DNA of 64,000 nucleotides from an uncultured Synergistaceae bacterium. GTDB lineage: Bacteria > Synergistota > Synergistia > Synergistales > Aminobacteriaceae. The DNA is taken from assembly GCA_964439735.1 (NCBI GenBank), contig CAYTQC010000001.1, positions 3,718 through 67,717 on the forward strand, in the 5' to 3' direction. The notes beneath the pieces were generated by a model. That model worked only from the letters and a program-made list of their open reading frames with translations. It was not told the DNA's origin and did no database searches. The position numbers and the translations under genes were made by a program. Position 1 is the stretch's first letter, and each line of letters starts with the position of its first letter. Positions 1 through 64,000 of the stretch are shown here, one piece after another.

Positions 1-2
1 GT

Positions 3-926
3 TTTTTGACCCTGATGGATTTTTCAGCGGAGGAAATTTATTACCTTCTGGACCTCTCCGCCGACCTGAAGACAAAAAAACGGGCGGGTATCAGGGGAAC
101 GGCCCTTGCAGGAAAAAACATCGCACTGCTCTTCGAAAAAGCGTCCACGAGGACCCGCTGCGCTTTTACCGTTGCGTGCATTGACGAGGGGGGACACCCG
201 GAATTCCTCGGCAAAAACGATATCCATCTCGGGGGAAAGGAGGACGTCAAGGACACGGCCAGGGTACTCGGACGCATGTTCGACGGTATCCAGTACAGAG
301 GATTCAAGCAGTCCCTGGTGGAGGAACTGGCGGAATACGCCGGAGTTCCCGTCTGGAACGGACTTACGGACGTCGACCATCCGACCCAGATACTTGCCGA
401 CTTCCTGACCCTTCAGGAAAACTTCGGAAGGCTTCTGAAAGGGATACGCCTTGTGTACTGCGGCGACGGAAGAAACAACATGTCCAACGCCCTCATGATC
501 GGATGCGCCAAGTTGGGAATGCATTACACGGTTGCGTCCCCTGAATCCCTTTTCCCTGAAAGGGAGCTGCTGGAAAAATGCAGGGCCATGGCTGCACAGA
601 CCGGCGGAACCATTACCGTTCTGAAAGATCCCTTCGAAGCGGTCAGGGGTGCGGATGCGGTATATACTGATGTCTGGGTCTCCATGGGAGAAGAGGAAAA
701 GAAAAAGGAACGTGAGTCCCTTCTCAGGCCATACCAGGTAAACATGGAGCTTATGAAGGCTTCCGGCAGGGACGGCACCATATTCCTTCACTGCCTTCCG
801 GCAGTTAAGGGGCAGGAAGTCACCGAGGATGTCTTTGAAAGCCCGTTCTCCAAGGTATTTGATGAAGCAGAGAATCGGATGCACACTATAAAGGCAGTCA
901 TGGTGGCGACCATAGGGAACCAGTGA
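3..926 (+). CDS. argF: Ornithine carbamoyltransferase (5' end truncated by window edge; possibly the catabolic ArcB type)
   Basis: FEKASTRTR carbamoyl-phosphate motif, [13 protein letters not shown] and HCLP motifs; frame is open to the window edge (FLTLMDF). Confidence 0.95.
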
Positions 927-956
927 CCGGGTACGAATGAAAAGGAGGTGATCTGC

Positions 957-1142
957 ATGGAAAACGAGCGGCTTTTCCGGTGTGCCTCCTGCGGGAATGA
1001 ATTCCGGCTCAAAGAGGGTGACCGTACGCTTCGCTGTCCTTCATGCGGAGGGAAAACCCTGATACTCCTCGAAGGCGAGAGCCTTTCGAGAAAAAAATGT
1101 GGAGGATGCTCAGGCGGTTCCTGTTCCACCTGAGGCGGTTGA
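957..1142 (+). CDS. Small zinc-ribbon (FmdB-like) Cys-rich protein, probable selenoprotein with UGA at 1131-1133 read as Sec (ends CSTUGG)
   Basis: Strong RBS AGGAGGTG before ATG 957; C9xxC12, C27xxC30, C48xxC51, then C56-S-T-UGA-G-G-UGA. The CDS itself is solid; the Sec extension from 1131 to 1142 is inferred. Confidence 0.7.
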
Positions 1143-1147
1143 TTTTC

Positions 1148-1172
1148 GGGGCAGCCGGGGGCTGCCCCTTTT
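1148..1172 (+). terminator. GC-rich hairpin: intrinsic terminator and candidate SECIS element
   Basis: Perfect 9-bp stem GGGGCAGCC/GGCTGCCCC, GGG loop, then TTTT; lies between convergent genes; loop starts 23 nt after the UGA at 1131. Confidence 0.7.
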
Positions 1173-1173
1173 G

Positions 1174-1584
1174 CTACAGTATGGCCGATACAGAAAGATC
1201 AACGGTCTTTATGCCCCTCACCGAGGAAAGGGCATTCTCAAAACCCTTAATGGTTCCCGCGTCCCCTTTCATTACAATACATTCAAGACAATGAGCGTGA
1301 TCCACATGGACATGGGTCGTGCAGACGATCACGTCTCCGAAATCGTGCTGGAGCGATGTAAGGGCATTTGTGGCGTCCTTCGTGTGGTGATCATACATTA
1401 TCGTTACGGTTCCGAAGACGGTTCCTTCTCCCTGCGCCCACATCTCCCTTGCAAGCCTTTCACGTATTAGCTGCCTTATGGCTTCAGACCTGTTCTGAAG
1501 GCCATTTCCCTGAATAAAAAGATCGAATTCCGAGAGTAGCGAATCCGGTACTGCCACGCCGAAACGAACCAGACGGTCTGTCAT
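1174..1584 (-). CDS. nikR: Nickel-responsive transcriptional regulator NikR
   Basis: N-terminal ribbon-helix-helix (VRFGVAV...NRSEAIRQLIR); YDHH, LQHDF and HVHVDHAHCLE Ni-ligand motifs. Confidence 0.95.
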   Translation of the reverse strand: MTDRLVRFGVAVPDSLLSEFDLFIQGNGLQNRSEAIRQLIRERLAREMWAQGEGTVFGTVTIMYDHHTKDATNALTSLQHDFGDVIVCTTHVHVDHAHCLECIVMKGDAGTIKGFENALSSVRGIKTVDLSVSAIL

Positions 1585-1649
1585 AAAAGTCCCTCCTGTA
1601 AACGTGTCTCCAGGGAGTATAATAAACTGAAATCCGCACTTTGGGGTGA

Positions 1650-2309
1650 TTGTCCTTGTCTGATGTTTTTACCCTGTGGCTCTGCCCGGATTCACGGCAT
1701 AGTCCGGAAAACGAAGAGGAAGCATTCAAAGAAAAAAACGCCCTGTACATACTTCCCCTTGGAACTGACAGTTCCCGGGCCGCACAGGTGTCCATATCGG
1801 GAGGGGGTTTCTCTCTTTGTGCCTGCGGAGATGGTGCTGTAAGGGGCTATGACGACGGCGGCAGCCTCGTCAGCTGTTATTATGGAATGCACGGAAGGGG
1901 AAAGGGGGGTGATTTTGCAGTTTTCCGCCATGGCGGCTTTCTCTGCGGCCTTTCATCGGGAAATGATCTGCTTTTCCCCGAACATTCACGGGTATTGGCT
2001 CTCGCCGGAGCGGATCTCATCTGTATATTCCCCTCCTCTGATGTCGGCCGGGAGTTTCCACTGGAGATATTTGCCCGGGTCAGGGCCATGGAAAACCTCG
2101 TGTATGTTGTTCTTGCAGTACCCGGTTCTTTTCCGCCCCTTGTTTACGGCCCCAGGGGCGAGAGAATCGAGACCGGCAGATGCGGGGAACAGGAAGCCGG
2201 AGAAAAAGAAACCGTCCTCAGCAGGGCGAACCTGCTGAATGTCAGGAAGGTGGTACCACTCTTCAATCTTCGCAAAAAAGAACGCTATCATTCGATCACG
2301 GTCCTGTGA
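1650..2309 (+). CDS. Carbon-nitrogen hydrolase (nitrilase)-fold protein, catalytic triad apparently lost
   Basis: GLSSGNDLLFPEHSRVLALAGADLI and ARVRAMENLVYVV match the nitrilase C-terminal signature; TTG start uncertain (1650 or 1656). Confidence 0.7.
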   Translation: MSLSDVFTLWLCPDSRHSPENEEEAFKEKNALYILPLGTDSSRAAQVSISGGGFSLCACGDGAVRGYDDGGSLVSCYYGMHGRGKGGDFAVFRHGGFLCGLSSGNDLLFPEHSRVLALAGADLICIFPSSDVGREFPLEIFARVRAMENLVYVVLAVPGSFPPLVYGPRGERIETGRCGEQEAGEKETVLSRANLLNVRKVVPLFNLRKKERYHSITVL

Positions 2310-2323
2310 CATTGAGCGGTCTG

Positions 2324-2332
2324 TGCTACAAT
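2324..2332 (+). promoter_or_regulatory. Extended -10 promoter for the yebC-ruv operon
   Basis: TG-C-TACAAT; no good -35. Confidence 0.5.
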
Positions 2333-2472
2333 AACCAGGCGGCAGGTGTCTGACAGAGTATCCGGAGGTTTTGTTTCCGGGAATTATATGAATGAACACC
2401 CGCCGGATTTTACAACGGTCTCAAATGTAACCCACGGAAGCTATTTTTTTGACTTTCAGAGAGGTGATTCTT

Positions 2473-3225
2473 TTGTCCGGCCATTCAAAATGGGCAAACA
2501 TCAAGCACAGAAAAGCCGCGCAGGACGCAAAGAGAGGGAACCTGTTCCAGAAGCTCGTGAAGGCGGTCATCATAGCTGCAAAAGAAGGCGGCGGAGACCC
2601 GTCGATGAATATGCGTCTGAAAGCGGCCATTGAACGTGCGAAAGCGGCAAGCGTGCCGAACGACAACATCATACGGGGAATTAAGAGAGGCACCGGAGAA
2701 ATAGAGGGCGCCCTGTACGAGGAAATCACATACGAGGCATACGGGCCGTCGGGAATAGCAATACTCATCGAAGTCCTCACCGACAACCGGAACAGGACGG
2801 CTTCAGAAATCCGGGCACTTCTGACCAGAAACGGAGGATCTCTGGGAGAGGCCGGAAGCGTCGCCTGGATGTTCGAGCGGAAGGGGACAATCGAAATCAG
2901 CGGCAAGGGGCTCGACGAGGAAGCCCTCATGACAGCGGCCCTTGAAGCAGGGGCAGAGGACCTTGAGCAGCAGGAGGAAGGATACCTCGTGTATACCGAC
3001 CCCAGCATGGTTTCCGATATAGGGGATGCCCTTGAAAAAGCCGGATATTCCATAGCCCGGGCAGAGAGCGACATGGTTCCCAAAAATACCATTCTTGTGG
3101 AAGACCCGGAGAAGGCCAGAAAAATCCTCCGCCTGATGGATCTTCTTGAAGAGCATGATGACAGCCAGAATGTCTACGGAAATTTCGACATTCCGGATGA
3201 AATCATGGAAAACATGGAAGGATAG
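2473..3225 (+). CDS. yebC: YebC/PmpR family protein
   Basis: Hallmark start (M)SGHSKWANIKHRKAAQDAKRG; TTG start after AGAGGTGA. Confidence 0.95.
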   Translation: MSGHSKWANIKHRKAAQDAKRGNLFQKLVKAVIIAAKEGGGDPSMNMRLKAAIERAKAASVPNDNIIRGIKRGTGEIEGALYEEITYEAYGPSGIAILIEVLTDNRNRTASEIRALLTRNGGSLGEAGSVAWMFERKGTIEISGKGLDEEALMTAALEAGAEDLEQQEEGYLVYTDPSMVSDIGDALEKAGYSIARAESDMVPKNTILVEDPEKARKILRLMDLLEEHDDSQNVYGNFDIPDEIMENMEG

Positions 3226-3235
3226 AGAATATCCG

Positions 3236-3763
3236 GTGCTCAAATGTATCGGGATAGATCCGGGACTCGGGAGACTCGGTTTTGCATCCATAAGCAGGGA
3301 AGGGCATCTGTTCAGGCCTCTTTCGTTCGGCTGCATTGAAACCTTTCCCTCAGACCCGCTTCCAGACCGTCTGCACATGATTTATGAAAAGCTCGGGGAG
3401 CAGATAGTGTGCTGCTCCCCGGATTTTATGTCGGTTGAAAAGCTTTTCTTCGGGCGGAACATAACCACTGCGGAGTATGTATGGCAGGCAAGAGGCGTAG
3501 TGCTCCTTCTCGCGGCTGAACACGGACTTCCTGTCCTGGAACCGAAACCTTCCCAGATCAAGCTTGCCGTGTGCGGCAACGGGAAGGCCCCGAAAGAACA
3601 GGTCCAGAAGATGCTTCAGCGAATGCTCAACCTCGACAGCATCCCCAGGCCGGACGACGCCGCCGATGCAATTGCAGCTGCCATTACCGGCTTTTTCCTT
3701 TATTCACAGGAAAAAAAGATCATCGACCGGGGAGGCCGTCATGCTTCGATTCCTTTCAGGTAA
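3236..3763 (+). CDS. ruvC: Holliday junction resolvase RuvC
   Basis: IGIDPG, VEKLFF, PDDAADAIAAA motifs; GTG start. Confidence 0.95.
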   Translation: MLKCIGIDPGLGRLGFASISREGHLFRPLSFGCIETFPSDPLPDRLHMIYEKLGEQIVCCSPDFMSVEKLFFGRNITTAEYVWQARGVVLLLAAEHGLPVLEPKPSQIKLAVCGNGKAPKEQVQKMLQRMLNLDSIPRPDDAADAIAAAITGFFLYSQEKKIIDRGGRHASIPFR

Positions 3764-4352
3764 AGTAATTTCCGTTTCCGATACCCTGGTGGTCCTGGAT
3801 GTGAACGGAATGGGCTTCGAACTGCTCTGTACCGGAAGGGGAGCGGAAATGTGCAGGGAAGGTGAAAATGCCCTGCTGGTGACACATCTGCAGATATCGG
3901 AGGCGGGATCCTCCCTCTTCGGGTTTGCTGACGACCGGGAGAGAGGTCTCTTTTTGAAGCTCACGACGGTAAAAGGAGTGGGGGGCAAAATGGCGATGAA
4001 TATCCTCAAGTCCGCCCCTGCCGAAAGGGTTGTGTCATGGATCGCGGCATCCGACGTGGACTCCCTTGTCAAAATACCCGGGGTCGGGAAAAAAACGGCG
4101 GAGAGACTCTGTTTCGAGATGCATCGTCATTTTGAAGGATTGGGAACCGATCTGAACCTTTCCCCTGAAGCATTTGCATCGGGGGAAACAAATATAAACC
4201 TCGCTATGGAAGGTCTGCGCTCCCTGGGCTTTGCACAGGCAGAGCTTTTGCCGGTTTTCCGGAAACTGAAGGCAGGCAATGTTTCCGCCGACGGGGATCT
4301 TTCCCCCGAACAGTGGATCCGCCTTGCCCTGAAGGAATTAAAGCGGAACTGA
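3741..4352 (+). CDS. ruvA: Holliday junction branch migration protein RuvA
   Basis: LFGFADDRERGLFLKL, VKGVGGK, IPGVGKKTAERL; ATG after GGAGG. Confidence 0.95.
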   Translation: MLRFLSGKVISVSDTLVVLDVNGMGFELLCTGRGAEMCREGENALLVTHLQISEAGSSLFGFADDRERGLFLKLTTVKGVGGKMAMNILKSAPAERVVSWIAASDVDSLVKIPGVGKKTAERLCFEMHRHFEGLGTDLNLSPEAFASGETNINLAMEGLRSLGFAQAELLPVFRKLKAGNVSADGDLSPEQWIRLALKELKRN

Positions 4353-4364
4353 GGTGACCAGGCT

Positions 4365-5411
4365 TTGGCTGAAGACAAAACACGTTTTCTTGACCCCAAC
4401 GATGAACCCGGTGAGGACGAGTCCTCTCTTCGTCCGCTGACCCTCAGTGAATTCGTGGGGCAGGAAAAACTGAAGGAAAAACTCTCGATTTTCATCCGGG
4501 CCGCCCGGCAGAGAGGAGAATCACTGGATCACTGTCTTTTCTATGGGCCTCCGGGGCTCGGAAAGACTACCCTGGCGAGCATTATCGCACGGGAAATGGG
4601 AGGCCAGCTCAGGATAACCACAGGCCCTTCCCTCGAGCGCACGGGAGATCTCGCCGCTATTCTTTCAAACCTTGAGCCTAATGATGTCCTTTTTATCGAC
4701 GAAATCCACCGGCTTCCGTCGAACGTGGAAGAGATCCTGTATCCCGGAATGGAGGATTATTCCCTTCATATCGTGGTCGGGAAAGGTCCGCTTGCCAACA
4801 ATATCTGTCTCAGCCTGCCCCGTTTCACCCTGGTGGGGGCAACAACGAGACTGGGGCTTCTTACCTCCCCGCTGCGTGCACGGTTCGGCATTGTGGAGCA
4901 GCTTTCCCTGTACGAGGAACACGAACTGTCGGACATCGTCAAAAGAGGCTCCCGTGTCCTCGGAATAGCCGTTCATGAAGATGCCGCGGCAGAAATCGCA
5001 CGCCGCTCCAGGGGAACGCCAAGGATCGCGCTGAGACTGCTGCGGCGTGTCCGTGACGTTGCAGAGGTGAGAGCAATGACATCCATCGATGCCCGTATCG
5101 CCGAAACCGCCCTGGATATGCTCGGCCTTGACAGCCTGGGACTCGATGAAGGCGACCGAAAGATCCTCAAGGTACTGGTGGATCTCTTCGACGGAGGCCC
5201 CGTAGGACTCTCCACTCTTGGCGCAGCCCTCAACGAGGAAGTACAGACCATAGAGGATATCTATGAACCCTATCTCATACAGCAGGGACTGATCGAGCGT
5301 ACACCACGGGGAAGAAAGGCGACCCGGAATGCATGGGCATACCTGGGCAAGACTCCTCCGCCGGAAAAAGCGGACCCGTGGCAGCTTCAACTGCTAGAAG
5401 AGGAGGAGTAG
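4365..5411 (+). CDS. ruvB: Holliday junction DNA helicase RuvB
   Basis: [44 protein letters not shown]. Confidence 0.97.
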
Positions 5412-5415
5412 CCCT

Positions 5416-5640
5416 GTGTCTTCTATCGGCAGATTTTTAATGGTTCTCGGCCTGATACTCCTTGCCGCCGGAGCATCGCTTTACTTTTTCAGCGATCTGT
5501 TTTCTTTCCTGGGAAGGCTTCCGGGGGACATCGTCATTAAAAAAAAGAACTTCACTTTCGTCGCCCCCTTTTCAACAATGATCATCGTGAGCATCGTGGT
5601 TTCCCTGCTTATAAACCTCGTATCCCGGTGGATCAAATAA
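5416..5640 (+). CDS. DUF2905 family small membrane protein
   Basis: LGRLPGDIVI...FVAPFSTMIIVS signature; usual position after ruvB. Confidence 0.85.
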   Translation: MSSIGRFLMVLGLILLAAGASLYFFSDLFSFLGRLPGDIVIKKKNFTFVAPFSTMIIVSIVVSLLINLVSRWIK

Positions 5641-5661
5641 CCAATAAATGGAGGATATTGA

Positions 5662-7056
5662 ATGAATCGTTTTTTACGCATACTCTTCATGGCTTGCCTG
5701 TTCCTCTCCGCCGGAGCGTTCCAGATCGGCCGTGCGGAGGCCAGAATGGTTTCAGTCGGTCTTTCCATCGGAAAGGCGTCGATCCAGGTATCATCCTCGT
5801 CATCCATAACAGCCACAGATGCAGGGGGGAAACGCCATTCAATCGGGACATCGGCTGTTTTCCGATCTTCCGGGAAAGGATCCGCATCCTTGGGTTCCAG
5901 GACATTCCACCTTCCCGTCACCCTTTCGTCCGGGCATCCCCTTTCATTCAACGGCAGAAGGTACAGGGGCACATTCCGCATACTGGGGGGAAATTCAGGC
6001 ATAACCCTCGTCAATGTTCTCGACCTCGAGGATTACCTCCGTGGAGTCCTCAAGATGGAAGTCAACCCTGCATGGGCCATGGAAGCGGTAAAAGCCCAGG
6101 CAGTGGTCTCAAGAACCTATGCTCTCCGAAGCATACAGCAGAACAACGGGAAAAACGGCTATGACCTGGGCGACTCGGTTCTTTCACAAGTGTACAGGGG
6201 CATGAATGCAGAGGATAAAAGGGCTGACGAAGCCATTCGTGCCACAAAAGGGATCGTCGTAAAGTACGGCGGGTCTGTTGCCTTCACACCGTTCCACTCT
6301 GACAGCGGGGGGGCGACGGCAGACGTTTCAACTGTCTGGGGAGGATCCATTGCCTACCTGAGGGGAGTGAAAGAACCCTTCCCGCCGTCTTCTCCCAATT
6401 CCACATGGGAAACCCGCCTTTCCAGAGCGCAGGTGGAGAAGGCTCTCAGGCAGTCCGGAGCCGACGTCGGTTCGCTGAGAGAGCTGAGGATAGGGGATGC
6501 CGATCCCTTCGGAAGGGCGAATACCCTGACAGCGGTGGGAACAAAAGGGACCAAACAGGTGAAAAGCCATTCCTTCAGAATGGCTGCAGGAAGCACCGTG
6601 ATCAAGAGCACTTCATTTTCTCTTGCCTCTCCTTCTGCAGGAACATCTCCGGTTCCTCTTCCCGTTCCGGTGCCCCGCACGGAAAGACAGAAACTTCCTG
6701 CAAAAGAGATCCCGACATCGAACACGCCTATGAGTGCTTCGGAAGAGGGGCAGCTGACCGCTCTTACAGAACAGGGAGTTTTCAACAGCGAGGAACTCAT
6801 GGATATGCTCATGAACCCGGAGAAAAGAAAGGGATACCTGATCCGCGCTCTCAGGACGACGAGGCCGGTTCAGCCGTCTCCGGAACCTCTTCCCTCCTTT
6901 CCTTCCGCCGGAGACAGTTTTGTTTTCAGGGGCAAAGGCTGGGGGCATGGAGTAGGGCTTTCCCAGTGGGGTGCGAAGATCATGGCGGAAAAAGGCTGGG
7001 ACTACAGGAAAATCATTCAGCACTACTATCCGGGAACTGTCGTCGGAAGCATGTAA
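5662..7056 (+). CDS. SpoIID/LytB domain protein (peptidoglycan lytic transglycosylase family), with signal peptide
   Basis: LEDYLRGVLKMEV, AVKAQAVVSRTYA, SQVYRG, GWGHGVGLSQWGA, IIQHYYPG. Confidence 0.9.
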   Translation: MNRFLRILFMACLFLSAGAFQIGRAEARMVSVGLSIGKASIQVSSSSSITATDAGGKRHSIGTSAVFRSSGKGSASLGSRTFHLPVTLSSGHPLSFNGRRYRGTFRILGGNSGITLVNVLDLEDYLRGVLKMEVNPAWAMEAVKAQAVVSRTYALRSIQQNNGKNGYDLGDSVLSQVYRGMNAEDKRADEAIRATKGIVVKYGGSVAFTPFHSDSGGATADVSTVWGGSIAYLRGVKEPFPPSSPNSTWETRLSRAQVEKALRQSGADVGSLRELRIGDADPFGRANTLTAVGTKGTKQVKSHSFRMAAGSTVIKSTSFSLASPSAGTSPVPLPVPVPRTERQKLPAKEIPTSNTPMSASEEGQLTALTEQGVFNSEELMDMLMNPEKRKGYLIRALRTTRPVQPSPEPLPSFPSAGDSFVFRGKGWGHGVGLSQWGAKIMAEKGWDYRKIIQHYYPGTVVGSM

Positions 7057-7065
7057 AAAAAGATC

Positions 7066-8115
7066 ATGCAGGAACCTGACCTTTTTAAGATCTCATCATA
7101 CGACTACGAGCTTCCCGGGGATCTCATCGCCCAAAACCCTGCTGACCCTAGGGATTCGTCCCGCCTCATGGTGCTTGACAGGCAGGACGGGCGCATAGGG
7201 CACAGCGTTTTTTCCCGCCTGGGCGATTTCCTCATTCCGGGAGACCTTCTTGTACTGAACGACACGAAGGTCATTCCCGCACGGCTGCACGGAACGAAAA
7301 AACCCGGGGGGGCAAAAATAGAATTACTCCTCCTGAAGGGACTTGATTCCCGGTGGAGTGAGTGGGAAGCCCTCGTGAGGCCGGGGAAAAAAGTGTCACC
7401 CGGCACGGAAATTCTGCTCTCCGACGGAACAGAAATACGTGTCGGGGAACGCATCGGAGAAGGACTCCGCACCATATGCTTTCCCGAAGGGACGGATGTG
7501 CTTCCCCTGCTCGAAAGGATAGGGGAGACACCCCTTCCTCCATATATTACCCGGTCCACGGCCCCGAGGTCTTCATATCAGACGGTGTTCGCCATGAAGG
7601 ATGGTTCCGCAGCCGCTCCAACGGCAAGCCTTCATTTTACGGAAGCTCTCCTCGAAAGCCTCAGAAAGGAGAAAGGCATACGGACCGCGTGGCTCACCCT
7701 GCACGTGGGTCTTGGAACATTCCGCCCTGTGAAATGTACGGATATACGGGAACACAATATTCACGAGGAGTACTGCGTTCTTCCTGCCGAATCGAAAGAA
7801 ATCATCAGGGAGACGAAGCGCTCGGGCAGAAAAGTGATCGCAGCGGGAACGACCGTCGCAAGGACCCTTGAATCCCTCGCCGATGACGAAGGTGTACTGG
7901 AGAGCGGCAGCAGGAACACGCGGCTGTTTATTTATCCCGGGTACAGGTATAAAATCATAGATGGCCTTATCACGAATTTTCATCTCCCCAAAAGTTCCCT
8001 CCTCATGCTTGTTGCGGCTTTCGCAGGATACGACTTGACAATGAAGGCCTATAGTGAGGCTGTTGCCGGGAAATACCGTTTTTTCTCCTTTGGCGACGCC
8101 ATGTTCATACGATAG
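7066..8115 (+). CDS. queA: S-adenosylmethionine:tRNA ribosyltransferase-isomerase QueA
   Basis: YDYELPGDLIAQ, NDTKVIPARL, PLPPYI, AAPTASLHFT, TLHVGLGTF, NFHLPKS, FSFGDAM. Confidence 0.97.
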   Translation: MQEPDLFKISSYDYELPGDLIAQNPADPRDSSRLMVLDRQDGRIGHSVFSRLGDFLIPGDLLVLNDTKVIPARLHGTKKPGGAKIELLLLKGLDSRWSEWEALVRPGKKVSPGTEILLSDGTEIRVGERIGEGLRTICFPEGTDVLPLLERIGETPLPPYITRSTAPRSSYQTVFAMKDGSAAAPTASLHFTEALLESLRKEKGIRTAWLTLHVGLGTFRPVKCTDIREHNIHEEYCVLPAESKEIIRETKRSGRKVIAAGTTVARTLESLADDEGVLESGSRNTRLFIYPGYRYKIIDGLITNFHLPKSSLLMLVAAFAGYDLTMKAYSEAVAGKYRFFSFGDAMFIR

Positions 8116-8121
8116 GAAGAG

Positions 8122-9441
8122 GTGAAGGGCATGTGGTACTGGGAGTGTTTTACCCCTCATCCCCCGATTGTGATCCCCGAGGTCGGAAGAGGACGGGAAC
8201 GGGAAGCTGAACAGACTATTCGGGGATTCGAGGGGCTTCGCCGGCTCACAGGGAGCAATACGCCTGATTTCATCCTTCTTCTTTCCCCCCATGCACCTTT
8301 CGGAGGCGGAATTACGTTTTCCGCCGCGGAAACGTACGCAGGAGATTTCTCTATGTTCGGGGCCCCTGTACCGAAATACAATTTCGGCGGAGCTATGGAA
8401 CGGACCCGTGGGCTTGCGGAGAAACTGTCGGAAGAATTTCCTGTTTTCCTGGAGGAAAAGCAGCACATCACCCTGGATCACGGCGCTCTCGTCCCCCTTG
8501 CCTCTCTTTTCAGCGGGAAAAAGGCGGGAAGGGTGAAGCTGGTTCTGGCAAATCCCATCGGGCTCTCCCTGGAGCAGGCCTACGGGCTCGGGCAGGCTCT
8601 TGCAGGGTTTGAAGACACCGCCTCCTGGGCTCTCGTCTCAAGCGGCGACCTGTCCCACAGAGTCTCGCCGGACGCACCGGCCGGGTATTCTCCCGCCGGG
8701 GCTCCATTTGATAAAAAGGTGACGGAAGCCTTCAAAAAGAACACCGCTCTTGAACTCCTTTCCCTTTCCCCCCGGGAAATCGAGGCCGCAGGAGAATGCG
8801 GACTGAGATCCGCTCTCATTTTTCTGGGCCTGGGAAAGGAACGCGGCACAGTGCTTCTTTCATACGAAGCCCCTTTCGGCGTCGGGTACGCGGTGGCATA
8901 CGCTTCACTGCACGCAGCACCGGACCTTGCCCGGAGCGTCATTTCCCGAGTATTTGAAAAAAACGGCGATCCCCCTGTAAAAGAAGCGGAACGATTCCTG
9001 CGCTTCCCGGAACTCAGGGAAAAATCAGCATGCTTCGTCAGCCTGAAAAAAAATGGGGACCTGCGCGGCTGCATAGGAACAATTTTTCCAAGAAGCGGAT
9101 CTCTCGCGATGGAAATTTGTGAGAACGCCATTGCGGCAGCGTTCCATGACCCGCGCTTTCCGCCTCTTTCCCGGGATGAGCTCGACACGGTGTCGATCTC
9201 GGTAGACATCCTCTCCACACCTGAACAGATAACCGGGATCGAAGAACTTAACCCTTCAAAGTACGGTGTGGTGGTTGAGAAAAACGGGGCAAGGGGAGTG
9301 CTGCTTCCGGACCTCGAGGGAGTGGAGACGGTGGAGCAGCAGCTTTCGATCGCCGCCCGCAAGGCCGGGATAACGACTCTTCAGGGAGCCCTGATTTCAA
9401 GGTTTTCCGTCCTGCGGGTCAGGGAGGCTGGGAGATCATGA
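8122..9441 (+). CDS. amrA: AmmeMemoRadiSam system protein A with fused N-terminal Memo/class III extradiol dioxygenase-like domain
   Basis: N-terminal PHPP, SPH, DHG, SGDLSH, ECG, YEAPFGVGY; C-terminal AMMECR1 motifs FVSL, LRGCIGT, DPRFPP, VLLPDL; start 8122 (GTG) or 8131 (ATG). Confidence 0.88.
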   Translation: MKGMWYWECFTPHPPIVIPEVGRGREREAEQTIRGFEGLRRLTGSNTPDFILLLSPHAPFGGGITFSAAETYAGDFSMFGAPVPKYNFGGAMERTRGLAEKLSEEFPVFLEEKQHITLDHGALVPLASLFSGKKAGRVKLVLANPIGLSLEQAYGLGQALAGFEDTASWALVSSGDLSHRVSPDAPAGYSPAGAPFDKKVTEAFKKNTALELLSLSPREIEAAGECGLRSALIFLGLGKERGTVLLSYEAPFGVGYAVAYASLHAAPDLARSVISRVFEKNGDPPVKEAERFLRFPELREKSACFVSLKKNGDLRGCIGTIFPRSGSLAMEICENAIAAAFHDPRFPPLSRDELDTVSISVDILSTPEQITGIEELNPSKYGVVVEKNGARGVLLPDLEGVETVEQQLSIAARKAGITTLQGALISRFSVLRVREAGRS

Positions 9442-10439
9442 ATTCTCCATCTCCTCACAAGGCGTCCTGGTGGTCCTTTGAAGGCGGGAATGTAAGGTGC
9501 GGCCTCTGTCCTCACGAGTGCGTGATCAGCCCCGGTGCAACAGGAAGGTGTCGTGTACGGAAACATGAGCGGACATCGGGGCTTGTTGCATTGAACTATG
9601 GCCTGGTATCTTCTGCGGCAGTGGACCCCATCGAGAAGAAGCCCCTCTACCACTGGCGACCTGGATCATCCATCCTCTCCTTCGGAAGTGTCGGGTGTTC
9701 CATGGACTGTCCCTTCTGCCAGAACTGGCAGATCGCTGAATGGATGCCTTCGGCCGACACAGCGGAAATCACAGCCGATACCCCCCTGACGCTCTGCAAA
9801 AACGCAGGGTGCACATCTGCCGCATTCACATATAACGAACCGTTCACCTGGTACGAGTTTGTGCTTGATGCCTCTCGGGTTCTCAGGGAAAACAGCATCG
9901 CCGTGGTCCTGGTCACCAACGGAATGATCTCCCCCGGCCCTTTGGCCGATATCGCTCCCCTCGTTTCAGCTGCGAACATCGATCTGAAAGCATTCACTCC
10001 CGAAGCCTACCGGAAGCTTGGAGGCAATCTCGAGGCCGTAAAAAATACGATCAGCACCATGATACACTCCGGAATACATGTAGAGATCACATTTCTCCTT
10101 GTTCCAGGCATCAACGACGAGAAAGGCACTTTTGAACAGATGACCGGATGGATGGCTGGCCTGGTTCCCCAGCCGGTCCTCCACATATCGCGGTACTTCC
10201 CGAACCGGAGATGGGAAAGACCTCCGACCGGTCTTCGCCTGATGGAAGAATTTGCGGAAATTGCCCTGGAGAAACTTCCATACGTTTATAAGGGCAATAC
10301 GGGAGAAGAAAGCCGGACAGTTTGCCGCGGCTGTGGGAAAATACTGATCAGAAGAAAAGAATACGTTATCCTTGAAAACACCATTGACCGTGAAGGCAGA
10401 TGCACTTCGTGCGGAATGAAGTCGCCCGTGATATCATGA
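9438..10439 (+). CDS. amrS: AmmeMemoRadiSam system radical SAM enzyme
   Basis: N-terminal CGLCPHEC...C, DPIEKKPLYH, CxxxCxxC (CSMDCPFCQNW), FTYNEP, VTNG; ATGA overlap with upstream gene. Confidence 0.92.
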   Translation: MNSPSPHKASWWSFEGGNVRCGLCPHECVISPGATGRCRVRKHERTSGLVALNYGLVSSAAVDPIEKKPLYHWRPGSSILSFGSVGCSMDCPFCQNWQIAEWMPSADTAEITADTPLTLCKNAGCTSAAFTYNEPFTWYEFVLDASRVLRENSIAVVLVTNGMISPGPLADIAPLVSAANIDLKAFTPEAYRKLGGNLEAVKNTISTMIHSGIHVEITFLLVPGINDEKGTFEQMTGWMAGLVPQPVLHISRYFPNRRWERPPTGLRLMEEFAEIALEKLPYVYKGNTGEESRTVCRGCGKILIRRKEYVILENTIDREGRCTSCGMKSPVIS

Positions 10440-10461
10440 AAAAGTCTGGAGTGAAAAACCG

Positions 10462-11481
10462 ATGAAGAAGTGGAACATCCCCTCATTTCTGGTCATAGCG
10501 CTGAGCCTTGCTTTATTCGCCTGGATCGTTTCCCTTCCCGCAGACTGGTGGGATGGTTTTCTGCCCCCCGGCACCGGTGAACCTCTCCCTGTCCTGATCA
10601 GAGAGGGGTTGAACGCGCGCCAGGCAGCCGAGGAGTTCGCAGTTTCCGGGGTTATAGAGCCCCGCAGGGGAGGAGAGCTGGCACGGTGGCTCGCGCGCTT
10701 CTCCATTGACCGGCGTCTCCGCCCCGGATTGTACATGATACGGAAGGGGACTCCATGGGAAACAGCACGGCAGCTTGAAAAGGCCGAACCACAGATCGAG
10801 ACGGCAATGCTCGTTCCCGGAACTGATATTTTCACATTTCCCGCGCTGTTTGCCTCCGCTCTCTCCGAAAAAGAAATGGAAGCTCTTTTCGCCAGGAAGG
10901 ATCTTTTTCCGGCTGAGCTTGCATCACTGCTTCCCGAATCGGCAGAGACCAGGATGGCCTTTCTTCTTCCGGAGACGTTTCACATTCCGGAAAAGACGGG
11001 GGAAGCCGTGATCACTGCAGCATCAAGGCTCTGGTGGGAAAAGGTCGGGAAAAAAATTCCGGTAGAAGATAAAACGAAGGAAAAACTTCTTGAAATGGCC
11101 ACCGCCGCCTCTCTTATTGAGAGAGAGGCGCTCTGGGACGATGAACGGCCGCTTATCGCCGGCGTGATAAACAACAGGAGAGACAGGAACATGCAGCTCC
11201 AGATCGATGCCACAGTGGTCTATGCGTGGAAAAAAGAGGGACGAACGGTAAACAGGGTCCTTCACAAGGATCTTGAGATCGATTCGCCTTTTAATACCTA
11301 TAAAATTTCCGGATTTCCCCCTGCGCCGATCTGCATGCCGTCGTTGAACTCATGGCTCGCAGTCATCTCGCCGGAGAAGACGGAATACCTCTACTACGTG
11401 GCGCAGAAAGACGGACGTCATCTCTTTTCGTCCACCTACAACGGACACCTGAAGAATATCAGGAAGGTGCGGGGGAAGTGA
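10462..11481 (+). CDS. mltG: Endolytic transglycosylase MltG (YceG family)
   Basis: N-terminal TM; FLLPETF, ASLIERE, LQIDATVVY, SPFNTY, YLYYV. Confidence 0.92.
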   Translation: MKKWNIPSFLVIALSLALFAWIVSLPADWWDGFLPPGTGEPLPVLIREGLNARQAAEEFAVSGVIEPRRGGELARWLARFSIDRRLRPGLYMIRKGTPWETARQLEKAEPQIETAMLVPGTDIFTFPALFASALSEKEMEALFARKDLFPAELASLLPESAETRMAFLLPETFHIPEKTGEAVITAASRLWWEKVGKKIPVEDKTKEKLLEMATAASLIEREALWDDERPLIAGVINNRRDRNMQLQIDATVVYAWKKEGRTVNRVLHKDLEIDSPFNTYKISGFPPAPICMPSLNSWLAVISPEKTEYLYYVAQKDGRHLFSSTYNGHLKNIRKVRGK

Positions 11482-11498
11482 GGCAAGAGGCAGAAAAC

Positions 11499-11846
11499 AT
11501 GGCTCCTGACATGGGAAGGCTCGTCATTTCCCTTCCGGTGGATTCAATCGTTTACTTCAGCTGGATAATATCCGAATACGACGGGCTGGGGTTCGTCAAA
11601 ACAGAGGAGATCCTGGAGAAAGGAAGAAGGATGCGGAACGAATGCCGGCACTTACAGGGCTGTGAAGAAAAGACAGGAGGAGTTGTGTCCCTTTTCTTCC
11701 CTGAAGAGAGACTGGAGGACGTGTTAGAATTACTCTCAGCCCTTAAAGCTGAAGGTATGTCGCTTTGCATTATACGGGAGGAGAGGGCCGGATCACCCTC
11801 TCCTCATAAAAATGATGAGCTGCCGGAGGAAATCATATCGATATGA
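11499..11846 (+). CDS. DUF4911-like conserved small protein
   Basis: IVYFSWIISEYDGLG resembles the DUF4911 motif; fills the gap between mltG and tldD with an ATGA overlap. Confidence 0.6.
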   Translation: MAPDMGRLVISLPVDSIVYFSWIISEYDGLGFVKTEEILEKGRRMRNECRHLQGCEEKTGGVVSLFFPEERLEDVLELLSALKAEGMSLCIIREERAGSPSPHKNDELPEEIISI

Positions 11847-13204
11847 GCATCAACGCAAAACTGGGCACCGCCCTGAAATCAGTCAAGGATGAAGGTGCTG
11901 ATTTCGCCGACTTATATTTTGAAATCTCTTCCTCCCATTCATTCATGTACGAAGAGGGAACGTTCGAGGAAATATCTTCTTCCCGGATGGAAGGAGTAGG
12001 GGCCAGGGTCGTTAGAGGAGAGGCGACCTCACACGTCCATGCCCCTGGCGTGGACATCTTCACAGGGTTGTCATGCCTCCGGAAAGCCGCGGCAAACAGC
12101 GGGCTCTCCGGGGCTTCAGTACATGCTCCTTCCCTTCGGATAATGGAAAGAGACAAAACACTTCAGACTCCTGATTTCTCTTTTTTCAGGGAGATAGATG
12201 AAAGGACCCGGAGCGGTTCAATGTGGGTTAAACAGGTTTCCATGAACCTGGACACTGCCTGCAAACGTTTCACGGTCTTCAACAGCGAAGATGTCCTGGC
12301 CGGGGACAAGAGGGAGTACACGCTTTTCAGCGTTGAAGTTGTCGTTGAAAAAGACGGAGTTATTCAGACCGGCTACGAGTCGGAAGCGCTATCAGTGGAC
12401 AGTGTCGAGTTTTTCAAAAGGATGTCTCCGATGAAAACGGCGGAAAAAGCTCTTTTCCGGGCTCTTCTCATGCTGGAGGCCCCTGAATGCCCTGCTGGGA
12501 CGATGCCGGTCCTGCTTTCAGGGGAAGCGGGGGGTACAATGGTTCATGAGGCCTGCGGGCATGGGCTTGAGGCGGATATCATCCAGAAGGACTATTCCGT
12601 CTACAGGGGGAAAATAGGCAGCCGGGTCGCCAGCCCCCTTGTAACTCTCGTGGACGACGGATCCATCCCGGATCTCCTCGGCAGCAGCCGCTGGGATGAT
12701 GAAGGCACTCCCTGCGGGCGCACCGTGCTGATAGAAAAGGGTATACTGAAAGAGTATCTTACCGACAGGACTTCGGCGAGGAAGGACGGGCTTCACCTCA
12801 CGGGAAACGGGAGAAGAAGCTCATACCGATCTGTACCCCAGCCCAGGATGACAAACACGTTTATCGAGCCGGGAACTTCCTCCCCGGAAGAAATGCTGAA
12901 AGGTATGAAGAATGGACTGCTTGTGAAAAAAATGGGAGGCGGGGAAGTGGATCCGACCTCGGGTGATTTTGTCTTCCATGTTACAGAAGGATACCTCGTT
13001 AAGGACGGCAGGGTCACTCAACCGGTCCGCGGTGCAGTCCTTACCGGGAACGGCCCTGAAACCCTCATGAACATCAGGGCTGTCGGAAATGATCTTCATT
13101 TTCTCCCGGGGATATGCGGAAAATCGGGGCAAAGCGTCCCGGTGGCGGACGGACAGCCGTCGCTTCTTCTGGGCAATATTGTTGTAGGAGGTGCCGGAGC
13201 TTGA
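11843..13204 (+). CDS. tldD: TldD/PmbA family metalloprotease, TldD type
   Basis: HEACGHGLEAD metal motif, DDEG, GNGRR, PRMTNTF, CGKSGQSVPV. Confidence 0.92.
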   Translation: MSINAKLGTALKSVKDEGADFADLYFEISSSHSFMYEEGTFEEISSSRMEGVGARVVRGEATSHVHAPGVDIFTGLSCLRKAAANSGLSGASVHAPSLRIMERDKTLQTPDFSFFREIDERTRSGSMWVKQVSMNLDTACKRFTVFNSEDVLAGDKREYTLFSVEVVVEKDGVIQTGYESEALSVDSVEFFKRMSPMKTAEKALFRALLMLEAPECPAGTMPVLLSGEAGGTMVHEACGHGLEADIIQKDYSVYRGKIGSRVASPLVTLVDDGSIPDLLGSSRWDDEGTPCGRTVLIEKGILKEYLTDRTSARKDGLHLTGNGRRSSYRSVPQPRMTNTFIEPGTSSPEEMLKGMKNGLLVKKMGGGEVDPTSGDFVFHVTEGYLVKDGRVTQPVRGAVLTGNGPETLMNIRAVGNDLHFLPGICGKSGQSVPVADGQPSLLLGNIVVGGAGA

Positions 13205-13205
13205 T

Positions 13206-15638
13206 ATGAGCATTTTCAGCAGGAAAAACCAACCCCGGGCGCGGAAGACTTCCCGAAACAGCGGCCGGGGCAGAAAAGGGGGAGGAATTCTCTCCCTTTG
13301 GATAGAAATATTTGTGTTTCTGATTCTCGCTTTTCTCGTATACGCTACAGCATCGCTCTTTTCCCTTCGGACAGGAGCGTGGGGGGAACAGATACGCTTT
13401 TCAATGCTCCGTAACTGGGGCGGTGCCAGCCTTATCCCGCTGCTTTTCGGATGCTACCTTTGCATATCCTATTTCCTGAAAACAGTGTCAAAAGGCTTTA
13501 TACGCCAGTTTTTCGGCACGTTTCTTCTTTTTCTGTGCATTGCACTTCTTTTCGGGTTGTTCCGGATGGCGGGAGTATTCCAGGGAATAGGCGTGCTGTC
13601 TCCGGGATACCTCGGGGACGGTCTTGCGATCTTCCTGACCCGAAGCACTGGTGCGCTGGGGACAATCCTCCTTGCCGCGGCACTTCTCATTCTCTCGTCA
13701 ACATTCTACGGGCTTTTTAACCCGGCTTCGGTAGTCATGAAACTCTCTGCCGTTTTCAAAGTGCTGGCGAGCGACAGGTGGAAAAAAATGCCGTACCCGG
13801 CTGAAGAGAAAAAAAGTTTCCAGGCAAAGATGGATCATCGCAATGAAGACACCGCTGCCGCAGCTCCATCTTCCTTCTCCTACGTGCAATATTCCGAGGA
13901 GGATCACGGGGCGGAGACGCCCGGAAAAACCGGAGAGGACACTCCTGAGGATTCTCCCGTCTCCCTGGAGGAGGTACCGGATCAGGAGCATACAGACCTG
14001 GCAGAACTGCTTTTGCGGCCTCCGGTGAAGAAGGGGGAAAAAAACGAAGAACCTCTCCCCGTTTTTCCGGAAGAAGTCCCGGAAGAAGTCCCTGAAAAAG
14101 TACCCCCGGAGGAGGAACAGGCAGAAGAGACCGGTGATCCCCATGCACTCCCCGAAATAGAATTCAACGAGGTGGAGGGAAGCGAACGAAAGGTGAGGGG
14201 AGCAGCCTTTCCGCCGCCCCTGGATATCTTCGGGCCGAAGCAGCAGTTCGATTCCACGGAGACCAATGAAACAGTGAAAGAACAGGCGGATTCCATCATC
14301 GCAACACTCAACGACTTTGGTGTCCTGGCTGAAATGATGGACGTAGTCATCGGACCTACCGTTATTCAGTTTCAGATCCAGCTCGCGCCGGGAATAAAGG
14401 TCAGCAAAGTGGCAGGATTAAGCAACGATCTTGCTGTGGCTTTGGCCGTTCCCTCACTGCGCATAGAGGCGCCGATCCCCGGGAAAACATACGTCGGCAT
14501 TGAAATTCCCAACCCGAAAAGAAGGGGAATATCCATACGGACTATCCTCGAATCACAAATCTTCCAGGACAACGAGTATGATCTTCCCCTTCCCATGGGA
14601 GTCAGGGTCGATTCGCGGCCCCTGGTCGTCGGACTCGAAGACCTGCCGCACCTGCTCGTGGCCGGAACGACTGGTTCAGGAAAGAGCGTATTCGTGACCA
14701 GCTGCATCACCGGCCTGTGTTCCTACCGTTCACCGGAGGAACTCAGGCTGATCCTCATCGACCCGAAAAGGGTAGAGCTGAGTATTTACGAAAACCTTCC
14801 TCATGTTCTCGCAAAACCTGTGGTTTCTCCCAAAAAAGCAGTCCAGGCACTGGCCTGGGCAGTACGTGAGATGGAGCACAGGTACGAAATATTCGCCCGA
14901 GCCAGGGTCAGGAACCTGAAGTCATATAACCAGTGTGTCCTCCCCAAGGCGCAGCTGCCTCACATCGTTATCGTGGTTGACGAACTGGCTGATCTCATGT
15001 TCACCGCACAGAAAGAAGTGGAGGACTATATCTGCCGTCTCGCCCAGATGGCACGAGCGACCGGAATTCACCTTATCCTGGCGACACAGCGCCCATCAGT
15101 GAATGTCATCACCGGACTTATCAAGGCGAATGTTCCTGCACGGGTCGCCTTTACCCTGCCCTCACAGACGGACTCAAGGACAATCATCGACGTATCCGGC
15201 GCCGAGCGGCTCCTCGGCAAGGGCGATATGCTCTTCGTCAGCTCGAGGTATCCCAGGCCGCTCAGGGTCCAGTCTCCTTTCATCGATGACTCGAAAAGCC
15301 TTGAGATCATCGCCTACCTCAGAAACGTCTTCGGAGACCCTGAATACGTGGACATTGAGGACCAGGGAACAGAGGCCCCGGCAGGCGGAGACACGTCCTT
15401 TGCCGACGATCCCCTCCTCGAAGAAGCGGTGGATATCGTCCTCGACACGGGAATCGCCTCCGCGAGCAGGCTGCAGAGACAGCTTCGGGTCGGATTCACG
15501 AGAGCGGCAAGGCTCATCGATACTATGGAACAAATGGGCATAGTCGGTCCTCCTGAAGGATCGAAACCAAGGGAAATACTTGTGGACGACGAACGGGCAC
15601 GGGACCTTTTGCGCTCAGCAGCCGGCGGAGAGGAATGA
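13206..15638 (+). CDS. ftsK: DNA translocase FtsK/SpoIIIE
   Basis: N-terminal TM helices; PHLLVAGTTGSGKS, DPKRVEL, IVVDELADLM, ATQRPS, gamma domain LQRQLRVGFTRAARLID. Confidence 0.96.
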   Translation: MSIFSRKNQPRARKTSRNSGRGRKGGGILSLWIEIFVFLILAFLVYATASLFSLRTGAWGEQIRFSMLRNWGGASLIPLLFGCYLCISYFLKTVSKGFIRQFFGTFLLFLCIALLFGLFRMAGVFQGIGVLSPGYLGDGLAIFLTRSTGALGTILLAAALLILSSTFYGLFNPASVVMKLSAVFKVLASDRWKKMPYPAEEKKSFQAKMDHRNEDTAAAAPSSFSYVQYSEEDHGAETPGKTGEDTPEDSPVSLEEVPDQEHTDLAELLLRPPVKKGEKNEEPLPVFPEEVPEEVPEKVPPEEEQAEETGDPHALPEIEFNEVEGSERKVRGAAFPPPLDIFGPKQQFDSTETNETVKEQADSIIATLNDFGVLAEMMDVVIGPTVIQFQIQLAPGIKVSKVAGLSNDLAVALAVPSLRIEAPIPGKTYVGIEIPNPKRRGISIRTILESQIFQDNEYDLPLPMGVRVDSRPLVVGLEDLPHLLVAGTTGSGKSVFVTSCITGLCSYRSPEELRLILIDPKRVELSIYENLPHVLAKPVVSPKKAVQALAWAVREMEHRYEIFARARVRNLKSYNQCVLPKAQLPHIVIVVDELADLMFTAQKEVEDYICRLAQMARATGIHLILATQRPSVNVITGLIKANVPARVAFTLPSQTDSRTIIDVSGAERLLGKGDMLFVSSRYPRPLRVQSPFIDDSKSLEIIAYLRNVFGDPEYVDIEDQGTEAPAGGDTSFADDPLLEEAVDIVLDTGIASASRLQRQLRVGFTRAARLIDTMEQMGIVGPPEGSKPREILVDDERARDLLRSAAGGEE
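14067..14102 (+). repeat. 12-bp tandem repeat (x3) in the FtsK linker (PEEV-PEEV-PEKV)
   Basis: CCGGAAGAAGTC CCGGAAGAAGTC CCTGAAAAAGTA. Confidence 0.8.
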
Positions 15639-15639
15639 C

Positions 15640-16374
15640 ATGGCTGTTCTTTCCCTCCCCGGCTTCGAGGCAGAAACACCCTTTGATATCAGGCGGCCTC
15701 CCCTGGCGATTGTCGCCGGAGGGAGGCCGCCTGCAGCTTCCTGGCTGAAAAAATTTCTCCATGGGAAAGAGCTCTGGTGTGCCGATTCCGGACTTGTCCC
15801 GTGCATTAACGCGGGCTTCTTTCCTTCAAGGGTCATCGGGGACGGGGACAGTTCACCCGGGGATATACTGAAACTGGCACAAAAAAAGGGAGCCATGATC
15901 GAAAAATATCCCCCGGACAAGGATTACACTGATCTTCAGCTGGCCCTCTTCCGGGCCGGGGAAGAGGGATATGGTTCTGTCCTGGTCTCAGGGTGCTGGG
16001 GGGGGCGCTTCGACCACCTGTGGTCTGTCGTTCACTCGGCTGTCTGGGCACATGAACGGGGAACAAGGGTCCTTGCCTTCGCGGATCATGGTGAGGTGCT
16101 TTTTCTTCTTCACGGAGGAGAGGAGTGGAGGATCAGCGTCACACGAAGAAAAGGAGCGGTTCTTTCTCTTCTTCCCCTGGCCGGTGACTGTCGTGGGGTG
16201 TCAATTTCAGGGACCCGGTGGAGTCTTGAAAATATACCGCTGCTGCAGGCTCACCCTTTTTCCGTGAGCAACCGGCTTCTGGAAAAGGAAAACCCCAGGA
16301 TCTCCGTTTCGGAAGGCATCCTGGGGGTATACTTCGGATGGGAGAAAAAGCGGGCTTTCAAACTGCCCGCTTGA
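15640..16374 (+). CDS. thiN: Thiamine diphosphokinase
   Basis: [33 protein letters not shown] motifs. Confidence 0.9.
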
Positions 16375-16552
16375 CTCTTCCGGCTTTGAGGCATCTTGTG
16401 CAGACCCTCATCCTGAGAGACTCGCCGCCGCCTACATCGGCTTTCACACTCCGGAGATTGACGAGCCACCGTCTGCGGGTGTGGCGGTTGGAATGGCTTA
16501 CGGCATTTCCCGTAGCAGGACCGCGTCCGCAGCATTCACACACTCTGGCCAT
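16358..16552 (-). CDS. rpmB: 50S ribosomal protein L28 (Zn-motif form)
   Basis: [29 protein letters not shown]...VCTRCLK. Confidence 0.95.
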
Positions 16553-16610
16553 GATTTCGCCCCCTTGTTGCGATAATAGCAATCGAGATATATTTCAATC
16601 AAACGGAAGA

Positions 16611-16639
16611 ATTCTAGCACAGAGGGATGCAGGGAGCAA
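16611..16639 (-). promoter_or_regulatory. Sigma70-type promoter of rpmB
   Basis: TTGCTC-17nt-TAGAAT with TGn extension on the minus strand. Confidence 0.6.
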
Positions 16640-16677
16640 ATTTTTTATGTAAAATTCTTCAGGGAGGAGTGGAGATA

Positions 16678-16908
16678 ATGAAATTCAGTGAAAAAATGGA
16701 AGAAATTGAGATAATTGTAGCACGAATGGAAAAGGAAGCCCTTCCCCTTGAAGACGCACTCGCCCTTTTTGAACAGGGAGTTGCCCTTATCAGGGAGTGC
16801 CAGTCGTACCTGAAAGAAACAAAACAGCGGGTGACCCTTCTTTCGGAGCAGGAGAGGGAAGTAACCTTCACTTCCCTTCAGAACGGCGGGGAGGGGAATG
16901 ACGAATGA
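16678..16908 (+). CDS. xseB: Exodeoxyribonuclease VII small subunit
   Basis: KFSEKMEEIEIIVARME...LEDALALFEQGVALIRECQSYL. Confidence 0.92.
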   Translation: MKFSEKMEEIEIIVARMEKEALPLEDALALFEQGVALIRECQSYLKETKQRVTLLSEQEREVTFTSLQNGGEGNDE

Positions 16909-17807
16909 AAGTATCCGGTTTTGACGGCCTGTACGCTGAAGCCAGGAACTTTATCGAGGAAAGCCTGGCGGTCTTCTGTTCCTCTCCCGGAGGGGCAATT
17001 CCTCCAAGGCTGATGGAATCCATGGCATATTCGCTGAAAGCGGGAGGAAAAAGGCTCAGGCCGGTCCTCTGCATCAAGGGAGGAGAGAGTTTCGGTCTTT
17101 CAAGAGAAAAGACTCTGCCTATGGCGCTCGCCCTCGAAATGATACACACGGCATCGCTTATTCACGACGACCTCCCATCCATGGACGATGACATGCTCAG
17201 GAGGGGAAAGCCCACCAACCATGTTCTCTACGGAGAAGCGCTCGCCATATTAGCGGGAGACGCGCTTATGGGCTGGGCATTCGAATATCCGCTCTCCGCC
17301 CTTCCCGGGCTCGGGATCGACGCGGGCAGGATCTGCCGGGCGATGCAGATCCTTGCCAATGCGCTGGGACCCTCGGGGATATGCGGGGGACAGGTCCTGG
17401 ATACAGACGGGGAAAGCATTGAAGAAACGCCCGATTTTCCCTGGAAGGTAACACGACAGAAAACCGCTGTGCTGATACGGGCTTCACTGCTCACCGGCGC
17501 GGTTCTCGCAGGTGCAGACGAAAAATCTCTTGATGCGCTCGGAGAATACGGCTGGCGACTTGGAAACGCATTCCAGATAGTGGACGACATACTTGATGTC
17601 ACGTCCACTGCTGAAGAACTCGGGAAAACTCCGGGGAAGGACAAATCCCAGGAAAAGAGGACTTTTGCAGCCACATTCGGGCTGGAAAAAGCACGACAGC
17701 TTGCTGCTGAAGAGAGCAGTGCTGCTGTTCACGCCCTGGAAGGCGCGAGCGGGGATACTTCATTTTTCACCGCCCTCGCCGGTTATCTCTGTGAACGGAC
17801 AAGATGA
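16905..17807 (+). CDS. ispA: Polyprenyl (farnesyl/geranylgeranyl) diphosphate synthase
   Basis: GGKRLRP, SLIHDDLPSMDDD, RRGKPT, GQVLD, FQIVDDILD. Confidence 0.93.
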   Translation: MKVSGFDGLYAEARNFIEESLAVFCSSPGGAIPPRLMESMAYSLKAGGKRLRPVLCIKGGESFGLSREKTLPMALALEMIHTASLIHDDLPSMDDDMLRRGKPTNHVLYGEALAILAGDALMGWAFEYPLSALPGLGIDAGRICRAMQILANALGPSGICGGQVLDTDGESIEETPDFPWKVTRQKTAVLIRASLLTGAVLAGADEKSLDALGEYGWRLGNAFQIVDDILDVTSTAEELGKTPGKDKSQEKRTFAATFGLEKARQLAAEESSAAVHALEGASGDTSFFTALAGYLCERTR

Positions 17808-19729
17808 ATACAATGGGACTCCTTGAAAAGATCCATGATTATTCGAGCCTGAAGAGCCTCTCACCTGATGAAATGGAGATCATTGCCGGTGAACTCAGAG
17901 AGATGATAACGTCCGTCGTCCTGAAAAACGGGGGGCACCTTGCATCCTCGCTGGGCACTGTGGAGCTCATCCTCTCTCTTCTCAGGTCTTTTGACCCCTC
18001 ACGGGACAAAATCCTTTTCGATGTGGGACACCAGGCCTACGCCTACAAAATCCTCACAGGGAGAATGGACCTGTTCGGTACCCTGAGGCAGTGGGGAGGA
18101 ATCAGCGGATTCCCGAAAAGAAGGGAGAGCCAGTTTGACCATTTTGATGCCGGCCACAGCAGCACTTCGCTCTCGGCAGCCCTGGGATATGCAAAAGCCC
18201 GGGATATCATGGGAAACAACAACCACGTTGTAGCGGTCATAGGGGACGCATCACTGCTGAATGGGCTTGCGTTCGAGGCCTTGAACTACACCCGTGAATC
18301 CAATACACGTGTCATTTTCGTGCTGAACGACAACACCATGTCCATAAGCCCCCGGGTCGGCGGATTCGCCACCCACCTGGCGAGGCTGAGTTCGAGTTCA
18401 GGATACAACTGGCTCAAAAAAGCCATAAAAGATTCATGTGCTTCACTCCCGAGGGGGCAGGCCCTTGAAAACGTTCTCGGGAAGCTGAAGGACCATATAA
18501 AGACAATCGTCAAACCGCTGAACATCTTCGATGAAATGGATATCAACTACTGGGGACCCTTCGACGGGCACAACACTTCTGAGCTCGAGGACGTCTTCGA
18601 GCTCGCCAAGAGGTACGACCGGCCTGTGCTCATTCACGTGGTAACCGTGAAAGGAAAGGGGTATGAAGAGGCCGAAAAGAATCCGACGGCCTTCCACGGG
18701 GTTTCGCCGCGAAGCGCTTCCGCCGGACCGGCTCCTGCCGGAAAGACATGGAGCGAGGCGGCGTCAGACGCAGTCCTTGAAATGGCTGAAAAGGACGACA
18801 GGATCGTCTGCCTCACGGCGGCCATGAAATGCGGAAGCAAGCTGGATGAATTCGCGGCGCGTTTTCCTGACCGTTTTTTTGATGTGGGCATCTCAGAAAG
18901 CCATATGGTGACCATGGCTGCAGGAATGGCGGCAGGAGGGCTGCGCCCCGTGGTGTTTATTTATTCGACATTTCTGCAGAGAGCAATGGACCAGCTTGTC
19001 CATGACGTCTGCATGCAGAACCTGCCCGTTATTTTTGCCGTGGACCGGGCAGGGCTCGTAGGGGAAGACGGAGAAACGCACCAGGGACTTTTCGACATTG
19101 CATGGTCGCGGCCTGTTCCGAACTTGTACATAACAGCGCCAAGGGATGGAGCTGCGCTCAGGGGACTCCTCGAAACCGGTCTGCAGTCCGGCGGCCCCAT
19201 GATCATCCGGTTCCCCAGGGGGCGTGTGCCGGAATCAGTCAAAAGGCGAGGTCCGTCTTCCGGCGGACTCTCAGGGAACTGCCTCCGCCCAGAAATAGTC
19301 GAGGCAGGGGAGGGCTGGGTCCTGTTCGGATACGGAAGAACCGTTGACCTCATGCTCAGGGCAAGAGAACATGCCCGGGAGATCGGGATTTCACCTCTTC
19401 CTACGGTAGTGGATCTCCAGTGTCTGAAACCCCTTCCAGTTCGTGAACTCAAGGAAATACTGACGAGTCATTCGTTTGCCGTTATTGCGGAAGACGGATA
19501 TTCTGAGGGGGGGGCAGGAGAAGCCGTCGCGGCATTCGCGGAAAGCATCCGCGGCGAAGCTCCCGCAGAAGTTGCCGTTCTGGGCATACCGGACATTTTC
19601 GTCCCCCAGGGGAAAGTCTGCGAACAGGATGAATACTGCGGACTGACTCCGGAAAACGTGGTGAAAATTTATGCAGAGCGTCAAAAAAGAGCGCATAGAC
19701 AAGCTGCTCCTCTCGAGGGGGCACGCTGA
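17804..19729 (+). CDS. dxs: 1-deoxy-D-xylulose-5-phosphate synthase
   Basis: GGHLASSLG, DVGHQAY, GHSSTS, IGDASL, NDN, GISESH, DRAGLVGEDGETHQG. Confidence 0.96.
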   Translation: MNTMGLLEKIHDYSSLKSLSPDEMEIIAGELREMITSVVLKNGGHLASSLGTVELILSLLRSFDPSRDKILFDVGHQAYAYKILTGRMDLFGTLRQWGGISGFPKRRESQFDHFDAGHSSTSLSAALGYAKARDIMGNNNHVVAVIGDASLLNGLAFEALNYTRESNTRVIFVLNDNTMSISPRVGGFATHLARLSSSSGYNWLKKAIKDSCASLPRGQALENVLGKLKDHIKTIVKPLNIFDEMDINYWGPFDGHNTSELEDVFELAKRYDRPVLIHVVTVKGKGYEEAEKNPTAFHGVSPRSASAGPAPAGKTWSEAASDAVLEMAEKDDRIVCLTAAMKCGSKLDEFAARFPDRFFDVGISESHMVTMAAGMAAGGLRPVVFIYSTFLQRAMDQLVHDVCMQNLPVIFAVDRAGLVGEDGETHQGLFDIAWSRPVPNLYITAPRDGAALRGLLETGLQSGGPMIIRFPRGRVPESVKRRGPSSGGLSGNCLRPEIVEAGEGWVLFGYGRTVDLMLRAREHAREIGISPLPTVVDLQCLKPLPVRELKEILTSHSFAVIAEDGYSEGGAGEAVAAFAESIRGEAPAEVAVLGIPDIFVPQGKVCEQDEYCGLTPENVVKIYAERQKRAHRQAAPLEGAR

Positions 19730-20489
19730 ATCACGGGCTAAGGCCCAGGCTCTTCTCATGGCCGGCCAGGTGTATGTCAACGGAGAAAGAGTGGAAAAAA
19801 ACGGGACTCTGATTCCCGGGGATGCTGAAATCGAGGTGCGCGGGCAGGCTGAGAAATGGGTCAGCAGGGGCGCTCACAAGCTGCTGAAAGCCCTTGATTT
19901 TTTCAGGATATCCCCCCGGGGAAAAATCTGTGTCGACATCGGCGCTTCCACGGGGGGATTCACCCAGGTCCTCCTCGAAAGAGGAGCACAAAAAGTGTAT
20001 GCTGTGGACGTGGGCTACGGGCAGCTGGACTGGCGGCTTCGGAATGATGAGCGGGTCATCGTCATGGAAAGGACAAACGCCAGGTCGCTGATCATGTCGT
20101 CCTTTCCGGACCCTCTGGAATTTGCGGCGGCGGATGCCTCCTTTATTTCTCTGAAACTGCTTCTGCCGGTCATCAGCAGTATCCTTTCACCCGGGGGAAG
20201 CGCGGTCGTCCTGGTCAAGCCTCAGTTTGAGGTCGGTAAAGGGAACGTAGGGAAGGGCGGAGTTGTCAGGGCAAAAGAAGACCATGCAGCAGTCCTGGCG
20301 GATATACTGCACTTCTGTTCCGGGCTCTCCGGACTCATACCTGCGGGATTGACGTTTTCTCCCATCAGGGGCCCCATGGGAAACATAGAGTTTCTTCTGT
20401 ACCTTTCGGGATCGGGAGGCGGTTTCGAACTGCCTTCGCCGGAAAAAACGGCAGAAGAGGCCCATCTTTTTTTCCGGAAGGAAGGATAG
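19671..20489 (+). CDS. tlyA: TlyA family rRNA methyltransferase
   Basis: S4 domain KERIDKLL; SRGAHKL, DIGASTGGFT, DASFISL, LVKPQFE, GNIEFL. Confidence 0.95.
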   Translation: MQSVKKERIDKLLLSRGHAESRAKAQALLMAGQVYVNGERVEKNGTLIPGDAEIEVRGQAEKWVSRGAHKLLKALDFFRISPRGKICVDIGASTGGFTQVLLERGAQKVYAVDVGYGQLDWRLRNDERVIVMERTNARSLIMSSFPDPLEFAAADASFISLKLLLPVISSILSPGGSAVVLVKPQFEVGKGNVGKGGVVRAKEDHAAVLADILHFCSGLSGLIPAGLTFSPIRGPMGNIEFLLYLSGSGGGFELPSPEKTAEEAHLFFRKEG

Positions 20490-20491
20490 AC

Positions 20492-21373
20492 ATGAAACAG
20501 CCCGCAATCGGAATGCTCGTAAATACACGAAAAAAAGGAGCTCTCGATATGGCCCGCTCCCTTCTCGAATGGGGGAAAAAGAGCGGGGTTTCCTTTCTTT
20601 TCCCACCCCACGAGGCTTCGGTTCTCGGAAGACAGGGCCTGGGAGATGAGGAATGGAAAAGCAATGTGAACGTCGCGATAGTCATAGGAGGTGACGGGAC
20701 TTTTCTCAGGGCAGCGAGATACGTACTTGGAGCCCCTATTTCTCTCTATGGCATAAACCTAGGGCACCTGGGTTTCCTGGCTTCAGGGAAAGCCGAAGAA
20801 GCAGAAAAAGACCTGGAAGCCATTCTCAGGGGAGAGTACTCCATAATACGCCACAATGTGCTGAAGGGGCAGATTTTCAGGGATGACAAGAGCACCCACA
20901 CTCTTTTTGCCCTCAACGATCTTGTCCTTGCAAAAGGAGCGTTGGCACGGGTGATGCACGTGGAGGTGCGGCTGGGGGATAAACTGCTCAATACGCTGCC
21001 GGCTGACGGCATCATAGTTTCAACACCCACCGGCTCCACGGCCTATGCCCTCTCGGCGGGCGGCCCCATCGTTCCGCCCCATGTCCAATGCATGATCATC
21101 GTCCCTATCTGTGCTCATACACTGTACACGAGGCCTGTTCTTGCAGGGGAAACCGACGTGATCACCCTCACCCCGAGGGGGAATCACAGGGATCTCCTTC
21201 TGACGCAGGACGGCCAGCTGGGCTACGAGATCCTGCCCGGCGACACGATCCGAATCTCTCTCAGCACCGATCATGCGGTAAACGTCATCACTCTGCCCTC
21301 GCGGAGCTATTTCGACCTCCTCCAGGAAAAACTGCAGTGGGGACGCGGGATCGTTTCTTTCGAGAAGGAGTGA
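20492..21373 (+). CDS. nadK: NAD kinase
   Basis: GGDGTFL, GHLGFL, ALND, DGIIVSTPTGSTAYALSAGGP. Confidence 0.96.
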   Translation: MKQPAIGMLVNTRKKGALDMARSLLEWGKKSGVSFLFPPHEASVLGRQGLGDEEWKSNVNVAIVIGGDGTFLRAARYVLGAPISLYGINLGHLGFLASGKAEEAEKDLEAILRGEYSIIRHNVLKGQIFRDDKSTHTLFALNDLVLAKGALARVMHVEVRLGDKLLNTLPADGIIVSTPTGSTAYALSAGGPIVPPHVQCMIIVPICAHTLYTRPVLAGETDVITLTPRGNHRDLLLTQDGQLGYEILPGDTIRISLSTDHAVNVITLPSRSYFDLLQEKLQWGRGIVSFEKE

Positions 21374-21381
21374 CGGACAGG

Positions 21382-23103
21382 GTGATCGAGGAAATTACCA
21401 TACGAAATGTAGGAGGAGTGGCATCGGCATCGCTTGAGCTCAACAGCGGCCTGACGGTGATCACGGGAGAAAGCGGCGCAGGAAAAAGCAGCATTGTGCG
21501 CTCCCTTGAACTCCTTGCCGGAAAGAGGAGCCAGGCGTCGTTCCTTCGTTCAGGCGAGGACGAAGCGGTCGTGGAGGCCGTTTTTCGGGAGGAGCCCGGG
21601 AACGGGGCGGATGCTGCGCATGACGAATCAGCAGATGATCCGTTTTTCTTTGCCCGGAGAATCCTGTCCCGAAACGGCAGAAACAGGACTTTTTTTCAGG
21701 AACGCCAGGTGCCCCTCTCATCATTTGCCTCGGTAATGAACGAAAAAATACGTATCCAGAGCCAATTCGCCCAAATAGACCTCCTCGATCCCTCGAGACA
21801 GAGGGAAATACTGGATTTTTGCGGCGGCAGGGAATCTGCCGCTCTCCTGGACGCTCTTGCAGGAACATTTTCAGAAGCAGTGGAGTGTGAACGATCCCTG
21901 AGGACAGCGAAAAAAAGGGAACAGGAACTGAAGACCCGCTTCAGGGACGGAGACACGATCCTGGCTGCGGCAAAAGGATTGAAACTGACGCCGGAATGTG
22001 ACAGGGAATGGGAGCATGAGCTGGATGAACTTTCCCTTCAGCTCGCAATTACAAGAAAGACAAGGGACAATCTGCTGCAGATCACCGGAGGCACTTCGGA
22101 GCAGGGGCTTCTTGATGCCATGGAGTCAGCCGGCCTTGAACTCCTGAAAGCGATCCCGGGAGAAAAAGAGGAACTCCAGCGCCTTTTCAACGAAGGGCTC
22201 GAGTCCTTTCAGCTGTTCATAAAGGAGATCTCCATGCGGACCGGCGGACTTTCCGTGGAAGAGCTCGAAGCAAAACTCGAATCCCTGGAAAAGAAGACCG
22301 GACTCCTGAGAAAGCTCATGAGAGCCGCCGGTACATTTTCAGCTGCGGCTTTTCTGGAGTGGTGCAGTGAAGCAAAGGAGGCATCGGAGTGGCTCAGGCA
22401 GCAGGAGGCCCTTTCCGCATCCCTTGAGGAGAGAGGGAGAAGCCTCAGGAAAGAAGCGGGAAGGCTCGCTGCCGAACTCCGTTCCCTGAGACTCCGTTCC
22501 GCCCGGGCTCTTTCGGCGGGAGTGAACAGTCACCTTTCCGGCCTTGCCATGGACGACAGCAGATTTTCCGTGCAGGTCACCCCACTTGAGAAGATCAGGA
22601 ATACAGGAGCAGACGAGGTCCTGTTCACTATAGCCGCCGGGGACAAAGAAGCATCCCCCGTCAACCGGACGGCGTCGGGAGGAGAGCTCAGCAGGATACT
22701 CCTGGCACTTCAGCTGTCTCTCCCGGATGCATCTCTTCCCGGAACACTGGTTTTCGACGAGGTCGAAGCAGGACTTGGAGGGAAAGCCGCCCTTCTCTCA
22801 GGATACAAGCTCCTCGAGCTGTCAGGGAAATGCCAGGTCATTCTCGTCACCCACGAGGCCACGATTGCGGCCCTTGCACAGCATCATTTCATGGTCCGGA
22901 AAAGAGGAGAGTCTCCGGTTGAGGTCACTCCTCTCTCCGGAGAGGACAGGATAGCCGAAATAGCCAGGATGCTCTCGGGAGACGCAGGTCTCCGGGAGGC
23001 CAGGGAACACGCCAGGAAACTGCTCTTTTCCCGGAGGGAAAAGAGAAGCGCCCCGTTTCCGGAAAATCTGGAGATTTCCCCTGTCTCCGGCGGGAAAAAT
23101 TGA
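21382..23103 (+). CDS. recN: DNA repair protein RecN
   Basis: Walker A TGESGAGKS, signature SGGELSR, Walker B LVFDEVEAG, VTHE; GTG start at 21382. Confidence 0.9.
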   Translation: MIEEITIRNVGGVASASLELNSGLTVITGESGAGKSSIVRSLELLAGKRSQASFLRSGEDEAVVEAVFREEPGNGADAAHDESADDPFFFARRILSRNGRNRTFFQERQVPLSSFASVMNEKIRIQSQFAQIDLLDPSRQREILDFCGGRESAALLDALAGTFSEAVECERSLRTAKKREQELKTRFRDGDTILAAAKGLKLTPECDREWEHELDELSLQLAITRKTRDNLLQITGGTSEQGLLDAMESAGLELLKAIPGEKEELQRLFNEGLESFQLFIKEISMRTGGLSVEELEAKLESLEKKTGLLRKLMRAAGTFSAAAFLEWCSEAKEASEWLRQQEALSASLEERGRSLRKEAGRLAAELRSLRLRSARALSAGVNSHLSGLAMDDSRFSVQVTPLEKIRNTGADEVLFTIAAGDKEASPVNRTASGGELSRILLALQLSLPDASLPGTLVFDEVEAGLGGKAALLSGYKLLELSGKCQVILVTHEATIAALAQHHFMVRKRGESPVEVTPLSGEDRIAEIARMLSGDAGLREAREHARKLLFSRREKRSAPFPENLEISPVSGGKN

Positions 23104-23128
23104 CATTCTTTCATGAACTTCGTATAAT
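23100..23128 (+). promoter_or_regulatory. Consensus sigma70 promoter of rplU-prp-rpmA
   Basis: Exact TTGACA-17nt-TATAAT. Confidence 0.9.
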
Positions 23129-23134
23129 ACCACG

Positions 23135-23197
23135 GTTAGGTTTCTATATCGCACGAGGCAGGCTTAAACCCTTCAGGGTGCCTGATCCTTCGGCGGA
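23135..23197 (+). ncRNA. Probable L21-leader cis-regulatory RNA
   Basis: 5' UTR of rplU with CGCAC-GAGGCAGG-CTTAAAC-CCT/AGG-TGCCT-...-GGCG nested pairings; resembles the Firmicutes L21 leader from memory, not from a covariance search. Confidence 0.55.
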
Positions 23198-23209
23198 AGG
23201 AGGAAAAGA

Positions 23210-23527
23210 ATGTACGCTATTGTTGAAGCAGGCGGAAAACAGTACCGTGTTCAGGAAGGAGACTTCCTGAAGGTTGAGTCCCTTGGAGTAAACGAAGGGG
23301 AAACCGTTCTCCTCGATAAGGTGCTCCTTGTCGGAAGAGACGAAAAGGTTTCAGTCGGCACCCCTTATGTGAGCGGAGCTTCTGTGTCCGCTTCAGTGGT
23401 CACAAACGGGAAAGACAAAAAGATCCTGGTCTTCAAGTACAAGAGCAAAAAGAACTACCGGCGTATGAGAGGCCATCGCCAGCATTTCAGTGAGATCCGC
23501 ATCGACTCCATAACTCCCGGAGCATAG
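23210..23527 (+). CDS. rplU: 50S ribosomal protein L21
   Basis: MYAIVEAGGKQYRV...KYKSKKNYRRMRGHRQ. Confidence 0.97.
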   Translation: MYAIVEAGGKQYRVQEGDFLKVESLGVNEGETVLLDKVLLVGRDEKVSVGTPYVSGASVSASVVTNGKDKKILVFKYKSKKNYRRMRGHRQHFSEIRIDSITPGA

Positions 23528-23530
23528 GCG

Positions 23531-23855
23531 ATGACGGAAATCTCCGTAGGCCTTCTCGAAGGGCGAACTATATCCCTTTCCGCAGCGGGGCACTCGGGGT
23601 ATTCCGAAAAAGGCCGGGATATAGTGTGTGCAGGTGTTTCCGCACTTGTCCAGGCGCTTTTGTACGGTTTTGAAACGGTTCTCCGGATCGAAGGACTCAG
23701 CATTGAAATGGATGAAGAAAAAGCCGCCATATCCATTGACTGGAGAAACTGCCCTTCCGGGGACGTGGATATCCTCGTGGAGACGATCGTTGGTTCGTTA
23801 AAGAAAATTGCGGGAGTATATCCCGATCATGTGCGTATTTTGGAGGTGCACCCAG

Positions 23856-23872
<17 letters not shown>
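23531..23872 (+). CDS. prp: Ribosomal-processing cysteine protease Prp
   Basis: GHSGY and DIVCAGVS catalytic His/Cys; located between rplU and rpmA. Confidence 0.93.
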
Positions 23873-25657
<1,785 letters not shown>

Positions 25658-25682
25658 CATCCGAAACTCGCGGGAGAAGAGG

Positions 25683-26321
25683 ATGAACATGACCGGAAGA
25701 GAGAAAGGACAGAAAAAAATCGGAATTATGGGAGGGACGTTCGACCCGATCCATTTCGGTCATCTCCTTGCAGCCGAAGAAAGCCGGACTGCGCTGGGGC
25801 TTGACGAGGTCATCTTTATTCCTGCGGGCGACCCGGCCCATAAACGTGAACGGAAGACTGCGTCCCCTGAAGACAGATACGTCATGACGCTTCTCACAAC
25901 TCTCGGCAACCCGAAATTCACACCATCACGAATAGAGATCGACCGGAAAGAGCCGAGCCATACAGTGGATACGCTGAGGGAAATGAGACACTGGTATGCC
26001 CCTGAAAAAGTGGCCTTTTTCTTTATAACGGGTCTTGATGCAGTGCTCGGCATCACGTCCTGGAAGGAATACGAAGCCCTGCCCGGCCTCTGCAGGATGG
26101 TGGCAGTCAACAGGCCCGGCTATTCTCCCAGGAAGCTGGAGAATCTTCCCTCGGAAATACGGCAGGCGATCATTCCCCTTGAAATTCCTCTTCTTTCGAT
26201 TTCAAGCACGGAAATCCGCCAAAGGATAGAGGAAAGAAGGAGCATCAAGTACCTTCTTCCTGAAGCAGTGGAGCAGTATATATACAAGAAAGAGCTCTAC
26301 CGGAAAAAGCTGGAGGTCTGA
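25683..26321 (+). CDS. nadD: Nicotinate-nucleotide adenylyltransferase
   Basis: GGTFDPIHFGH, SHTVDTL, ITGLDA, ISSTEIR. Confidence 0.96.
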   Translation: MNMTGREKGQKKIGIMGGTFDPIHFGHLLAAEESRTALGLDEVIFIPAGDPAHKRERKTASPEDRYVMTLLTTLGNPKFTPSRIEIDRKEPSHTVDTLREMRHWYAPEKVAFFFITGLDAVLGITSWKEYEALPGLCRMVAVNRPGYSPRKLENLPSEIRQAIIPLEIPLLSISSTEIRQRIEERRSIKYLLPEAVEQYIYKKELYRKKLEV

Positions 26322-26325
26322 ACGA

Positions 26326-27609
26326 ATGAAAATCGCAAAAATCGCATTGATTTTTATCCTTGCCGTTTCAGCGGCTTTTGCAGGTGCTGCTCTGCGCGTA
26401 CACACTTTCGTGGATCCGAAACCGCAGACGATAAAAGAATCCATCTCTTTCACCGAAGCCTCGGGAACAGTGAACATCATGCTCGTAGGCATCGATGATG
26501 TGGAGGGAGGCAGAAGAGCAGATGCGATAGCCTTTGCCACGATCGATATCGACCGCAGGATCGTCAGGGTAATGTCCATACCGAGAGACACGAGAGTTCA
26601 GCTGCCCAAGGGATGGGACAAGATAAACCACGCATATGCATACGGAGGCCTGGACATGCTCAGGGAGACCATCGTCAATTTCCTGGGCCTTCCGGTGAAC
26701 TACTACGTTCTTGTGAATTACGACTCCTTCCCGTCCATAATAGACCTTATAGGAGGAGTGGATGTAAACGTGGAGCGGCGCATGGTCTACAATGATCACG
26801 CCGGCAAACTCTACATTAACATCCCCAGGGGTTTCCAGAAGCTGGACGGGAAAACGGCCCTTCATTACGTCCGTTTCCGTCACGATGCTCTCGGGGATAT
26901 CGGAAGGGTAAAGCGGCAGCAGGAGTTTATCAAGGCTGTTCTGAAAAAGCTGCAGACTCCGTCCATGATACCCAAAATACCGGAACTTGCCCAAAAAGCC
27001 ATCGAAATGGTGAACTCGGACATGACGCCTGCCCAGGCACTTCAGCTCGCGTCATACCTGGCTGACCTTCCGGGTGAGAATCTCAAATTCTTCACCCTTC
27101 CCGGAAAAGCGGCATATATCTCCAACGTGAGCTACTGGGTAGGGGATATAACCGCAGCCTCAGAGCTTCTTTCGGGCATGTCGGAGGAAAACGGGGGCAG
27201 CGGTTCGGCAAGTGCCGGAGAAAAGGAAGGCGAAAAAGAAGAAAAGGGGACACCGGGGGATCAGCAGGATCTCCAGGGTCTTCTTGCATCCATCTCAACG
27301 CCCGTATCGGTTCTCAACGGAGCAGGAGTATCCGGTCTCGGAAAAGAGGCAGCCACCACATTCCAGAAGATCGGGGTTGACATTGTCCACGTGGGGAATG
27401 CCAAGCATTTCGACTACCAGTACACAAGCATACATGTTCCCGAAAAAGGATCGGAAGCAGTCCAGAAGACTGCCAGGGCCATCGGTGAGATCACGGGCAT
27501 AGACAAACGCCTTATAACGAAAAGCAGCGCTGTCCCTCATGTTACAATTATCATGGGAAAAGACAGGGAAAGTGTTTTAAAGAGGATTGAAGGCTTCGCA
27601 CGGCAATAG
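26326..27609 (+). CDS. LCP (LytR-CpsA-Psr) family protein with C-terminal LytR_C-like domain
   Basis: N-terminal TM; RRADAI, SIPRDT, KINHAYAYGG, RFRHDALGDIGRVKRQQ; C-terminal VSVLNGAGVSGLG. Confidence 0.9.
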   Translation: MKIAKIALIFILAVSAAFAGAALRVHTFVDPKPQTIKESISFTEASGTVNIMLVGIDDVEGGRRADAIAFATIDIDRRIVRVMSIPRDTRVQLPKGWDKINHAYAYGGLDMLRETIVNFLGLPVNYYVLVNYDSFPSIIDLIGGVDVNVERRMVYNDHAGKLYINIPRGFQKLDGKTALHYVRFRHDALGDIGRVKRQQEFIKAVLKKLQTPSMIPKIPELAQKAIEMVNSDMTPAQALQLASYLADLPGENLKFFTLPGKAAYISNVSYWVGDITAASELLSGMSEENGGSGSASAGEKEGEKEEKGTPGDQQDLQGLLASISTPVSVLNGAGVSGLGKEAATTFQKIGVDIVHVGNAKHFDYQYTSIHVPEKGSEAVQKTARAIGEITGIDKRLITKSSAVPHVTIIMGKDRESVLKRIEGFARQ

Positions 27610-27649
27610 ATAAACGCCTTGCACCCATTTTGTAAAAGAAGGTGAAAGA

Positions 27650-28006
27650 TTGAAGAAGGAAAACCGTTTGAAAAATTTCGAGTTCCTATACGAAGCCCTT
27701 GCTGCAAAAAGAGGTCTCGATATTCTGGCAATGGACCTTGAAGGTTCTGTTTCCATATCAGATACGTTCATACTTGTGACAGGGAACTCGGACATTCACA
27801 TGGGGACGCTCAGGGACGCGGCAGTCGAGGCTCTTCACAATCGGGGGCTCGAGGCCAGGGTCGAGGGAAACGACAGCTCCCAATGGCGTCTCATCGATGC
27901 AGGAGAAATCATCATTCATATTTTCAGCAAAGCAGGAAGAGACCATTATAAGCTCGAAAAAATCTGGGGAGACGCACCGACGTATCATTACGAATATCAC
28001 GACTGA
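27650..28006 (+). CDS. rsfS: Ribosome silencing factor RsfS (Iojap)
   Basis: KRGLDILAMDL, SQWRLIDAGEIIIHIF, YKLEKIWGDA. Confidence 0.93.
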   Translation: MKKENRLKNFEFLYEALAAKRGLDILAMDLEGSVSISDTFILVTGNSDIHMGTLRDAAVEALHNRGLEARVEGNDSSQWRLIDAGEIIIHIFSKAGRDHYKLEKIWGDAPTYHYEYHD

Positions 28007-28029
28007 GCGATCCCGGAAACCAAATATAC

Positions 28030-28066
28030 AGACGGCCGCGATATGAAAAGGCGGCCGTCTTTTTTT
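28030..28066 (+). terminator. Intrinsic terminator after rsfS
   Basis: 10-bp stem AGACGGCCGC/GCGGCCGTCT followed by a T run. Confidence 0.85.
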
Positions 28067-28074
28067 AAAACAAG

Positions 28075-28102
28075 ATGTCTTATAATATATCTTATGTTAC
28101 GT
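28075..28102 (+). other. dif: Probable chromosomal dif site (XerC/XerD recombination site)
   Basis: ATGTCTTATAA-TATATC-TTATGTTACGT: 11+6+11 layout; right arm 9/11 to the canonical XerD arm TTATGTTAAAT; lies at the point where gene orientation flips. Confidence 0.8.
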
Positions 28103-28122
28103 AATAGTCGTTTCTGTCCCTG

Positions 28123-28902
28123 TCAGACAGAGATCTTTCTGTAATTCTCGTAAATCCCAAGGAAGGAATCCACTTTTAAAGAAGCCCCTCCCACAAGCGC
28201 TCCATCGATGTCGTGCTGGGAAAGCAGATCCAGGGCGTTCGATTCTTTGACACTTCCTCCGTACAGTACGGGAATTTTCGGATGGGATCCGAAATAGTCT
28301 CCGGCCATTTTTGCGGCAAAGGCGCATACTTCCTGGGCGTCCTCAGGACGTGCGTTTTTACCCGTCCCGATTGCCCATACGGGTTCATAGGCAAGGATGA
28401 CCCCGCAGCAGCTCTTATCCTTGTCAAGCCCCGCAAATGCAGACTCAAGCTGTTCCCTGACCACCGCCAGCGTTTTGCCGGACTCCCGCTCGTCAAGAGT
28501 TTCCCCGAAACACAGCACTGTTTTCAATCCGGTTTCAATGGCTTTTGCGAGCTTTTTTGCCACAATTTCGTTGCTTTCGCCAAATATGTGACGTCTTTCA
28601 CTATGTCCGACAAGGACGTGGGAACACCCGACAGCCTTGACCATGTCCATGGAGACCTCTCCTGTGAACGCTCCCCTGTCCTCGAAATAGCCGTCCTGGG
28701 CGCCGCATACGGCTGGTACATCTTCAGGGAGGCTTTTCAGGACCTCTGGTATGGTTAAAAAAGGCGGGAAAAGGCACACCTGGATCATTTCACTGCTGTA
28801 AATATCACCCTGCATTTTATTGCCGAGGGTCCTGCAGAACTCCTCCCCTTCGAAGGGAAGCATATTCATCTTCCAGTTTCCGTAAAGGTAAATCTTTTTC
28901 AT
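28123..28902 (-). CDS. tpiA: Triosephosphate isomerase
   Basis: GNWKMN, GAFTGEVS, GHSERR, AYEPVWAIGTG, YGGSVK, LVGGASL. Confidence 0.97.
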   Translation of the reverse strand: MKKIYLYGNWKMNMLPFEGEEFCRTLGNKMQGDIYSSEMIQVCLFPPFLTIPEVLKSLPEDVPAVCGAQDGYFEDRGAFTGEVSMDMVKAVGCSHVLVGHSERRHIFGESNEIVAKKLAKAIETGLKTVLCFGETLDERESGKTLAVVREQLESAFAGLDKDKSCCGVILAYEPVWAIGTGKNARPEDAQEVCAFAAKMAGDYFGSHPKIPVLYGGSVKESNALDLLSQHDIDGALVGGASLKVDSFLGIYENYRKISV

Positions 28903-28920
28903 GGGACTCTCCCCTTCCTG

Positions 28921-30114
28921 TCAGTCCGTTATGTACAGCGGTGTTATCCCGGGAAGCGCCTTGCCTTCGCAGAATTCAAGGCTTGCACCGCCTCCGGTGG
29001 AAACGTGGGATACCGACCCGTCAAAACCGAGCTGTTTTGCCGCAGCAGCGGTATCTCCCCCGCCAACGACGGTAACGCCTCCCTTTCTGGTGCATTCGGC
29101 AACTCCTTCAGCGATAGTTTTTGTGCCGCCTGCAAACACCGGATTCTCGAAAACACCCATGGGGCCGTTCCAGAGAACCGTCCTTGCGGAAGCAATTTTC
29201 TTCGAGAAAAGGGCCGCTGTCTCAGGGCCGATATCAAGCCCCATCATTCCATCGGGGACCTTGTCTGCGGGAACGATAGTCTCACCCGTGGCGATGTCCG
29301 GCGATGGACCGGCAACCACGTCCACCGGAAGCAGTATCTCCACTCCGGCTTTTTCCGCCCTTTTCATCATCTCGGATGCGAAATCCGCCTTTTCCGCCTC
29401 GAAGAGGGATTTTCCTATACTCCCGCCCCTTGCCTTCAGGAACGTGAAGGCCATTCCTCCGCCGATAAGTATGGCGCTGGCCTTGTCCATAAGGTTTTCC
29501 ACAACGCCGATCTTGTCCGAAACCTTTGCTCCTCCGAGAATGATGACAAATGGCTTTTCAGGGTTTTCACTCACTGCGGAGAGCATGTTGACTTCCCTTT
29601 CAATCAGCGCACCTGAAAAGGAAGGAAGGAACTCCGTGATTCCGTTCGTGGACGCATCAGCCCTGTGGGAAGCACTGAACGCATCCATGACGAACACATC
29701 AAAGGGGGCTGCAAGTTTTTCCGAAAACGACCTGTCGTTCTCCTGCTCTTCGGCATGAAACCTCAGGTTCTCCAGGACAAGCACACTGCCTTTCGGAAGA
29801 GAATCCATGGCATCCTTCACTTTCGGGCCGATACACTCATCGCAGTAGACGACAGGTACACCGTAAAGTTTTTGTGCTTCGGGGGCCACAAGGGACAGGG
29901 ACATTTCAGGGACGCGCTTTCCCTTGGGGCGCCCAAGGTGAGATGCCAGAGCAACCTTTGCCCCCGCTTCCAGGAGGGCTTCGAGAGTCTTTCTGTGAGC
30001 CTCTATTCTCGTTGTGTCCGTAACCTTTCCATCTTTCAGCGGGACATTGAAGTCGACCCTCAACAATACTTTTTTCCCCTTGACGTCCTCTTTTCTGAAG
30101 CTTCGCAGTTTCAT
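28921..30114 (-). CDS. pgk: Phosphoglycerate kinase
   Basis: RVDFNVP, SHLGRPKG, LENLRF, GGAKVSDK, WNGPMGVFE, STGGGASLE. Confidence 0.97.
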   Translation of the reverse strand: MKLRSFRKEDVKGKKVLLRVDFNVPLKDGKVTDTTRIEAHRKTLEALLEAGAKVALASHLGRPKGKRVPEMSLSLVAPEAQKLYGVPVVYCDECIGPKVKDAMDSLPKGSVLVLENLRFHAEEQENDRSFSEKLAAPFDVFVMDAFSASHRADASTNGITEFLPSFSGALIEREVNMLSAVSENPEKPFVIILGGAKVSDKIGVVENLMDKASAILIGGGMAFTFLKARGGSIGKSLFEAEKADFASEMMKRAEKAGVEILLPVDVVAGPSPDIATGETIVPADKVPDGMMGLDIGPETAALFSKKIASARTVLWNGPMGVFENPVFAGGTKTIAEGVAECTRKGGVTVVGGGDTAAAAKQLGFDGSVSHVSTGGGASLEFCEGKALPGITPLYITD

Positions 30115-30128
30115 CGAAAACTCCTCCT

Positions 30129-31052
30129 TTATCGTATTGGGAAACGTTCCCTCCTCGAGGCAAGGGAACCTGCCATTTCTTCAAGCTTCTTCCACCGATA
30201 TTTTACAGTACTTTTGCTCACAGGCGGAGAAAGCATCTTTCCAAGCTCTTCAAGCGTGGCGCTTGGATTCGAAAGACGGGAACAGACCATTTCCTTCAAC
30301 GTAAAGGGAAGAGCTTCAAACCCCGGAAGAGCCATGGCTGATCGTGCGATCTCCATCTGCCGTGAAGCAGCCTCCAGGGACTTCCTTATATTGGATGCAT
30401 CACAGTTCACAAGCTTGTTGGCCCTGTTCCTCATGGAACGGACGATCGCTTTTTCCTCGAGAGCCAGTGATGTCCGTCCAAGACCGAACCTCGCGAGCAG
30501 CGTGACTATCTCCTCCTGGTTTCTGAGGGTGATCTCGAATTTCCCCTGTATCTGCCTTCTTCCGATGGAAAAACGGCCTTTTTTCAGGGCTGCAGCGGCT
30601 GTTTTCTCGACTTCTTCGTTACCCGCCCGAAAGCTCAAATAATACCCGGTCTTCGGTATATACAGTCCTCCGCAGCTTCCCCACAGCCCCCTGAGCCAGT
30701 CAGGCTTGCGGAGTGAAACCGCTCCCCCGGTAAGTGGAAGGATCAGCGGAAAAAGGGATGGAGGCAGATAGAAAAGGACCCTGCCCTTCATGGAACGGGG
30801 AATGCTCAAAAGTGACGGAAAATCCTGGGTTTTCTGAACTCCCGACAATGGCCAGAGCCTGGAAAGACGGCGGAATACCCATAGTCTTCCGCTGGAAAAA
30901 CCGGTCCCCTCAGCGATGTCATCTGTCCGTGAAAGCCCGCACAGAATCCCCCGTATCTCGTCGAGGGCCTCGTTTTGCCCTTTCACAGGGCATGAAAGCC
31001 ATTCATCCCACATGGATGACGAAAGCGTCATCCCCCGTGAACTGTGAGGCAT
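30129..31052 (-). CDS. whiA: DNA-binding protein WhiA
   Basis: LAGLIDADG-like WLRGLWGSCG; MRNRANKLVNCDASNI; C-terminal HTH SLEELG-like TLEELG...VSKSTVKYR; follows yvcK. Confidence 0.88.
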   Translation of the reverse strand: MPHSSRGMTLSSSMWDEWLSCPVKGQNEALDEIRGILCGLSRTDDIAEGTGFSSGRLWVFRRLSRLWPLSGVQKTQDFPSLLSIPRSMKGRVLFYLPPSLFPLILPLTGGAVSLRKPDWLRGLWGSCGGLYIPKTGYYLSFRAGNEEVEKTAAAALKKGRFSIGRRQIQGKFEITLRNQEEIVTLLARFGLGRTSLALEEKAIVRSMRNRANKLVNCDASNIRKSLEAASRQMEIARSAMALPGFEALPFTLKEMVCSRLSNPSATLEELGKMLSPPVSKSTVKYRWKKLEEMAGSLASRRERFPIR

Positions 31053-31056
31053 TGGA

Positions 31057-32178
31057 TCAATCCTCTTTCAGTTCCCTGCAGAGGCGAACGAGGACATGGG
31101 AAAGCGCCTGTCCGTCATGCCGGATAAGGGAGTTGTCTGCTATCTGAACAAAATCCCCCTCCACTATGGTACACCCCATGTTTTCCATTTTGGTCCTCTG
31201 CCCGGAATCCAGGTACAGGGGTTCCGCTCCCTGGCGGCTGTATTTTTCGAGTATGTGGGGAGGAAACCTTCCTGAATTTGCGATCACGTAATCCGGAGGC
31301 ATGCCCATGACGGAAGCGATCCACTTCACGTGTTCCATGATGGAAAAGCCCTCCGTTTCACCCGGCTGCGTCATAAGGTTGCAGATATATACCTTTGGAA
31401 CCACCGATTTCCTGAGCTGTTCGGCAACGGTCCGGATAAGAAGATTCGGGATGACGCTCGTGAACAGGCTGCCCGGTCCAAGAACTATCACCTCCGCCTC
31501 TTCAATGGCACGGAGCACATCGTTGAGCGGCTTTGAGTCTTTCGGCTCAAGCCATATTTCCGTAATATTCTTTCCGTTATCGGCTATCGCGAGTTCCCCG
31601 CGTATTCTATCGCCCGTCCGTGTTTCGGCAACAAGAGAGACCGCTTCTGTGGTCACAGGAAGCACCCGGCCGCGGATCGCGAGAAGGTTGTTCATTTCCT
31701 CCACTGCCCTCCTGAAATCCCCGAACTGTTCGGAAATAGCAAGGAGCATAAGGTTACCCAGGCTGTGCCCTGAAAGGGCTCCGCGATCAAACCGGAAGTC
31801 GAGAAGCCTTTTCAGTGAGCTGTCGTTCTCAGCAAGGGCGACGATGCAGTTCCGCACATCACCCGGGGGAAGCACTCCCCATTCTTCACGCAGCCTCCCG
31901 GAACTTCCGCCTTCATCAGTCACGGTCACCACAGCGACAATATTCCGCGTGAAGCTCTTCAGTCCCCTGAGCAGAGTTGAAAGGCCCGTCCCGCCTCCCA
32001 GAGCGACAACGTAGGGCCCCATTGAAAGGCGGTATTCCACCGCTCTCGCCATGGCAGCCTTTTTGCTCCTGTATGCCCTTGAAAGACGGGAAAAATCCTG
32101 CCGTTCCCTCAACCTGAAAAGGAAAATAAGCAATATGGCTGTCAGAAATCCGAATACGTAGTTCAGCATTCCGTCCAT
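31057..32178 (-). CDS. yvcK: YvcK/GlmR (UPF0052) family protein with N-terminal TM extension
   Basis: GGGTGLS, DEGGSSGRLR, PPGDVRNC, GHSLGNL, LGPGSLFTSVIPNL, NLMTQPGET. Confidence 0.93.
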   Translation of the reverse strand: MDGMLNYVFGFLTAILLIFLFRLRERQDFSRLSRAYRSKKAAMARAVEYRLSMGPYVVALGGGTGLSTLLRGLKSFTRNIVAVVTVTDEGGSSGRLREEWGVLPPGDVRNCIVALAENDSSLKRLLDFRFDRGALSGHSLGNLMLLAISEQFGDFRRAVEEMNNLLAIRGRVLPVTTEAVSLVAETRTGDRIRGELAIADNGKNITEIWLEPKDSKPLNDVLRAIEEAEVIVLGPGSLFTSVIPNLLIRTVAEQLRKSVVPKVYICNLMTQPGETEGFSIMEHVKWIASVMGMPPDYVIANSGRFPPHILEKYSRQGAEPLYLDSGQRTKMENMGCTIVEGDFVQIADNSLIRHDGQALSHVLVRLCRELKED

Positions 32179-32180
32179 GG

Positions 32181-33071
32181 TCACCAGCCCTGTTCTCTCG
32201 TGATATCGCGGTGCCTCAGAGTGCAGGCCGTCGGAAAAGCTTCTTTGAAGAAGGAAAAAATTCTCTCTGCCACCGCGACTGAACGATGCCTCCCTCCCGT
32301 ACATCCGACCCCTATATGAAGCTGCGGCTTGCCTGCGGCCAGGTAAAGAGGGGCGATAAAATCAAGGAAGGGAACCAGCTTTTCCCAGAACTCTTCTGCT
32401 TCCGGAAAACTCCAGATTTGGTTTTGGACTGCCATGTCCTGTCCCGACAAAAGTTGGAGAGAGGGGATATAGTAGGGGTTGGCCAGAAAACGGACATCGA
32501 ATAAAAAGTCGCAGTCCGCAGGTGCCCCATATTTAAATCCGAAGGAAGTAATGACGATCGTCCCCTCAGTGGAAGAACCGCACAGTTTTGAAAGCAGTTT
32601 TTTCCGTATCTCCGGCAAAGAAAGAGCCGACGTATCAAGAACCATGTCCGCAAGTTCAAGGATCGGCTTCAGGCGTACCCTTTCCCCTGCTATGCCGTCC
32701 AGGAAACTGCCTTCTCCGCCGAGTGGGTGCCGCCTCCTCGTCGTCTCGAACCGATTCAGAAGCACTTCATCCGATGCGTCAAGGAAAACGATGCTTACCC
32801 CGGGAACCTGGGCTTTCAGGGCGGTAATGGCCGCCGGAAAATCATCCAGGAGCGTATCTCCTCGGACATCCACAACAGCGGCAACCCCGTTCCGCACTGC
32901 GGCCCTGTGTTTTTCCAGGAGCAGCAAAAGCTGTGAAAGGAGTGCCGGAGGAATGTTGTCTATGGCGAACATACCCTGGTCTTCAAGTACTTTAAGGGCC
33001 GTTGATTTTCCCGCCCCGGACATCCCCGTGAGAATGACGCATTTTTTGACGCCCTGGTTTTCAGTGTCCAC
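32181..33071 (-). CDS. rapZ: RNase adapter RapZ/YvcJ
   Basis: TGMSGAGKS, IDNIP, RRRHPL, SFGFKYG, DVRFLANP, GCTGGRHRSV; GTG start. Confidence 0.94.
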   Translation of the reverse strand: MDTENQGVKKCVILTGMSGAGKSTALKVLEDQGMFAIDNIPPALLSQLLLLLEKHRAAVRNGVAAVVDVRGDTLLDDFPAAITALKAQVPGVSIVFLDASDEVLLNRFETTRRRHPLGGEGSFLDGIAGERVRLKPILELADMVLDTSALSLPEIRKKLLSKLCGSSTEGTIVITSFGFKYGAPADCDFLFDVRFLANPYYIPSLQLLSGQDMAVQNQIWSFPEAEEFWEKLVPFLDFIAPLYLAAGKPQLHIGVGCTGGRHRSVAVAERIFSFFKEAFPTACTLRHRDITREQGW

Positions 33072-33109
33072 CGGATGGTCTCCTCTCCCGCTTATGGATG
33101 CCTCTGCAG

Positions 33110-33937
33110 TCAGACCGGATTCGAACCGCACTCGCCGTCCCGGCCGCAGAGTATTTCGATCCCGTGTCTCAGCGCGGGGGCCACGGCGGCTAAACACTCC
33201 AGTGCCGCCTTTGTGCTTCCGGGAAGGGAAATAATAAGTGTTTTCCCCCGTATCACGGCATTTGCACGACTCAGTACTGCCCTTCGGGTAATTTTCAGTG
33301 ATGCCGCCCTCATGGCCTCACCGATTCCCGGGACGTGTCTCTCACAAACAGCATCCAGAGCTTCCGGCGTTACATCTCTCGGGGAAAAACCGGTCCCCCC
33401 GGTGCACAGGATCAGGTCAAGACCTTTTCCGTCGCTCCATTCCTTCAGGAGCGGGACAAGCACTGCGTGATCATCGGGGACGATCGACGTGAACAGAACG
33501 TCGGCCCCCAGTGCGGTCACTTCCGCGGCAAGGGCAGGACCGGAACCGTCCTCCCTTTCCCCCCGGCTCCCCTTGTCGCTCACGGTGATAATGCCGGCTG
33601 TGAACGGGTGAAAGAAGGAACAGGCTGAAGAAAGCGGGATGAATCCGCCCTTTTCCGGATAAAGAAGCGCAAGGCCGTGGTCTTCAGATGGGCTGATGCG
33701 GAAGAGACACTCCTGCACCGACAAAAAACCGCTCGGGGAAAACTCCCGGGCAGAAACAACGAAACCGGAGGAATTATCGGGCAGACTATCCGCCGCACCC
33801 GGCGACAGAAGGAACAATTGTCTCTCCGTTCCGTTGAAGGATGTCTTCCCCGCACCGTTCACGCCGACAAAGCAGAGGGTGTGAACGAACTGCCTGCCGC
33901 CCTCGTTCTCCAATATTTCAAGAATCCGCATCTTCAC
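33110..33937 (-). CDS. mogA: MogA/MoaB molybdopterin adenylyltransferase with an extra ~110-aa N-terminal domain
   Basis: ITVSDKG, REDGSG, TGGTGFSPRDVTPEA, SRANA, LPGS. Confidence 0.88.
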   Translation of the reverse strand: MKMRILEILENEGGRQFVHTLCFVGVNGAGKTSFNGTERQLFLLSPGAADSLPDNSSGFVVSAREFSPSGFLSVQECLFRISPSEDHGLALLYPEKGGFIPLSSACSFFHPFTAGIITVSDKGSRGEREDGSGPALAAEVTALGADVLFTSIVPDDHAVLVPLLKEWSDGKGLDLILCTGGTGFSPRDVTPEALDAVCERHVPGIGEAMRAASLKITRRAVLSRANAVIRGKTLIISLPGSTKAALECLAAVAPALRHGIEILCGRDGECGSNPV

Positions 33938-34445
33938 TCATCCCCCCGGCCGTATAGGTACCGCTTTTCCCGCCAGTTTTCTTCAGGAGCCGGATGTCCT
34001 GTATCACCATATTCTTCGAAATTCCCTTGCACATATCATACACTGTGAGAGCTGCAGCCGAAACTCCGGTCAATGCTTCCATCTCAACCCCGGTCACATC
34101 TCTCGCGGCTACCGTACAGCGGATACAGACCTTTTTTTCCCCCTCGTCAAGGGAGCACCGTATCTCTGTTTTTTCGATCCGTATCCCATGGCACAGCGGG
34201 ATCAGTTCCGGGGTCTTTTTTACAGCCATTATTCCGGCAGTTTCAGCGATACGGAAGACATCACCCTTCTTTGAATTTCTTCCCTCAGCGAGGCAGGCGC
34301 AGACAGCCTCATCCAGGACGACGTACCCTTCAGCTACAGCCGTACGGTATGTTTCGGCCTTGCCGCTCACGTCTACCATTCTCGGTCTGCCCTCTTCATC
34401 AAGGTGCGAGAGGTGTTCTCCTGCGGGAACAGGGTCATGAACCAT
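33918..34445 (-). CDS. moaC: Cyclic pyranopterin monophosphate synthase MoaC
   Basis: SHLDEEGRPRMVDVS, KGDV, LIPLCH, TGVEMEAL, YDMCK, KTGGKSG. Confidence 0.96.
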   Translation of the reverse strand: MVHDPVPAGEHLSHLDEEGRPRMVDVSGKAETYRTAVAEGYVVLDEAVCACLAEGRNSKKGDVFRIAETAGIMAVKKTPELIPLCHGIRIEKTEIRCSLDEGEKKVCIRCTVAARDVTGVEMEALTGVSAAALTVYDMCKGISKNMVIQDIRLLKKTGGKSGTYTAGGMSEDADS

Positions 34446-34450
34446 ATGAT

Positions 34451-35452
34451 TTATCCTCCGATCTGGGACATATGTCGTTCTTCACACAAACCATCCCCGC
34501 TGGGGATGCCCGTCTCTCCCCTCCGGGGTTTTGCAGCCACAGCTTCAAGAATACGCTTTTTCAATGAGTTCCGGTCTTTTTTCCTCAGGGCTTCAATAAC
34601 CGGAACACCGAAATTTCCGAAGAGGCAGGGACGAACAACCCCGACGGAAGTGACCCGAAGGCGGTTGCATAAAAGGCAGAAGTGTTCCGAAACGGCGGAT
34701 ATTACCCCCACCTTCTGGCCAGTCGACGCGTTCCGGTAATACCGTGACGGGCCGCAGACATCCGAATTTCCCGCGGAAGGACACGGATGCCAGAGTTCCC
34801 TGACAGGAAGAAGGGAAAGAATGTCCCGTGCGGAAATATACTTGTCCTGTGACCAGACATCCCTGTCAAGGGGCATAAATTCTATGAACCGGGCCAGAAT
34901 GTTCCTTTCCCGTGCAAATCCTACGAGCAATGGGACCTCATCATCGTTGAAATGTTTCATTGCCACGGTGTTGATCTTCACCGGGACATTTTTTTCAGCA
35001 CAGAGTGCATCGATCCCCCGAATGACCTTTTCCAGGTCTCCCGTCACTGTGACATGACGGAATCTTTCCGGGTCGAGGGTGTCAAGGCTCACATTCACGG
35101 ATTCAAGCCCGAGTCCCGAAAGACGGCCTGCGGTTTCCTCCAGCATTGTGCCGTTGGTGGTCACTGCGATGCGGAGTCCGGGAAGCTTCTCCCGGACCTC
35201 CTCCAGGAAAGGCACAAAACCCTTTCGCACAAAGGGTTCCCCTCCTGTAAACCGGATTTTCTTTACCCCGAGCTCCACAAAAACTTGGCAGAGAAACAGT
35301 ATGTTCTCGTACGACATAATCTCTTCGTGGGGAATCCATTCCACACCTTCGGAAGGCATGCAGTAGCGGCACCGGTAATTACACCTGTCCGTCACCGAAA
35401 TGCGGACGTATTCGAGTATCCGCCCGTAAGGGTCCTGCATTATTCCGGCCAT
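34451..35452 (-). CDS. moaA: GTP 3',8-cyclase MoaA
   Basis: RISVTDRCNYRCRYC, TGGEP, FIEFMP, FCLLCNRLR...PCL, terminal MSQIGG. Confidence 0.96.
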   Translation of the reverse strand: MAGIMQDPYGRILEYVRISVTDRCNYRCRYCMPSEGVEWIPHEEIMSYENILFLCQVFVELGVKKIRFTGGEPFVRKGFVPFLEEVREKLPGLRIAVTTNGTMLEETAGRLSGLGLESVNVSLDTLDPERFRHVTVTGDLEKVIRGIDALCAEKNVPVKINTVAMKHFNDDEVPLLVGFARERNILARFIEFMPLDRDVWSQDKYISARDILSLLPVRELWHPCPSAGNSDVCGPSRYYRNASTGQKVGVISAVSEHFCLLCNRLRVTSVGVVRPCLFGNFGVPVIEALRKKDRNSLKKRILEAVAAKPRRGETGIPSGDGLCEERHMSQIGG

Positions 35453-37362
35453 CTGTAGCCCCCCATCCTGTCCACCATGTCTCTCCACCCTCCATCATCA
35501 AGAGCGCTCAGAAGCGCCCGGATACCCGGGTGATCTTCAAAAGATTTGGGGAACACCAGCTCGTATGGTTCCTCCGTAACAGGAATAAAATCGAGCCCAA
35601 GCGCATCCGCAACTGATTTGATACCCATGGCGGCATCGGCGAAACCCAGCAGGACCTTGTTCCCGGCATCGAAATGGGTGGCGCTCTGGTTCTCGTACCC
35701 CCGTACCATACCGGGGGAAATTCCTTCCTGCCTGAGGAGATAATCCAGAAGCACTCTTGTGCCTGCACCCGGTTGCCGGTTGACGATGGAGACGTTCTCT
35801 CTCCCGAGGTCAGCAGCTGAAAGTATGCCTTTCGGATTTCCCCTTGTAATCATGATCCCCTGCTGCCTGTAAAAAACAAGCCTGCGGACCAGGTTCTCTA
35901 TATTATCCTTGAAAAGCTCCCGTATGAAGGAAGAGTTGTACTCTCCTGTTTCGCTGTTGAGCAGGTGACACGCGGCAACATGACATTCACCTCTCGAGAG
36001 CGCGGCCAGTCCTCCGAGACTGCCGACAGAACGGGCAATCAACTCTCCCCCTGCCTGCTTGACAAAGGTCGTTATTCTCTCAAAGGCAGGATCGTTCGAT
36101 CCCTGGAACAGAATCCTCCGCTCCCAGGGAACCTGCCTCAGGAACCACAGGCTGACGCTGCTTCCTTTAGGCAGTTCAGCGGCCTCAAGGGGAAGAAGGG
36201 CGATCCCGTCGGATTCGGAAAGCGACCAAAGAGCGCTCGCACCCGAAGGAAGAGGATATGTTCTTTTCTCCCCGTTTATTTCAACACATTTCAGGCGCAC
36301 CCATTCCTCCTTGCCATAGGATGAAGAACAGCCCGTAAGAAGGGAAGCCGTACCCGAGCCGACTGCGCCGAGAGCATCCGGAATTGCCCTTTCCCTGTCG
36401 AAAGAGCCCTTCTGCAGAAGGTTCAGTGCAGGGAATACCAAAGACCAGAGAATCACCGCATTGGACATGGGGAATCCGGGAAGATTAATGATCGTGCATT
36501 TACCTGCCTTCGACACGGATGCAGGCCGTCCCGGCTTCATGAGAAGCCACCTGAAGAGCGGCCGCCCTATCTGTTCAAGTACGGTGAAGGTATGATCCCG
36601 CTCACCTTTTGCCGATCCTGCTCCTACGAGGAGCAGGTCGTAGAGGGGAGCCTTTTCGGACAGGTACTGTTTCAGAACAGCCGGATCATCAGGAAGGCAG
36701 GGAGCTATATCCAGAGGGAAGCCCCACCGGGTGAAATACCCTTTGACGAGGAGCGAATTGCTCTCCCCGACTTTCCCTGAAGGCGGCAAGTCCATGGGAA
36801 GCCATTCCTCCAGGGGAATAATTTCATCACCCGTGGGGATATAAAGGGTCTTAGGGACAGCAAGGACATTCACCTCCGGGACCCCGGCAGTTGCAAGAAG
36901 TGAAGCAAGAGCAGGGGATACTGTATCTCCCTCCCTTGCGATCACCTGCCCGCAGAAAACATCTTCGCCGAGCGGCCTGACATTTTCTCCCGCTACAAGG
37001 GACTTCGCGAGAATAACCATTCCTGTCTCCCTGTCTGTGGAAGTGTCTTCGACCATGGCGATGCAGTCAAACTGCGGGGGCAAATCTCCCCCGGTATTGA
37101 CCCAGACGGCATCTTCGGGTGCAAAGGACAGGGGGGTCGACTGGGACGCACCTGCCGTCATCCGTGAAGAAAGAGCGTAGCCGTCCATAGCCGATGCATT
37201 ATAATGAGGCACATTTCTCCTGGAGACGACGTCACCCGCAAGGATCCTCCCGAAGGCCTCCTGGACCGGGCACGATTCGGCGCCGAGAGGAAAAGATTCT
37301 TCTTCCAGTATTTCCCATGCTCTCGCGAGAGTGACATGCAGATTCTCTTTCACCAAAGCCAT
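35440..37362 (-). CDS. moeA: MoeA fused to a C-terminal periplasmic-binding-protein-like (PBP) domain
   Basis: SAMDGYA, TGDEI, KPGRP, LPGFP; C-terminal GSNDP, GSLGGLAAL, NRQPGAGTR, DAAMG. Confidence 0.92.
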   Translation of the reverse strand: MALVKENLHVTLARAWEILEEESFPLGAESCPVQEAFGRILAGDVVSRRNVPHYNASAMDGYALSSRMTAGASQSTPLSFAPEDAVWVNTGGDLPPQFDCIAMVEDTSTDRETGMVILAKSLVAGENVRPLGEDVFCGQVIAREGDTVSPALASLLATAGVPEVNVLAVPKTLYIPTGDEIIPLEEWLPMDLPPSGKVGESNSLLVKGYFTRWGFPLDIAPCLPDDPAVLKQYLSEKAPLYDLLLVGAGSAKGERDHTFTVLEQIGRPLFRWLLMKPGRPASVSKAGKCTIINLPGFPMSNAVILWSLVFPALNLLQKGSFDRERAIPDALGAVGSGTASLLTGCSSSYGKEEWVRLKCVEINGEKRTYPLPSGASALWSLSESDGIALLPLEAAELPKGSSVSLWFLRQVPWERRILFQGSNDPAFERITTFVKQAGGELIARSVGSLGGLAALSRGECHVAACHLLNSETGEYNSSFIRELFKDNIENLVRRLVFYRQQGIMITRGNPKGILSAADLGRENVSIVNRQPGAGTRVLLDYLLRQEGISPGMVRGYENQSATHFDAGNKVLLGFADAAMGIKSVADALGLDFIPVTEEPYELVFPKSFEDHPGIRALLSALDDGGWRDMVDRMGGYRWPE

Positions 37363-38579
37363 ATTTCCGCCTCCTCACCGCTGCGTATTGTCTCCTGTGA
37401 TGCCGGGAGCCTGTACAGTCCGTCAGAAAGAGCAAGCGCCTTCGAGAAAGAGGACTTTACAGGATAGGGAAACACTCTGCCCTCCCTCAGAACGCACGGA
37501 ACGAATTCCTCGATTCCCGAATGTCCGAATACCGTCTCTTCAGAGGGAAGGAAGATTTTCCGCCACGATTCCAGGGGTTTCCCCCATATCAGCGCATTCA
37601 GCAGCGGCAGAAGGACCGTGTAGGCGGAAATAAAGCAGGAAAAGGGATGCCCGGGAAGACCGAGAACGAGTTTTTTCTCGTCTTTCAGGCCTGCGATAAG
37701 AGTCGGTTTTCCCGGCGACATAAGGATTCCCCTTATCATAAGACCCGGTTCGGGAAGATTCTCAAGAATAGAGGAACAGTGGTCTCTCATGCTTACCGAG
37801 GACCCTCCGCTGATCACCACCGTGCCGCATTCAGCGAGTGCTCTTTCCAGCATCGAAGCCAGGGCGTTTTTGGAATCCTCAACTATTCCGTAATAGGAGA
37901 CCTGGTACCCTTCACCCCCGATCAGGGAAGTCAGAAGCGCGGAATTGACATCACGGAATTTACCCGGCGGCAGGGGCATGGTCCCGGGCGGGACGATTTC
38001 ATCTCCCGTGCTTATTATCCCCACACGCAGGCCGGCTGATTCCGCTTCCAGAACACCTGCCATGGACAACAGCCCGGAAGTCCGGAAATCAATCTTTCTT
38101 CCTGCCTGAAGGAGCACATCTCCCCGGGAAAACTCTTCCCCGCGGGAAACGATATTGTCATCTTTCTGTACTGCGTTTTTAAGTTCAACCCAGTCACCGG
38201 CTGAATCAGTGTCCTCCATCATCACCACCGAATCCGCTCCTTCAGGCAATATGCCGCCCGTGTGGATGATGGCGCATTCGCCTGCATTCAGCCGAAAAGA
38301 TGGGGGTAGTCCCATGGGAACTTCACCTGCAAGACGAAGGAACGCCGGATTGCCGGGGCTTGCTCCGAAGCAGTCGGAACTGAGGACGGCATAACCGTCC
38401 CTGGTGCTCCTCGGGAAGGGGGGGAAGTCTTCGCCGGACACAATTTCCTTCAGGATCCTGCATCCGGGAACAGACAGGACATTATTGCCTCCACGGATGC
38501 CCCATGGGAAGCCAAGTGACGATGAAACAAGGGAAAGGGCATCTTCCCTCGGGGTAAGATCTTCAACAAACCCAGCCAA
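37350..38579 (-). CDS. moeA: Molybdopterin molybdo/tungsto-transferase MoeA (second paralog)
   Basis: RSTRDGYA, IHTGG, STGDEI, SGGSS, SPGKPT, LPGHP; TTG start after AGGAGA. Confidence 0.92.
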   Translation of the reverse strand: MAGFVEDLTPREDALSLVSSSLGFPWGIRGGNNVLSVPGCRILKEIVSGEDFPPFPRSTRDGYAVLSSDCFGASPGNPAFLRLAGEVPMGLPPSFRLNAGECAIIHTGGILPEGADSVVMMEDTDSAGDWVELKNAVQKDDNIVSRGEEFSRGDVLLQAGRKIDFRTSGLLSMAGVLEAESAGLRVGIISTGDEIVPPGTMPLPPGKFRDVNSALLTSLIGGEGYQVSYYGIVEDSKNALASMLERALAECGTVVISGGSSVSMRDHCSSILENLPEPGLMIRGILMSPGKPTLIAGLKDEKKLVLGLPGHPFSCFISAYTVLLPLLNALIWGKPLESWRKIFLPSEETVFGHSGIEEFVPCVLREGRVFPYPVKSSFSKALALSDGLYRLPASQETIRSGEEAEIWLW

Positions 38580-38603
38580 TTGTATTCTCCTTTAGTAACG
38601 GGG

Positions 38604-39269
38604 TCACATCGAGACCACGTATATGGGAAAACCGGATTTTTTCAGTCTTTCTGAGAGTTCGTTGGCGTCCCTTCGTTCATTGCCCGCGGGAACGACGACC
38701 CTGTAGTAGGTCTTTCCCTTTACGACCGCCGTCCGGATCACCGGTGAATATCCCGCCTTGATTGCTTCCTGCCTGGCCGTTTCAGCACGGCTGTTCGTCG
38801 TGAAGGCACCTATCTGCACCCCCCACTTGCTGCTGCTTGTCGGAGGGGCTGGTTTCTGAGGTGCGGCAGGCTCCGGTTTCCTGGCCGGCTCCGGCTGTTT
38901 AACAGGTCTTGCCGTTGTGTTTTCATTTGTCTGAGTCCTGGCCGGCGATGTTGCCGACGGTGCGGCAGCCTGTCCGCCGACCGGTGCGGCAAGAACGGGT
39001 TCTTTTTCCGGAGCAGCCTGATGCGCCGGTCTTGAGGCCACTTGTTCTGTGGGAACCGCCTCCGCTTTAGGGGGCACTTCCTGGCGGGCCGCCGGAGGCT
39101 GCTGCGAAACAGGCGAATACGAAGGCGCTTTCGGCCCTGAAAGAAAAAACAGTTTCACTCCTACGATAAGGAGGCCGACCGCCACAAGGCCGATTACAGG
39201 GAGCATTATATCCCCGAAAGGAATGATGGATCTCTTTTCCTTGAGCCTTCTGCTCTCTCTTGTGGACAT
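38604..39269 (-). CDS. SPOR-domain membrane protein (bitopic, Pro/Ala-rich linker)
   Basis: Basic N-terminus, one TM, low-complexity linker, C-terminal WGVQIGAF...YYRVVV SPOR motif. Confidence 0.85.
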   Translation of the reverse strand: MSTRESRRLKEKRSIIPFGDIMLPVIGLVAVGLLIVGVKLFFLSGPKAPSYSPVSQQPPAARQEVPPKAEAVPTEQVASRPAHQAAPEKEPVLAAPVGGQAAAPSATSPARTQTNENTTARPVKQPEPARKPEPAAPQKPAPPTSSSKWGVQIGAFTTNSRAETARQEAIKAGYSPVIRTAVVKGKTYYRVVVPAGNERRDANELSERLKKSGFPIYVVSM

Positions 39270-39349
39270 TTCAATCCCTCCCCTGTCCATTTCCTGATGC
39301 TGAGTTCAAACGTGCGAAAAATATTCCGGATCATAGCTTCCTGTCAGAC

Positions 39350-39384
39350 AAAAAGGCAGGAATCCTTTGCAAGACTCCTGCCTT
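39350..39384 (-). terminator. Intrinsic terminator after ftsZ
   Basis: Minus strand AAGGCAGGAGTCTT-GCA-AAGGATTCCTGCC then TTTTT. Confidence 0.8.
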
Positions 39385-39456
39385 CAGCACACTGATCCTG
39401 ATCGGGGCAGCCCGCTGCCCCAGGAATCTGTTACAAGGATATCTTCCTCAAAAGCG

Positions 39457-40605
39457 CTACTTGTCGTTTTTCTGGCTCTTGCGGAGGATCGACGGTATAT
39501 CGTACGGGTTCTTGGGAACACCGCTCATTGTAAAAAGGTCCTCGTCCTGGGCAGTAAGCATTTCCGTCTCCTCCAGTACGACTCCCATGGGCTTCGCTTT
39601 CGGGGCAGCCTTGAAATTGGTTACTGTACGCTTCTCCTTTTCAGAGGAAAAGCCCGTGGCGATAACCGTGATCTGGATCTTGTCCGACATCTCCTCCGAG
39701 ACAGTATGGCCCCAGATGACTATGGCGTCTTCATCCGCTGTTTCAGTTATGATCTGGGCTGCCTTCCTAATCTCATGGATGCCGAGATCGGTCCCGCCGG
39801 TAATATTGAAGAGAATGCCTTTTGCGCCCTTCATGGGTATGGACATGAGGGGCGACTTGATTGCCGTCTTTGCAGCAGCTTCCGCCCTGTTCTCCCCTTC
39901 TCCGACGCCGATTCCCATAATGGCGGAACCTGCGTTCTGCATCACGGTCCGCACGTCTGCAAAGTCTACGTTGATGAGGCTCGGTTTCAGTATAAGGTCG
40001 GTAACCCCCTGGACTGCCTGGCGGAGCACCTCGTCCGCAAGCCGGTAGGCATCAGCGTGTTTTGTTTTTTCATCGGTCAGTTCCAGCAGCCGGTCATTTT
40101 CCACTACGAGAAGTGCGTCCACCTTCTCCTTGAGGGTGGCGATCCCTGTCATTGCCTGCTTTCTCCTCCTGTTCATCTCGAAGGAGAAGGGAAAGGTCAC
40201 TACCGCCACCACAAGGGCGCCGGATTCCTTGGCGACTTCAGCAATTATGGGGGATGCCCCGGTCCCGGTTCCTCCGCCCATTCCGGCCGTCAGAAACACC
40301 ATATCTGCCCCCGCTACCACTTCCCGGATCTTGTCGACCGATTCCTTCGCGCTGTTCATCCCTACCTCAGGGTCCGAACCAGCGCCAAGACCTTTCGTTA
40401 GTTTCTCGCCGAGGGTTACCTTCGTCGGAGCCTGTGACAGCTGCAGAGCACCCACGTCTGTATTCGCCGCGATAAAATGAACGCCGGAAACTCCGCTTCT
40501 GATGATGTGGTTCAGGGCGTTTCCGCCTCCGCCTCCAATGCCGATAACCTTGATTTCCTCCCGGTGGGGCCTCGGAGTGTCATTAACCTGAAATACGTGC
40601 TCCAT
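39457..40605 (-). CDS. ftsZ: Cell division protein FtsZ
   Basis: IKVIGIGGGGGNA, GMGGGTGTG, NVDFADV, C-terminal DIPSILRK. Confidence 0.97.
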   Translation of the reverse strand: MEHVFQVNDTPRPHREEIKVIGIGGGGGNALNHIIRSGVSGVHFIAANTDVGALQLSQAPTKVTLGEKLTKGLGAGSDPEVGMNSAKESVDKIREVVAGADMVFLTAGMGGGTGTGASPIIAEVAKESGALVVAVVTFPFSFEMNRRRKQAMTGIATLKEKVDALLVVENDRLLELTDEKTKHADAYRLADEVLRQAVQGVTDLILKPSLINVDFADVRTVMQNAGSAIMGIGVGEGENRAEAAAKTAIKSPLMSIPMKGAKGILFNITGGTDLGIHEIRKAAQIITETADEDAIVIWGHTVSEEMSDKIQITVIATGFSSEKEKRTVTNFKAAPKAKPMGVVLEETEMLTAQDEDLFTMSGVPKNPYDIPSILRKSQKNDK

Positions 40606-40638
40606 ATTCATTTCCTCCCCAAATGCGGAATGCGGCAC

Positions 40639-41952
40639 CTAGAAAAGCTCCTTTACTGATTTTTTTATATACTCTACAACCCCACGAAACCCTTCCCTTG
40701 AGAGATTTGCCGGCTTTCGGGCATTCTTGCCGGGCGGAGGCTGTAAAGGGCCGAATGATGATCCGGACCGAAGCTGCGAGATCGGTGTCTCGATAAACCG
40801 GTACGGATTTCTCTCCTTGCTTGTCATGTATCGGACAATTCCTGCAACAGTCGTATATTCGCAGTCGTTCCTGCCAGGAGGCATCTGGTACATGTCAAGG
40901 GGCTCAGCGATCCTGACGGGCAGGTTCATAAGTTCCGAGGCGAAAAATTCGATCCCCGGGGTTTTTGCCACACCGCCTGATAAAACAACACCTGCCGGGA
41001 ACATATGAAGCGTATAGTCCGAAAGCTGGTGGATCACATGTTCTCCAAAAAGTTCTTCAAGCCTGCAGTTGACAACTTCTGAGGCTTCACGGATATTGAA
41101 TGTCTTCGTCTTTCCCCGTACATTCACGTCAAGCTCCTCTTCATCTCCTTCAGGAGCGAGCGAAACCATTTTTTTGATTTCTTCAGCCTTGCTGATGGGA
41201 ATTTTCATGACGTAGGCAAGATCATTGGTGATGTGATCCCCGCCTATGGGGATTATGGACAGCTTAACAGGCCTTCCGTCGGTATACAGTGCCACGCCGG
41301 TTGTTCCTCCTCCGATGCAGAGAGAGATCACACCCGCGCGGGTTTCCTCGTCAGTGAGGGCCCCAAGTGCGCTTGCAAGGGACTTGATGACAAGACCGTT
41401 AACCTCGACGCCTGCGGTCTCAACACAGTTGATGATATTCTGGACCACCGTCGTCGGTATGATTACCGACTGGAGTTCCATTTCAAGACGTATGCCGGTC
41501 ATTCCAAGAGGGTCATCAATTCCGGAGTTTCCGTCGATGGAATACTTCACAGGGATAGTGTGTAGGGTCACCCGGTTCGAAGGAATGGAAAGTTCACTTT
41601 GAGCGGCCTCGATAACCCGCTCCACATCGGAGATGGAGACCTGCCTTGGTGTCCTGCCGAGAGAAATCATGCCCCGGGACGTGACCGACGCGACATCAAT
41701 GCCGCTGAAGGATACAGTAGCCTCGGATATCTCAAACCCAACCATGTTTTCTGCGTCCTTTACGGCATGTCTCACTGAACGGACAGCCTGTTCAAGGTTT
41801 ATGATCAGGCCTTTTCGTATTCCCTGAGACGGAGCGTACCCGACCCCGATAATTTGAGCTTCCTGGAAACGGGAATCCCTTTCCGCCACGACAACGGCGA
41901 TTTTGCTCGTACCAAGGTCCAGCCCGACTAGTATTTCCGGCTCTTTGTACAC
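40639..41952 (-). CDS. ftsA: Cell division protein FtsA
   Basis: GLDLGTSK, CIGGGTT, IGGDHITNDL, LSGGVAK. Confidence 0.96.
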   Translation of the reverse strand: MYKEPEILVGLDLGTSKIAVVVAERDSRFQEAQIIGVGYAPSQGIRKGLIINLEQAVRSVRHAVKDAENMVGFEISEATVSFSGIDVASVTSRGMISLGRTPRQVSISDVERVIEAAQSELSIPSNRVTLHTIPVKYSIDGNSGIDDPLGMTGIRLEMELQSVIIPTTVVQNIINCVETAGVEVNGLVIKSLASALGALTDEETRAGVISLCIGGGTTGVALYTDGRPVKLSIIPIGGDHITNDLAYVMKIPISKAEEIKKMVSLAPEGDEEELDVNVRGKTKTFNIREASEVVNCRLEELFGEHVIHQLSDYTLHMFPAGVVLSGGVAKTPGIEFFASELMNLPVRIAEPLDMYQMPPGRNDCEYTTVAGIVRYMTSKERNPYRFIETPISQLRSGSSFGPLQPPPGKNARKPANLSREGFRGVVEYIKKSVKELF

Positions 41953-42777
41953 TTATTTCCCGCTCCCTTCCTGACCGCCGCCTTCCACATTACGGACAAT
42001 TATTCTGTCGGTGTATGTGGTATCTATTATAATGTTTTCACCAGAAAATTGTAACTGATGAAGAATTTGGGAGACGGCGGAAGAAAGATCTTTCCACCGC
42101 GGCACATCTCCCCTGAGAAGAATGCGTACGGTCCTGCTGCGAATTTTCAGATTCAAGCTGAGAAGATACCGCCCTTCCCTTCTTGAGACCTCCACGGTTT
42201 CAGTATGAGGCATCCAGCCGCTTGTTTCAAGTCCCTCCACCCAATCGGCAAAAAAATCCACGGGAAGAACCGATTTCATTACGAGATTTTCCCCTTCCGG
42301 ATCCTGCGACGGCGAAGGAAGGTCATCAGCAAGGAAAAAAGGAGGCCCCTCAGGATCTTTTATTCCCGAGAGAGATTTGTTCAGAATGTGTCCCGCATCC
42401 CAGATAAGGCCGTCTTTTGTAAGGTAAAAATTTTTGTCTTTCCAGTGCACAAGGATCCAGGGCTGCAGCGGCAAAAGTTCGGCATAAAAGCGAAATATCC
42501 CGCTCCCTGTGAGCTTCAGGGACAGCGGCGACTCAGTCTCTATCTTTTTTTTAAGTTCATCGGTTCGCCACAAAAAAAGGGGCCAGAAACGCAGCTCATC
42601 CGGACTGATATTCTTCCAGAAAAACGATTCAGCCACCGGATCTTCTGCCCTTATAACAAGGCCGTGGAGGCTGAAAAACTGGAAATACCCCTCGGTTGAT
42701 ACTGCCGCACCCGCAAAAAAAGCCGTTAACAACAGGAAAAAAAGAAATTTTCCCATAAAATTACTTTCTGCAGACAA
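41953..42777 (-). CDS. ftsQ: Probable divergent FtsQ/DivIB
   Basis: Position immediately before ftsA, single N-terminal TM, similar size; little motif support; start 42777 (TTG) or 42756 (ATG). Confidence 0.6.
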   Translation of the reverse strand: MSAESNFMGKFLFFLLLTAFFAGAAVSTEGYFQFFSLHGLVIRAEDPVAESFFWKNISPDELRFWPLFLWRTDELKKKIETESPLSLKLTGSGIFRFYAELLPLQPWILVHWKDKNFYLTKDGLIWDAGHILNKSLSGIKDPEGPPFFLADDLPSPSQDPEGENLVMKSVLPVDFFADWVEGLETSGWMPHTETVEVSRREGRYLLSLNLKIRSRTVRILLRGDVPRWKDLSSAVSQILHQLQFSGENIIIDTTYTDRIIVRNVEGGGQEGSGK

Positions 42778-42845
42778 ATGGAGAGGACATGCTTACCGTC
42801 CGTCCGGGGAAAGAAAATGCACCGGATGGATCCTCTCAGCATCGG

Positions 42846-44267
42846 TCAGACATGCACAGCCTCCGAACGAATTTTTTCAATGAACAACTCTCCTACGTTG
42901 CTGATATCCCCCGCCCCGATGGTGAGGATCAGGTCACCGGGTTCAGACCTCCGCTCCAGTTCGGAAGCGGCTTCCTCAAAAGAGGAACAGAGCACGCTTT
43001 CCACACCCGACTGTTTCTCGAGGTGATCCTCTATAAGGGCTGAGGATACTCCCGCAATCGGCTCTTCATCAGCCTGGTATACCGGGAGAAGAACCACTGT
43101 GTCAGCAGCGGAAAGAACGGAAGCAAACTCCCTGTACAGGGCCTGTGTCCGCGTATACCGGTGAGGCTGGAAAGCGACGTGGATCCTCTTCTCGGGGAAC
43201 ATTCTGCTCACAGCACCAAGTGTCGCCGCGATCTCTCTCGGGTGATGTCCGTAATCATCGTACACTTCGATGCCGTTGACGCATCCCATGTGCTGCAGGC
43301 GTCTTTTTGCACCCTTGAATTCCCTGAGCGTCTTCTTGATCATCGGGAAGGGGATTCCGATGTATTGGGCTACCGCACAGGCGGCAAGGGCGTTGAGAAC
43401 GTTGTGGTCCCCGGATACCGAGAGCTCGATATCATCTACGTGGGCACCTTCATGGGCGAGTGAGAAAAACACTCCCCCGCCGTGAATGTGCCGTACGTTG
43501 AAGGCGCCCCATGTCCAGCCGGCTCCCCAACCGTAGGTGATCGTCTTTTTGGGAAGGGGACCCTTTGCCATTATTTTCCCAAGCCCTGTATCTTCAGCGC
43601 ATAAAACCAGCAGGCCGCCGTCTTTCGGGTTTGATGTAAATCGGGTAAAAGCATCGAGCACACTGTCAAAGGTAGGATAATGATTAACGTGATCCCAGTC
43701 CGCATTCGTCACAACGGCAATATCGGGATGGAACTTTTCAAAGGAACCGTCGCTTTCATCGAGCTCGGCCACCATATATTTTCCGTCGCCAAGCTTGGCG
43801 TTGACACCTATATCACACAGTTCCCCGCCTATGGCGAGCGTCGGGTGAAGTCCGGCCTGTTCAAGTATAAGCGCGATCATGGAGGATGTTGTCGTTTTTC
43901 CGTGCGTTCCGGCAATCCCTATGCCGAACCTTGAATCGAAGATCCAGCTCAGCACTTCGCCTCTTTTCGCAACGGCAATTCCCTTTTCCCGCGCGGCTCT
44001 TATCTCCTCGTTGTCATCGGGAATAGCGCTGCTGTACACCAGCAGGTCCGGAAGAAACTTGTCCATGTGTCCGCGTCCGTGTCCCAATACTACAGCTATC
44101 TCTTCCTTGAGAACCTTATCTACATAGGAGGTATGGATCATATCGCATCCGCTGACTTCAAAGCCCAACTCCGCCAGGAGGAGGGCAAGCCCGCTCATCC
44201 CCGCTCCGCCTATGCCCATGAGATGGATCCGACGTATTCCCTTTACGCCCTTAATGAAGTTATCCAC
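42846..44267 (-). CDS. murC: UDP-N-acetylmuramate--L-alanine ligase
   Basis: HLMGIGGAGMSGLA, AGTHGKTTT, ELDESD, DDYGHHPREI, FQPHRY. Confidence 0.96.
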   Translation of the reverse strand: MDNFIKGVKGIRRIHLMGIGGAGMSGLALLLAELGFEVSGCDMIHTSYVDKVLKEEIAVVLGHGRGHMDKFLPDLLVYSSAIPDDNEEIRAAREKGIAVAKRGEVLSWIFDSRFGIGIAGTHGKTTTSSMIALILEQAGLHPTLAIGGELCDIGVNAKLGDGKYMVAELDESDGSFEKFHPDIAVVTNADWDHVNHYPTFDSVLDAFTRFTSNPKDGGLLVLCAEDTGLGKIMAKGPLPKKTITYGWGAGWTWGAFNVRHIHGGGVFFSLAHEGAHVDDIELSVSGDHNVLNALAACAVAQYIGIPFPMIKKTLREFKGAKRRLQHMGCVNGIEVYDDYGHHPREIAATLGAVSRMFPEKRIHVAFQPHRYTRTQALYREFASVLSAADTVVLLPVYQADEEPIAGVSSALIEDHLEKQSGVESVLCSSFEEAASELERRSEPGDLILTIGAGDISNVGELFIEKIRSEAVHV

Positions 44268-45354
44268 GATAATTTATCTCCCTTCCAGTACTGGACGAGA
44301 TAAGCCGCCACAAACGCTCAGACTCATCCCCCTCCGAAAATATCTTCTCACGCTCATTTATGTTCCGGAGGACACGCAAAATTTTATCCCGCAGGTCATC
44401 AAGCGGGTCATCCTCCCGCCACATTTCTCCTGCGGCCATATTTACGAAACACTCGGCATTCTTTTCCTGGTGATTGTCCGCAGCTTCCCTCCATGGGATG
44501 ATGACTGAAGGTATTTTCCATGCCATGAGCTCGGAAAGGGTGGAAGCCCCTCCCCTCGCTACAGCTGCATCAATAACGGAATAGAAGTCTGACATATCCC
44601 ATTGCCTTCCCAAAAAGACGGCATTTTCAGGATGCTGTGTAAAAAAATCATCACTCATACGCACATTTGGCTCACCAAGCAAAAGATATGTAAGCTTTTG
44701 CGACTCCATATCCTGAACCACACATCCTAATAATTGTATCAGCCGTTCGCTCATAAGGGAACCGCCCAGGACTCCTATAATATTATTTTTCGTGTATGGT
44801 CTGCCTTTTGTCAGTCGATTCCATGCTTCCTCGCGTTTTTTTTGTTCAAAGGATCTCACGGGAATTCCCGTGGGAACAAACCGTCCCGATTGTAACGGAC
44901 GACAGACATTCCATCCCGAGGCAACCGTCTTGCCCAATCTCGAGGCGATACGGGTAATTTTCCCGGCTGCCCCGTTCTGCTCGTGGACCACCGTCGGTAT
45001 TCCTCTTACATGACACGCCATCAGAGGAATAAAGGAAACGTATCCGCCGAAAAGTACGCAGCAATCACATTCCTCCTCTCTGAGGAAATTCCTGAAGAAA
45101 AACCACGATGAAACGGTCTCTTTCCATCTCCTGAGACAGGCGACAAAACCGGGAGCTCCGAACGGTGAGCCGCTCAGGGGCAGACATAGGGGCACAAAGC
45201 CTCTTGAAGCGTACATCTCCTTCTCCATAGGCCTGGAACCGCAGACAAAGGATATGGATACTCCAGGCTCATGGGACAGAATCCATTCCGCGAAAGCAAC
45301 GGCAGGAAAAATATGCCCTCCCGTTCCTCCGGCTGCAATACATAAACGGGTCAC
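44260..45354 (-). CDS. murG: Glycosyltransferase MurG
   Basis: AAGGTGGHIFPA, GGYVS, HEQN, GGSL, RGGASTLSE, HQEKNA. Confidence 0.93.
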   Translation of the reverse strand: MTRLCIAAGGTGGHIFPAVAFAEWILSHEPGVSISFVCGSRPMEKEMYASRGFVPLCLPLSGSPFGAPGFVACLRRWKETVSSWFFFRNFLREEECDCCVLFGGYVSFIPLMACHVRGIPTVVHEQNGAAGKITRIASRLGKTVASGWNVCRPLQSGRFVPTGIPVRSFEQKKREEAWNRLTKGRPYTKNNIIGVLGGSLMSERLIQLLGCVVQDMESQKLTYLLLGEPNVRMSDDFFTQHPENAVFLGRQWDMSDFYSVIDAAVARGGASTLSELMAWKIPSVIIPWREAADNHQEKNAECFVNMAAGEMWREDDPLDDLRDKILRVLRNINEREKIFSEGDESERLWRLISSSTGREINYRG

Positions 45355-46475
45355 TGCAGGCTCACCTCCCTGCAGACTCTCATGAGCAGGCCGATCTTGG
45401 CCCACATAAACAGGAGGGAACTGCCCCCGTAACTGATAAACGGGAGAGGAATCCCCGTTAGAGGCATAAGCTTTAGCACACCGCCGAGATTAATGAACAT
45501 GGGTATGAGAACAGAAATGGAGACTGCCCACACAAGGGTCGAAAGAAACGGATCGGAAGCGTCCTTATATGCCGCACATGCCCGTACCGTCCATAGCAGG
45601 AAGAAAAATAAAACCGCGAATGTCCCGATGAATCCAAATTCTTCCCCGATGGTCGCAAAAATGTAATCCGTATGGGCTGCCGGAAGATAATTCAGTTTCT
45701 GGAGCCCCTTGCCGATTCCTACCCCGAAAAGCCCCCCGTTGGAAAAAGCCACCAGGCCCTGGATAACCTGGAAACCGCTGTCCAGTGGCTGTTCCCATGG
45801 ATCAAGAAATGCGATATACCTCCTGAGCCGGTATCCTTCCTTCAGAATAAGCATGAAGAAAACCGAGAAACCCGTACCGCCGAAAAGAATGGGCCATCCC
45901 CACCCTCTGCATTTGACATGGATTGCCATAACAAGTCCGAAAATGAGTATCGTCCCTCCCATGTTCGGCTGGAAAAGAAGCGGAAGCACCGAAATAAAAA
46001 GGACCGGAGACGTCACGGTGAAAAAGGCTGAAAGGCCTCTTTTTTCCGACGTGTTCAGAAGCCTCGAAAGATGAACTGCTACGGCCAGAGAGAGCATCTC
46101 TATAGGCTGAAAGCGAAGACCTCCGAACCCGAGCCACCGTCGCGCCCCGCCCGCTTTTATCCCGATTCCGGGTATAAGGGTGAGAATCAGCAGAACAAGT
46201 GCGAAAAGCCATATGACACCACTGTATTTTTTCCAGAAAGCCAGGGGAATCATATACATGAAAAGCATCCCCCCAAGACCCACAAAAAGCCATTGAAGCT
46301 GCTTCAGCCCGAGGGCGAATGGGGAGCCGTACTCCTCGAGCGACGTATGGGACGTAAGAGAAAAGATCATCATGATCCCGAAAAACGACAGCAAAAGGGG
46401 GATGATCCAAAGAAGCGGATCCACGCCTGTTCTTCTGACCTCATTTTCCCGAATCATTACACCGTCTGATCTCAT
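45351..46475 (-). CDS. ftsW: SEDS protein FtsW
   Basis: Multi-TM; GARRW, FQPIE, QPNMG, GFQVIQ, AHTDYIF, EEFG, SYGGSS. Confidence 0.93.
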   Translation of the reverse strand: MRSDGVMIRENEVRRTGVDPLLWIIPLLLSFFGIMMIFSLTSHTSLEEYGSPFALGLKQLQWLFVGLGGMLFMYMIPLAFWKKYSGVIWLFALVLLILTLIPGIGIKAGGARRWLGFGGLRFQPIEMLSLAVAVHLSRLLNTSEKRGLSAFFTVTSPVLFISVLPLLFQPNMGGTILIFGLVMAIHVKCRGWGWPILFGGTGFSVFFMLILKEGYRLRRYIAFLDPWEQPLDSGFQVIQGLVAFSNGGLFGVGIGKGLQKLNYLPAAHTDYIFATIGEEFGFIGTFAVLFFFLLWTVRACAAYKDASDPFLSTLVWAVSISVLIPMFINLGGVLKLMPLTGIPLPFISYGGSSLLFMWAKIGLLMRVCREVSLQ

Positions 46476-46478
46476 CGT

Positions 46479-47858
46479 CTATCTCTCCATGCCGAGGACA
46501 ATATTTCTGAAATGCTCCCCGCGTTTTTTATAGTTCGGGTACATGTCCCAGCTTGTACAGGCCGGGGAAAGCAGGACGACACCTTTTCCCTGCAGTGCCG
46601 AAGATGCCTTCGCCACAGCATCCTCCATTCCCGAGGCTTCGATAACCTGGTTGAAGCCGGCCTTTTTCAGGGCATCAGAGATCTTCTGCAGCTCCTCCCC
46701 CATCACGACTGCTGCAGAAGCCTCTTTTTTCACCGCTTCGGCAAGGGGTGCGTAATCCTCTCCCTTCCCCTGACCGCCGAGTATAATGACCTTTCGTCCA
46801 GGGATTGAACCAAGCGCCGTCGCCGTTGATGCGACGTTCGTACCTTTTGAATCGTCGATATACAGGATTCCGTGGATTTCTGCCACTTTTTCGCACCTGT
46901 GGGGCAGTCCTCTGAAATCCGTAAAATACCTGTCGTATTCTCCGCCTATCTTGAGAAGCTTCAATACGCCTGCCGCCATTGCTCCGTTTTCTATATTGTG
47001 CTTGCCGATGAGGGGCAGCGAATCAAAATCAAATAACTTCTCACTTCCCGAAGCTGAGATTAAAAAAACAGCTTTTCCGGTTTCATCGGCGATAATTTCC
47101 GTTTCAGAGCTTCCCCCGGCATCGCTGCTCCACCTGAATCCTACTGTCCTTCCCGGACAATTGCCGGTTCCGAGAAGCTCCCTGTCGCGTTCCTGGAATA
47201 CGGCAGCTCCTTCCGGCTTAAGGGTCCACAATATTTTGGCCTTCGACTTCACGTACTCCTCGTAACTCCCGTGCCAGTCAATATGATCCGGGGCCAGGTT
47301 CGTCACGACCGCAACGTCACAGGAAAGGGATGTATTCCAATGGAGCTGGAAACTGCTGAGTTCAATAACGATATAATCCCATGGCCGCAGAGCCGCATCC
47401 GCCAGTGACGACCCGATATTCCCGGAAACAGAGACGGAGTACCCCGCCTTTCCAAGAAGATGGCCGATCAGCGATGTGGTCGTACTCTTGCCATTGCTTC
47501 CCGTTACGCCGATTATTTTTCCCTCGAGATAGGGGGACAAAAAATCCAGTTCCCCGCAGAGAGGAACTCCTTTTTTCAGTGCCTCGAGCACTACCGGCGC
47601 CTTCGGAGGTATGCCGGAACCAAGCACTATAAGGTCCGCTTCAAATGCTTTCCCGGAATGTCCTCCTCCTTCGAAATCGGCTCCGCAGGACTGAAGCACC
47701 CTCCCCGTCTCTCCGTCTATCTCTTTTTTCTCAGAAACGAAAACAGAAGCATTCAGCCTTGCAGCGAGGGAAGCAAGCCCGATTCCGCTGATCCCTGCAC
47801 CTATGACGGTGATTCTTTTTCCCTTCAATGTTTTCCCGGACATTATCTCCATCTCCAC
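46479..47858 (-). CDS. murD: UDP-N-acetylmuramoyl-L-alanine--D-glutamate ligase
   Basis: TGSNGKSTT, ELSSFQL, DHIDWH, DDSKGTN, LSPACTSWD; start may be ATG 47846. Confidence 0.96.
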   Translation of the reverse strand: MEMEIMSGKTLKGKRITVIGAGISGIGLASLAARLNASVFVSEKKEIDGETGRVLQSCGADFEGGGHSGKAFEADLIVLGSGIPPKAPVVLEALKKGVPLCGELDFLSPYLEGKIIGVTGSNGKSTTTSLIGHLLGKAGYSVSVSGNIGSSLADAALRPWDYIVIELSSFQLHWNTSLSCDVAVVTNLAPDHIDWHGSYEEYVKSKAKILWTLKPEGAAVFQERDRELLGTGNCPGRTVGFRWSSDAGGSSETEIIADETGKAVFLISASGSEKLFDFDSLPLIGKHNIENGAMAAGVLKLLKIGGEYDRYFTDFRGLPHRCEKVAEIHGILYIDDSKGTNVASTATALGSIPGRKVIILGGQGKGEDYAPLAEAVKKEASAAVVMGEELQKISDALKKAGFNQVIEASGMEDAVAKASSALQGKGVVLLSPACTSWDMYPNYKKRGEHFRNIVLGMER

Positions 47859-47882
47859 ATCCTGGCATTCTCCGGCTGCGGA

Positions 47883-48842
47883 TCAGCCGCCGAAAACCCC
47901 TGAAAGCAGCGCAGCCGCAACGGTCAACCCCGCACCGTGGATCACGAGAAAGCGGGTCACTATTTGCGTCTCACCCCACCCCAAAAGCTCAAAATGATGA
48001 TGAATGGGGCTCATCAGAAATACTTTCTTTTTAAATCCGTAGATAGCGATCAGCTGTACGGAAACCGACAGGATCTCGATTCCGAAGAGAAAACCAAGGG
48101 GGATTACTGCAGCGAGGCAATCACCGCAGACCGCAAGGCTTACGATCAGGCCGGCAAGGAAGTGAGAACCCACATCCCCCATAAAAATTTTCGCCGGGTG
48201 GGCGTTGTGCCATAGAAACCCTGTATAGATAGAAATGCCGGCAAGCCCCGAATAAAAGAAGGCATCAGCCAAAGGCAGCCAGACAAGAGATCCTGCCATG
48301 GAAATAACCCCTGCACCTGCCGCAAGCCCGTCGAGACCGTCTGTAACGTTTACGGCATTGAGCATGCCGATGGCCAGAAACGCGGTCATGGGAACCGATA
48401 TCCATATCGGGAGGATCATGCCGGGCCACAGGCTTATGCCGCCCTTTGAAAGAGACATCCAAATGCACCACGGTACAGCAAAAAGCACCTGGGCCCCCAA
48501 TTTGTAAAGGCTGGGGAATCCTTCGCTTGATTTCATCCTGAATTTTAACCAGTCATCGATAAAGCCGATCGCAGCAGCACCTGCAGGGAAAAACCAGAAG
48601 GCCGCAAGTTCATCCCACCCTCCGGGGGTAAGGACTCCTATGAGAATAGCGCTGAAAAGGGCCACTGCGGTGAAAACCACGCCCCCCATGGACGGAGTCG
48701 AGGATTTCGTCTCAATGTGGCTTTGCGGCCCATAGGCTTTTTGAATGAGATTCACGCGCCATCTTTTCATGGCGCTTATCCAGCGGGACTGGAGGAACAC
48801 TTCAAAAAACAATGCAGACAGGAATACAATGACAAATTTCAT
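47883..48842 (-). CDS. mraY: Phospho-N-acetylmuramoyl-pentapeptide transferase
   Basis: TPSMGG, GFIDD, NAVNVTDGLDG, FMGDVGS, SPIHHHFE. Confidence 0.96.
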   Translation of the reverse strand: MKFVIVFLSALFFEVFLQSRWISAMKRWRVNLIQKAYGPQSHIETKSSTPSMGGVVFTAVALFSAILIGVLTPGGWDELAAFWFFPAGAAAIGFIDDWLKFRMKSSEGFPSLYKLGAQVLFAVPWCIWMSLSKGGISLWPGMILPIWISVPMTAFLAIGMLNAVNVTDGLDGLAAGAGVISMAGSLVWLPLADAFFYSGLAGISIYTGFLWHNAHPAKIFMGDVGSHFLAGLIVSLAVCGDCLAAVIPLGFLFGIEILSVSVQLIAIYGFKKKVFLMSPIHHHFELLGWGETQIVTRFLVIHGAGLTVAAALLSGVFGG

Positions 48843-50206
48843 TGTAAAATTCCTCCCGCAAGGAAGGACACTATCCGGTCCAGCCGATTCCCGTGGGAGC
48901 CTTTGACGAGAAGAACGTCCCCTTTCCGCAGTTCACCGGACAGGAATTCTCCCAGCTTCGGTACTTCATTCCAGAGAACAAGGTTTTCGCCGAGGCTGAC
49001 TTTTTTTGAAACTTCCTTCCACATGTTCCCCACAAGCCAAACCTTATCAAACGGAGAGAACAGCGGAAGAATTTTTTTATGGAACTCCAGGCCTTTTTCA
49101 CCCAGTTCAAGCATTTCCCCGACGACTGCAAAACGTCTTCCCGCAGAAATTGAAGACGCAGCGGACAGGGAAGCGGACAGAGATGAGGGGTTGGCGTTAT
49201 ACGAGTCATCTATGAGCGTGATCCCCGGGGAAAGCGTCAGGATTCTTCCCCGACCCTCGAGTGACTGTGCATTCTCGATCGCCGCGATTGCCTTCTCCCG
49301 GGACGCGCCGAGATAAAAACAGACGCCGAGGGCAAAGGCCAGCGCATACGCACTGTGGGCCCCGAAAGTTTGAGCCTGGATAAACGAGCTGCCTCCGGGG
49401 TATTTGAAGTCGAAGGAAAGCCTTGGGTTGTTTGCTTCTACTTGAAATTCAAGACCCTGCACCTGAAAATCGCTCTTCCCGAAGCCCACCGAATAGTTGA
49501 GCATTCCAGATCTTGAAGCTGCGCTTTTTCTTAAAAGAGGATTGTCACCGTTGAAAAAGAAAGCCTTTATCCTTTCCGAATCCGTGATCTCCATTTTCGC
49601 TTCCAGTACTCCCTCAATGGACCCGAAACCCTCAAGGTGCGCAGGTGCAACTTCTGTTACGACCGACAGGGTGGGAGGAAAGAAACTCACCATCTCCCTT
49701 ATTTCGCCGGGGTGGTTAGTGCCCATCTCAAGGACGAGCACCTCAGCGTCCACGGGAAGAGAAAGAACAGTCATCGCGCACCCGATAAGGGTGTTATAAC
49801 TGTGCCCGGCAGAATGCACCCTGAACGACGGGGAAAGACAGCGCACAAGAAACTCTCTCGTCGTCGTTTTCCCTACGCTGCCCGTTATCGCAATTACTTC
49901 CGTTTGAGGCTGCATGGCAAGCCTTTTTTTCGCCATGACCGGGAGAGATTCATAGGTATTTTCCACGCGGATCGAGGCAACTCCCTCAGGTATCCTCGAA
50001 TCGTCCTCGCATATTATGAGCGAGGCGCCGTTTGCAACGGCACTGGAAATAAACTCATGGCCATCAGTGTTTTCTCCCCTGAATGCAACGAAACCGTCTC
50101 CGGGCCTCACCAGGCGGCTGTCCGCGAGAAAGGCTCGGGGTCCCGGCCCATCCGGACCCTTCAATCGTCTGCCTGCAAGTTCCGCGATGAATGATCGTTT
50201 GTTCAT
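48839..50206 (-). CDS. murF: UDP-N-acetylmuramoyl-tripeptide--D-alanyl-D-alanine ligase
   Basis: DSR, TGSVGKTTT, EMGTNH, DDSYNANP, VKGSHG. Confidence 0.94.
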   Translation of the reverse strand: MNKRSFIAELAGRRLKGPDGPGPRAFLADSRLVRPGDGFVAFRGENTDGHEFISSAVANGASLIICEDDSRIPEGVASIRVENTYESLPVMAKKRLAMQPQTEVIAITGSVGKTTTREFLVRCLSPSFRVHSAGHSYNTLIGCAMTVLSLPVDAEVLVLEMGTNHPGEIREMVSFFPPTLSVVTEVAPAHLEGFGSIEGVLEAKMEITDSERIKAFFFNGDNPLLRKSAASRSGMLNYSVGFGKSDFQVQGLEFQVEANNPRLSFDFKYPGGSSFIQAQTFGAHSAYALAFALGVCFYLGASREKAIAAIENAQSLEGRGRILTLSPGITLIDDSYNANPSSLSASLSAASSISAGRRFAVVGEMLELGEKGLEFHKKILPLFSPFDKVWLVGNMWKEVSKKVSLGENLVLWNEVPKLGEFLSGELRKGDVLLVKGSHGNRLDRIVSFLAGGILQ

Positions 50207-51720
50207 TTCCAGGTCAGCCCCTTCTCCGCCGTCCATTCCAGCACAGCCTGTTTATCAGAATACGGGATGAAATCGGAGCCGATATGAAGATACTTCTCAG
50301 GCCCTTTGCCCGTTATTGCCACGACGTCATTCGCTCCGGCCTCATCAAGCGCGGTTCTGATGGCATCTTTTCTCTGGATCACCACCGAAGTATCCGGAGG
50401 ATTTCCCCGGGAATTCACCCCTTCAAGTATCTGCATGGCGATTTTTTCAGGATCTTCGCTTCTGGGGTTGTCCATGGTAACGATTATTCTGTCAGCGAAT
50501 TCCGCGGCAACTGCTCCGAGAGAGAACCTGTTCGCCTCGAACCGTTCCCCTCCATGGCCGAATACGGCAAAAAGCGATCCGCTGCATAATGACCTGAGTT
50601 CCGCCAGAACGTTTTTAAGCGCTGTTGGAGTATGTGCGAAATCAATGATCACGCAGACTCCATTTGAAAGGTAATATTTTTCAAGCCTGCCCGGAACCTG
50701 GGGCATCGTCCGGAGTGCGCCCGTAAGGGCATGTATATCGGTTATAAAGGACTTGAGGAGAGTTATTGCACCGAGGGCATTATACACGTTGAACCGTCCC
50801 GGAAGGGGAAGTGAAACCGGGATTTCTTCCCTGCTTTCCGGAATAGAAACTGAAAACTCTGCTCCTGCCAGAGAATTCCTTATACGTGTCGCCCGGACAC
50901 CGTTTCCATCCCTTTCTCCCGAACCGAAATAGGAAACGTTCCGGGGAAAGAATTCTCCTACCCTTTTCCCGTATGTATCGTCAATGTTCGCCGCGGCGAA
51001 CCATTTCTGCTTCATGTAATCCCTGAAAAGAATCATTTTTGCCGCGAAATAAGCCTCCAGGGTCTTATGATAGTCGAGATGCTCTTCGCTGAGATTTGTA
51101 AAAACCGCACCGTCAAAAGAACAGCCTTCCAGTCTTCCGAAAGAAAGGCCGTGGGACGATGCCTCCAGGACACAGGCACCGCAACCGTTTTCCACCATCC
51201 TGGAAAGGGATTTCTGGATCTCACAGCTTTCCGGGGTAGTCCGCCCTGCATCCCTTTCATTTACACCATCGCTGTAGACGATTGTACCGAAAAGGCCCGT
51301 GCGAATACCTGCCGACTGGAGTATATGCCGTATCATCCACGTGGTGGTGCTTTTCCCGTTTGTTCCAGTTACTGCAAACATGAGCATCTTTGACGACGGA
51401 TCCCCGTAGATGATAGAAGCGAGCCGCCCCATATCGCGACGAACTTCCTGTGAAATGATCTGTGGGACGTTGACGGAAACCTCCCTCTCGGCGAGGAGCA
51501 TTGATGCGCCCCGTTCCACTGCGGAAGGAGCAAATTCGTGGCCGTCCTTCTTCTCCCCGCGTATGCAGCAGAAAACAGAACAGGGGGTAGACTCTCTGCT
51601 GTCCCCTGTGATATCTGAAAGCATAGGGGAAACAGAAGAAGAATTGATGACGGGAAGAGAACGTCCGTACCTTTTTTCATATTCCCCGAGAAGAAAGGAC
51701 AGCGGCACCATTATTCTCAC
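50203..51720 (-). CDS. murE: MurE ligase, meso-DAP type
   Basis: TGTNGKST, TTPE, EASSH, DFAHTP, DNPR (DAP-specificity motif), GKG; start 51720 (GTG) or 51711 (ATG). Confidence 0.94.
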   Translation of the reverse strand: MRIMVPLSFLLGEYEKRYGRSLPVINSSSVSPMLSDITGDSRESTPCSVFCCIRGEKKDGHEFAPSAVERGASMLLAEREVSVNVPQIISQEVRRDMGRLASIIYGDPSSKMLMFAVTGTNGKSTTTWMIRHILQSAGIRTGLFGTIVYSDGVNERDAGRTTPESCEIQKSLSRMVENGCGACVLEASSHGLSFGRLEGCSFDGAVFTNLSEEHLDYHKTLEAYFAAKMILFRDYMKQKWFAAANIDDTYGKRVGEFFPRNVSYFGSGERDGNGVRATRIRNSLAGAEFSVSIPESREEIPVSLPLPGRFNVYNALGAITLLKSFITDIHALTGALRTMPQVPGRLEKYYLSNGVCVIIDFAHTPTALKNVLAELRSLCSGSLFAVFGHGGERFEANRFSLGAVAAEFADRIIVTMDNPRSEDPEKIAMQILEGVNSRGNPPDTSVVIQRKDAIRTALDEAGANDVVAITGKGPEKYLHIGSDFIPYSDKQAVLEWTAEKGLTWK

Positions 51721-53396
51721 CAATCCGCCGCGGCCTTCACAAGCAGGCCGGTCTGATAAATATCCTCAACAATACTGCGGAAAACAGGCGCTGCCACATC
51801 GCCGCCGTAATACTTTCCTTTAGTGGGTTCACCTATCACAACAAGCATAACATACTGGGCATTTTCAGCAGGCCAAAATCCCCCGAAGGAAGAAACCCAT
51901 TTCCCCTTCAGGTATTCGCCTTTTTCAGCTACCTGTGCGGTTCCGGTCTTTGCAGCTATGGAAACATATGGAAGGTCCGCCTGCTTTCCCGTTCCCTTTT
52001 TGACGACATCCACCATGACCCGCCGCAGCCAGGATGCCGTCTGGGGTGACAGGACTTCCCTGACAACCTGTCTTTCCCCCCTGTATATGACCTGGCCTGA
52101 CGAATCAGTCGCCTGTGAAACGATAAACGGCCTGAGAAGGTGACCGTCGTTGGCAATGGCTGCAAGGGCCGACACAAGATGAAGCGGTGTAATTGCGAGT
52201 CCCTGCCCGATTGCTATGTTCGACGGGACGACACCACGCCATTGTTCCGGTGTTGACAGAAGTCCGTCCTCCACACCGTTCAGTTCGACACCTGGATTTT
52301 TTCCGAACCCCCATTCACGGACGCTATAGTACATGTCGAACGGTTTTACACGCATTCCTACCTGCGCCATTCCGGTATTCGAGGATTTAACCAGGATCTC
52401 TGAAACGGAAAGGGTGCCGTAGCTCCTGTTGCTTGCCTCAGAAATATGTCCGTCCGCCACCTTTATCCTGTACGGACATTTGAATGCCTCATTGAGCCGT
52501 ACTGCACCCCGTTCAAGGGCAATCCCGAGGATGACGGGCTTGAAAGTGGATCCCGGCTCATAGGTGCGTCCAATGGAATTATTGGCAATCAGTTTCATAT
52601 TTTTTAGACTTTCTCTCACATTAGGGTCGAAGGAAGGCCAGCTTGCCATGGCCACGATCGCACCGGAGGTGGGGTCAAGGCAGATTATGCTCCCCCACTT
52701 TGCTTTGTGATCCCGTATGCCTTCCTCAAGCCTCTTCTCGATTATGAACTGGATACGGGAGTCCACCGTTAATGTAACGGAACCGGGACCTGCTGTCCGT
52801 TCCTCGTGGGAATAGCGGCTTATATCTATTGTGCGGCCCGAGGACTCTTTTGCCAGCATTTTATATCCCGGGGGAGAAAAGAGGATTTTATCCCAGACCA
52901 TCTCTATTCCCGAAAGACCTTTGTCGTCTATGTCGCAGAACCCCAGAACGTGAGCCAGAAGCGACTTATTCGGGTAAAGGCGCTTTTTTTCGTTGATTTC
53001 ATAAATACCTTTCAGTTTCAGCCCCCGTATTTTTCCTGCAGTAACCTCGTCAGTTTTCCTCGCAAGCCATAAAAATCTCCCCGGAAGGGCGGAAGAGATG
53101 GTTTGAACGATGCTCTCGGGGAGAATGCCTTTTAGAGCCGAAGCATCAGAGGGGTTCCAGAAGGCGGGGTCAAGAAAAAAACTTGAAGTGGGAACTGACA
53201 ATGCAAGTGCGTTTCCCTTGATGTCATAGATAAAACCGCGGTTCGTGCTTACCGGGACACGGCTCCAGTATTGGCGGCTGGACTGTCTTTCCACCCGCGG
53301 ATCAGGCAAGAGCTGCAGGGACGCCACCCTCCAGAAAAGAACGGCGAAAAAAATGTACACAAGAAGCCATGGTGACCCACCAAAACGTTTCAGCAT
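51717..53396 (-). CDS. ftsI: Class B penicillin-binding protein (FtsI/PBP2b type), no PASTA domains
   Basis: RGFIYD, EPGSTFK (SxxK), KSSN (SxN), KTGTAQ. Confidence 0.93.
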   Translation of the reverse strand: MLKRFGGSPWLLVYIFFAVLFWRVASLQLLPDPRVERQSSRQYWSRVPVSTNRGFIYDIKGNALALSVPTSSFFLDPAFWNPSDASALKGILPESIVQTISSALPGRFLWLARKTDEVTAGKIRGLKLKGIYEINEKKRLYPNKSLLAHVLGFCDIDDKGLSGIEMVWDKILFSPPGYKMLAKESSGRTIDISRYSHEERTAGPGSVTLTVDSRIQFIIEKRLEEGIRDHKAKWGSIICLDPTSGAIVAMASWPSFDPNVRESLKNMKLIANNSIGRTYEPGSTFKPVILGIALERGAVRLNEAFKCPYRIKVADGHISEASNRSYGTLSVSEILVKSSNTGMAQVGMRVKPFDMYYSVREWGFGKNPGVELNGVEDGLLSTPEQWRGVVPSNIAIGQGLAITPLHLVSALAAIANDGHLLRPFIVSQATDSSGQVIYRGERQVVREVLSPQTASWLRRVMVDVVKKGTGKQADLPYVSIAAKTGTAQVAEKGEYLKGKWVSSFGGFWPAENAQYVMLVVIGEPTKGKYYGGDVAAPVFRSIVEDIYQTGLLVKAAADW

Positions 53397-53428
53397 CGTC
53401 TTTCCTCCGCGAAGCGGCTACATATAGA

Positions 53429-53848
53429 TCATTCCCCCGCCAGCGCTTTTTCCAGGAAGAAATAGAACCATCCCTCGTTTTCACGGGAGGCAGCCGTATC
53501 ATTTCTATTCCCGGTTTCAGGCAGTTCAGCGAGGAGGGGTTCATCGATCCGGAGCACTTTCACATTGGACGCATACACCATCCCGAGGTCTTTTTTCGAA
53601 TATCCGTAAATCCTCCCGGGAGAAAGAAGCGATGAGAGCCTCTGCTTCAGTTCGACCTGCTGTGCCTGAAACGATTCTATCTGTGAATTGATGCTGTTGA
53701 GTTTGCACTCAAGGCGGAAACTATAAAGACGGAGAACACCAAGTCCCATGAATGAGCCAAAAAGCACAAGGGCGAAAAAAATGATATAAGGACTGATTTC
53801 CCTGGCGAGAGATACATTTTTCCTGAGTGACTGCTTTTCGTTCACCAT
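53429..53848 (-). CDS. ftsL: Probable FtsL
   Basis: TM plus coiled coil plus LSPGRI...LGM; canonical position between rsmH and ftsI. Confidence 0.75.
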   Translation of the reverse strand: MVNEKQSLRKNVSLAREISPYIIFFALVLFGSFMGLGVLRLYSFRLECKLNSINSQIESFQAQQVELKQRLSSLLSPGRIYGYSKKDLGMVYASNVKVLRIDEPLLAELPETGNRNDTAASRENEGWFYFFLEKALAGE

Positions 53849-54762
53849 TTCCCTTCGACCTCCTTTCCTTCCCGGGTTTGGATCATCACTGCGCGAAGCT
53901 TTGCACTTCTCGCCTTGTAATTCTGCTCCACTTCTTCCTCTGAAGGAATGACCGGCCGTCGTGTAAGGATTTTTGCGAGCCCTTCCTTTTGCCTCTCCCG
54001 GAAGCTGTTTTTTACAATGCGGTCTTCAAGAGAGTGGTAACTCACAACCACTATTACAGATCCGCTTCCGCATAATCCGTACGCCTGTTCAAGCCCCTGT
54101 TCAAGGACCGCCAGCTCGTCGTTCACTGCTATCCTCAGAGCCTGAAACACTCTTCGTGCCGGGTGTCCCCCCATTTTTCTCTGCACAGGCGCCGGAAGGG
54201 TTTCCCTGATTACTGAAACCAGAGACCCGGTTGTGGTGATATCTCCGTGTTTCTGCCTGTGGAGGACAATTCCTCGTGCGATCTGGCGCGAAAATCGTTC
54301 TTCACCGTATTTCCAGAAAATAAGCGCGAGTTCTTTTTCCGGATACCTGTTCACTATCGTCGCCGCTGAAACCTCAGAACCGGTATCCATCCTCATATCG
54401 AGCGGCCCGTCGGATTGAAACGAAAAGCCCCGTCTTCCTTCGGAAATCTGAAGATTGGAAACCCCTATGTCGAACAGGATCGCGTCAAAGGGACCAAACT
54501 TCCCTGCTACCTGATCCACATTCCCGAAATTCCCCCGGAGCGGTTGAAATCTATCGCCGAATGGTTCCAGCCTTTTCCCGGCCAGGGAAAGCGCCTCTTC
54601 ATCCTGATCGATACCCCAGACACGGGCTTCAGGGAAAAGATTCAAAACCGCTTCCGAATACCCTCCGAGGCCCAGGGTGCAGTCAAGAATCTTTTCAATT
54701 CCGGGATGCAGCTTCAGGAATCCAAGGACTTCAGGCAGAAGCACGGGTACGTGTTCTGTCAA
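53842..54762 (-). CDS. rsmH: 16S rRNA m4C1402 methyltransferase RsmH (MraW)
   Basis: HVPVLL, DCTLGLGG, DIGVS, PLDMRM, FQALRI, SYHSLEDR, RSAKLR. Confidence 0.97.
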   Translation of the reverse strand: MTEHVPVLLPEVLGFLKLHPGIEKILDCTLGLGGYSEAVLNLFPEARVWGIDQDEEALSLAGKRLEPFGDRFQPLRGNFGNVDQVAGKFGPFDAILFDIGVSNLQISEGRRGFSFQSDGPLDMRMDTGSEVSAATIVNRYPEKELALIFWKYGEERFSRQIARGIVLHRQKHGDITTTGSLVSVIRETLPAPVQRKMGGHPARRVFQALRIAVNDELAVLEQGLEQAYGLCGSGSVIVVVSYHSLEDRIVKNSFRERQKEGLAKILTRRPVIPSEEEVEQNYKARSAKLRAVMIQTREGKEVEGKW

Positions 54763-55184
54763 AATCCTTCAACTCCCTCCGCGATATCGGTAAGTTCCTC
54801 GAGTACCACGGACCTGTACTCGTTCCACTTGTCACGGTCCCACATTTCCACGTGATCGCTGACGCCGACGAATATAACATCCTGCACCAGTTCTCCATGC
54901 TGCCTGAGAACGGCCGGCAGAAGCACCCTGCCGGCGGAATCTACCTGTAGTTCGTGGGCGCTGGAAAGCATCACCCGGAGAAGTCCTCTTGTTTTGCTCT
55001 TTGAAAAGGGAAGGTCCTGCAGTTTTTCCATTACTTTTTCCCACTCGGAAGGGGAATACAGGGAAACACACCTATCTATGCCAATAGTGGAGACAACGCT
55101 GTCGCCAAGCTCTTCCCTGAACTTTGAGGGAAGGACTATCCTGGATTTGGAATCAATTTTGTGTTCGTATGTCCCTACGAGCAC
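54759..55184 (-). CDS. mraZ: Transcriptional regulator MraZ
   Basis: GTYEHKIDSKSRIVLP and DSAGRVLLP (DXXXR repeats); GTG start. Confidence 0.96.
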   Translation of the reverse strand: MLVGTYEHKIDSKSRIVLPSKFREELGDSVVSTIGIDRCVSLYSPSEWEKVMEKLQDLPFSKSKTRGLLRVMLSSAHELQVDSAGRVLLPAVLRQHGELVQDVIFVGVSDHVEMWDRDKWNEYRSVVLEELTDIAEGVEGF

Positions 55185-55194
55185 GGGAATTCCT

Positions 55195-55229
55195 CCCACT
55201 TTCCGACATATTTCCCCACTTAGTCCCAC
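55195..55229 (-). promoter_or_regulatory. MraZ-binding direct repeats
   Basis: GTGGG on the minus strand starting at 55229, 55219 and 55199 (10-bp register, degenerate box at 55209) just upstream of mraZ. Confidence 0.7.
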
Positions 55230-55244
55230 CCTATCACTAACACG

Positions 55245-55307
55245 AAAAAATAAATAGGCCTTCAGACTCTTAATAAAACAGAAATAATGAGTCTGAAGAC
55301 CTATTTA
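55245..55307 (-). terminator. Long inverted repeat and probable terminator downstream of rnpB
   Basis: 19-bp arms (55251-55269 and 55289-55307, one mismatch), 19-nt AT-rich loop, T run on the minus strand. Confidence 0.65.
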
Positions 55308-55314
55308 ATAAAGT

Positions 55315-55642
55315 GAAGCATTCCGTAAGCCGGGTTCTGTCATGGAGTGGCCATTTATCTGAAGACCGCCTTGCGGCGTTCTTTTCGCGGCCGTACCCGG
55401 GGGTCGGCGGGCAACGTCATCCCCCCCTATTCGGCCTTGCTCCGGACGGGGTTTACCTGGCGCGGAAATCACTTTCCGCCCGGTGGGCTCTTACCCCACC
55501 TTTTCACCCTTGCCTCGATGAGGCGGTATATTTCTGTGGCACTTTCCTTTGGTTCGCACCAACTGGGAATTGCCCAGCGTCCTGCCCTTCGGAGCCCGGA
55601 CTTTCCTCTCTTCTCAAAAAGAGCGGCCACCTGGAATACTTC
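55315..55642 (-). ncRNA. rnpB: RNase P RNA (type A)
   Basis: Minus strand GAGGAAAGTCCGGGCT...GGAAAGTGCCACAGAAA...ACAGAACCCGGCTTA; P1 ends GAAGTATTCC/GGAATGCTTC pair. Confidence 0.95.
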
Positions 55643-55648
55643 GATTTA

Positions 55649-55657
55649 ATTATATCA
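55649..55657 (-). promoter_or_regulatory. Extended -10 promoter of rnpB
   Basis: TG-A-TATAAT ending 6 nt before the predicted 5' end. Confidence 0.7.
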
Positions 55658-55704
55658 TTGCAGGACCGGAAAAAAACGCCACAGGAAAGGACAGCATCCC
55701 GGAG

Positions 55705-55737
55705 AAAAAACGAGGAGCCGCTTTTGAACGGCTCCTC
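55705..55737 (-). terminator. Intrinsic terminator of the V-ATPase operon
   Basis: 9-bp stem GAGGAGCCG/CGGCTCCTC then GTTTTTT on the minus strand. Confidence 0.85.
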
Positions 55738-55755
55738 TGCTTCCTGTTGACTGTT

Positions 55756-56379
55756 TCAGTGAGTTCGAACGATCTCCTTGATCTTCATAAGCCGGCTGAG
55801 TGTTGACCTCTCCTGCTCGTCCAGCTTCATTGTTATGTAGCGGATCGTCTCGATAAATCCGGGAATCAGCACATGTTCAAGGGCATTCACGCGCCTGCGG
55901 GTCTTTTCGATCTCCACCGCCATCAGGTTGATGGCTTTCTCTTTTGCAGCCAGCTCAATCAGCTTCGGAATCAGTTTTGCGAAGCGTTCGAGAGCCACAT
56001 CAAGGCTGCCGAGGGAGGTCGCAAGTCCGTAGTTTACCGGCGACCCTCCCTGGTCCACTGTGTAGACCGGAACCATGACGCTCATCACGTTCTGCCGGGC
56101 AACCTTGAGATCACATTTCGCACCCGAAATCATGAGCGCCTGTTCAAGCATCGCAGGCAGTGTCTGCGCCCTTGCCAGGAGGAAGCTTTTATAACATGCG
56201 GCAAGCTCCAGTTCCAGTTCCTCCCGAAGCTCCTTGCCTTCCCGGGCTCGTTCAAGGAACGCCTTGATAAGGGCATCCTGCTTGTCTTTGAGCAACTTGT
56301 GCCCTCTTTTGGCGACCACGAGGCGTTTTTTCAGCCTCGAGAGCTCCATTCTGTTGGGGTTGACATTCATACGGGCCAT
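55756..56379 (-). CDS. atpD: V-type ATP synthase subunit D
   Basis: NPNRMEL...RGHKLLKDKQD; EIEKTRRRVNALE. Confidence 0.96.
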   Translation of the reverse strand: MARMNVNPNRMELSRLKKRLVVAKRGHKLLKDKQDALIKAFLERAREGKELREELELELAACYKSFLLARAQTLPAMLEQALMISGAKCDLKVARQNVMSVMVPVYTVDQGGSPVNYGLATSLGSLDVALERFAKLIPKLIELAAKEKAINLMAVEIEKTRRRVNALEHVLIPGFIETIRYITMKLDEQERSTLSRLMKIKEIVRTH

Positions 56380-56391
56380 GATATGGCTCCT

Positions 56392-57810
56392 TTACACTTT
56401 TCCAGGGACAGCTTCGGCCTTTTCTCCGCTCTGCATGCGAGGCTGGAGATACTTCTCGATATAGGCATCCCTGACCCTTTTCAGTTCCTTTACGGGGATG
56501 ACGGTGAGAAGGTCCCAGCCGAGTTCAAGGGTCTCTTCGTAAGTCCTGTTCTGATATTCACCCTGGCGAACATACCGGTCCTCGAAGATATCGGCAAATT
56601 TGGCGAATGCCTTGTCTTCTTCCGAAAGGGCTCCTTCTCCCAGGATGACCGCCAGTTCCTTCGCCTCCTTGCCCCGCGCATACGCCGCAAAGAGCTGGTT
56701 CATAAGGTCGGCATGGTCTTCCCGGGTCTTTCCCTTTCCTATACCCTTGTCCTTGAGCCTTGAGAGCGAAGGCATGACGTCCACCGGAGGATAGATGCCC
56801 TTTCTGTGGAGCGTCCTGCTGAGGATTATCTGCCCTTCCGTTATGTACCCCGTAAGGTCGGGAATCGGATGGGTCTTATCGTCCTCAGGCATGGTGAGGA
56901 TGGGGATCTGTGTAATAGAACCACTCTTCCCCTTCAGCCGTCCGGCACGCTCATACATTGTCGCAAGGTCGGTGTAAAGATATCCGGGATACCCGCGGCG
57001 TCCGGGAACCTCTTTCCGGGCTGCGGAGATTTCTCGGAGGGCCTCACAGTAGTTCGTAAGGTCTGTGAGGATGACGACCACGTGCATGTTCAGCTCGAAG
57101 GCCAGGTACTCGGCTGCTGTCAGAGCGATCCTGGGAGTTGTGATCCTTTCAATTGCGGGGTCGTCTGCAAGGTTGACGAACATTACTGTTCTCTGGATGG
57201 CCCCCGTCTTTCTGAAGTCCTCCATGAAGAAGGATGCTTCTTCGAAGGTAATGCCCATGGCGGCAAAAACAACGGCAAAATCTTCATGACCGCTGATAAC
57301 CGTTGCCTGCCGGGCGATCTGTGCCGCCATCCTGTTATGGGGAAGTCCGCTCGCGGAGAAAATAGGCAGTTTCTGGCCCCTGACCATTGGATTCATTCCA
57401 TCGATCGTGGAAATACCGGTCTGGATGAACTCAGACGGGAAGTCCCTGGAGAAGGGATTCATAGGCATTCCGTTGATATCCAGCTTCTTCTCCGCAAGAA
57501 TCGGGGCTCCGTCATCAATGGGCTCTCCGCGGCCGTTGAAAACGCGGCCGAGCATATCTCTGCTCACAGGAAGCGTGAGAACTTTTCCAAGGAACAGGAG
57601 CTTCGTGCTCTTGATGTCTATTCCGTCCGTTCCCTCGAAAACCTGGACAAGCGCCCTTTCGGACGTTATCTCGAGGACCCTTCCCCGCCGGTGTTCACCC
57701 GAGGCAAGCTCGATTTCCACCAGTTCGTCGTACTTGACGTTCCGGGTTTTTTCCACCATGAGAAGGGGGCCGGAAAGTTCGCTGATAGTACCATATTCCT
57801 TAGGCAGCAT
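56392..57810 (-). CDS. atpB: V-type ATP synthase subunit B
   Basis: [47 protein letters not shown]. Confidence 0.97.
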
Positions 57811-59593
57811 CACTTTCACCTCCCACAGGGATGACGCCGTTGATCTCCTGCTTCATACGGTCTTCAAGGTCGTCGATCTTCGAAATCTCCTTCTCCTCCA
57901 GGTATCTCATCCTTGCTATTGCCTCCCTGACCGGAAGGTTGAACACCTCGTTCATGGAAGCACCTTTCTTCAATGCTTCCATTCCAAGGTCATGGAATGC
58001 GATGATTGTCTTCAGCATCTTGAACTGCTTTTCCATGGAGGCATAGGTATCCACTTCGTGGAACGCGTTCTGGTGAAGGAAGTCCTCACGGAGCGACTTG
58101 GCCGTTTCCAGGACCATGCGCTCCTCCTTGGAGAGCGCATCGATTCCCACCAGCCGTACGATCTCGCGAAGGGAGTCTTCCTCTTCAAGAAGTGTCATTC
58201 CTTCGATACGAAGTGAACTCCACTCGTCGTCGAACCGTTCATCCCAGTATTCGTCGAGCTTGTCAGTGTAAAGAGAGTAGCTCAGAAGCCAGTTGATGGC
58301 CGGGAAATGGCGCTGGTATGCGAGGTTGGCATCAAGGCCCCAGAACACCTTCGTAACCCGGAGAGTATTCTGGCTTACAGGTTCCGAGAGGTCTCCGCCC
58401 GGAGGCGAAACTGCACCTATGGCTGTTACGGACCCTTCCCGCCCTTCCTTGCCGAGGACTATCGCGCGGCCGGCCCTCTCGTAGAAAGAAGCGAGGCGTG
58501 TTCCCAGGTATGCGGGATATCCCTCTTCACCCGGCATTTCCTCGAGACGTCCTGACATCTCCCGGAGCGCCTCCGCCCAGCGGCTTGTCGAGTCTGCCAT
58601 AAGTGCGACGGAATATCCCATGTCCCGGTAGTACTCAGCCATGGTGATAGCCGTGTAAATGCTCGCCTCACGGGCTGCAACGGGCATATTCGATGTATTG
58701 GCGATAAGGACGGTCCTCTTCATGAGGGGCTGTCCTGAACGGGGGTCTTCAAGCTCGGGGAACTCCAGGAGAACGTCCGTCATCTCATTTCCCCGTTCAC
58801 CGCATCCCACGTAAACCACAATTTCAGCCTCTGCCCACTTGGCGAGCTGGTGCTGTATAACCGTCTTGCCTGATCCGAAGGGACCGGGCACGCAGGCCGT
58901 GCCGCCCATGGCGATGGGGAAGAAAGCGTCAACAACACGCTGGCCGGTCGTAAGGGGAATCACGGGAGGAAGACGCTTCGCCACAGGTCTCGGTTTTCGG
59001 ACAGGCCAGTGCTGAAGCATGGTAACGTTCTTCTTTGCACCGTTCTGTTCAATCACCGCGATCGTTTCTTCTACCTTGAAATCTCCCTCACGGATTTCCG
59101 CGACTTTTCCCGAAACGCCGTAGGGCACCAATATTCTGTGCTCAACGAGAACGGTCTCCTGAACAACTCCAAGGACATCTCCTTCCGCGACGATGTCACC
59201 CTTTTTCACCCGTGGAACGAAGCCCCATTTCTTTTCCCTGTCGATGGCGGGAACGTCGATTCCTCTTGAAATAAAGTGGCTCTGCGCCACTTTCTCGATA
59301 AGGTGAAGAGGCCTCTGAACTCCGTCATAGAACTGCTCCATCAGTCCGGGCCCCAGTTCGACGCTCAGGGGAAGTCCCGTGCTCACCACAGGCTCTCCGG
59401 GCATAAGCCCCGAAGTCTCCTCGTAAGCCTGAATTGAAGCTGTATCTCCTTTTAGTTCGATAATTTCACCAACGAGACCAATTTCACCGATCCGGACCAC
59501 GTCAAACATGCTGGCGCCGTACATTCCTTTCGCCACCACGAGTGGTCCGGAAATCTTTTCTATGGTCCCCTTTATTGCCTTTTCAGTGGCCAC
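57800..59593 (-). CDS. atpA: V-type ATP synthase subunit A
   Basis: [39 protein letters not shown]; no intein. Confidence 0.97.
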
Positions 59594-59626
59594 AGTCTAT
59601 CGCCTCCAGACAACCATAATTATGCA

Positions 59627-59968
59627 TCATTTCACCGCAAAGATATCCATTCCGACGGCCCGTTCAACACTTCCGCGAATGGATTCCAGGCCGGTCCCCA
59701 TGCTCCCCTTCAGTCCGGGTATGGGGATAAAGCTGGTTTCGTACTCGCCGTTCAGGGTGTCAATATACTCCGAGGAAGCGATATAAAAACTTTCCTGAAC
59801 GAATACGACAGCGTATTTCTCACGGGCCAGCCCAAGGAGAACGCTCTCAACTTCTTCATTGGTCTTTCCCTGGAGCATGAAAGGTTTCACTCCAACAGCC
59901 TGGAAAGGAAGGACCGTTTCGTATTCCCCGACTGCAGCCATGGGATGCCCTGTTTTTTTATCCTGCAT
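59627..59968 (-). CDS. atpF: V-type ATP synthase subunit F
   Basis: AAVGEYETVLPFQAVG, PIPG, SVERAVGMDI. Confidence 0.92.
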   Translation of the reverse strand: MQDKKTGHPMAAVGEYETVLPFQAVGVKPFMLQGKTNEEVESVLLGLAREKYAVVFVQESFYIASSEYIDTLNGEYETSFIPIPGLKGSMGTGLESIRGSVERAVGMDIFAVK

Positions 59969-60971
59969 GACGGAGCAGCCCCCTTGCCATTGATCTGTCC
60001 GTATCGTTTGAAACCGAAACAAGCGCAATTCGGACGTTTTTCGCCTCGAGTTCCTTGCGCCACAGGAACGAGATTACGTTCTCCGGAGCAAAGGCATCGT
60101 ACTTCGACTTCTCGACCATACCGGCGATATACTCGTCAAGGACCTTCTCCATGTCTACGAGGAGCGTGTTGAGGTCACCGGCATCCTGAACCCGGGAGAA
60201 TGTTTTAGCGGCATCTGTGAACGAAAGGACCCTGGGCCAGCTTTCCACAGGTTCGGAAAGAATAGAGAGGAGTTTTTCCCTGGATATGAAACCGCCGTCG
60301 TGAAGGAATCCTGCAGCAGTTCCGGCTTCCATATCCATTCGTTTCATCCGCAGGAGGTTCCGTATATTCTCCGCGTCGATCTTTCCTCTTACCCAGAAGA
60401 CTGCCGAATCGATTCCGCAGTCGGCCGCAATATTCCTCATCGCAGTGAACAGTCCGCTGTCAAGCGCCTTCTCCACTTCGAGGATATCTTTGGTCTGTTC
60501 CCACATGGCAAAGCATTTCGGAATCAGCCCGTGAAGACCAAAGGGAAGAAGCCTGTAATCTTCGCTCTCCATAGCCATAATGAGGTCGTCCGCAGAAATG
60601 TTCCCGAGACGGGTCAGCAGGTCAAACCGCCTTTCCCCGCCTTCCCGGACGAGAATCGAACTTTTCAGAAGCACTTTCACGTTGTGAAAATCGTAGGGAA
60701 TGCGGCAGAGCTGAACAAGCCGGCCGTCCGGAACAAATTTCTGCACCTCCGAATACACATGCAGAAGTTCAGCCTCGATGGCCTTGTCAAATTCCGAGCT
60801 TCCCTTCAGTTCCATCAGCCATCCTGAATACACAGTTTCTCCAAGGACTTTCAGCGCCGAATCGAGGTCTTCGCATTCAAGAATGCGCTGTAGAACAGCC
60901 TCTTCAAGAAGGCGTCCGGACATAGCCCGGAGCCGTGAAACAGCATAACCGTACCTCTCTGCCGGAGCCAT
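59958..60971 (-). CDS. atpC: V-type ATP synthase subunit C
   Basis: YAVSRLRAM, YDFHNVKVLLK, KELEAKNVRI; operon position. Confidence 0.92.
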   Translation of the reverse strand: MAPAERYGYAVSRLRAMSGRLLEEAVLQRILECEDLDSALKVLGETVYSGWLMELKGSSEFDKAIEAELLHVYSEVQKFVPDGRLVQLCRIPYDFHNVKVLLKSSILVREGGERRFDLLTRLGNISADDLIMAMESEDYRLLPFGLHGLIPKCFAMWEQTKDILEVEKALDSGLFTAMRNIAADCGIDSAVFWVRGKIDAENIRNLLRMKRMDMEAGTAAGFLHDGGFISREKLLSILSEPVESWPRVLSFTDAAKTFSRVQDAGDLNTLLVDMEKVLDEYIAGMVEKSKYDAFAPENVISFLWRKELEAKNVRIALVSVSNDTDRSMARGLLRHAG

Positions 60972-60985
60972 GGAATCACCCCCGA

Positions 60986-61567
60986 CTAGGCAGAAAACAG
61001 CCGCTTGACAACGTCTGCCTCTATATCGTCCCGAATCCACCGGATGAGCATATCCCAGGAACAGTTCGTCTCGATATCCCCCTGTTTCAGGATGAATCCT
61101 CCCGTGATCGGTCTTTTTTCCTTGCCGAGGGTCAGTTTCTTCCCTGTTTTGGCATTATATTCCGCTATCCATTCAGACGTGACAAATTTCTCCGATTCGG
61201 ACACAAGAACTTCTTCATCTCCCGTCTCCACAGCCTTTGCCAGAAGAGACCCGACAAAATCGAGATACTTGTCCTTCTGAAGGGAACCGAGCTGGGAGAG
61301 AGCTCCGGCGAATGCCGCAGAAATCGTATCCTGCCTGACACCCAGTTCGATTTTCTTTACATCGAGCCCGGCGACTATTTCCCGGCGCCTCAGTATCTCG
61401 GGCTGCTCCTTACGGAAGCGTTCTTCGTACCCCTGCTCGATTTTTTTAATTTCGCCGTTCATCTCTTCGTTTATTGAAGCAACAAGCGAACGGGCCTTGT
61501 CCAGGATTCTTCCGCCCTCTTCCCGAGCCTCTGTTTCTATTTTTTTCTTGATTTCCGCCAAGGACAT
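60986..61567 (-). CDS. atpE: V-type ATP synthase subunit E
   Basis: Coiled-coil N-terminus; ITGGFIL...NCSWD; operon position. Confidence 0.92.
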   Translation of the reverse strand: MSLAEIKKKIETEAREEGGRILDKARSLVASINEEMNGEIKKIEQGYEERFRKEQPEILRRREIVAGLDVKKIELGVRQDTISAAFAGALSQLGSLQKDKYLDFVGSLLAKAVETGDEEVLVSESEKFVTSEWIAEYNAKTGKKLTLGKEKRPITGGFILKQGDIETNCSWDMLIRWIRDDIEADVVKRLFSA

Positions 61568-61589
61568 CGATCATTCCCCCTTGACAGGA

Positions 61590-62069
61590 TTAAAGGCTGA
61601 TTCCGTTGAGAAGAATAATGCTCATCAGAAGAGAAAGAACCGCGTATGTTTCGACCATTGCAGGAAGAATAACCGCTTTACCTGTTTCCTCCGGCCTTTT
61701 CGCAATCATCTGGATGCACGCCGCAGATGTCTTTCCCTGGGCTATAGCCGAGAAGTATCCTCCCACAGCAATGGGAAGGCAGGCAAAAAAGATCGCCAGC
61801 CCCTGCCATACGTTCACGCTGATTTCAGCACCTCCGCCGAGAAGGCCGACTTTCAGTATTGCAAAAAAGGCGATAAGAAGGCCGTAAATACCCTGTGTGC
61901 CGGGAAGGGCCTGCAGAAGAAGCACAAGGCCAAATTTCCCGGGATCTTCCGTCATGACTCCGGCACCGGATTCACCGGCAATGCCGACTCCGATGGCGGA
62001 ACCTGCCCCTGCCCAACCTGCAGCCATAGCCGCTCCGAGTATTGCCAATGCGATTCCAAGAAGATCCAT
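61590..62069 (-). CDS. atpK: V-type ATP synthase subunit K (4-TM proteolipid, Na+-binding signature)
   Basis: LPGTQGIYG, SAIAQG, MVETYA. Confidence 0.95.
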   Translation of the reverse strand: MDLLGIALAILGAAMAAGWAGAGSAIGVGIAGESGAGVMTEDPGKFGLVLLLQALPGTQGIYGLLIAFFAILKVGLLGGGAEISVNVWQGLAIFFACLPIAVGGYFSAIAQGKTSAACIQMIAKRPEETGKAVILPAMVETYAVLSLLMSIILLNGISL

Positions 62070-62106
62070 TGTATTGATACACTCCTTTCAGGCTGTTATG
62101 AACAAT

Positions 62107-64000
62107 TTACTGGTCTTTGTTTTCCTTTTTTATTGTCACATAATTCGTATTGTAGGTAAGAGGAGCAAAAATCTTCCCGCCGCCCGTATAAAACTTGCTG
62201 AAAAACTCCACGTACTGAAGCCTCAGAGAATGGACGAACGCTCCCAGAACGTTGACGGCTATGCTGAAAATATGTCCTCCGATTATCAGCACAACTGCGA
62301 GGATCCAGCCTACGTAGGGAACATCTCCTGCAAGTCCGGCAAGCATGTTGATGATCACGCCGACGGCGGAAGTCGCAAGGCCGAGTGCGAGAAGCCTGCT
62401 GTAGCTCAGTACGTCCCCGAGATAGGATGTGACCCCGTAGAGGCTGAGAAGTCCCGAAACTGCTTTCGACACTATCCCTGTCTTCTCACGACCCTGGGTT
62501 GCGACCAGAATCACTGCCCCGGCGACGGAGAACACCTTGCCGATTGCCCCCGCCCCCGCCGGAACAACGCCTGCCGCATAGCCGCCCCAGATGAGAAGCC
62601 CTACAAGAAATACGATCCATCCTCCCGTATCTGCGAAAGCCCCCATGTAATTTTTCTTCCTGAGCGCATCGTAAAAGGCGATCCCGAGGCCGAACATGAG
62701 CTGGACTATACCAAGGGCAAGAGATATGCCGAGGAAGACCATGGGGTTTTCCATGGGATTGAGAAGTACCGGCGCATTCTTCAGGGGTCTCAGGAACGAA
62801 AAGATGCCGAATGCGTCAACAAGATCCCCGAACCAGCTTCCCGTCAGGGCTCCTACGACTACCGTAGAAACACCGGAAAGGACAAAAAGCTTGAAGAACT
62901 GGCTGAAAGCGGTGGGCATTTTTTTATATTTCCTGAGGAACCACACGAAGAACCCGATCATTATCAGGCCATAACCTGCATCTCCCAGGCACATTCCGAA
63001 GAAGATAAAGAAAAACGGGGCAAGAAAGGGGGTCGGATCAAGTTCTCCGTATTTCGGTGCGCCGTAGAGCCTTGTAAGGTTCTCGAACGGCAGGCACCAG
63101 GAAGGGTTCAGTATGTTCGAAGGCGGTTCATCTCCTTCGGCAGGATCCGAAAGGATAAGTTCAATGGAAGAATCAAATCTCGAAAGCTCTCTGCGGATTT
63201 CAGGGACTGAATCTTCAGGAATCCATCCCCTGAGCATAACAACCTGCTCCGTTGACCTTGCCGCGGAAAGGGTCAGGTATTTGTCCTTAAGAACGCTGTA
63301 GAAATCACTCAGGGAACGGACCGTCGGCACAAAGTCTTTTGCGGATTGTGCGGCTTTTTCAAGAATCAGTGTCTCTTCTTCTGCCAGGCGCTCCTTTTTC
63401 TCTGCAATGGCTGCAAGTTCTTCCTCAACCTTTCCCTTCAGCCCCGGCGGGATCTCTATCCGGTTAAAGGAATGGCGTGCATTGATCTCGAGGGCTTCCC
63501 GGGCAACGGAATCGTCGTAGAAAAGAGCAACAATGCGATCCTTTTCTTTTTCAGAAGCGGGAACAGTATAATATTCCCCCATCATTCCAAGGATCGAAGC
63601 CGCTCCTCTTTTCCACTGCTCCGTCTGGTCTGCGGGAATGGTCCCGAGAGCACCATGGATATGATCCGTTCCTGAAGTTACGAGTTCCAAAGGATAGGGG
63701 AACCCGTGCAGAGAGGTCAGAAGCTGCTCCATCGAATCCAGCTGGGTTACTTCGGATCGTATCTCCATGAGCCTGCGCTCAAGCTTCCGGACATTCTCCG
63801 CGAGAGTTTTCAGGTCAGTTTTCGCATCCAGCGTCTTTCCTTCTTCGAGGGACAGTTCGTCTTTTTCGCCCATAGCGCGGGCAATTCCTGAAACAGGGTC
63901 AGAAAAATGAGGTTCAAGAAACCGGAGAAGAAACCGTGTTTCTCCAAGCAGGGATTCAACTCGCTGAAAATCGGGGTGGATAATCGCTGACTCTTCCGGT
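62107..64000 (-). CDS. atpI: V-type ATP synthase subunit I (5' end beyond window edge)
   Basis: ELDPTP, FFGMCLGDAGYG, DVLSYSRLLALGLA, LRLQYVEFF; frame stays open to the window end. Confidence 0.96.
   Translation of the reverse strand, partial: PEESAIIHPDFQRVESLLGETRFLLRFLEPHFSDPVSGIARAMGEKDELSLEEGKTLDAKTDLKTLAENVRKLERRLMEIRSEVTQLDSMEQLLTSLHGFPYPLELVTSGTDHIHGALGTIPADQTEQWKRGAASILGMMGEYYTVPASEKEKDRIVALFYDDSVAREALEINARHSFNRIEIPPGLKGKVEEELAAIAEKKERLAEEETLILEKAAQSAKDFVPTVRSLSDFYSVLKDKYLTLSAARSTEQVVMLRGWIPEDSVPEIRRELSRFDSSIELILSDPAEGDEPPSNILNPSWCLPFENLTRLYGAPKYGELDPTPFLAPFFFIFFGMCLGDAGYGLIMIGFFVWFLRKYKKMPTAFSQFFKLFVLSGVSTVVVGALTGSWFGDLVDAFGIFSFLRPLKNAPVLLNPMENPMVFLGISLALGIVQLMFGLGIAFYDALRKKNYMGAFADTGGWIVFLVGLLIWGGYAAGVVPAGAGAIGKVFSVAGAVILVATQGREKTGIVSKAVSGLLSLYGVTSYLGDVLSYSRLLALGLATSAVGVIINMLAGLAGDVPYVGWILAVVLIIGGHIFSIAVNVLGAFVHSLRLQYVEFFSKFYTGGGKIFAPLTYNTNYVTIKKENKDQ

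What the first reader, a model, noticed from the sequence alone, without database searches (positions are those of the whole stretch)
957..1172. Hidden selenoprotein candidate: 61-aa zinc-ribbon protein ending C-S-T-U-G-G
Seen: the ORF track stops this protein at TGA 1131, but the sequence continues GGC GGT TGA. The protein has three CxxC pairs (C9/C12, C27/C30, C48/C51) and a lone C56, whose pair is completed only if UGA is residue 59 (CxxU). A perfect 9-bp hairpin with a GGG loop starts 14 nt after the UGA, with the loop 23 nt after it. Knowledge: bacterial SECIS elements sit just 3' of the UGA with a G in the apical loop; Synergistota encode Sec machinery and selenoenzymes such as glycine reductase; FmdB-like zinc ribbons have been reported with Sec in some anaerobes. 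Inference: a Sec-containing redox or metal-sensing micro-protein co-transcribed with ornithine carbamoyltransferase and convergent with nikR, using one hairpin as both SECIS and terminator.
Basis: partly seen in the sequence, partly recalled or inferred. Interest (0 to 1): 0.85.

Follow-up and report, generated by a model that had tools for sequence, protein, structure and literature searches.

The report
Hidden selenocysteine tail on zinc-ribbon microprotein
A tiny zinc-ribbon protein gene that databases end at a UGA "stop" almost certainly reads that UGA as selenocysteine and adds two more residues, which reveals an unannotated selenoprotein family found across the phylum Synergistota.

Summary
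ORF 957-1130 is followed by TGA (1131), GGC GGT, TGA (1140), then a 9-bp hairpin with a GGG loop (1148-1168) and TTTT.

The Sec reading is strongly supported by comparison:
- In 42 homologous loci (17 genera, 7 families of the phylum) the first stop is always TGA.
- The next codon is GGN, with all four synonymous codons used. The one after encodes G/V/I/A. A second stop (TGA, TAA or TAG) follows, then unconstrained spacer.
- Homologs in lineages without selA carry Cys at that position (…CSTCGIS*).
- All 42 loci have a hairpin with a G[G/U]-containing apical loop 16-26 nt after the UGA. All 9 stem pairs covary.
- selD, fdhA (x2) and grdB (x2) of this same genome have the same C-GGN-G triloop at +17 to +24.
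- selA, selB and a Sec-containing selD are present. tRNA-Sec was found only in better-assembled relatives.

No Pfam or NCBIfam model covers the family. RefSeq calls it a 58-aa "RpoP". It is a new selenoprotein family with "U-x-x-stop" architecture, and its SECIS lies in the 3'UTR and here also looks like the terminator. Function (metal binding, possibly nickel, or CxxU redox) is inferred only. No experimental proof exists.

The parts
3..926 (+). Ornithine carbamoyltransferase gene (argF/arcB type), 5' end cut by the window. It is the upstream neighbour and probably co-transcribed.
Evidence: ORF. tblastn shows the same gene directly upstream of the zinc-ribbon gene in most homologous loci across the phylum. 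No family scan of this ORF was run.
943..948 (+). Shine-Dalgarno sequence AGGAGG, 8 nt before ATG 957.
   Evidence: Read directly from the sequence.
957..1142 (+). Proposed full coding sequence: 61 residues (MENERLF…SCSTUGG) plus the terminal TGA at 1140-1142.
   Evidence: Translation with TGA=U. Codon periodicity continues for exactly two codons past TGA 1131 in 42 homologs.
981..1046 (+). Zinc-ribbon core with ligand pairs C9/C12 and C27/C30.
   Evidence: C9, C12, C27 and C30 are invariant in alignment A1. AlphaFold2 models residues 1-43 as a three-stranded ribbon, with block-mean pLDDT of 81-89 for residues 1-40. Sub-threshold matches to HypA, Zn_ribbon_8 and RpoP models.
1098..1139 (+). 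Gly/Ser-rich C-terminal tail with C48, C51, C56 and U59, ending G60 G61.
   Evidence: C56 is invariant and C48 nearly so. The tail is modelled as disordered, pLDDT below 50. Cys-form homologs carry Cys-rich tails ending …CSTCGIS, …CSCGCH or …CSCCH.
1131..1133 (+). UGA read as selenocysteine (residue 59).
   Evidence: TGA in 42 of 42 Sec-type loci, against TGA 18, TAG 7 and TAA 6 at the ends of Cys-type homologs. It aligns with Cys in homologs from selA-lacking lineages.
1140..1142 (+). True stop codon (TGA).
   Evidence: At this codon position homologs have TGA 24, TAA 11, TAG 6 and CGA 1. The CGA case is followed directly by TGA.
1148..1168 (+). SECIS-like hairpin in the 3'UTR: 9-bp stem and GGG loop at 1157-1159. 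With TTTT at 1169-1172 it also looks like an intrinsic terminator.
   Evidence: Fold and terminator scan. The loop type and spacing match selD, fdhA x2 and grdB x2 of the same genome. All 9 of 9 stem pairs covary and the first loop G is invariant.
1174..1584 (-). nikR (nickel-responsive regulator), convergent. Its stop lies 5 nt beyond the hairpin.
   Evidence: NikR_C 99.9 bits, NF003381 134.5 bits. It is convergent next to the zinc-ribbon gene in 41 of 42 Sec-type loci and in 2 of 3 metagenome loci.

Best explanation
Window 957-1142 encodes a 61-residue selenoprotein, not a 58-residue protein.

Proposed mechanism: the gene is translated from ATG 957, probably on a transcript shared with the upstream ornithine carbamoyltransferase gene. 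When the ribosome places UGA 1131 in its A site, the hairpin at 1148-1168 starts 14 nt downstream, just outside the ribosome. SelB carrying Sec-tRNA(Sec) binds the hairpin's G-rich apical loop and delivers selenocysteine as residue 59. Two glycines are then added and translation ends at UGA 1140. In this genus the same hairpin followed by UUUU also ends the transcript.

Product: a Cys4 zinc-ribbon core (C9, C12, C27, C30) carrying a flexible Gly/Ser tail with C48, C51, C56 and U59. The tail therefore ends C-S-T-U-G-G-COOH.

What is shown by comparison: the conserved UGA, the coding constraint beyond it, the Cys/Sec alternation, the SECIS match and the presence of Sec machinery.

What is inferred only: that SelB binds this hairpin, the efficiency of insertion, and the function. 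My preferred function is a metal-binding tail, possibly for nickel, given the conserved convergent nikR and the HypA-like ribbon. A CxxU selenenylsulfide redox centre is nearly as likely.
For: 1. In 42 homologous loci from 17 genera and 7 families the first stop is always TGA. The second stop is TGA 24, TAA 11, TAG 6.
2. Three-base periodicity continues past the UGA. Codon +1 is GGC 13, GGA 12, GGG 8, GGT 6 (plus AGC 2, GCA 1). Entropy is 0.28 and 0.16 bits at its first two positions and 1.91 at the third. Codon +2 encodes G/V/I/A (plus one S and one F). After the second stop, entropy is about 1.9 bits at every position and the spacer length varies.
3. Cys/Sec pair: homologs end …TCSTCGIS* and …TCSICGIN* in family f12, where selA was found in 0 of 4 genomes. 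The Cys forms in genus g7 also lack selA (0 of 2). All 42 genomes with the UGA form have selA.
4. All 42 loci have a hairpin whose apical loop starts 16-26 nt after the UGA. In 38 it is a G[G/T]N triloop. The other four have GGTC, AGTT or CGTGT loops. Stems differ completely between families. All 9 pairs show compensatory changes, 97% of cells are paired, and the first loop G is invariant.
5. Confirmed selenoprotein genes of this same genome (selD, two fdhA, two grdB) have 7-bp hairpins with GGC, GGG or GGT triloops starting 17-24 nt after their UGA. The candidate has GGG at 23. Such hairpins are rare genome-wide: 16 of 8,370 ORF ends.
6. selA (557 bits), selB (376 bits) and a selD with its own in-frame TGA are present. 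tRNA-Sec scores 73-77 bits in three better-assembled relatives that carry the UGA form.
7. Three further metagenome members, two of them in different gene contexts, show the same UGA + G-x + stop + hairpin pattern. One variant ends UGLGH*.
8. A bacterial SECIS placed in the 3'UTR just after a near-terminal UGA is known to work: mammalian TrxR expressed in E. coli. The published UGA-to-loop distance is 16-37 nt (PMC10778597).
Against: - There is no experimental evidence: no selenium labelling, mass spectrometry or ribosome profiling.
- tRNA-Sec was not found in this fragmented assembly. The best hit, 45 bits, is a tRNA-Ser, and only 24 tRNAs were recovered.
- A hairpin is expected after the last gene of an operon anyway, and several Cys-form homologs also have one. 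Hairpin presence alone therefore does not discriminate.
- The hairpins used for the covariation count were picked by a hairpin search, so the high pairing percentage is partly built in.
- Related genomes are not independent samples.
- Rfam SECIS models do not hit the site. They also miss selD and score fdhA and one grdB below threshold in this genome.
- The functional link to nickel is weak. Many Cys-form genomes have nikR elsewhere or not at all, and nikR is common in a genus that lacks the protein.
Confidence: 0.87

Rival explanations
1. UGA 1131 is an ordinary stop. The protein has 58 residues, as annotated in public databases, and the hairpin is only the intrinsic terminator of the argF operon.
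For: - Gene callers and RefSeq end the protein at 58 aa.
- The hairpin plus T-run fits a terminator consensus.
- TGA is also the commonest ordinary stop in these genomes: 18 of 31 Cys-form homologs end in TGA.
Against: This reading does not explain several results.
- The first stop is TGA in 42 of 42 loci while the second stop varies.
- A Gly codon with free third position and a G/V/I/A codon are conserved after a stop.
- A second in-frame stop sits exactly two codons later in 41 of 42 loci.
- Cys occupies that position in homologs from selA-less lineages.
- The loop G[G/U] is conserved over unrelated stems.
- About a third of homologs keep the hairpin without an adjacent U-run.
Confidence: 0.04
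2. Both products are made. Most ribosomes terminate at UGA 1131 and give a stable 58-residue protein without the Sec. A selenium-dependent fraction inserts Sec and gives the 61-residue form. The ratio of isoforms would then report or depend on selenium supply.
For: - From general knowledge of E. coli, SelB competes with release factor 2 at UGA, so insertion is usually incomplete.
- Here the truncated product lacks only three residues and should fold normally. The ribbon core is predicted with confidence and the tail is disordered.
Against: Selection has kept the post-UGA codons and the SECIS in 42 loci, so the long form matters. Nothing here measures the ratio. This is a refinement of the main explanation rather than a true alternative.
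Confidence: 0.35
3. UGA 1131 is read through without selenium, by a near-cognate tRNA (Trp or Cys) or by programmed read-through stimulated by the hairpin.
For: A stable hairpin shortly after a stop codon can stimulate read-through in some systems (general knowledge). The extension is short.
Against: - The hairpin's loop type and spacing are those of this genome's own Sec codons.
- The UGA form was found only in genomes with selA (42 of 42). Lineages without selA have a Cys codon instead.
- Non-Sec read-through would not need UGA in particular.
Confidence: 0.02
4. Rival on function. The C-terminal C56-x-x-U59 is a redox centre (thiol/selenol to selenenylsulfide) on a flexible arm, as in thioredoxin reductase or GrdA. 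It is not a metal-binding site.
For: - CxxU is a recurrent redox motif in selenoproteins (PMC13188914).
- Short forms keep only one Cys plus Sec: CPSUGI, CAPSGUGI.
- The protein persists in genomes where nikR was not found (g11, g13, g20).
Against: - The Cys-to-Sec spacing varies (CxxU, Cx3U, Cx4U), which is unusual for a fixed redox motif.
- Cys-form tails are Cys/His-rich (CSCGCH, CSCCH) and look like metal sites.
- nikR sits convergent next to 41 of 42 Sec-type genes, even where the upstream neighbour differs.
Confidence: 0.35

Closest known systems
UXX-star selenoprotein families 1 and 2 (NF041114, NF041211; Haft & Tolstoy 2025, as listed in PMC13188914)
   Same: Sec is the third residue from the C-terminus, so the SECIS must lie beyond the stop codon. 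The review suggests the terminal Sec may act as a metal ligand.
   Different: Those families are glutaredoxin-like folds. This protein is a Cys4 zinc ribbon. NF041211 does not hit this locus, and no NCBIfam selenoprotein model scores above E = 0.002 on 11 representatives.
FmdB-family selenoprotein candidates from the GOS ocean metagenome (TIGR02605; Zhang & Gladyshev 2008, PMC2398784)
   Same: A small zinc-ribbon protein with predicted Sec, a CxxU-type motif and many Cys homologs.
   Different: - Only 2 reads supported them, and the Sec lies in the ribbon's own U/CxxU motif.
- Here Sec is in the C-terminal tail.
- Here the CxxC pairs are 14 residues apart rather than 17.
- The TIGR02605 score is 13.7-25.2 bits against a cut-off of 31.3.
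Mammalian thioredoxin reductase C-terminus (Gly-Cys-Sec-Gly) and its expression in E. coli with a SECIS placed after the stop codon
   Same: A Cys and a Sec sit on a flexible C-terminal tail. The UGA lies one to two codons before the stop. A bacterial-type SECIS works from the untranslated region (PMC10778597).
   Different: That bacterial arrangement is engineered, whereas this one is natural. TrxR is a large flavoenzyme and this is a 61-residue ribbon. The Cys-Sec spacing differs (CU versus CxxU).
HypA zinc-ribbon domain (PF01155) and the Cys-rich nickel sites of hydrogenase maturation proteins
   Same: Best Pfam match: 26.3 bits, to the zinc domain at positions 69-106 of 112. HypA structures appear among the fold matches. 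The gene sits next to nikR. One public record even names a homolog HypA.
   Different: - The score is below the cut-off of 28.9.
- The N-terminal MHE nickel site and the rest of HypA are absent.
- Fold matches are generic zinc ribbons (MCM, RpoP, rubredoxin), all with E above 0.04.
Small ribbon-type selenoproteins from deep-Sep: 'hypothetical protein DW' (NF041197, dual CXXC) and 'DG' (NF049953)
   Same: Small or ribbon-containing predicted selenoproteins with CxxC motifs.
   Different: Only the CxxC knuckle matches. NF041197 scores 11.9-14.6 bits against a cut-off of 40. NF049953 scores 13.5-17.9 bits against 130. The Sec motifs and positions differ.

Membership tests
Bacterial selenoprotein gene (SelB/SECIS-dependent UGA decoding) | In-frame UGA conserved among orthologs, with coding constraint continuing beyond it | tested here: met
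   TGA in 42 of 42 loci. Codon +1 is GGN with all four synonymous codons. The second stop is conserved in position but varies in identity.
Bacterial selenoprotein gene (SelB/SECIS-dependent UGA decoding) | Homologs with Cys aligned to the UGA position | tested here: met
   …TCSTCGIS* and …TCSICGIN* against …SCSTUGI/V/G*. The last Cys of the other Cys-form tails falls in the same alignment column.
Bacterial selenoprotein gene (SelB/SECIS-dependent UGA decoding) | Stem-loop with G in the apical loop, 16-37 nt between UGA and loop | tested here: met
   Window: a GGG loop 23 nt after the UGA. In 42 of 42 homologs the loop starts at +16 to +26. Same type as the SECIS of this genome's selD, fdhA and grdB. 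9 of 9 pairs covary. Distance rule taken from PMC10778597.
Bacterial selenoprotein gene (SelB/SECIS-dependent UGA decoding) | selA, selB, selC and selD in the genome | tested here: inconclusive
   selA, selB and selD (itself with an in-frame TGA) are present. selC (tRNA-Sec) was not recovered in this 308-contig assembly. It is present at 73-77 bits in three relatives with the UGA form.
Bacterial selenoprotein gene (SelB/SECIS-dependent UGA decoding) | Selenium demonstrably incorporated in the protein | not testable with these tools
   Needs 75Se labelling or mass spectrometry.
FmdB family zinc ribbon (TIGR02605 / PF09723) | Score above the curated cut-off; two CxxC motifs separated by 17 residues near the N-terminus | tested here: not met
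   TIGR02605 scores 18.9 bits for the window protein and 13.7-25.2 bits for 10 relatives, against a cut-off of 31.3. PF09723 scores 20.9 against 34.4. The spacing here is 14 residues.
FmdB family zinc ribbon (TIGR02605 / PF09723) | Low-complexity, often Cys/Gly-rich C-terminal tail | tested here: met
   Tails such as CGGCSGGSCSTUGG and CGGNCGGCSCGCH. That such tails are typical of the family is from memory of the TIGR02605 description.
HypA nickel metallochaperone (PF01155 / TIGR00100) | Score above cut-off; N-terminal Met-His-Glu nickel site plus zinc domain | tested here: not met
   PF01155 scores 26.3 against 28.9. TIGR00100 scores 19.3 against 88.1. Only the zinc domain matches. The N-terminus is MENER.
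RNA polymerase subunit RpoP/RPC12 (the name given in RefSeq and IMG) | Score above cut-off; archaeal or eukaryotic RNA polymerase context | tested here: not met
   NF001607 scores 30.8 against 89. The organism is a bacterium, and bacteria have no RpoP subunit (general knowledge).
[quoted passage not shown] | HMM match (glutaredoxin-like fold) with Sec third from the end | tested here: not met
   In this genome NF041211 hits only another contig (C253, 33 bits, no stop inside), not this locus. Only the U-x-x-stop architecture is shared.

The most novel reading that the evidence does not exclude
The Sec-tailed zinc ribbon is a dedicated nickel-handling microprotein (chaperone, buffer or co-sensor) working with the adjacent NikR, with selenocysteine as a nickel ligand. 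Its 3'UTR hairpin, which serves as both SECIS and terminator, would link the amount of the active 61-residue form to selenium supply. That would connect selenium and nickel homeostasis in an anaerobic phylum.
Probability: 0.15. Interest if true: 0.8.

Novelty: new member of a known kind. Interest (0 to 1): 0.62.

Why it matters
- **A missed family.** It adds a well-supported, previously unannotated selenoprotein family. The family occurs in 7 families of Synergistota and is recorded in RefSeq, IMG and GenBank as a 58-residue "RpoP", "HypA" or hypothetical protein. Neither NCBI's selenoprotein models nor a dedicated predictor flagged it. That predictor reported no new selenoproteins in two Synergistota genomes, though whether those two genomes carry the UGA form was not checked.
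- **A natural 3'UTR SECIS.** The bacterial SECIS lies wholly in the 3'UTR, two codons from the stop, and in this genus it also looks like the transcription terminator. This arrangement has otherwise mostly been used by protein engineers.
- **A tractable test system.** The protein is small, and natural Cys and Sec versions exist. It is suited to asking what a C-terminal selenol adds to a Cys-rich metal or redox tail.
- **Annotation.** Gene finders and selenoproteome counts for this phylum should be corrected.

Tried and rejected
- **Rfam scan of 800-1400 (E up to 10).** No SECIS family hit. A control showed this is uninformative. Rfam's bacterial SECIS models are gene-specific: only one grdB passes its threshold, the fdhA sites and the other grdB score below threshold, and selD is missed.
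- **tRNA-Sec in the own assembly.** Not found. The best Rfam hits are tRNA-Ser and tRNA-Leu. I attribute this to the fragmented assembly and checked relatives instead.
- **Membership in known families.** UXX-star family 2, FmdB, HypA, RpoP and the DW and DG ribbon selenoproteins were all tested and rejected on score. NF041210 was tried on a guess and turned out to be an unrelated histidine kinase.
- **The search for related loci with the 58-sequence alignment.** Spread outside the phylum was therefore not surveyed in whole genomes. A profile search of 1.8 billion proteins gave about 30 small family members among many unrelated multi-zinc-finger proteins.
- **Fold search of the AlphaFold2 model.** Only generic zinc ribbons, all with E above 0.04. 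No functional lead.
- **nikR as an obligate partner.** Rejected as obligate. Cys-form genera have nikR elsewhere, or it was not found, and a genus without the protein has nikR.
- **Bidirectional terminator.** Rejected. On the minus strand the hairpin is followed by GAAAATCA, not a U-run.
- **Not available.** The Haft 2023 and 2025 papers are not in the held library. PF22910, listed as a precomputed hit for two homologs, did not appear in my Pfam scans, so its identity stays unresolved.
Full report
**1. The observation**

- AGGAGG (943-948) precedes ATG 957.
- The frame gives MENERLFRCASCGNEFRLKEGDRTLRCPSCGGKTLILLEGESLSRKKCGGCSGGSCST. It then reads TGA (1131-1133), GGC GGT, and TGA (1140-1142).
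- Cysteines lie at positions 9/12, 27/30, 48/51 and 56.
- A perfect 9-bp hairpin GGGGCAGCC-GGG-GGCTGCCCC occupies 1148-1168. Its stem starts 14 nt and its loop 23 nt after the UGA. TTTT follows.
- Upstream is a partial ornithine carbamoyltransferase gene. Downstream, convergent, is nikR (1174-1584; NikR_C 99.9 bits, NF003381 134.5 bits).

**2. Sec machinery**

The window lies on contig C1 of a 2.18-Mb, 308-contig assembly that is 92.6% complete. Public homologs name the genus Aminivibrio.
- selA (557 bits) and selB (376 bits) are adjacent on C3.
- selD on C67 has its own in-frame TGA.
- tRNA-Sec was not recovered. ARAGORN finds only 24 tRNAs in the assembly, and the best Rfam hits are tRNA-Ser and tRNA-Leu.
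- Three better-assembled relatives that carry the same gene form have a tRNA-Sec at 73-77 bits, against a cut-off of 47.

**3. Homologs: the decisive comparison**

Searches that read through stop codons found homologs in 135 of 268 genomes of the phylum at E <= 1e-7. I extracted 73 loci.

Forty-two loci, from 17 genera in 7 families, have the "UGA form". Examples are …SCSTUGG*, …SCSTUGV*, …CSSGUGV*, …GCAPSGUGI*, …CPSUGI* and …CGTUGS*. In all 42 the first stop is TGA. The codon two positions further on is a stop in 41 (TGA 24, TAA 11, TAG 6). The one exception has CGA followed directly by TGA.

| Position after the UGA | Content | Entropy (bits) |
|---|---|---|
| Codon +1 | GGC 13, GGA 12, GGG 8, GGT 6, AGC 2, GCA 1 | 0.28, 0.16, 1.91 |
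| Codon +2 | encodes G, V, I or A (one S, one F) | third position 1.78 |
| Codon +3 | stop | - |
| Next five positions | unconstrained; spacer length to the hairpin varies | 1.86-1.94 each |

This is the signature of translation continuing for exactly two codons past the UGA.

The other 31 loci are Cys forms whose stops are TGA 18, TAG 7 and TAA 6. The most telling are from family f12: …TCSTCGIS* and …TCSICGIN*. These carry the same motif with Cys in place of U. In MAFFT alignment A1 the U column holds the last Cys of most Cys-form tails, such as …CSCGCH, …CSCCH and …GCSH. In the short UGA forms such as …GCAPSGUGI, MAFFT places the U in the C56 column instead.

**4. Link to the Sec trait**

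A selA scan of the same 268 genomes found selA in all 42 genomes with the UGA form. It found none in f12 (0 of 4) or genus g7 (0 of 2), and both carry Cys forms. selA is common in the phylum (210 of 268), so this is a consistency check rather than strong statistics. The direction is nevertheless what the Sec reading predicts.

**5. The hairpin as SECIS**

All 42 UGA-form loci have a hairpin whose loop begins 16-26 nt after the UGA.
- In 38 the loop is a G[G/T]N triloop.
- The other four have GGTC, AGTT (twice) or CGTGT.
- Stems range from GGGGCAGCC/GGCTGCCCC to GCTGAGATC/GATCTCAGC and TCCCATC/GATGGGA.
- On 24 distinct hairpins, all 9 stem pairs show changes on both sides. Of the cells, 97% are paired, against 72% in shuffles and 37-57% when the 3' partners are slid by 1-3 columns. 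The first loop base is an invariant G.
- The hairpins were chosen by a hairpin search, so the pairing level is partly built in. The invariant loop G, the spacing and the compensatory changes are not.

The strongest single control is internal. The Sec codons of this genome's own selD, two fdhA and two grdB genes are each followed by a 7-bp hairpin with a GGC, GGG or GGT triloop closed by C-G, starting 17-24 nt after the UGA. The candidate has C-GGG-G at +23.

Genome-wide, only 16 of 8,370 stop-to-stop ORFs of 100 or more codons have such a hairpin. Twelve of these follow TGA, and four of the twelve are the fdhA and grdB sites. In the window itself, the only other sites of this kind fall in spurious frames.

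By my reading of the 10 nt after each stem, roughly a third of the homologs, for example L029, L030, L056, L076, L082, L084, L086 and L088, lack a U-run right after it. The hairpin is therefore conserved for something other than termination. Cys-form homologs have hairpins at variable distances with unrelated loops, or none.

Rfam's SECIS models did not hit the site. They are gene-specific and also fail on most confirmed sites of this genome.

**6. Further members**

A profile search of 1.8 billion representative proteins returned about 30 small family members, among many unrelated multi-zinc-finger proteins. Many of these end …CAPSG, …CSSG, …CGT or …CSG. That is, gene callers cut them exactly before the UGA.

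| Locus | Ending | Loop and position | Context |
|---|---|---|---|
| L111 | GCASSG-UGA-GGG-ATC-TGA | CGTGT at +18 | no argF or nikR nearby |
| L113 | GCAPSG-UGA-GGA-ATC-TGA | GTG at +24 | nikR convergent; different upstream genes |
| L115 | U-G-L-G-H-stop (a four-residue extension) | GGT at +23 | nikR convergent |

These three were looked up on their contigs.

**7. What the protein is**

- No Pfam or NCBIfam model reaches its cut-off on the window protein or on ten diverse relatives.
- The best matches cover the zinc-ribbon part only: HypA (26.3 against 28.9), RpoP (30.8 against 89) and FmdB (13.7-25.2 against 31.3).
- AlphaFold2 with the 58-sequence alignment gives a confident three-stranded ribbon for residues 1-43 and a disordered tail for 47-61.
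- Fold matches are generic zinc ribbons.
- Public records call the 58-residue form "hypothetical protein", "DNA-directed RNA polymerase subunit RPC12/RpoP" (including RefSeq WP_133958968.1 of Aminivibrio pyruvatiphilus) or "HypA". None reads the UGA.

**8. Mechanism and function**

The mechanism I commit to is standard bacterial Sec decoding. SelB with Sec-tRNA(Sec) binds the 3'UTR hairpin while the ribosome holds UGA 1131 in the A site. Sec, Gly and Gly are added, and release occurs at UGA 1140.

The geometry fits the published 16-37 nt window. It also resembles the engineered expression of thioredoxin reductase in E. coli, where a SECIS is placed after the stop (PMC10778597).

In this genus the hairpin plus UUUU should also terminate the transcript. 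On the opposite strand it is followed by GAAAATCA, so it is not nikR's terminator. Because the UGA-terminated product lacks only three residues, a mixture of 58- and 61-residue forms is likely.

Function is inferred.
- **For a metal (nickel?) role:** the tail offers C48, C51, C56 and U59. Short forms keep only one Cys plus Sec, with spacing CxxU to Cx4U. Cys forms end in Cys/His-rich strings. nikR sits convergent beside 41 of 42 UGA-form genes, and in L113 it does so even though argF is not the neighbour.
- **Against an obligate nickel link:** many Cys-form genera have nikR elsewhere. In g11, g13 and g20 nikR was not found. The ribbon-less genus g16 has nikR.
- **My estimate:** a metal-binding tail at roughly 45%, a CxxU redox arm at roughly 35%, and something else for the remainder.
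- The conserved position directly after ornithine carbamoyltransferase across the phylum is unexplained.

**9. Comparison with what is known, and novelty**

- Selenoproteins with Sec third from the end ("UXX-star" families 1 and 2) are described, but they are glutaredoxin-like (PMC13188914). NF041211 does not hit this locus.
- FmdB-family selenoprotein candidates were reported from two ocean metagenome reads, with Sec in the ribbon's own motif (PMC2398784).
- The May 2026 list of prokaryotic selenoprotein families contains no zinc ribbon with a C-terminal Sec tail.
- A dedicated predictor reported no new selenoproteins in two Synergistota genomes (PMC12013277). I did not check whether those two genomes carry the UGA form.
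- The two Haft papers are not in the held library, so I cannot fully exclude a mention there. NCBIfam release 20, which carries that group's models, has no matching model.

I therefore rate this a new member of a known kind: a new selenoprotein family that uses the known decoding mechanism.

**10. Verdict**

My confidence that UGA 1131 encodes selenocysteine is about 0.87. What is missing is experimental proof and a tested function.

Noticed in passing
Own genome outside the window: C24 (- strand, oriented position ~8899), C160 (+ 3062), C9 (+ 6414), C263, C134, C236, C26: Further TGA codons at the ends of long open frames are followed by the same SECIS-like hairpin (7 or more bp, G[G/T]N triloop at +16 to +26). 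Some continue with U-G-C-G or U-A-G-C. They may be additional selenoprotein genes, known or not.
   Followed up: no
Own genome C67:1540-2472 (L014): selD carries an in-frame TGA (…TTSGUAAKIG…) followed by a GGC-triloop hairpin at +17, so selenophosphate synthetase is itself a selenoprotein here.
   Followed up: partly
L022 (G022:C24), positions about 1675-1690: In one Aminivibrio-like genome the second stop has become CGA and is followed directly by another TGA. The tail is therefore U-G-G-R. This is the only 3-residue extension among the 42 genome loci.
   Followed up: partly
L115 (ENA metagenome contig), 77-253: A variant member ends U-G-L-G-H-stop. The four-residue extension ends in His, reminiscent of the …CGCH ends of the Cys forms. 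The hairpin still has its loop 23 nt after the UGA.
   Followed up: partly
L113/L114 (GCA_054922355.1 contig), 1501-2150: The zinc-ribbon gene keeps its convergent nikR neighbour although its upstream neighbours differ: an arginine deiminase gene and an unknown gene on the other strand, instead of argF.
   Followed up: partly
Public records of homologs (e.g. WP_133958968.1, NLK19174.1): The family is named 'DNA-directed RNA polymerase subunit RPC12/RpoP' or 'HypA' in public databases. Both names rest on sub-threshold zinc-ribbon similarity and are likely misannotations.
   Followed up: yes
Own genome C2:2529-2663 (- strand), with similar hits in most relatives: A second, more distant small zinc-ribbon paralog is present in most genomes of the family (E about 1e-6 to the query, residues 6-50, no stop inside).
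   Followed up: no
window 1650-2309 (+): The ORF after nikR matches the carbon-nitrogen hydrolase family only weakly and in part (26.8 bits, profile positions 117-207 of 256). It is conserved next to nikR in relatives at only 35-45% identity, much lower than its neighbours, so it may be a fast-evolving or degenerate nitrilase-like gene.
   Followed up: no
window 406-408 (+), inside the argF gene in another frame: A TGA followed by a 7-bp GGC-triloop hairpin at +21 lies in an alternative frame of argF (ORF 106-408). I judge it a chance match to the SECIS pattern. It shows that the pattern alone is not proof.
   Followed up: partly

Follow-up and report, generated by a model that had tools for sequence, protein, structure and literature searches.

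The gap between the convergent genes rsfS and tpiA in the genome of an uncultured Synergistaceae bacterium raises the question of whether it holds the site at which this organism resolves its chromosome dimers. The window, by which we mean the whole stretch of 64,000 nucleotides that was analysed, lies on contig C1 of a draft genome of 308 contigs and 2.18 Mb, which is 92.6% complete and leaves about 7% of the sequence unseen. The gene for ribosome silencing factor, rsfS (27650-28006, + strand; TIGR00090, 86.6 bits against a cut-off of 56.9), is the last gene of the left-hand + block. It is followed by an intrinsic terminator, read directly from the sequence (28031-28066, + strand), which consists of a GC-rich hairpin with a 9-bp stem and an 11-nt loop (28031-28059) and a run of seven T residues (28060-28066). 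This hairpin was missed by the terminator scan, in which the loop was limited to 8 nt. On the other side, the gene for triose-phosphate isomerase, tpiA (28123-28902, - strand; TIGR00419, 169.3 bits against a cut-off of 130.6), is the last gene of the right-hand - block. Upstream of tpiA lies pgk (28921-30114, - strand), labelled from its translation only, in the syntenic block that flanks the site throughout the phylum; pgk was also found by tblastn beside tpiA and the site in relatives. Between the two convergent genes stands the 28-mer ATGTCTTATAATATATCTTATGTTACGT (28075-28102, + strand), which begins 8 bp past the T run of the rsfS terminator and ends 20 bp short of the tpiA stop codon. The preliminary description had placed a candidate dif site directly after the rsfS terminator in this convergent spacer, and the 28-mer stands there exactly as written. 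It had added that no element is inserted here, with which the two short gaps, and the lack of a second dif-like site in the genome, agree.

In the 28-mer a 6-bp central region is flanked by half-sites of 11 bp each, which are in partial dyad. Set in register with the dif sites of E. coli and B. subtilis, the left arm ATGTCTTATAA (28075-28085, + strand) is the putative XerC-binding half-site, the central TATATC (28086-28091, + strand) would be the zone of strand exchange, for which the phylum pattern is T-[A/G/T]-T-A-T-C, and the right arm TTATGTTACGT (28092-28102, + strand) is the putative XerD-binding half-site. The arms show partial inverted symmetry, with 5 of 6 inner positions complementary (inner TTATAA and TTATGT). 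The identities counted by hand earlier came out the same when recomputed: 9/11 for the XerD arm of E. coli and, for B. subtilis, 7/11 in the left arm and 5/6 in the spacer. E. coli dif (GGTGCGCATAA-TGTATA-TTATGTTAAAT), which is served by XerC, XerD and FtsK, resembles the site in its 28-bp length, its 11-6-11 layout, the inner ATAA/TTAT and the XerD arm, as well as in its single copy at the terminus and in being accompanied by two Xer paralogues and a gamma-bearing FtsK. In contrast, the left arm here has only 5/11 identities to that of E. coli, the spacer ends in C and not A, the right arm ends in ACGT and not AAAT, and the genes around the site are strongly co-oriented, in a layout like that of Firmicutes. 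With B. subtilis dif (ACTTCCTAGAA-TATATA-TTATGTAAACT), the site of CodV and RipX, it shares 20 of 28 positions (the right arm contributing 8/11) and the convergence of genes on the site, while the two differ at position 6 of the spacer and at positions 7, 9 and 10 of the right arm; another difference from B. subtilis is the place of ftsK, at 12-15 kb from dif in most of the Synergistota.

Systems with a single recombinase, XerS/difSL of Lactococcus and Streptococcus and XerH/difH of Helicobacter and Campylobacter, also resolve chromosome dimers at a terminus site (PMC5357621). Their sites are atypical, with a length of 31 bp and an 11-bp spacer, or with arms of 11 and 10 bp, and xerS adjoins its own site (PMC5357621). 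The Synergistota site differs from these in that it has the canonical 11-6-11 form and in that two recombinases are encoded in the genome, away from the site.

Whether such a sequence could have arisen by chance between two convergent genes was considered with the uniqueness of the 28-mer. Intergenic DNA is AT-rich, and the 28-mer is 3 positions off the general dif consensus; both points speak for chance. With this general consensus the 28-mer was nonetheless the best match in the whole draft (3 mismatches), the runner-up having 4 mismatches and no credible right arm. With the phylum consensus the 28-mer came out at 0 mismatches, and the runner-up in the genome at 7. Neither scan of the draft genome yielded a better dif elsewhere, and the check for a single copy that had been proposed at the outset gave one site in the 2.18 Mb. 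When the window was shuffled, none of 100 shuffles contained a match with 3 or fewer mismatches.

The remaining evidence against chance came from conservation across the Synergistota. At 3 or fewer mismatches the 28-mer was present in 21 of the 41 nearest genomes and in 9/9 genomes of the same genus, always in one copy. With a degenerate pattern, 177 of the 268 phylum genomes gave a match (129 of the 176 of high quality), nearly always in one copy, while the reversed control pattern gave 0 everywhere; the search for orthologous sites in other Synergistota, suggested in the preliminary description, thus returned single-copy sites across the phylum. When 70-bp flanks were aligned on each side, no similarity extended past the 28 bp, and this held within the genus too. 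Chance origin is ruled out by these conservation data, and the probability that we leave to an accidental AT-rich sequence is practically nil.

The 146 listed sites do not vary at positions 2-5, 8-11, 18-19 and 21-22, although these sites were picked with the motif itself and the conservation is therefore somewhat overstated. The final C of the spacer, where E. coli and B. subtilis have A, occurs in 143 of the 146 listed phylum sites. In the right arm TTATGT is almost invariant across the phylum and the outer 4 positions vary, with C at position 26 in 124/146 listed sites and no conservation of the G at position 27. The earlier remark that the CG of the right arm is atypical therefore holds for the G only, since the C is common in the phylum. 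A similar division applies to the suggestion of a lineage-specific variant: the spacer-end C and the C at position 26 are indeed traits of the phylum or order, while a deep-branching family carries the canonical right arm TTATGTTAAAT. From this last observation it follows that the right-arm ending 'AC' is derived in the order of the window.

The genera g51, g52 and g53 of family f3, together with family f13 (g76), were observed to encode XerC and XerD matching at full strength, with the motif mostly absent within 3 mismatches. The few matches in these lineages read ...AATAAATCTTATGTC..., and their dif has probably diverged.

The position of the site relative to replication was analysed next to its sequence. 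The cumulative GC-skew maximum of contig C1, at single-base resolution, lies at C1:31688 (window position 27971), 104 bp before the site, which bears out the coincidence with a skew extremum that the preliminary description had proposed to check. Skew is +0.049 to the left of the site and -0.085 to the right, and the swing is the largest among all contigs; a switch from positive to negative skew on the top strand is the signature of a terminus. Long open reading frames number 24 on the + and 2 on the - strand to the left, and 2 on the + and 30 on the - strand to the right, such that two nearly fully co-oriented blocks converge on the site. Skew can be taken as a replication marker in this genome because dnaA (contig C6, 16989-18284, outside the window) lies at the cumulative skew minimum of its contig (17382). 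This place on C6 is the probable replication origin of the genome, and the distance from origin to site is beyond the reach of a 308-contig draft. In genes on the wrong strand the sign of the skew agreed with replication, in a sample of only 445 and 573 G+C bases. Words that might guide FtsK were also counted. The word GGGNAGGG faces the site in 143 copies and faces away from it in 86, with G-rich control words equally or more biased, and GAGAAGGG has 22 toward and 26 away. For KOPS/SRS polarity as a whole (GGGNAGGG, GAGAAGGG and GAAGAAG; G000 and 12 relatives) no bias above that of G-rich control words was seen.

The same terminus test was carried to 14 relatives, for each of which 20-40 kb was fetched on either side of the motif. 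In 9 of the 14 the local cumulative-skew maximum fell within -409 to +227 bp of the motif (G035 +54, G028 +227, G002 -166, G031 +63, G019 -71, G020 -409, G017 +107, G013 -32 and G062 +130 bp). In G033, G039, G172, G044 and G160 no clean sign change was seen at the motif within the 20-40 kb, which suggests a recent rearrangement or insertion beside dif. Each of the five has the motif once, and in three of them (G033, G039 and G172) it was observed to lie roughly opposite dnaA despite the missing switch. In all 8 of 8 closed or near-closed chromosomes the shorter arc between dnaA and the motif spans 40.2-50.5% of the length (50.5, 46.6, 40.3, 48.2, 44.5, 45.0, 40.2 and 43.2%). The strand of the motif relative to dnaA varies, being the same in G033 and G031 and opposite in G035. 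E. coli dif works in either orientation, and the variable strand agrees with this.

The constancy of the neighbouring genes allows another reading, in which the 28-mer would be a conserved element at the 3' end of rsfS or tpiA, for instance part of a terminator, an RNA stability element or an operator, its likeness to dif being that of any AT-rich partial palindrome. The arrangement of rsfS, the site, and the opposed tpiA and pgk is common to most families, and the same rsfS/tpiA gap thus recurs; the 28-mer contains a TATAAT hexamer and probably lies within the 3' untranslated region of tpiA. However, a single copy of the site was also found with neither rsfS nor tpiA within 1.5 kb (G019, G020, G010 and G011). 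G028 has the site with tpiA alone, and in G033 rsfS is 1 kb off and tpiA is absent. As the site is also present where neither gene is nearby, it is no appendage of rsfS or tpiA. Its position follows the skew switch and is opposite dnaA, and the site was lost together with XerCD and FtsK-gamma in lineages, described below, that keep tpiA. There was no meaningful Rfam match to a known RNA family at the site and no sigma-70-like promoter. We therefore give the reading as a 3'-end element a very slim chance. A further regularity of the neighbourhood concerns ftsK, which stands some 12-15 kb away from dif in many families (G002, G031, G013, G035, G039, G033, G016, G029, G030 and others), G017 being an exception at 66 kb. 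The terminus region of the phylum is an unusually stable syntenic block that holds both the site and the gene of its activator.

The protein partners expected of a dif site were sought in the genome. It encodes exactly two tyrosine recombinases (PF00589), both Xer-like, each with a SAM-like N-terminal domain and a catalytic domain in which the R, HxxR, H and Y motifs are visible. The first (295 aa), on contig C32, stands in a trmFO-xerC-hslU setting, which is also that of codV in B. subtilis, and its best family is XerC at 310 bits, under the NCBIfam equivalog cut-off of 335. The second (304 aa), on contig C146, adjoins a gene that, judged by its translation only, is purine nucleoside phosphorylase-like; this recombinase scored 254 bits as XerD and 253 as XerC, which are not separable by score and lie under the equivalog cut-off (254 against 330). 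Assignment of the two proteins to XerC and XerD by PDB match was also tried and was dropped, as the top match of both was E. coli XerD (1a0p). The third partner is encoded in the window itself: ftsK (13191-15638, + strand), 12.4 kb from the site, carries alpha, motor and gamma domains (PF17854, PF01580 and PF09397), the last of these, the domain that activates XerD and reads DNA, at 93.4 bits.

If the 28-mer and these proteins belong together, they might be expected to be present and absent together, and one large genus offered an opportunity to compare them. The genus g16, in the family of the window, comprises 48 species, 35 of them of high quality. The motif was present in 0/48, and the 22-nt core at 3 or fewer mismatches had no match in five of the best g16 genomes. 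In the genus the best recombinase match stood at 2e-49; elsewhere nearly all genomes reached 1e-62 or better, the exception being the incomplete genome G145 at only 4e-46. A PF00589 search gave no match at all in several g16 genomes of 99-100% completeness, nor any in G024, G129 and G122 of this genus, and serine recombinases were not found in G024 and G086. The FtsK gamma domain was likewise present in 0/48, while RecA and the FtsK motor (694-745 aa) are retained in g16. Of the 41 nearest genomes, exactly 2 had no gamma domain, the representatives of g16 and of g7. Two small genera, g7 (0/2) and g27 (0/1), were also without the motif and without a recombinase of Xer grade. Together g16, g7 and g27 carry the motif in 0/51 genomes, a co-loss that represents one to three evolutionary events and not 51 independent ones. 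Elsewhere in family f1 the motif was found in 52 of 55 genomes, the three exceptions being 77-82% complete, and all 55 had a recombinase match at E <= 1e-30. A decayed dif was looked for after tpiA in g16 and this candidate was rejected, as the junction is absent and tpiA is followed there by a co-oriented gene and not by rsfS. By this co-loss the 28-mer is linked with XerC, XerD and FtsK-gamma into a single functional unit. That all four are missing from one large genus is independent computational support for the assignment of the site as dif.

A site bound by Xer-family proteins could still have a main role other than dimer resolution, either as a dock for SMC unloading near the terminus, like the XDS sites to which XerD binds in B. 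subtilis, or purely as an attachment site for mobile elements. The terminus position and the XerD-like arm would suit the first of these roles or the second, as would copies of the XerC arm and tandem pseudo-sites next to dif in some relatives. Against them, the site here is a full two-arm site with a 6-bp spacer and not a half-site, it occurs once per chromosome, the genome has no other full site that could serve as the real dif, and it holds no inserted element; moreover, such a role would add to dimer resolution and not replace it. The chance that the main role lies elsewhere than in dimer resolution is, in our estimate, slim.

The traces in relatives are of several kinds. Directly to the left of dif in G016 (contig C4; L016 1388-1511) a 37-bp unit is repeated 3.4 times in tandem, right up to the true dif. 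Each unit opens with an exact XerC arm, ATGTCCTATAA, after which come a spacer and a right arm that are foreign, GAGCAC-TATAGAATACT. This array may be the footprint of Xer-mediated integration and excision, or of slippage. An isolated XerC arm with the first bases of the spacer stands about 600 bp from dif on contig C3 of G031 (GTGTCCTATAATG) and about 1231 bp from it on contig C1 of G033 (GTGTCTGATAATG); an exact repeat of 13 bases within 80 kb is unlikely to be due to chance. Two full dif-like sites were seen in each of G076 (C46:630 and C5:108), G154 (C321:1719 and C12:3265) and G176 (C1:37490 and C9:51113), for which the integration of Xer-exploiting elements, a second replicon or a metagenome bin of mixed strains could account. 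Taken together, the XerC-arm copies, tandem pseudo-sites and double sites in relatives hint at Xer-exploiting elements, and the window's own site is unoccupied.

The following features of a dif of the XerC/XerD type were found for this locus: the layout, the single copy, the terminus position, the recombinases, FtsK-gamma and the co-occurrence across lineages. Judged from sequence, the 28-mer is very probably the chromosomal dif site of this Synergistota bacterium, because it is unique, lies at the terminus, is a single-copy element across the phylum with conservation confined to 28 bp, has its three partners encoded, and in some clades these are absent jointly with the motif. The original reading as a dimer-resolution site is accordingly supported by its single copy, the nearby skew maximum, the orthologues in the phylum and the XerC, XerD and FtsK-gamma encoded in the genome.

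In the model published for E. coli and B. subtilis, a pair of dif sites is synapsed by two protomers each of XerC and XerD, FtsK at the septum moves toward dif and its gamma domain activates XerD first, and XerC then resolves the Holliday junction, which converts the dimer to monomers (PMC5357621, PMC3130261). By analogy with these two organisms, we infer the pairing of arms with recombinases, the order of cleavage and the dependence on FtsK in the bacterium studied here. The XerC encoded on contig C32 would bind the left arm and the XerD encoded on contig C146 the right arm. After a crossover between sister chromosomes had produced a dimer, the septal translocase FtsK would pump DNA until the two copies of dif met, the gamma domain of FtsK would switch on XerD for the first strand exchange, and XerC would resolve the Holliday junction to give two monomers.

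Kono et al. (2011) predicted dif computationally in 641 organisms of 16 phyla (PMC3025954). In the main text and two supplementary files of that study neither Synergistetes nor Thermanaerovibrio nor Aminobacterium is named, and Dethiosulfovibrio is unnamed in the same two supplementary files (PMC3025954). As far as these parts of the study go, the Synergistota site appears to be missing from its catalogue (PMC3025954). A full-text literature search for dif or Xer with Synergist* returned incidental mentions only and no paper describing the dif of the phylum. The Synergistota dif has thus apparently not been catalogued in print.

For this organism the site is an ordinary housekeeping element that marks the replication terminus of an uncultured Synergistota genome. 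For the phylum, the consensus ATGTCCTATAA-TRTATC-TTATGTTRCNT can serve to orient draft assemblies, to anchor estimates of replication rate from metagenomes and to flag elements that integrate at dif. We tentatively propose, as a possibility about which we remain rather doubtful, that the Synergistota dif is a fixed part of a terminus block that is conserved as such, in which ftsK is some 12-15 kb off and the order is rsfS, dif, tpiA-pgk, and that g16 and two small genera of f1 discarded dif, XerC, XerD and the FtsK gamma domain together while keeping RecA and the FtsK motor. If this were true, chromosome dimers would be resolved or avoided in these genera by an undescribed route, for example through another topology of the chromosome, by a recombinase not yet recognised as such or by keeping crossovers down. 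How a genus that keeps RecA handles its chromosome dimers is thereby made a real question, and the joint loss across this clade is a more interesting lead than the site itself.
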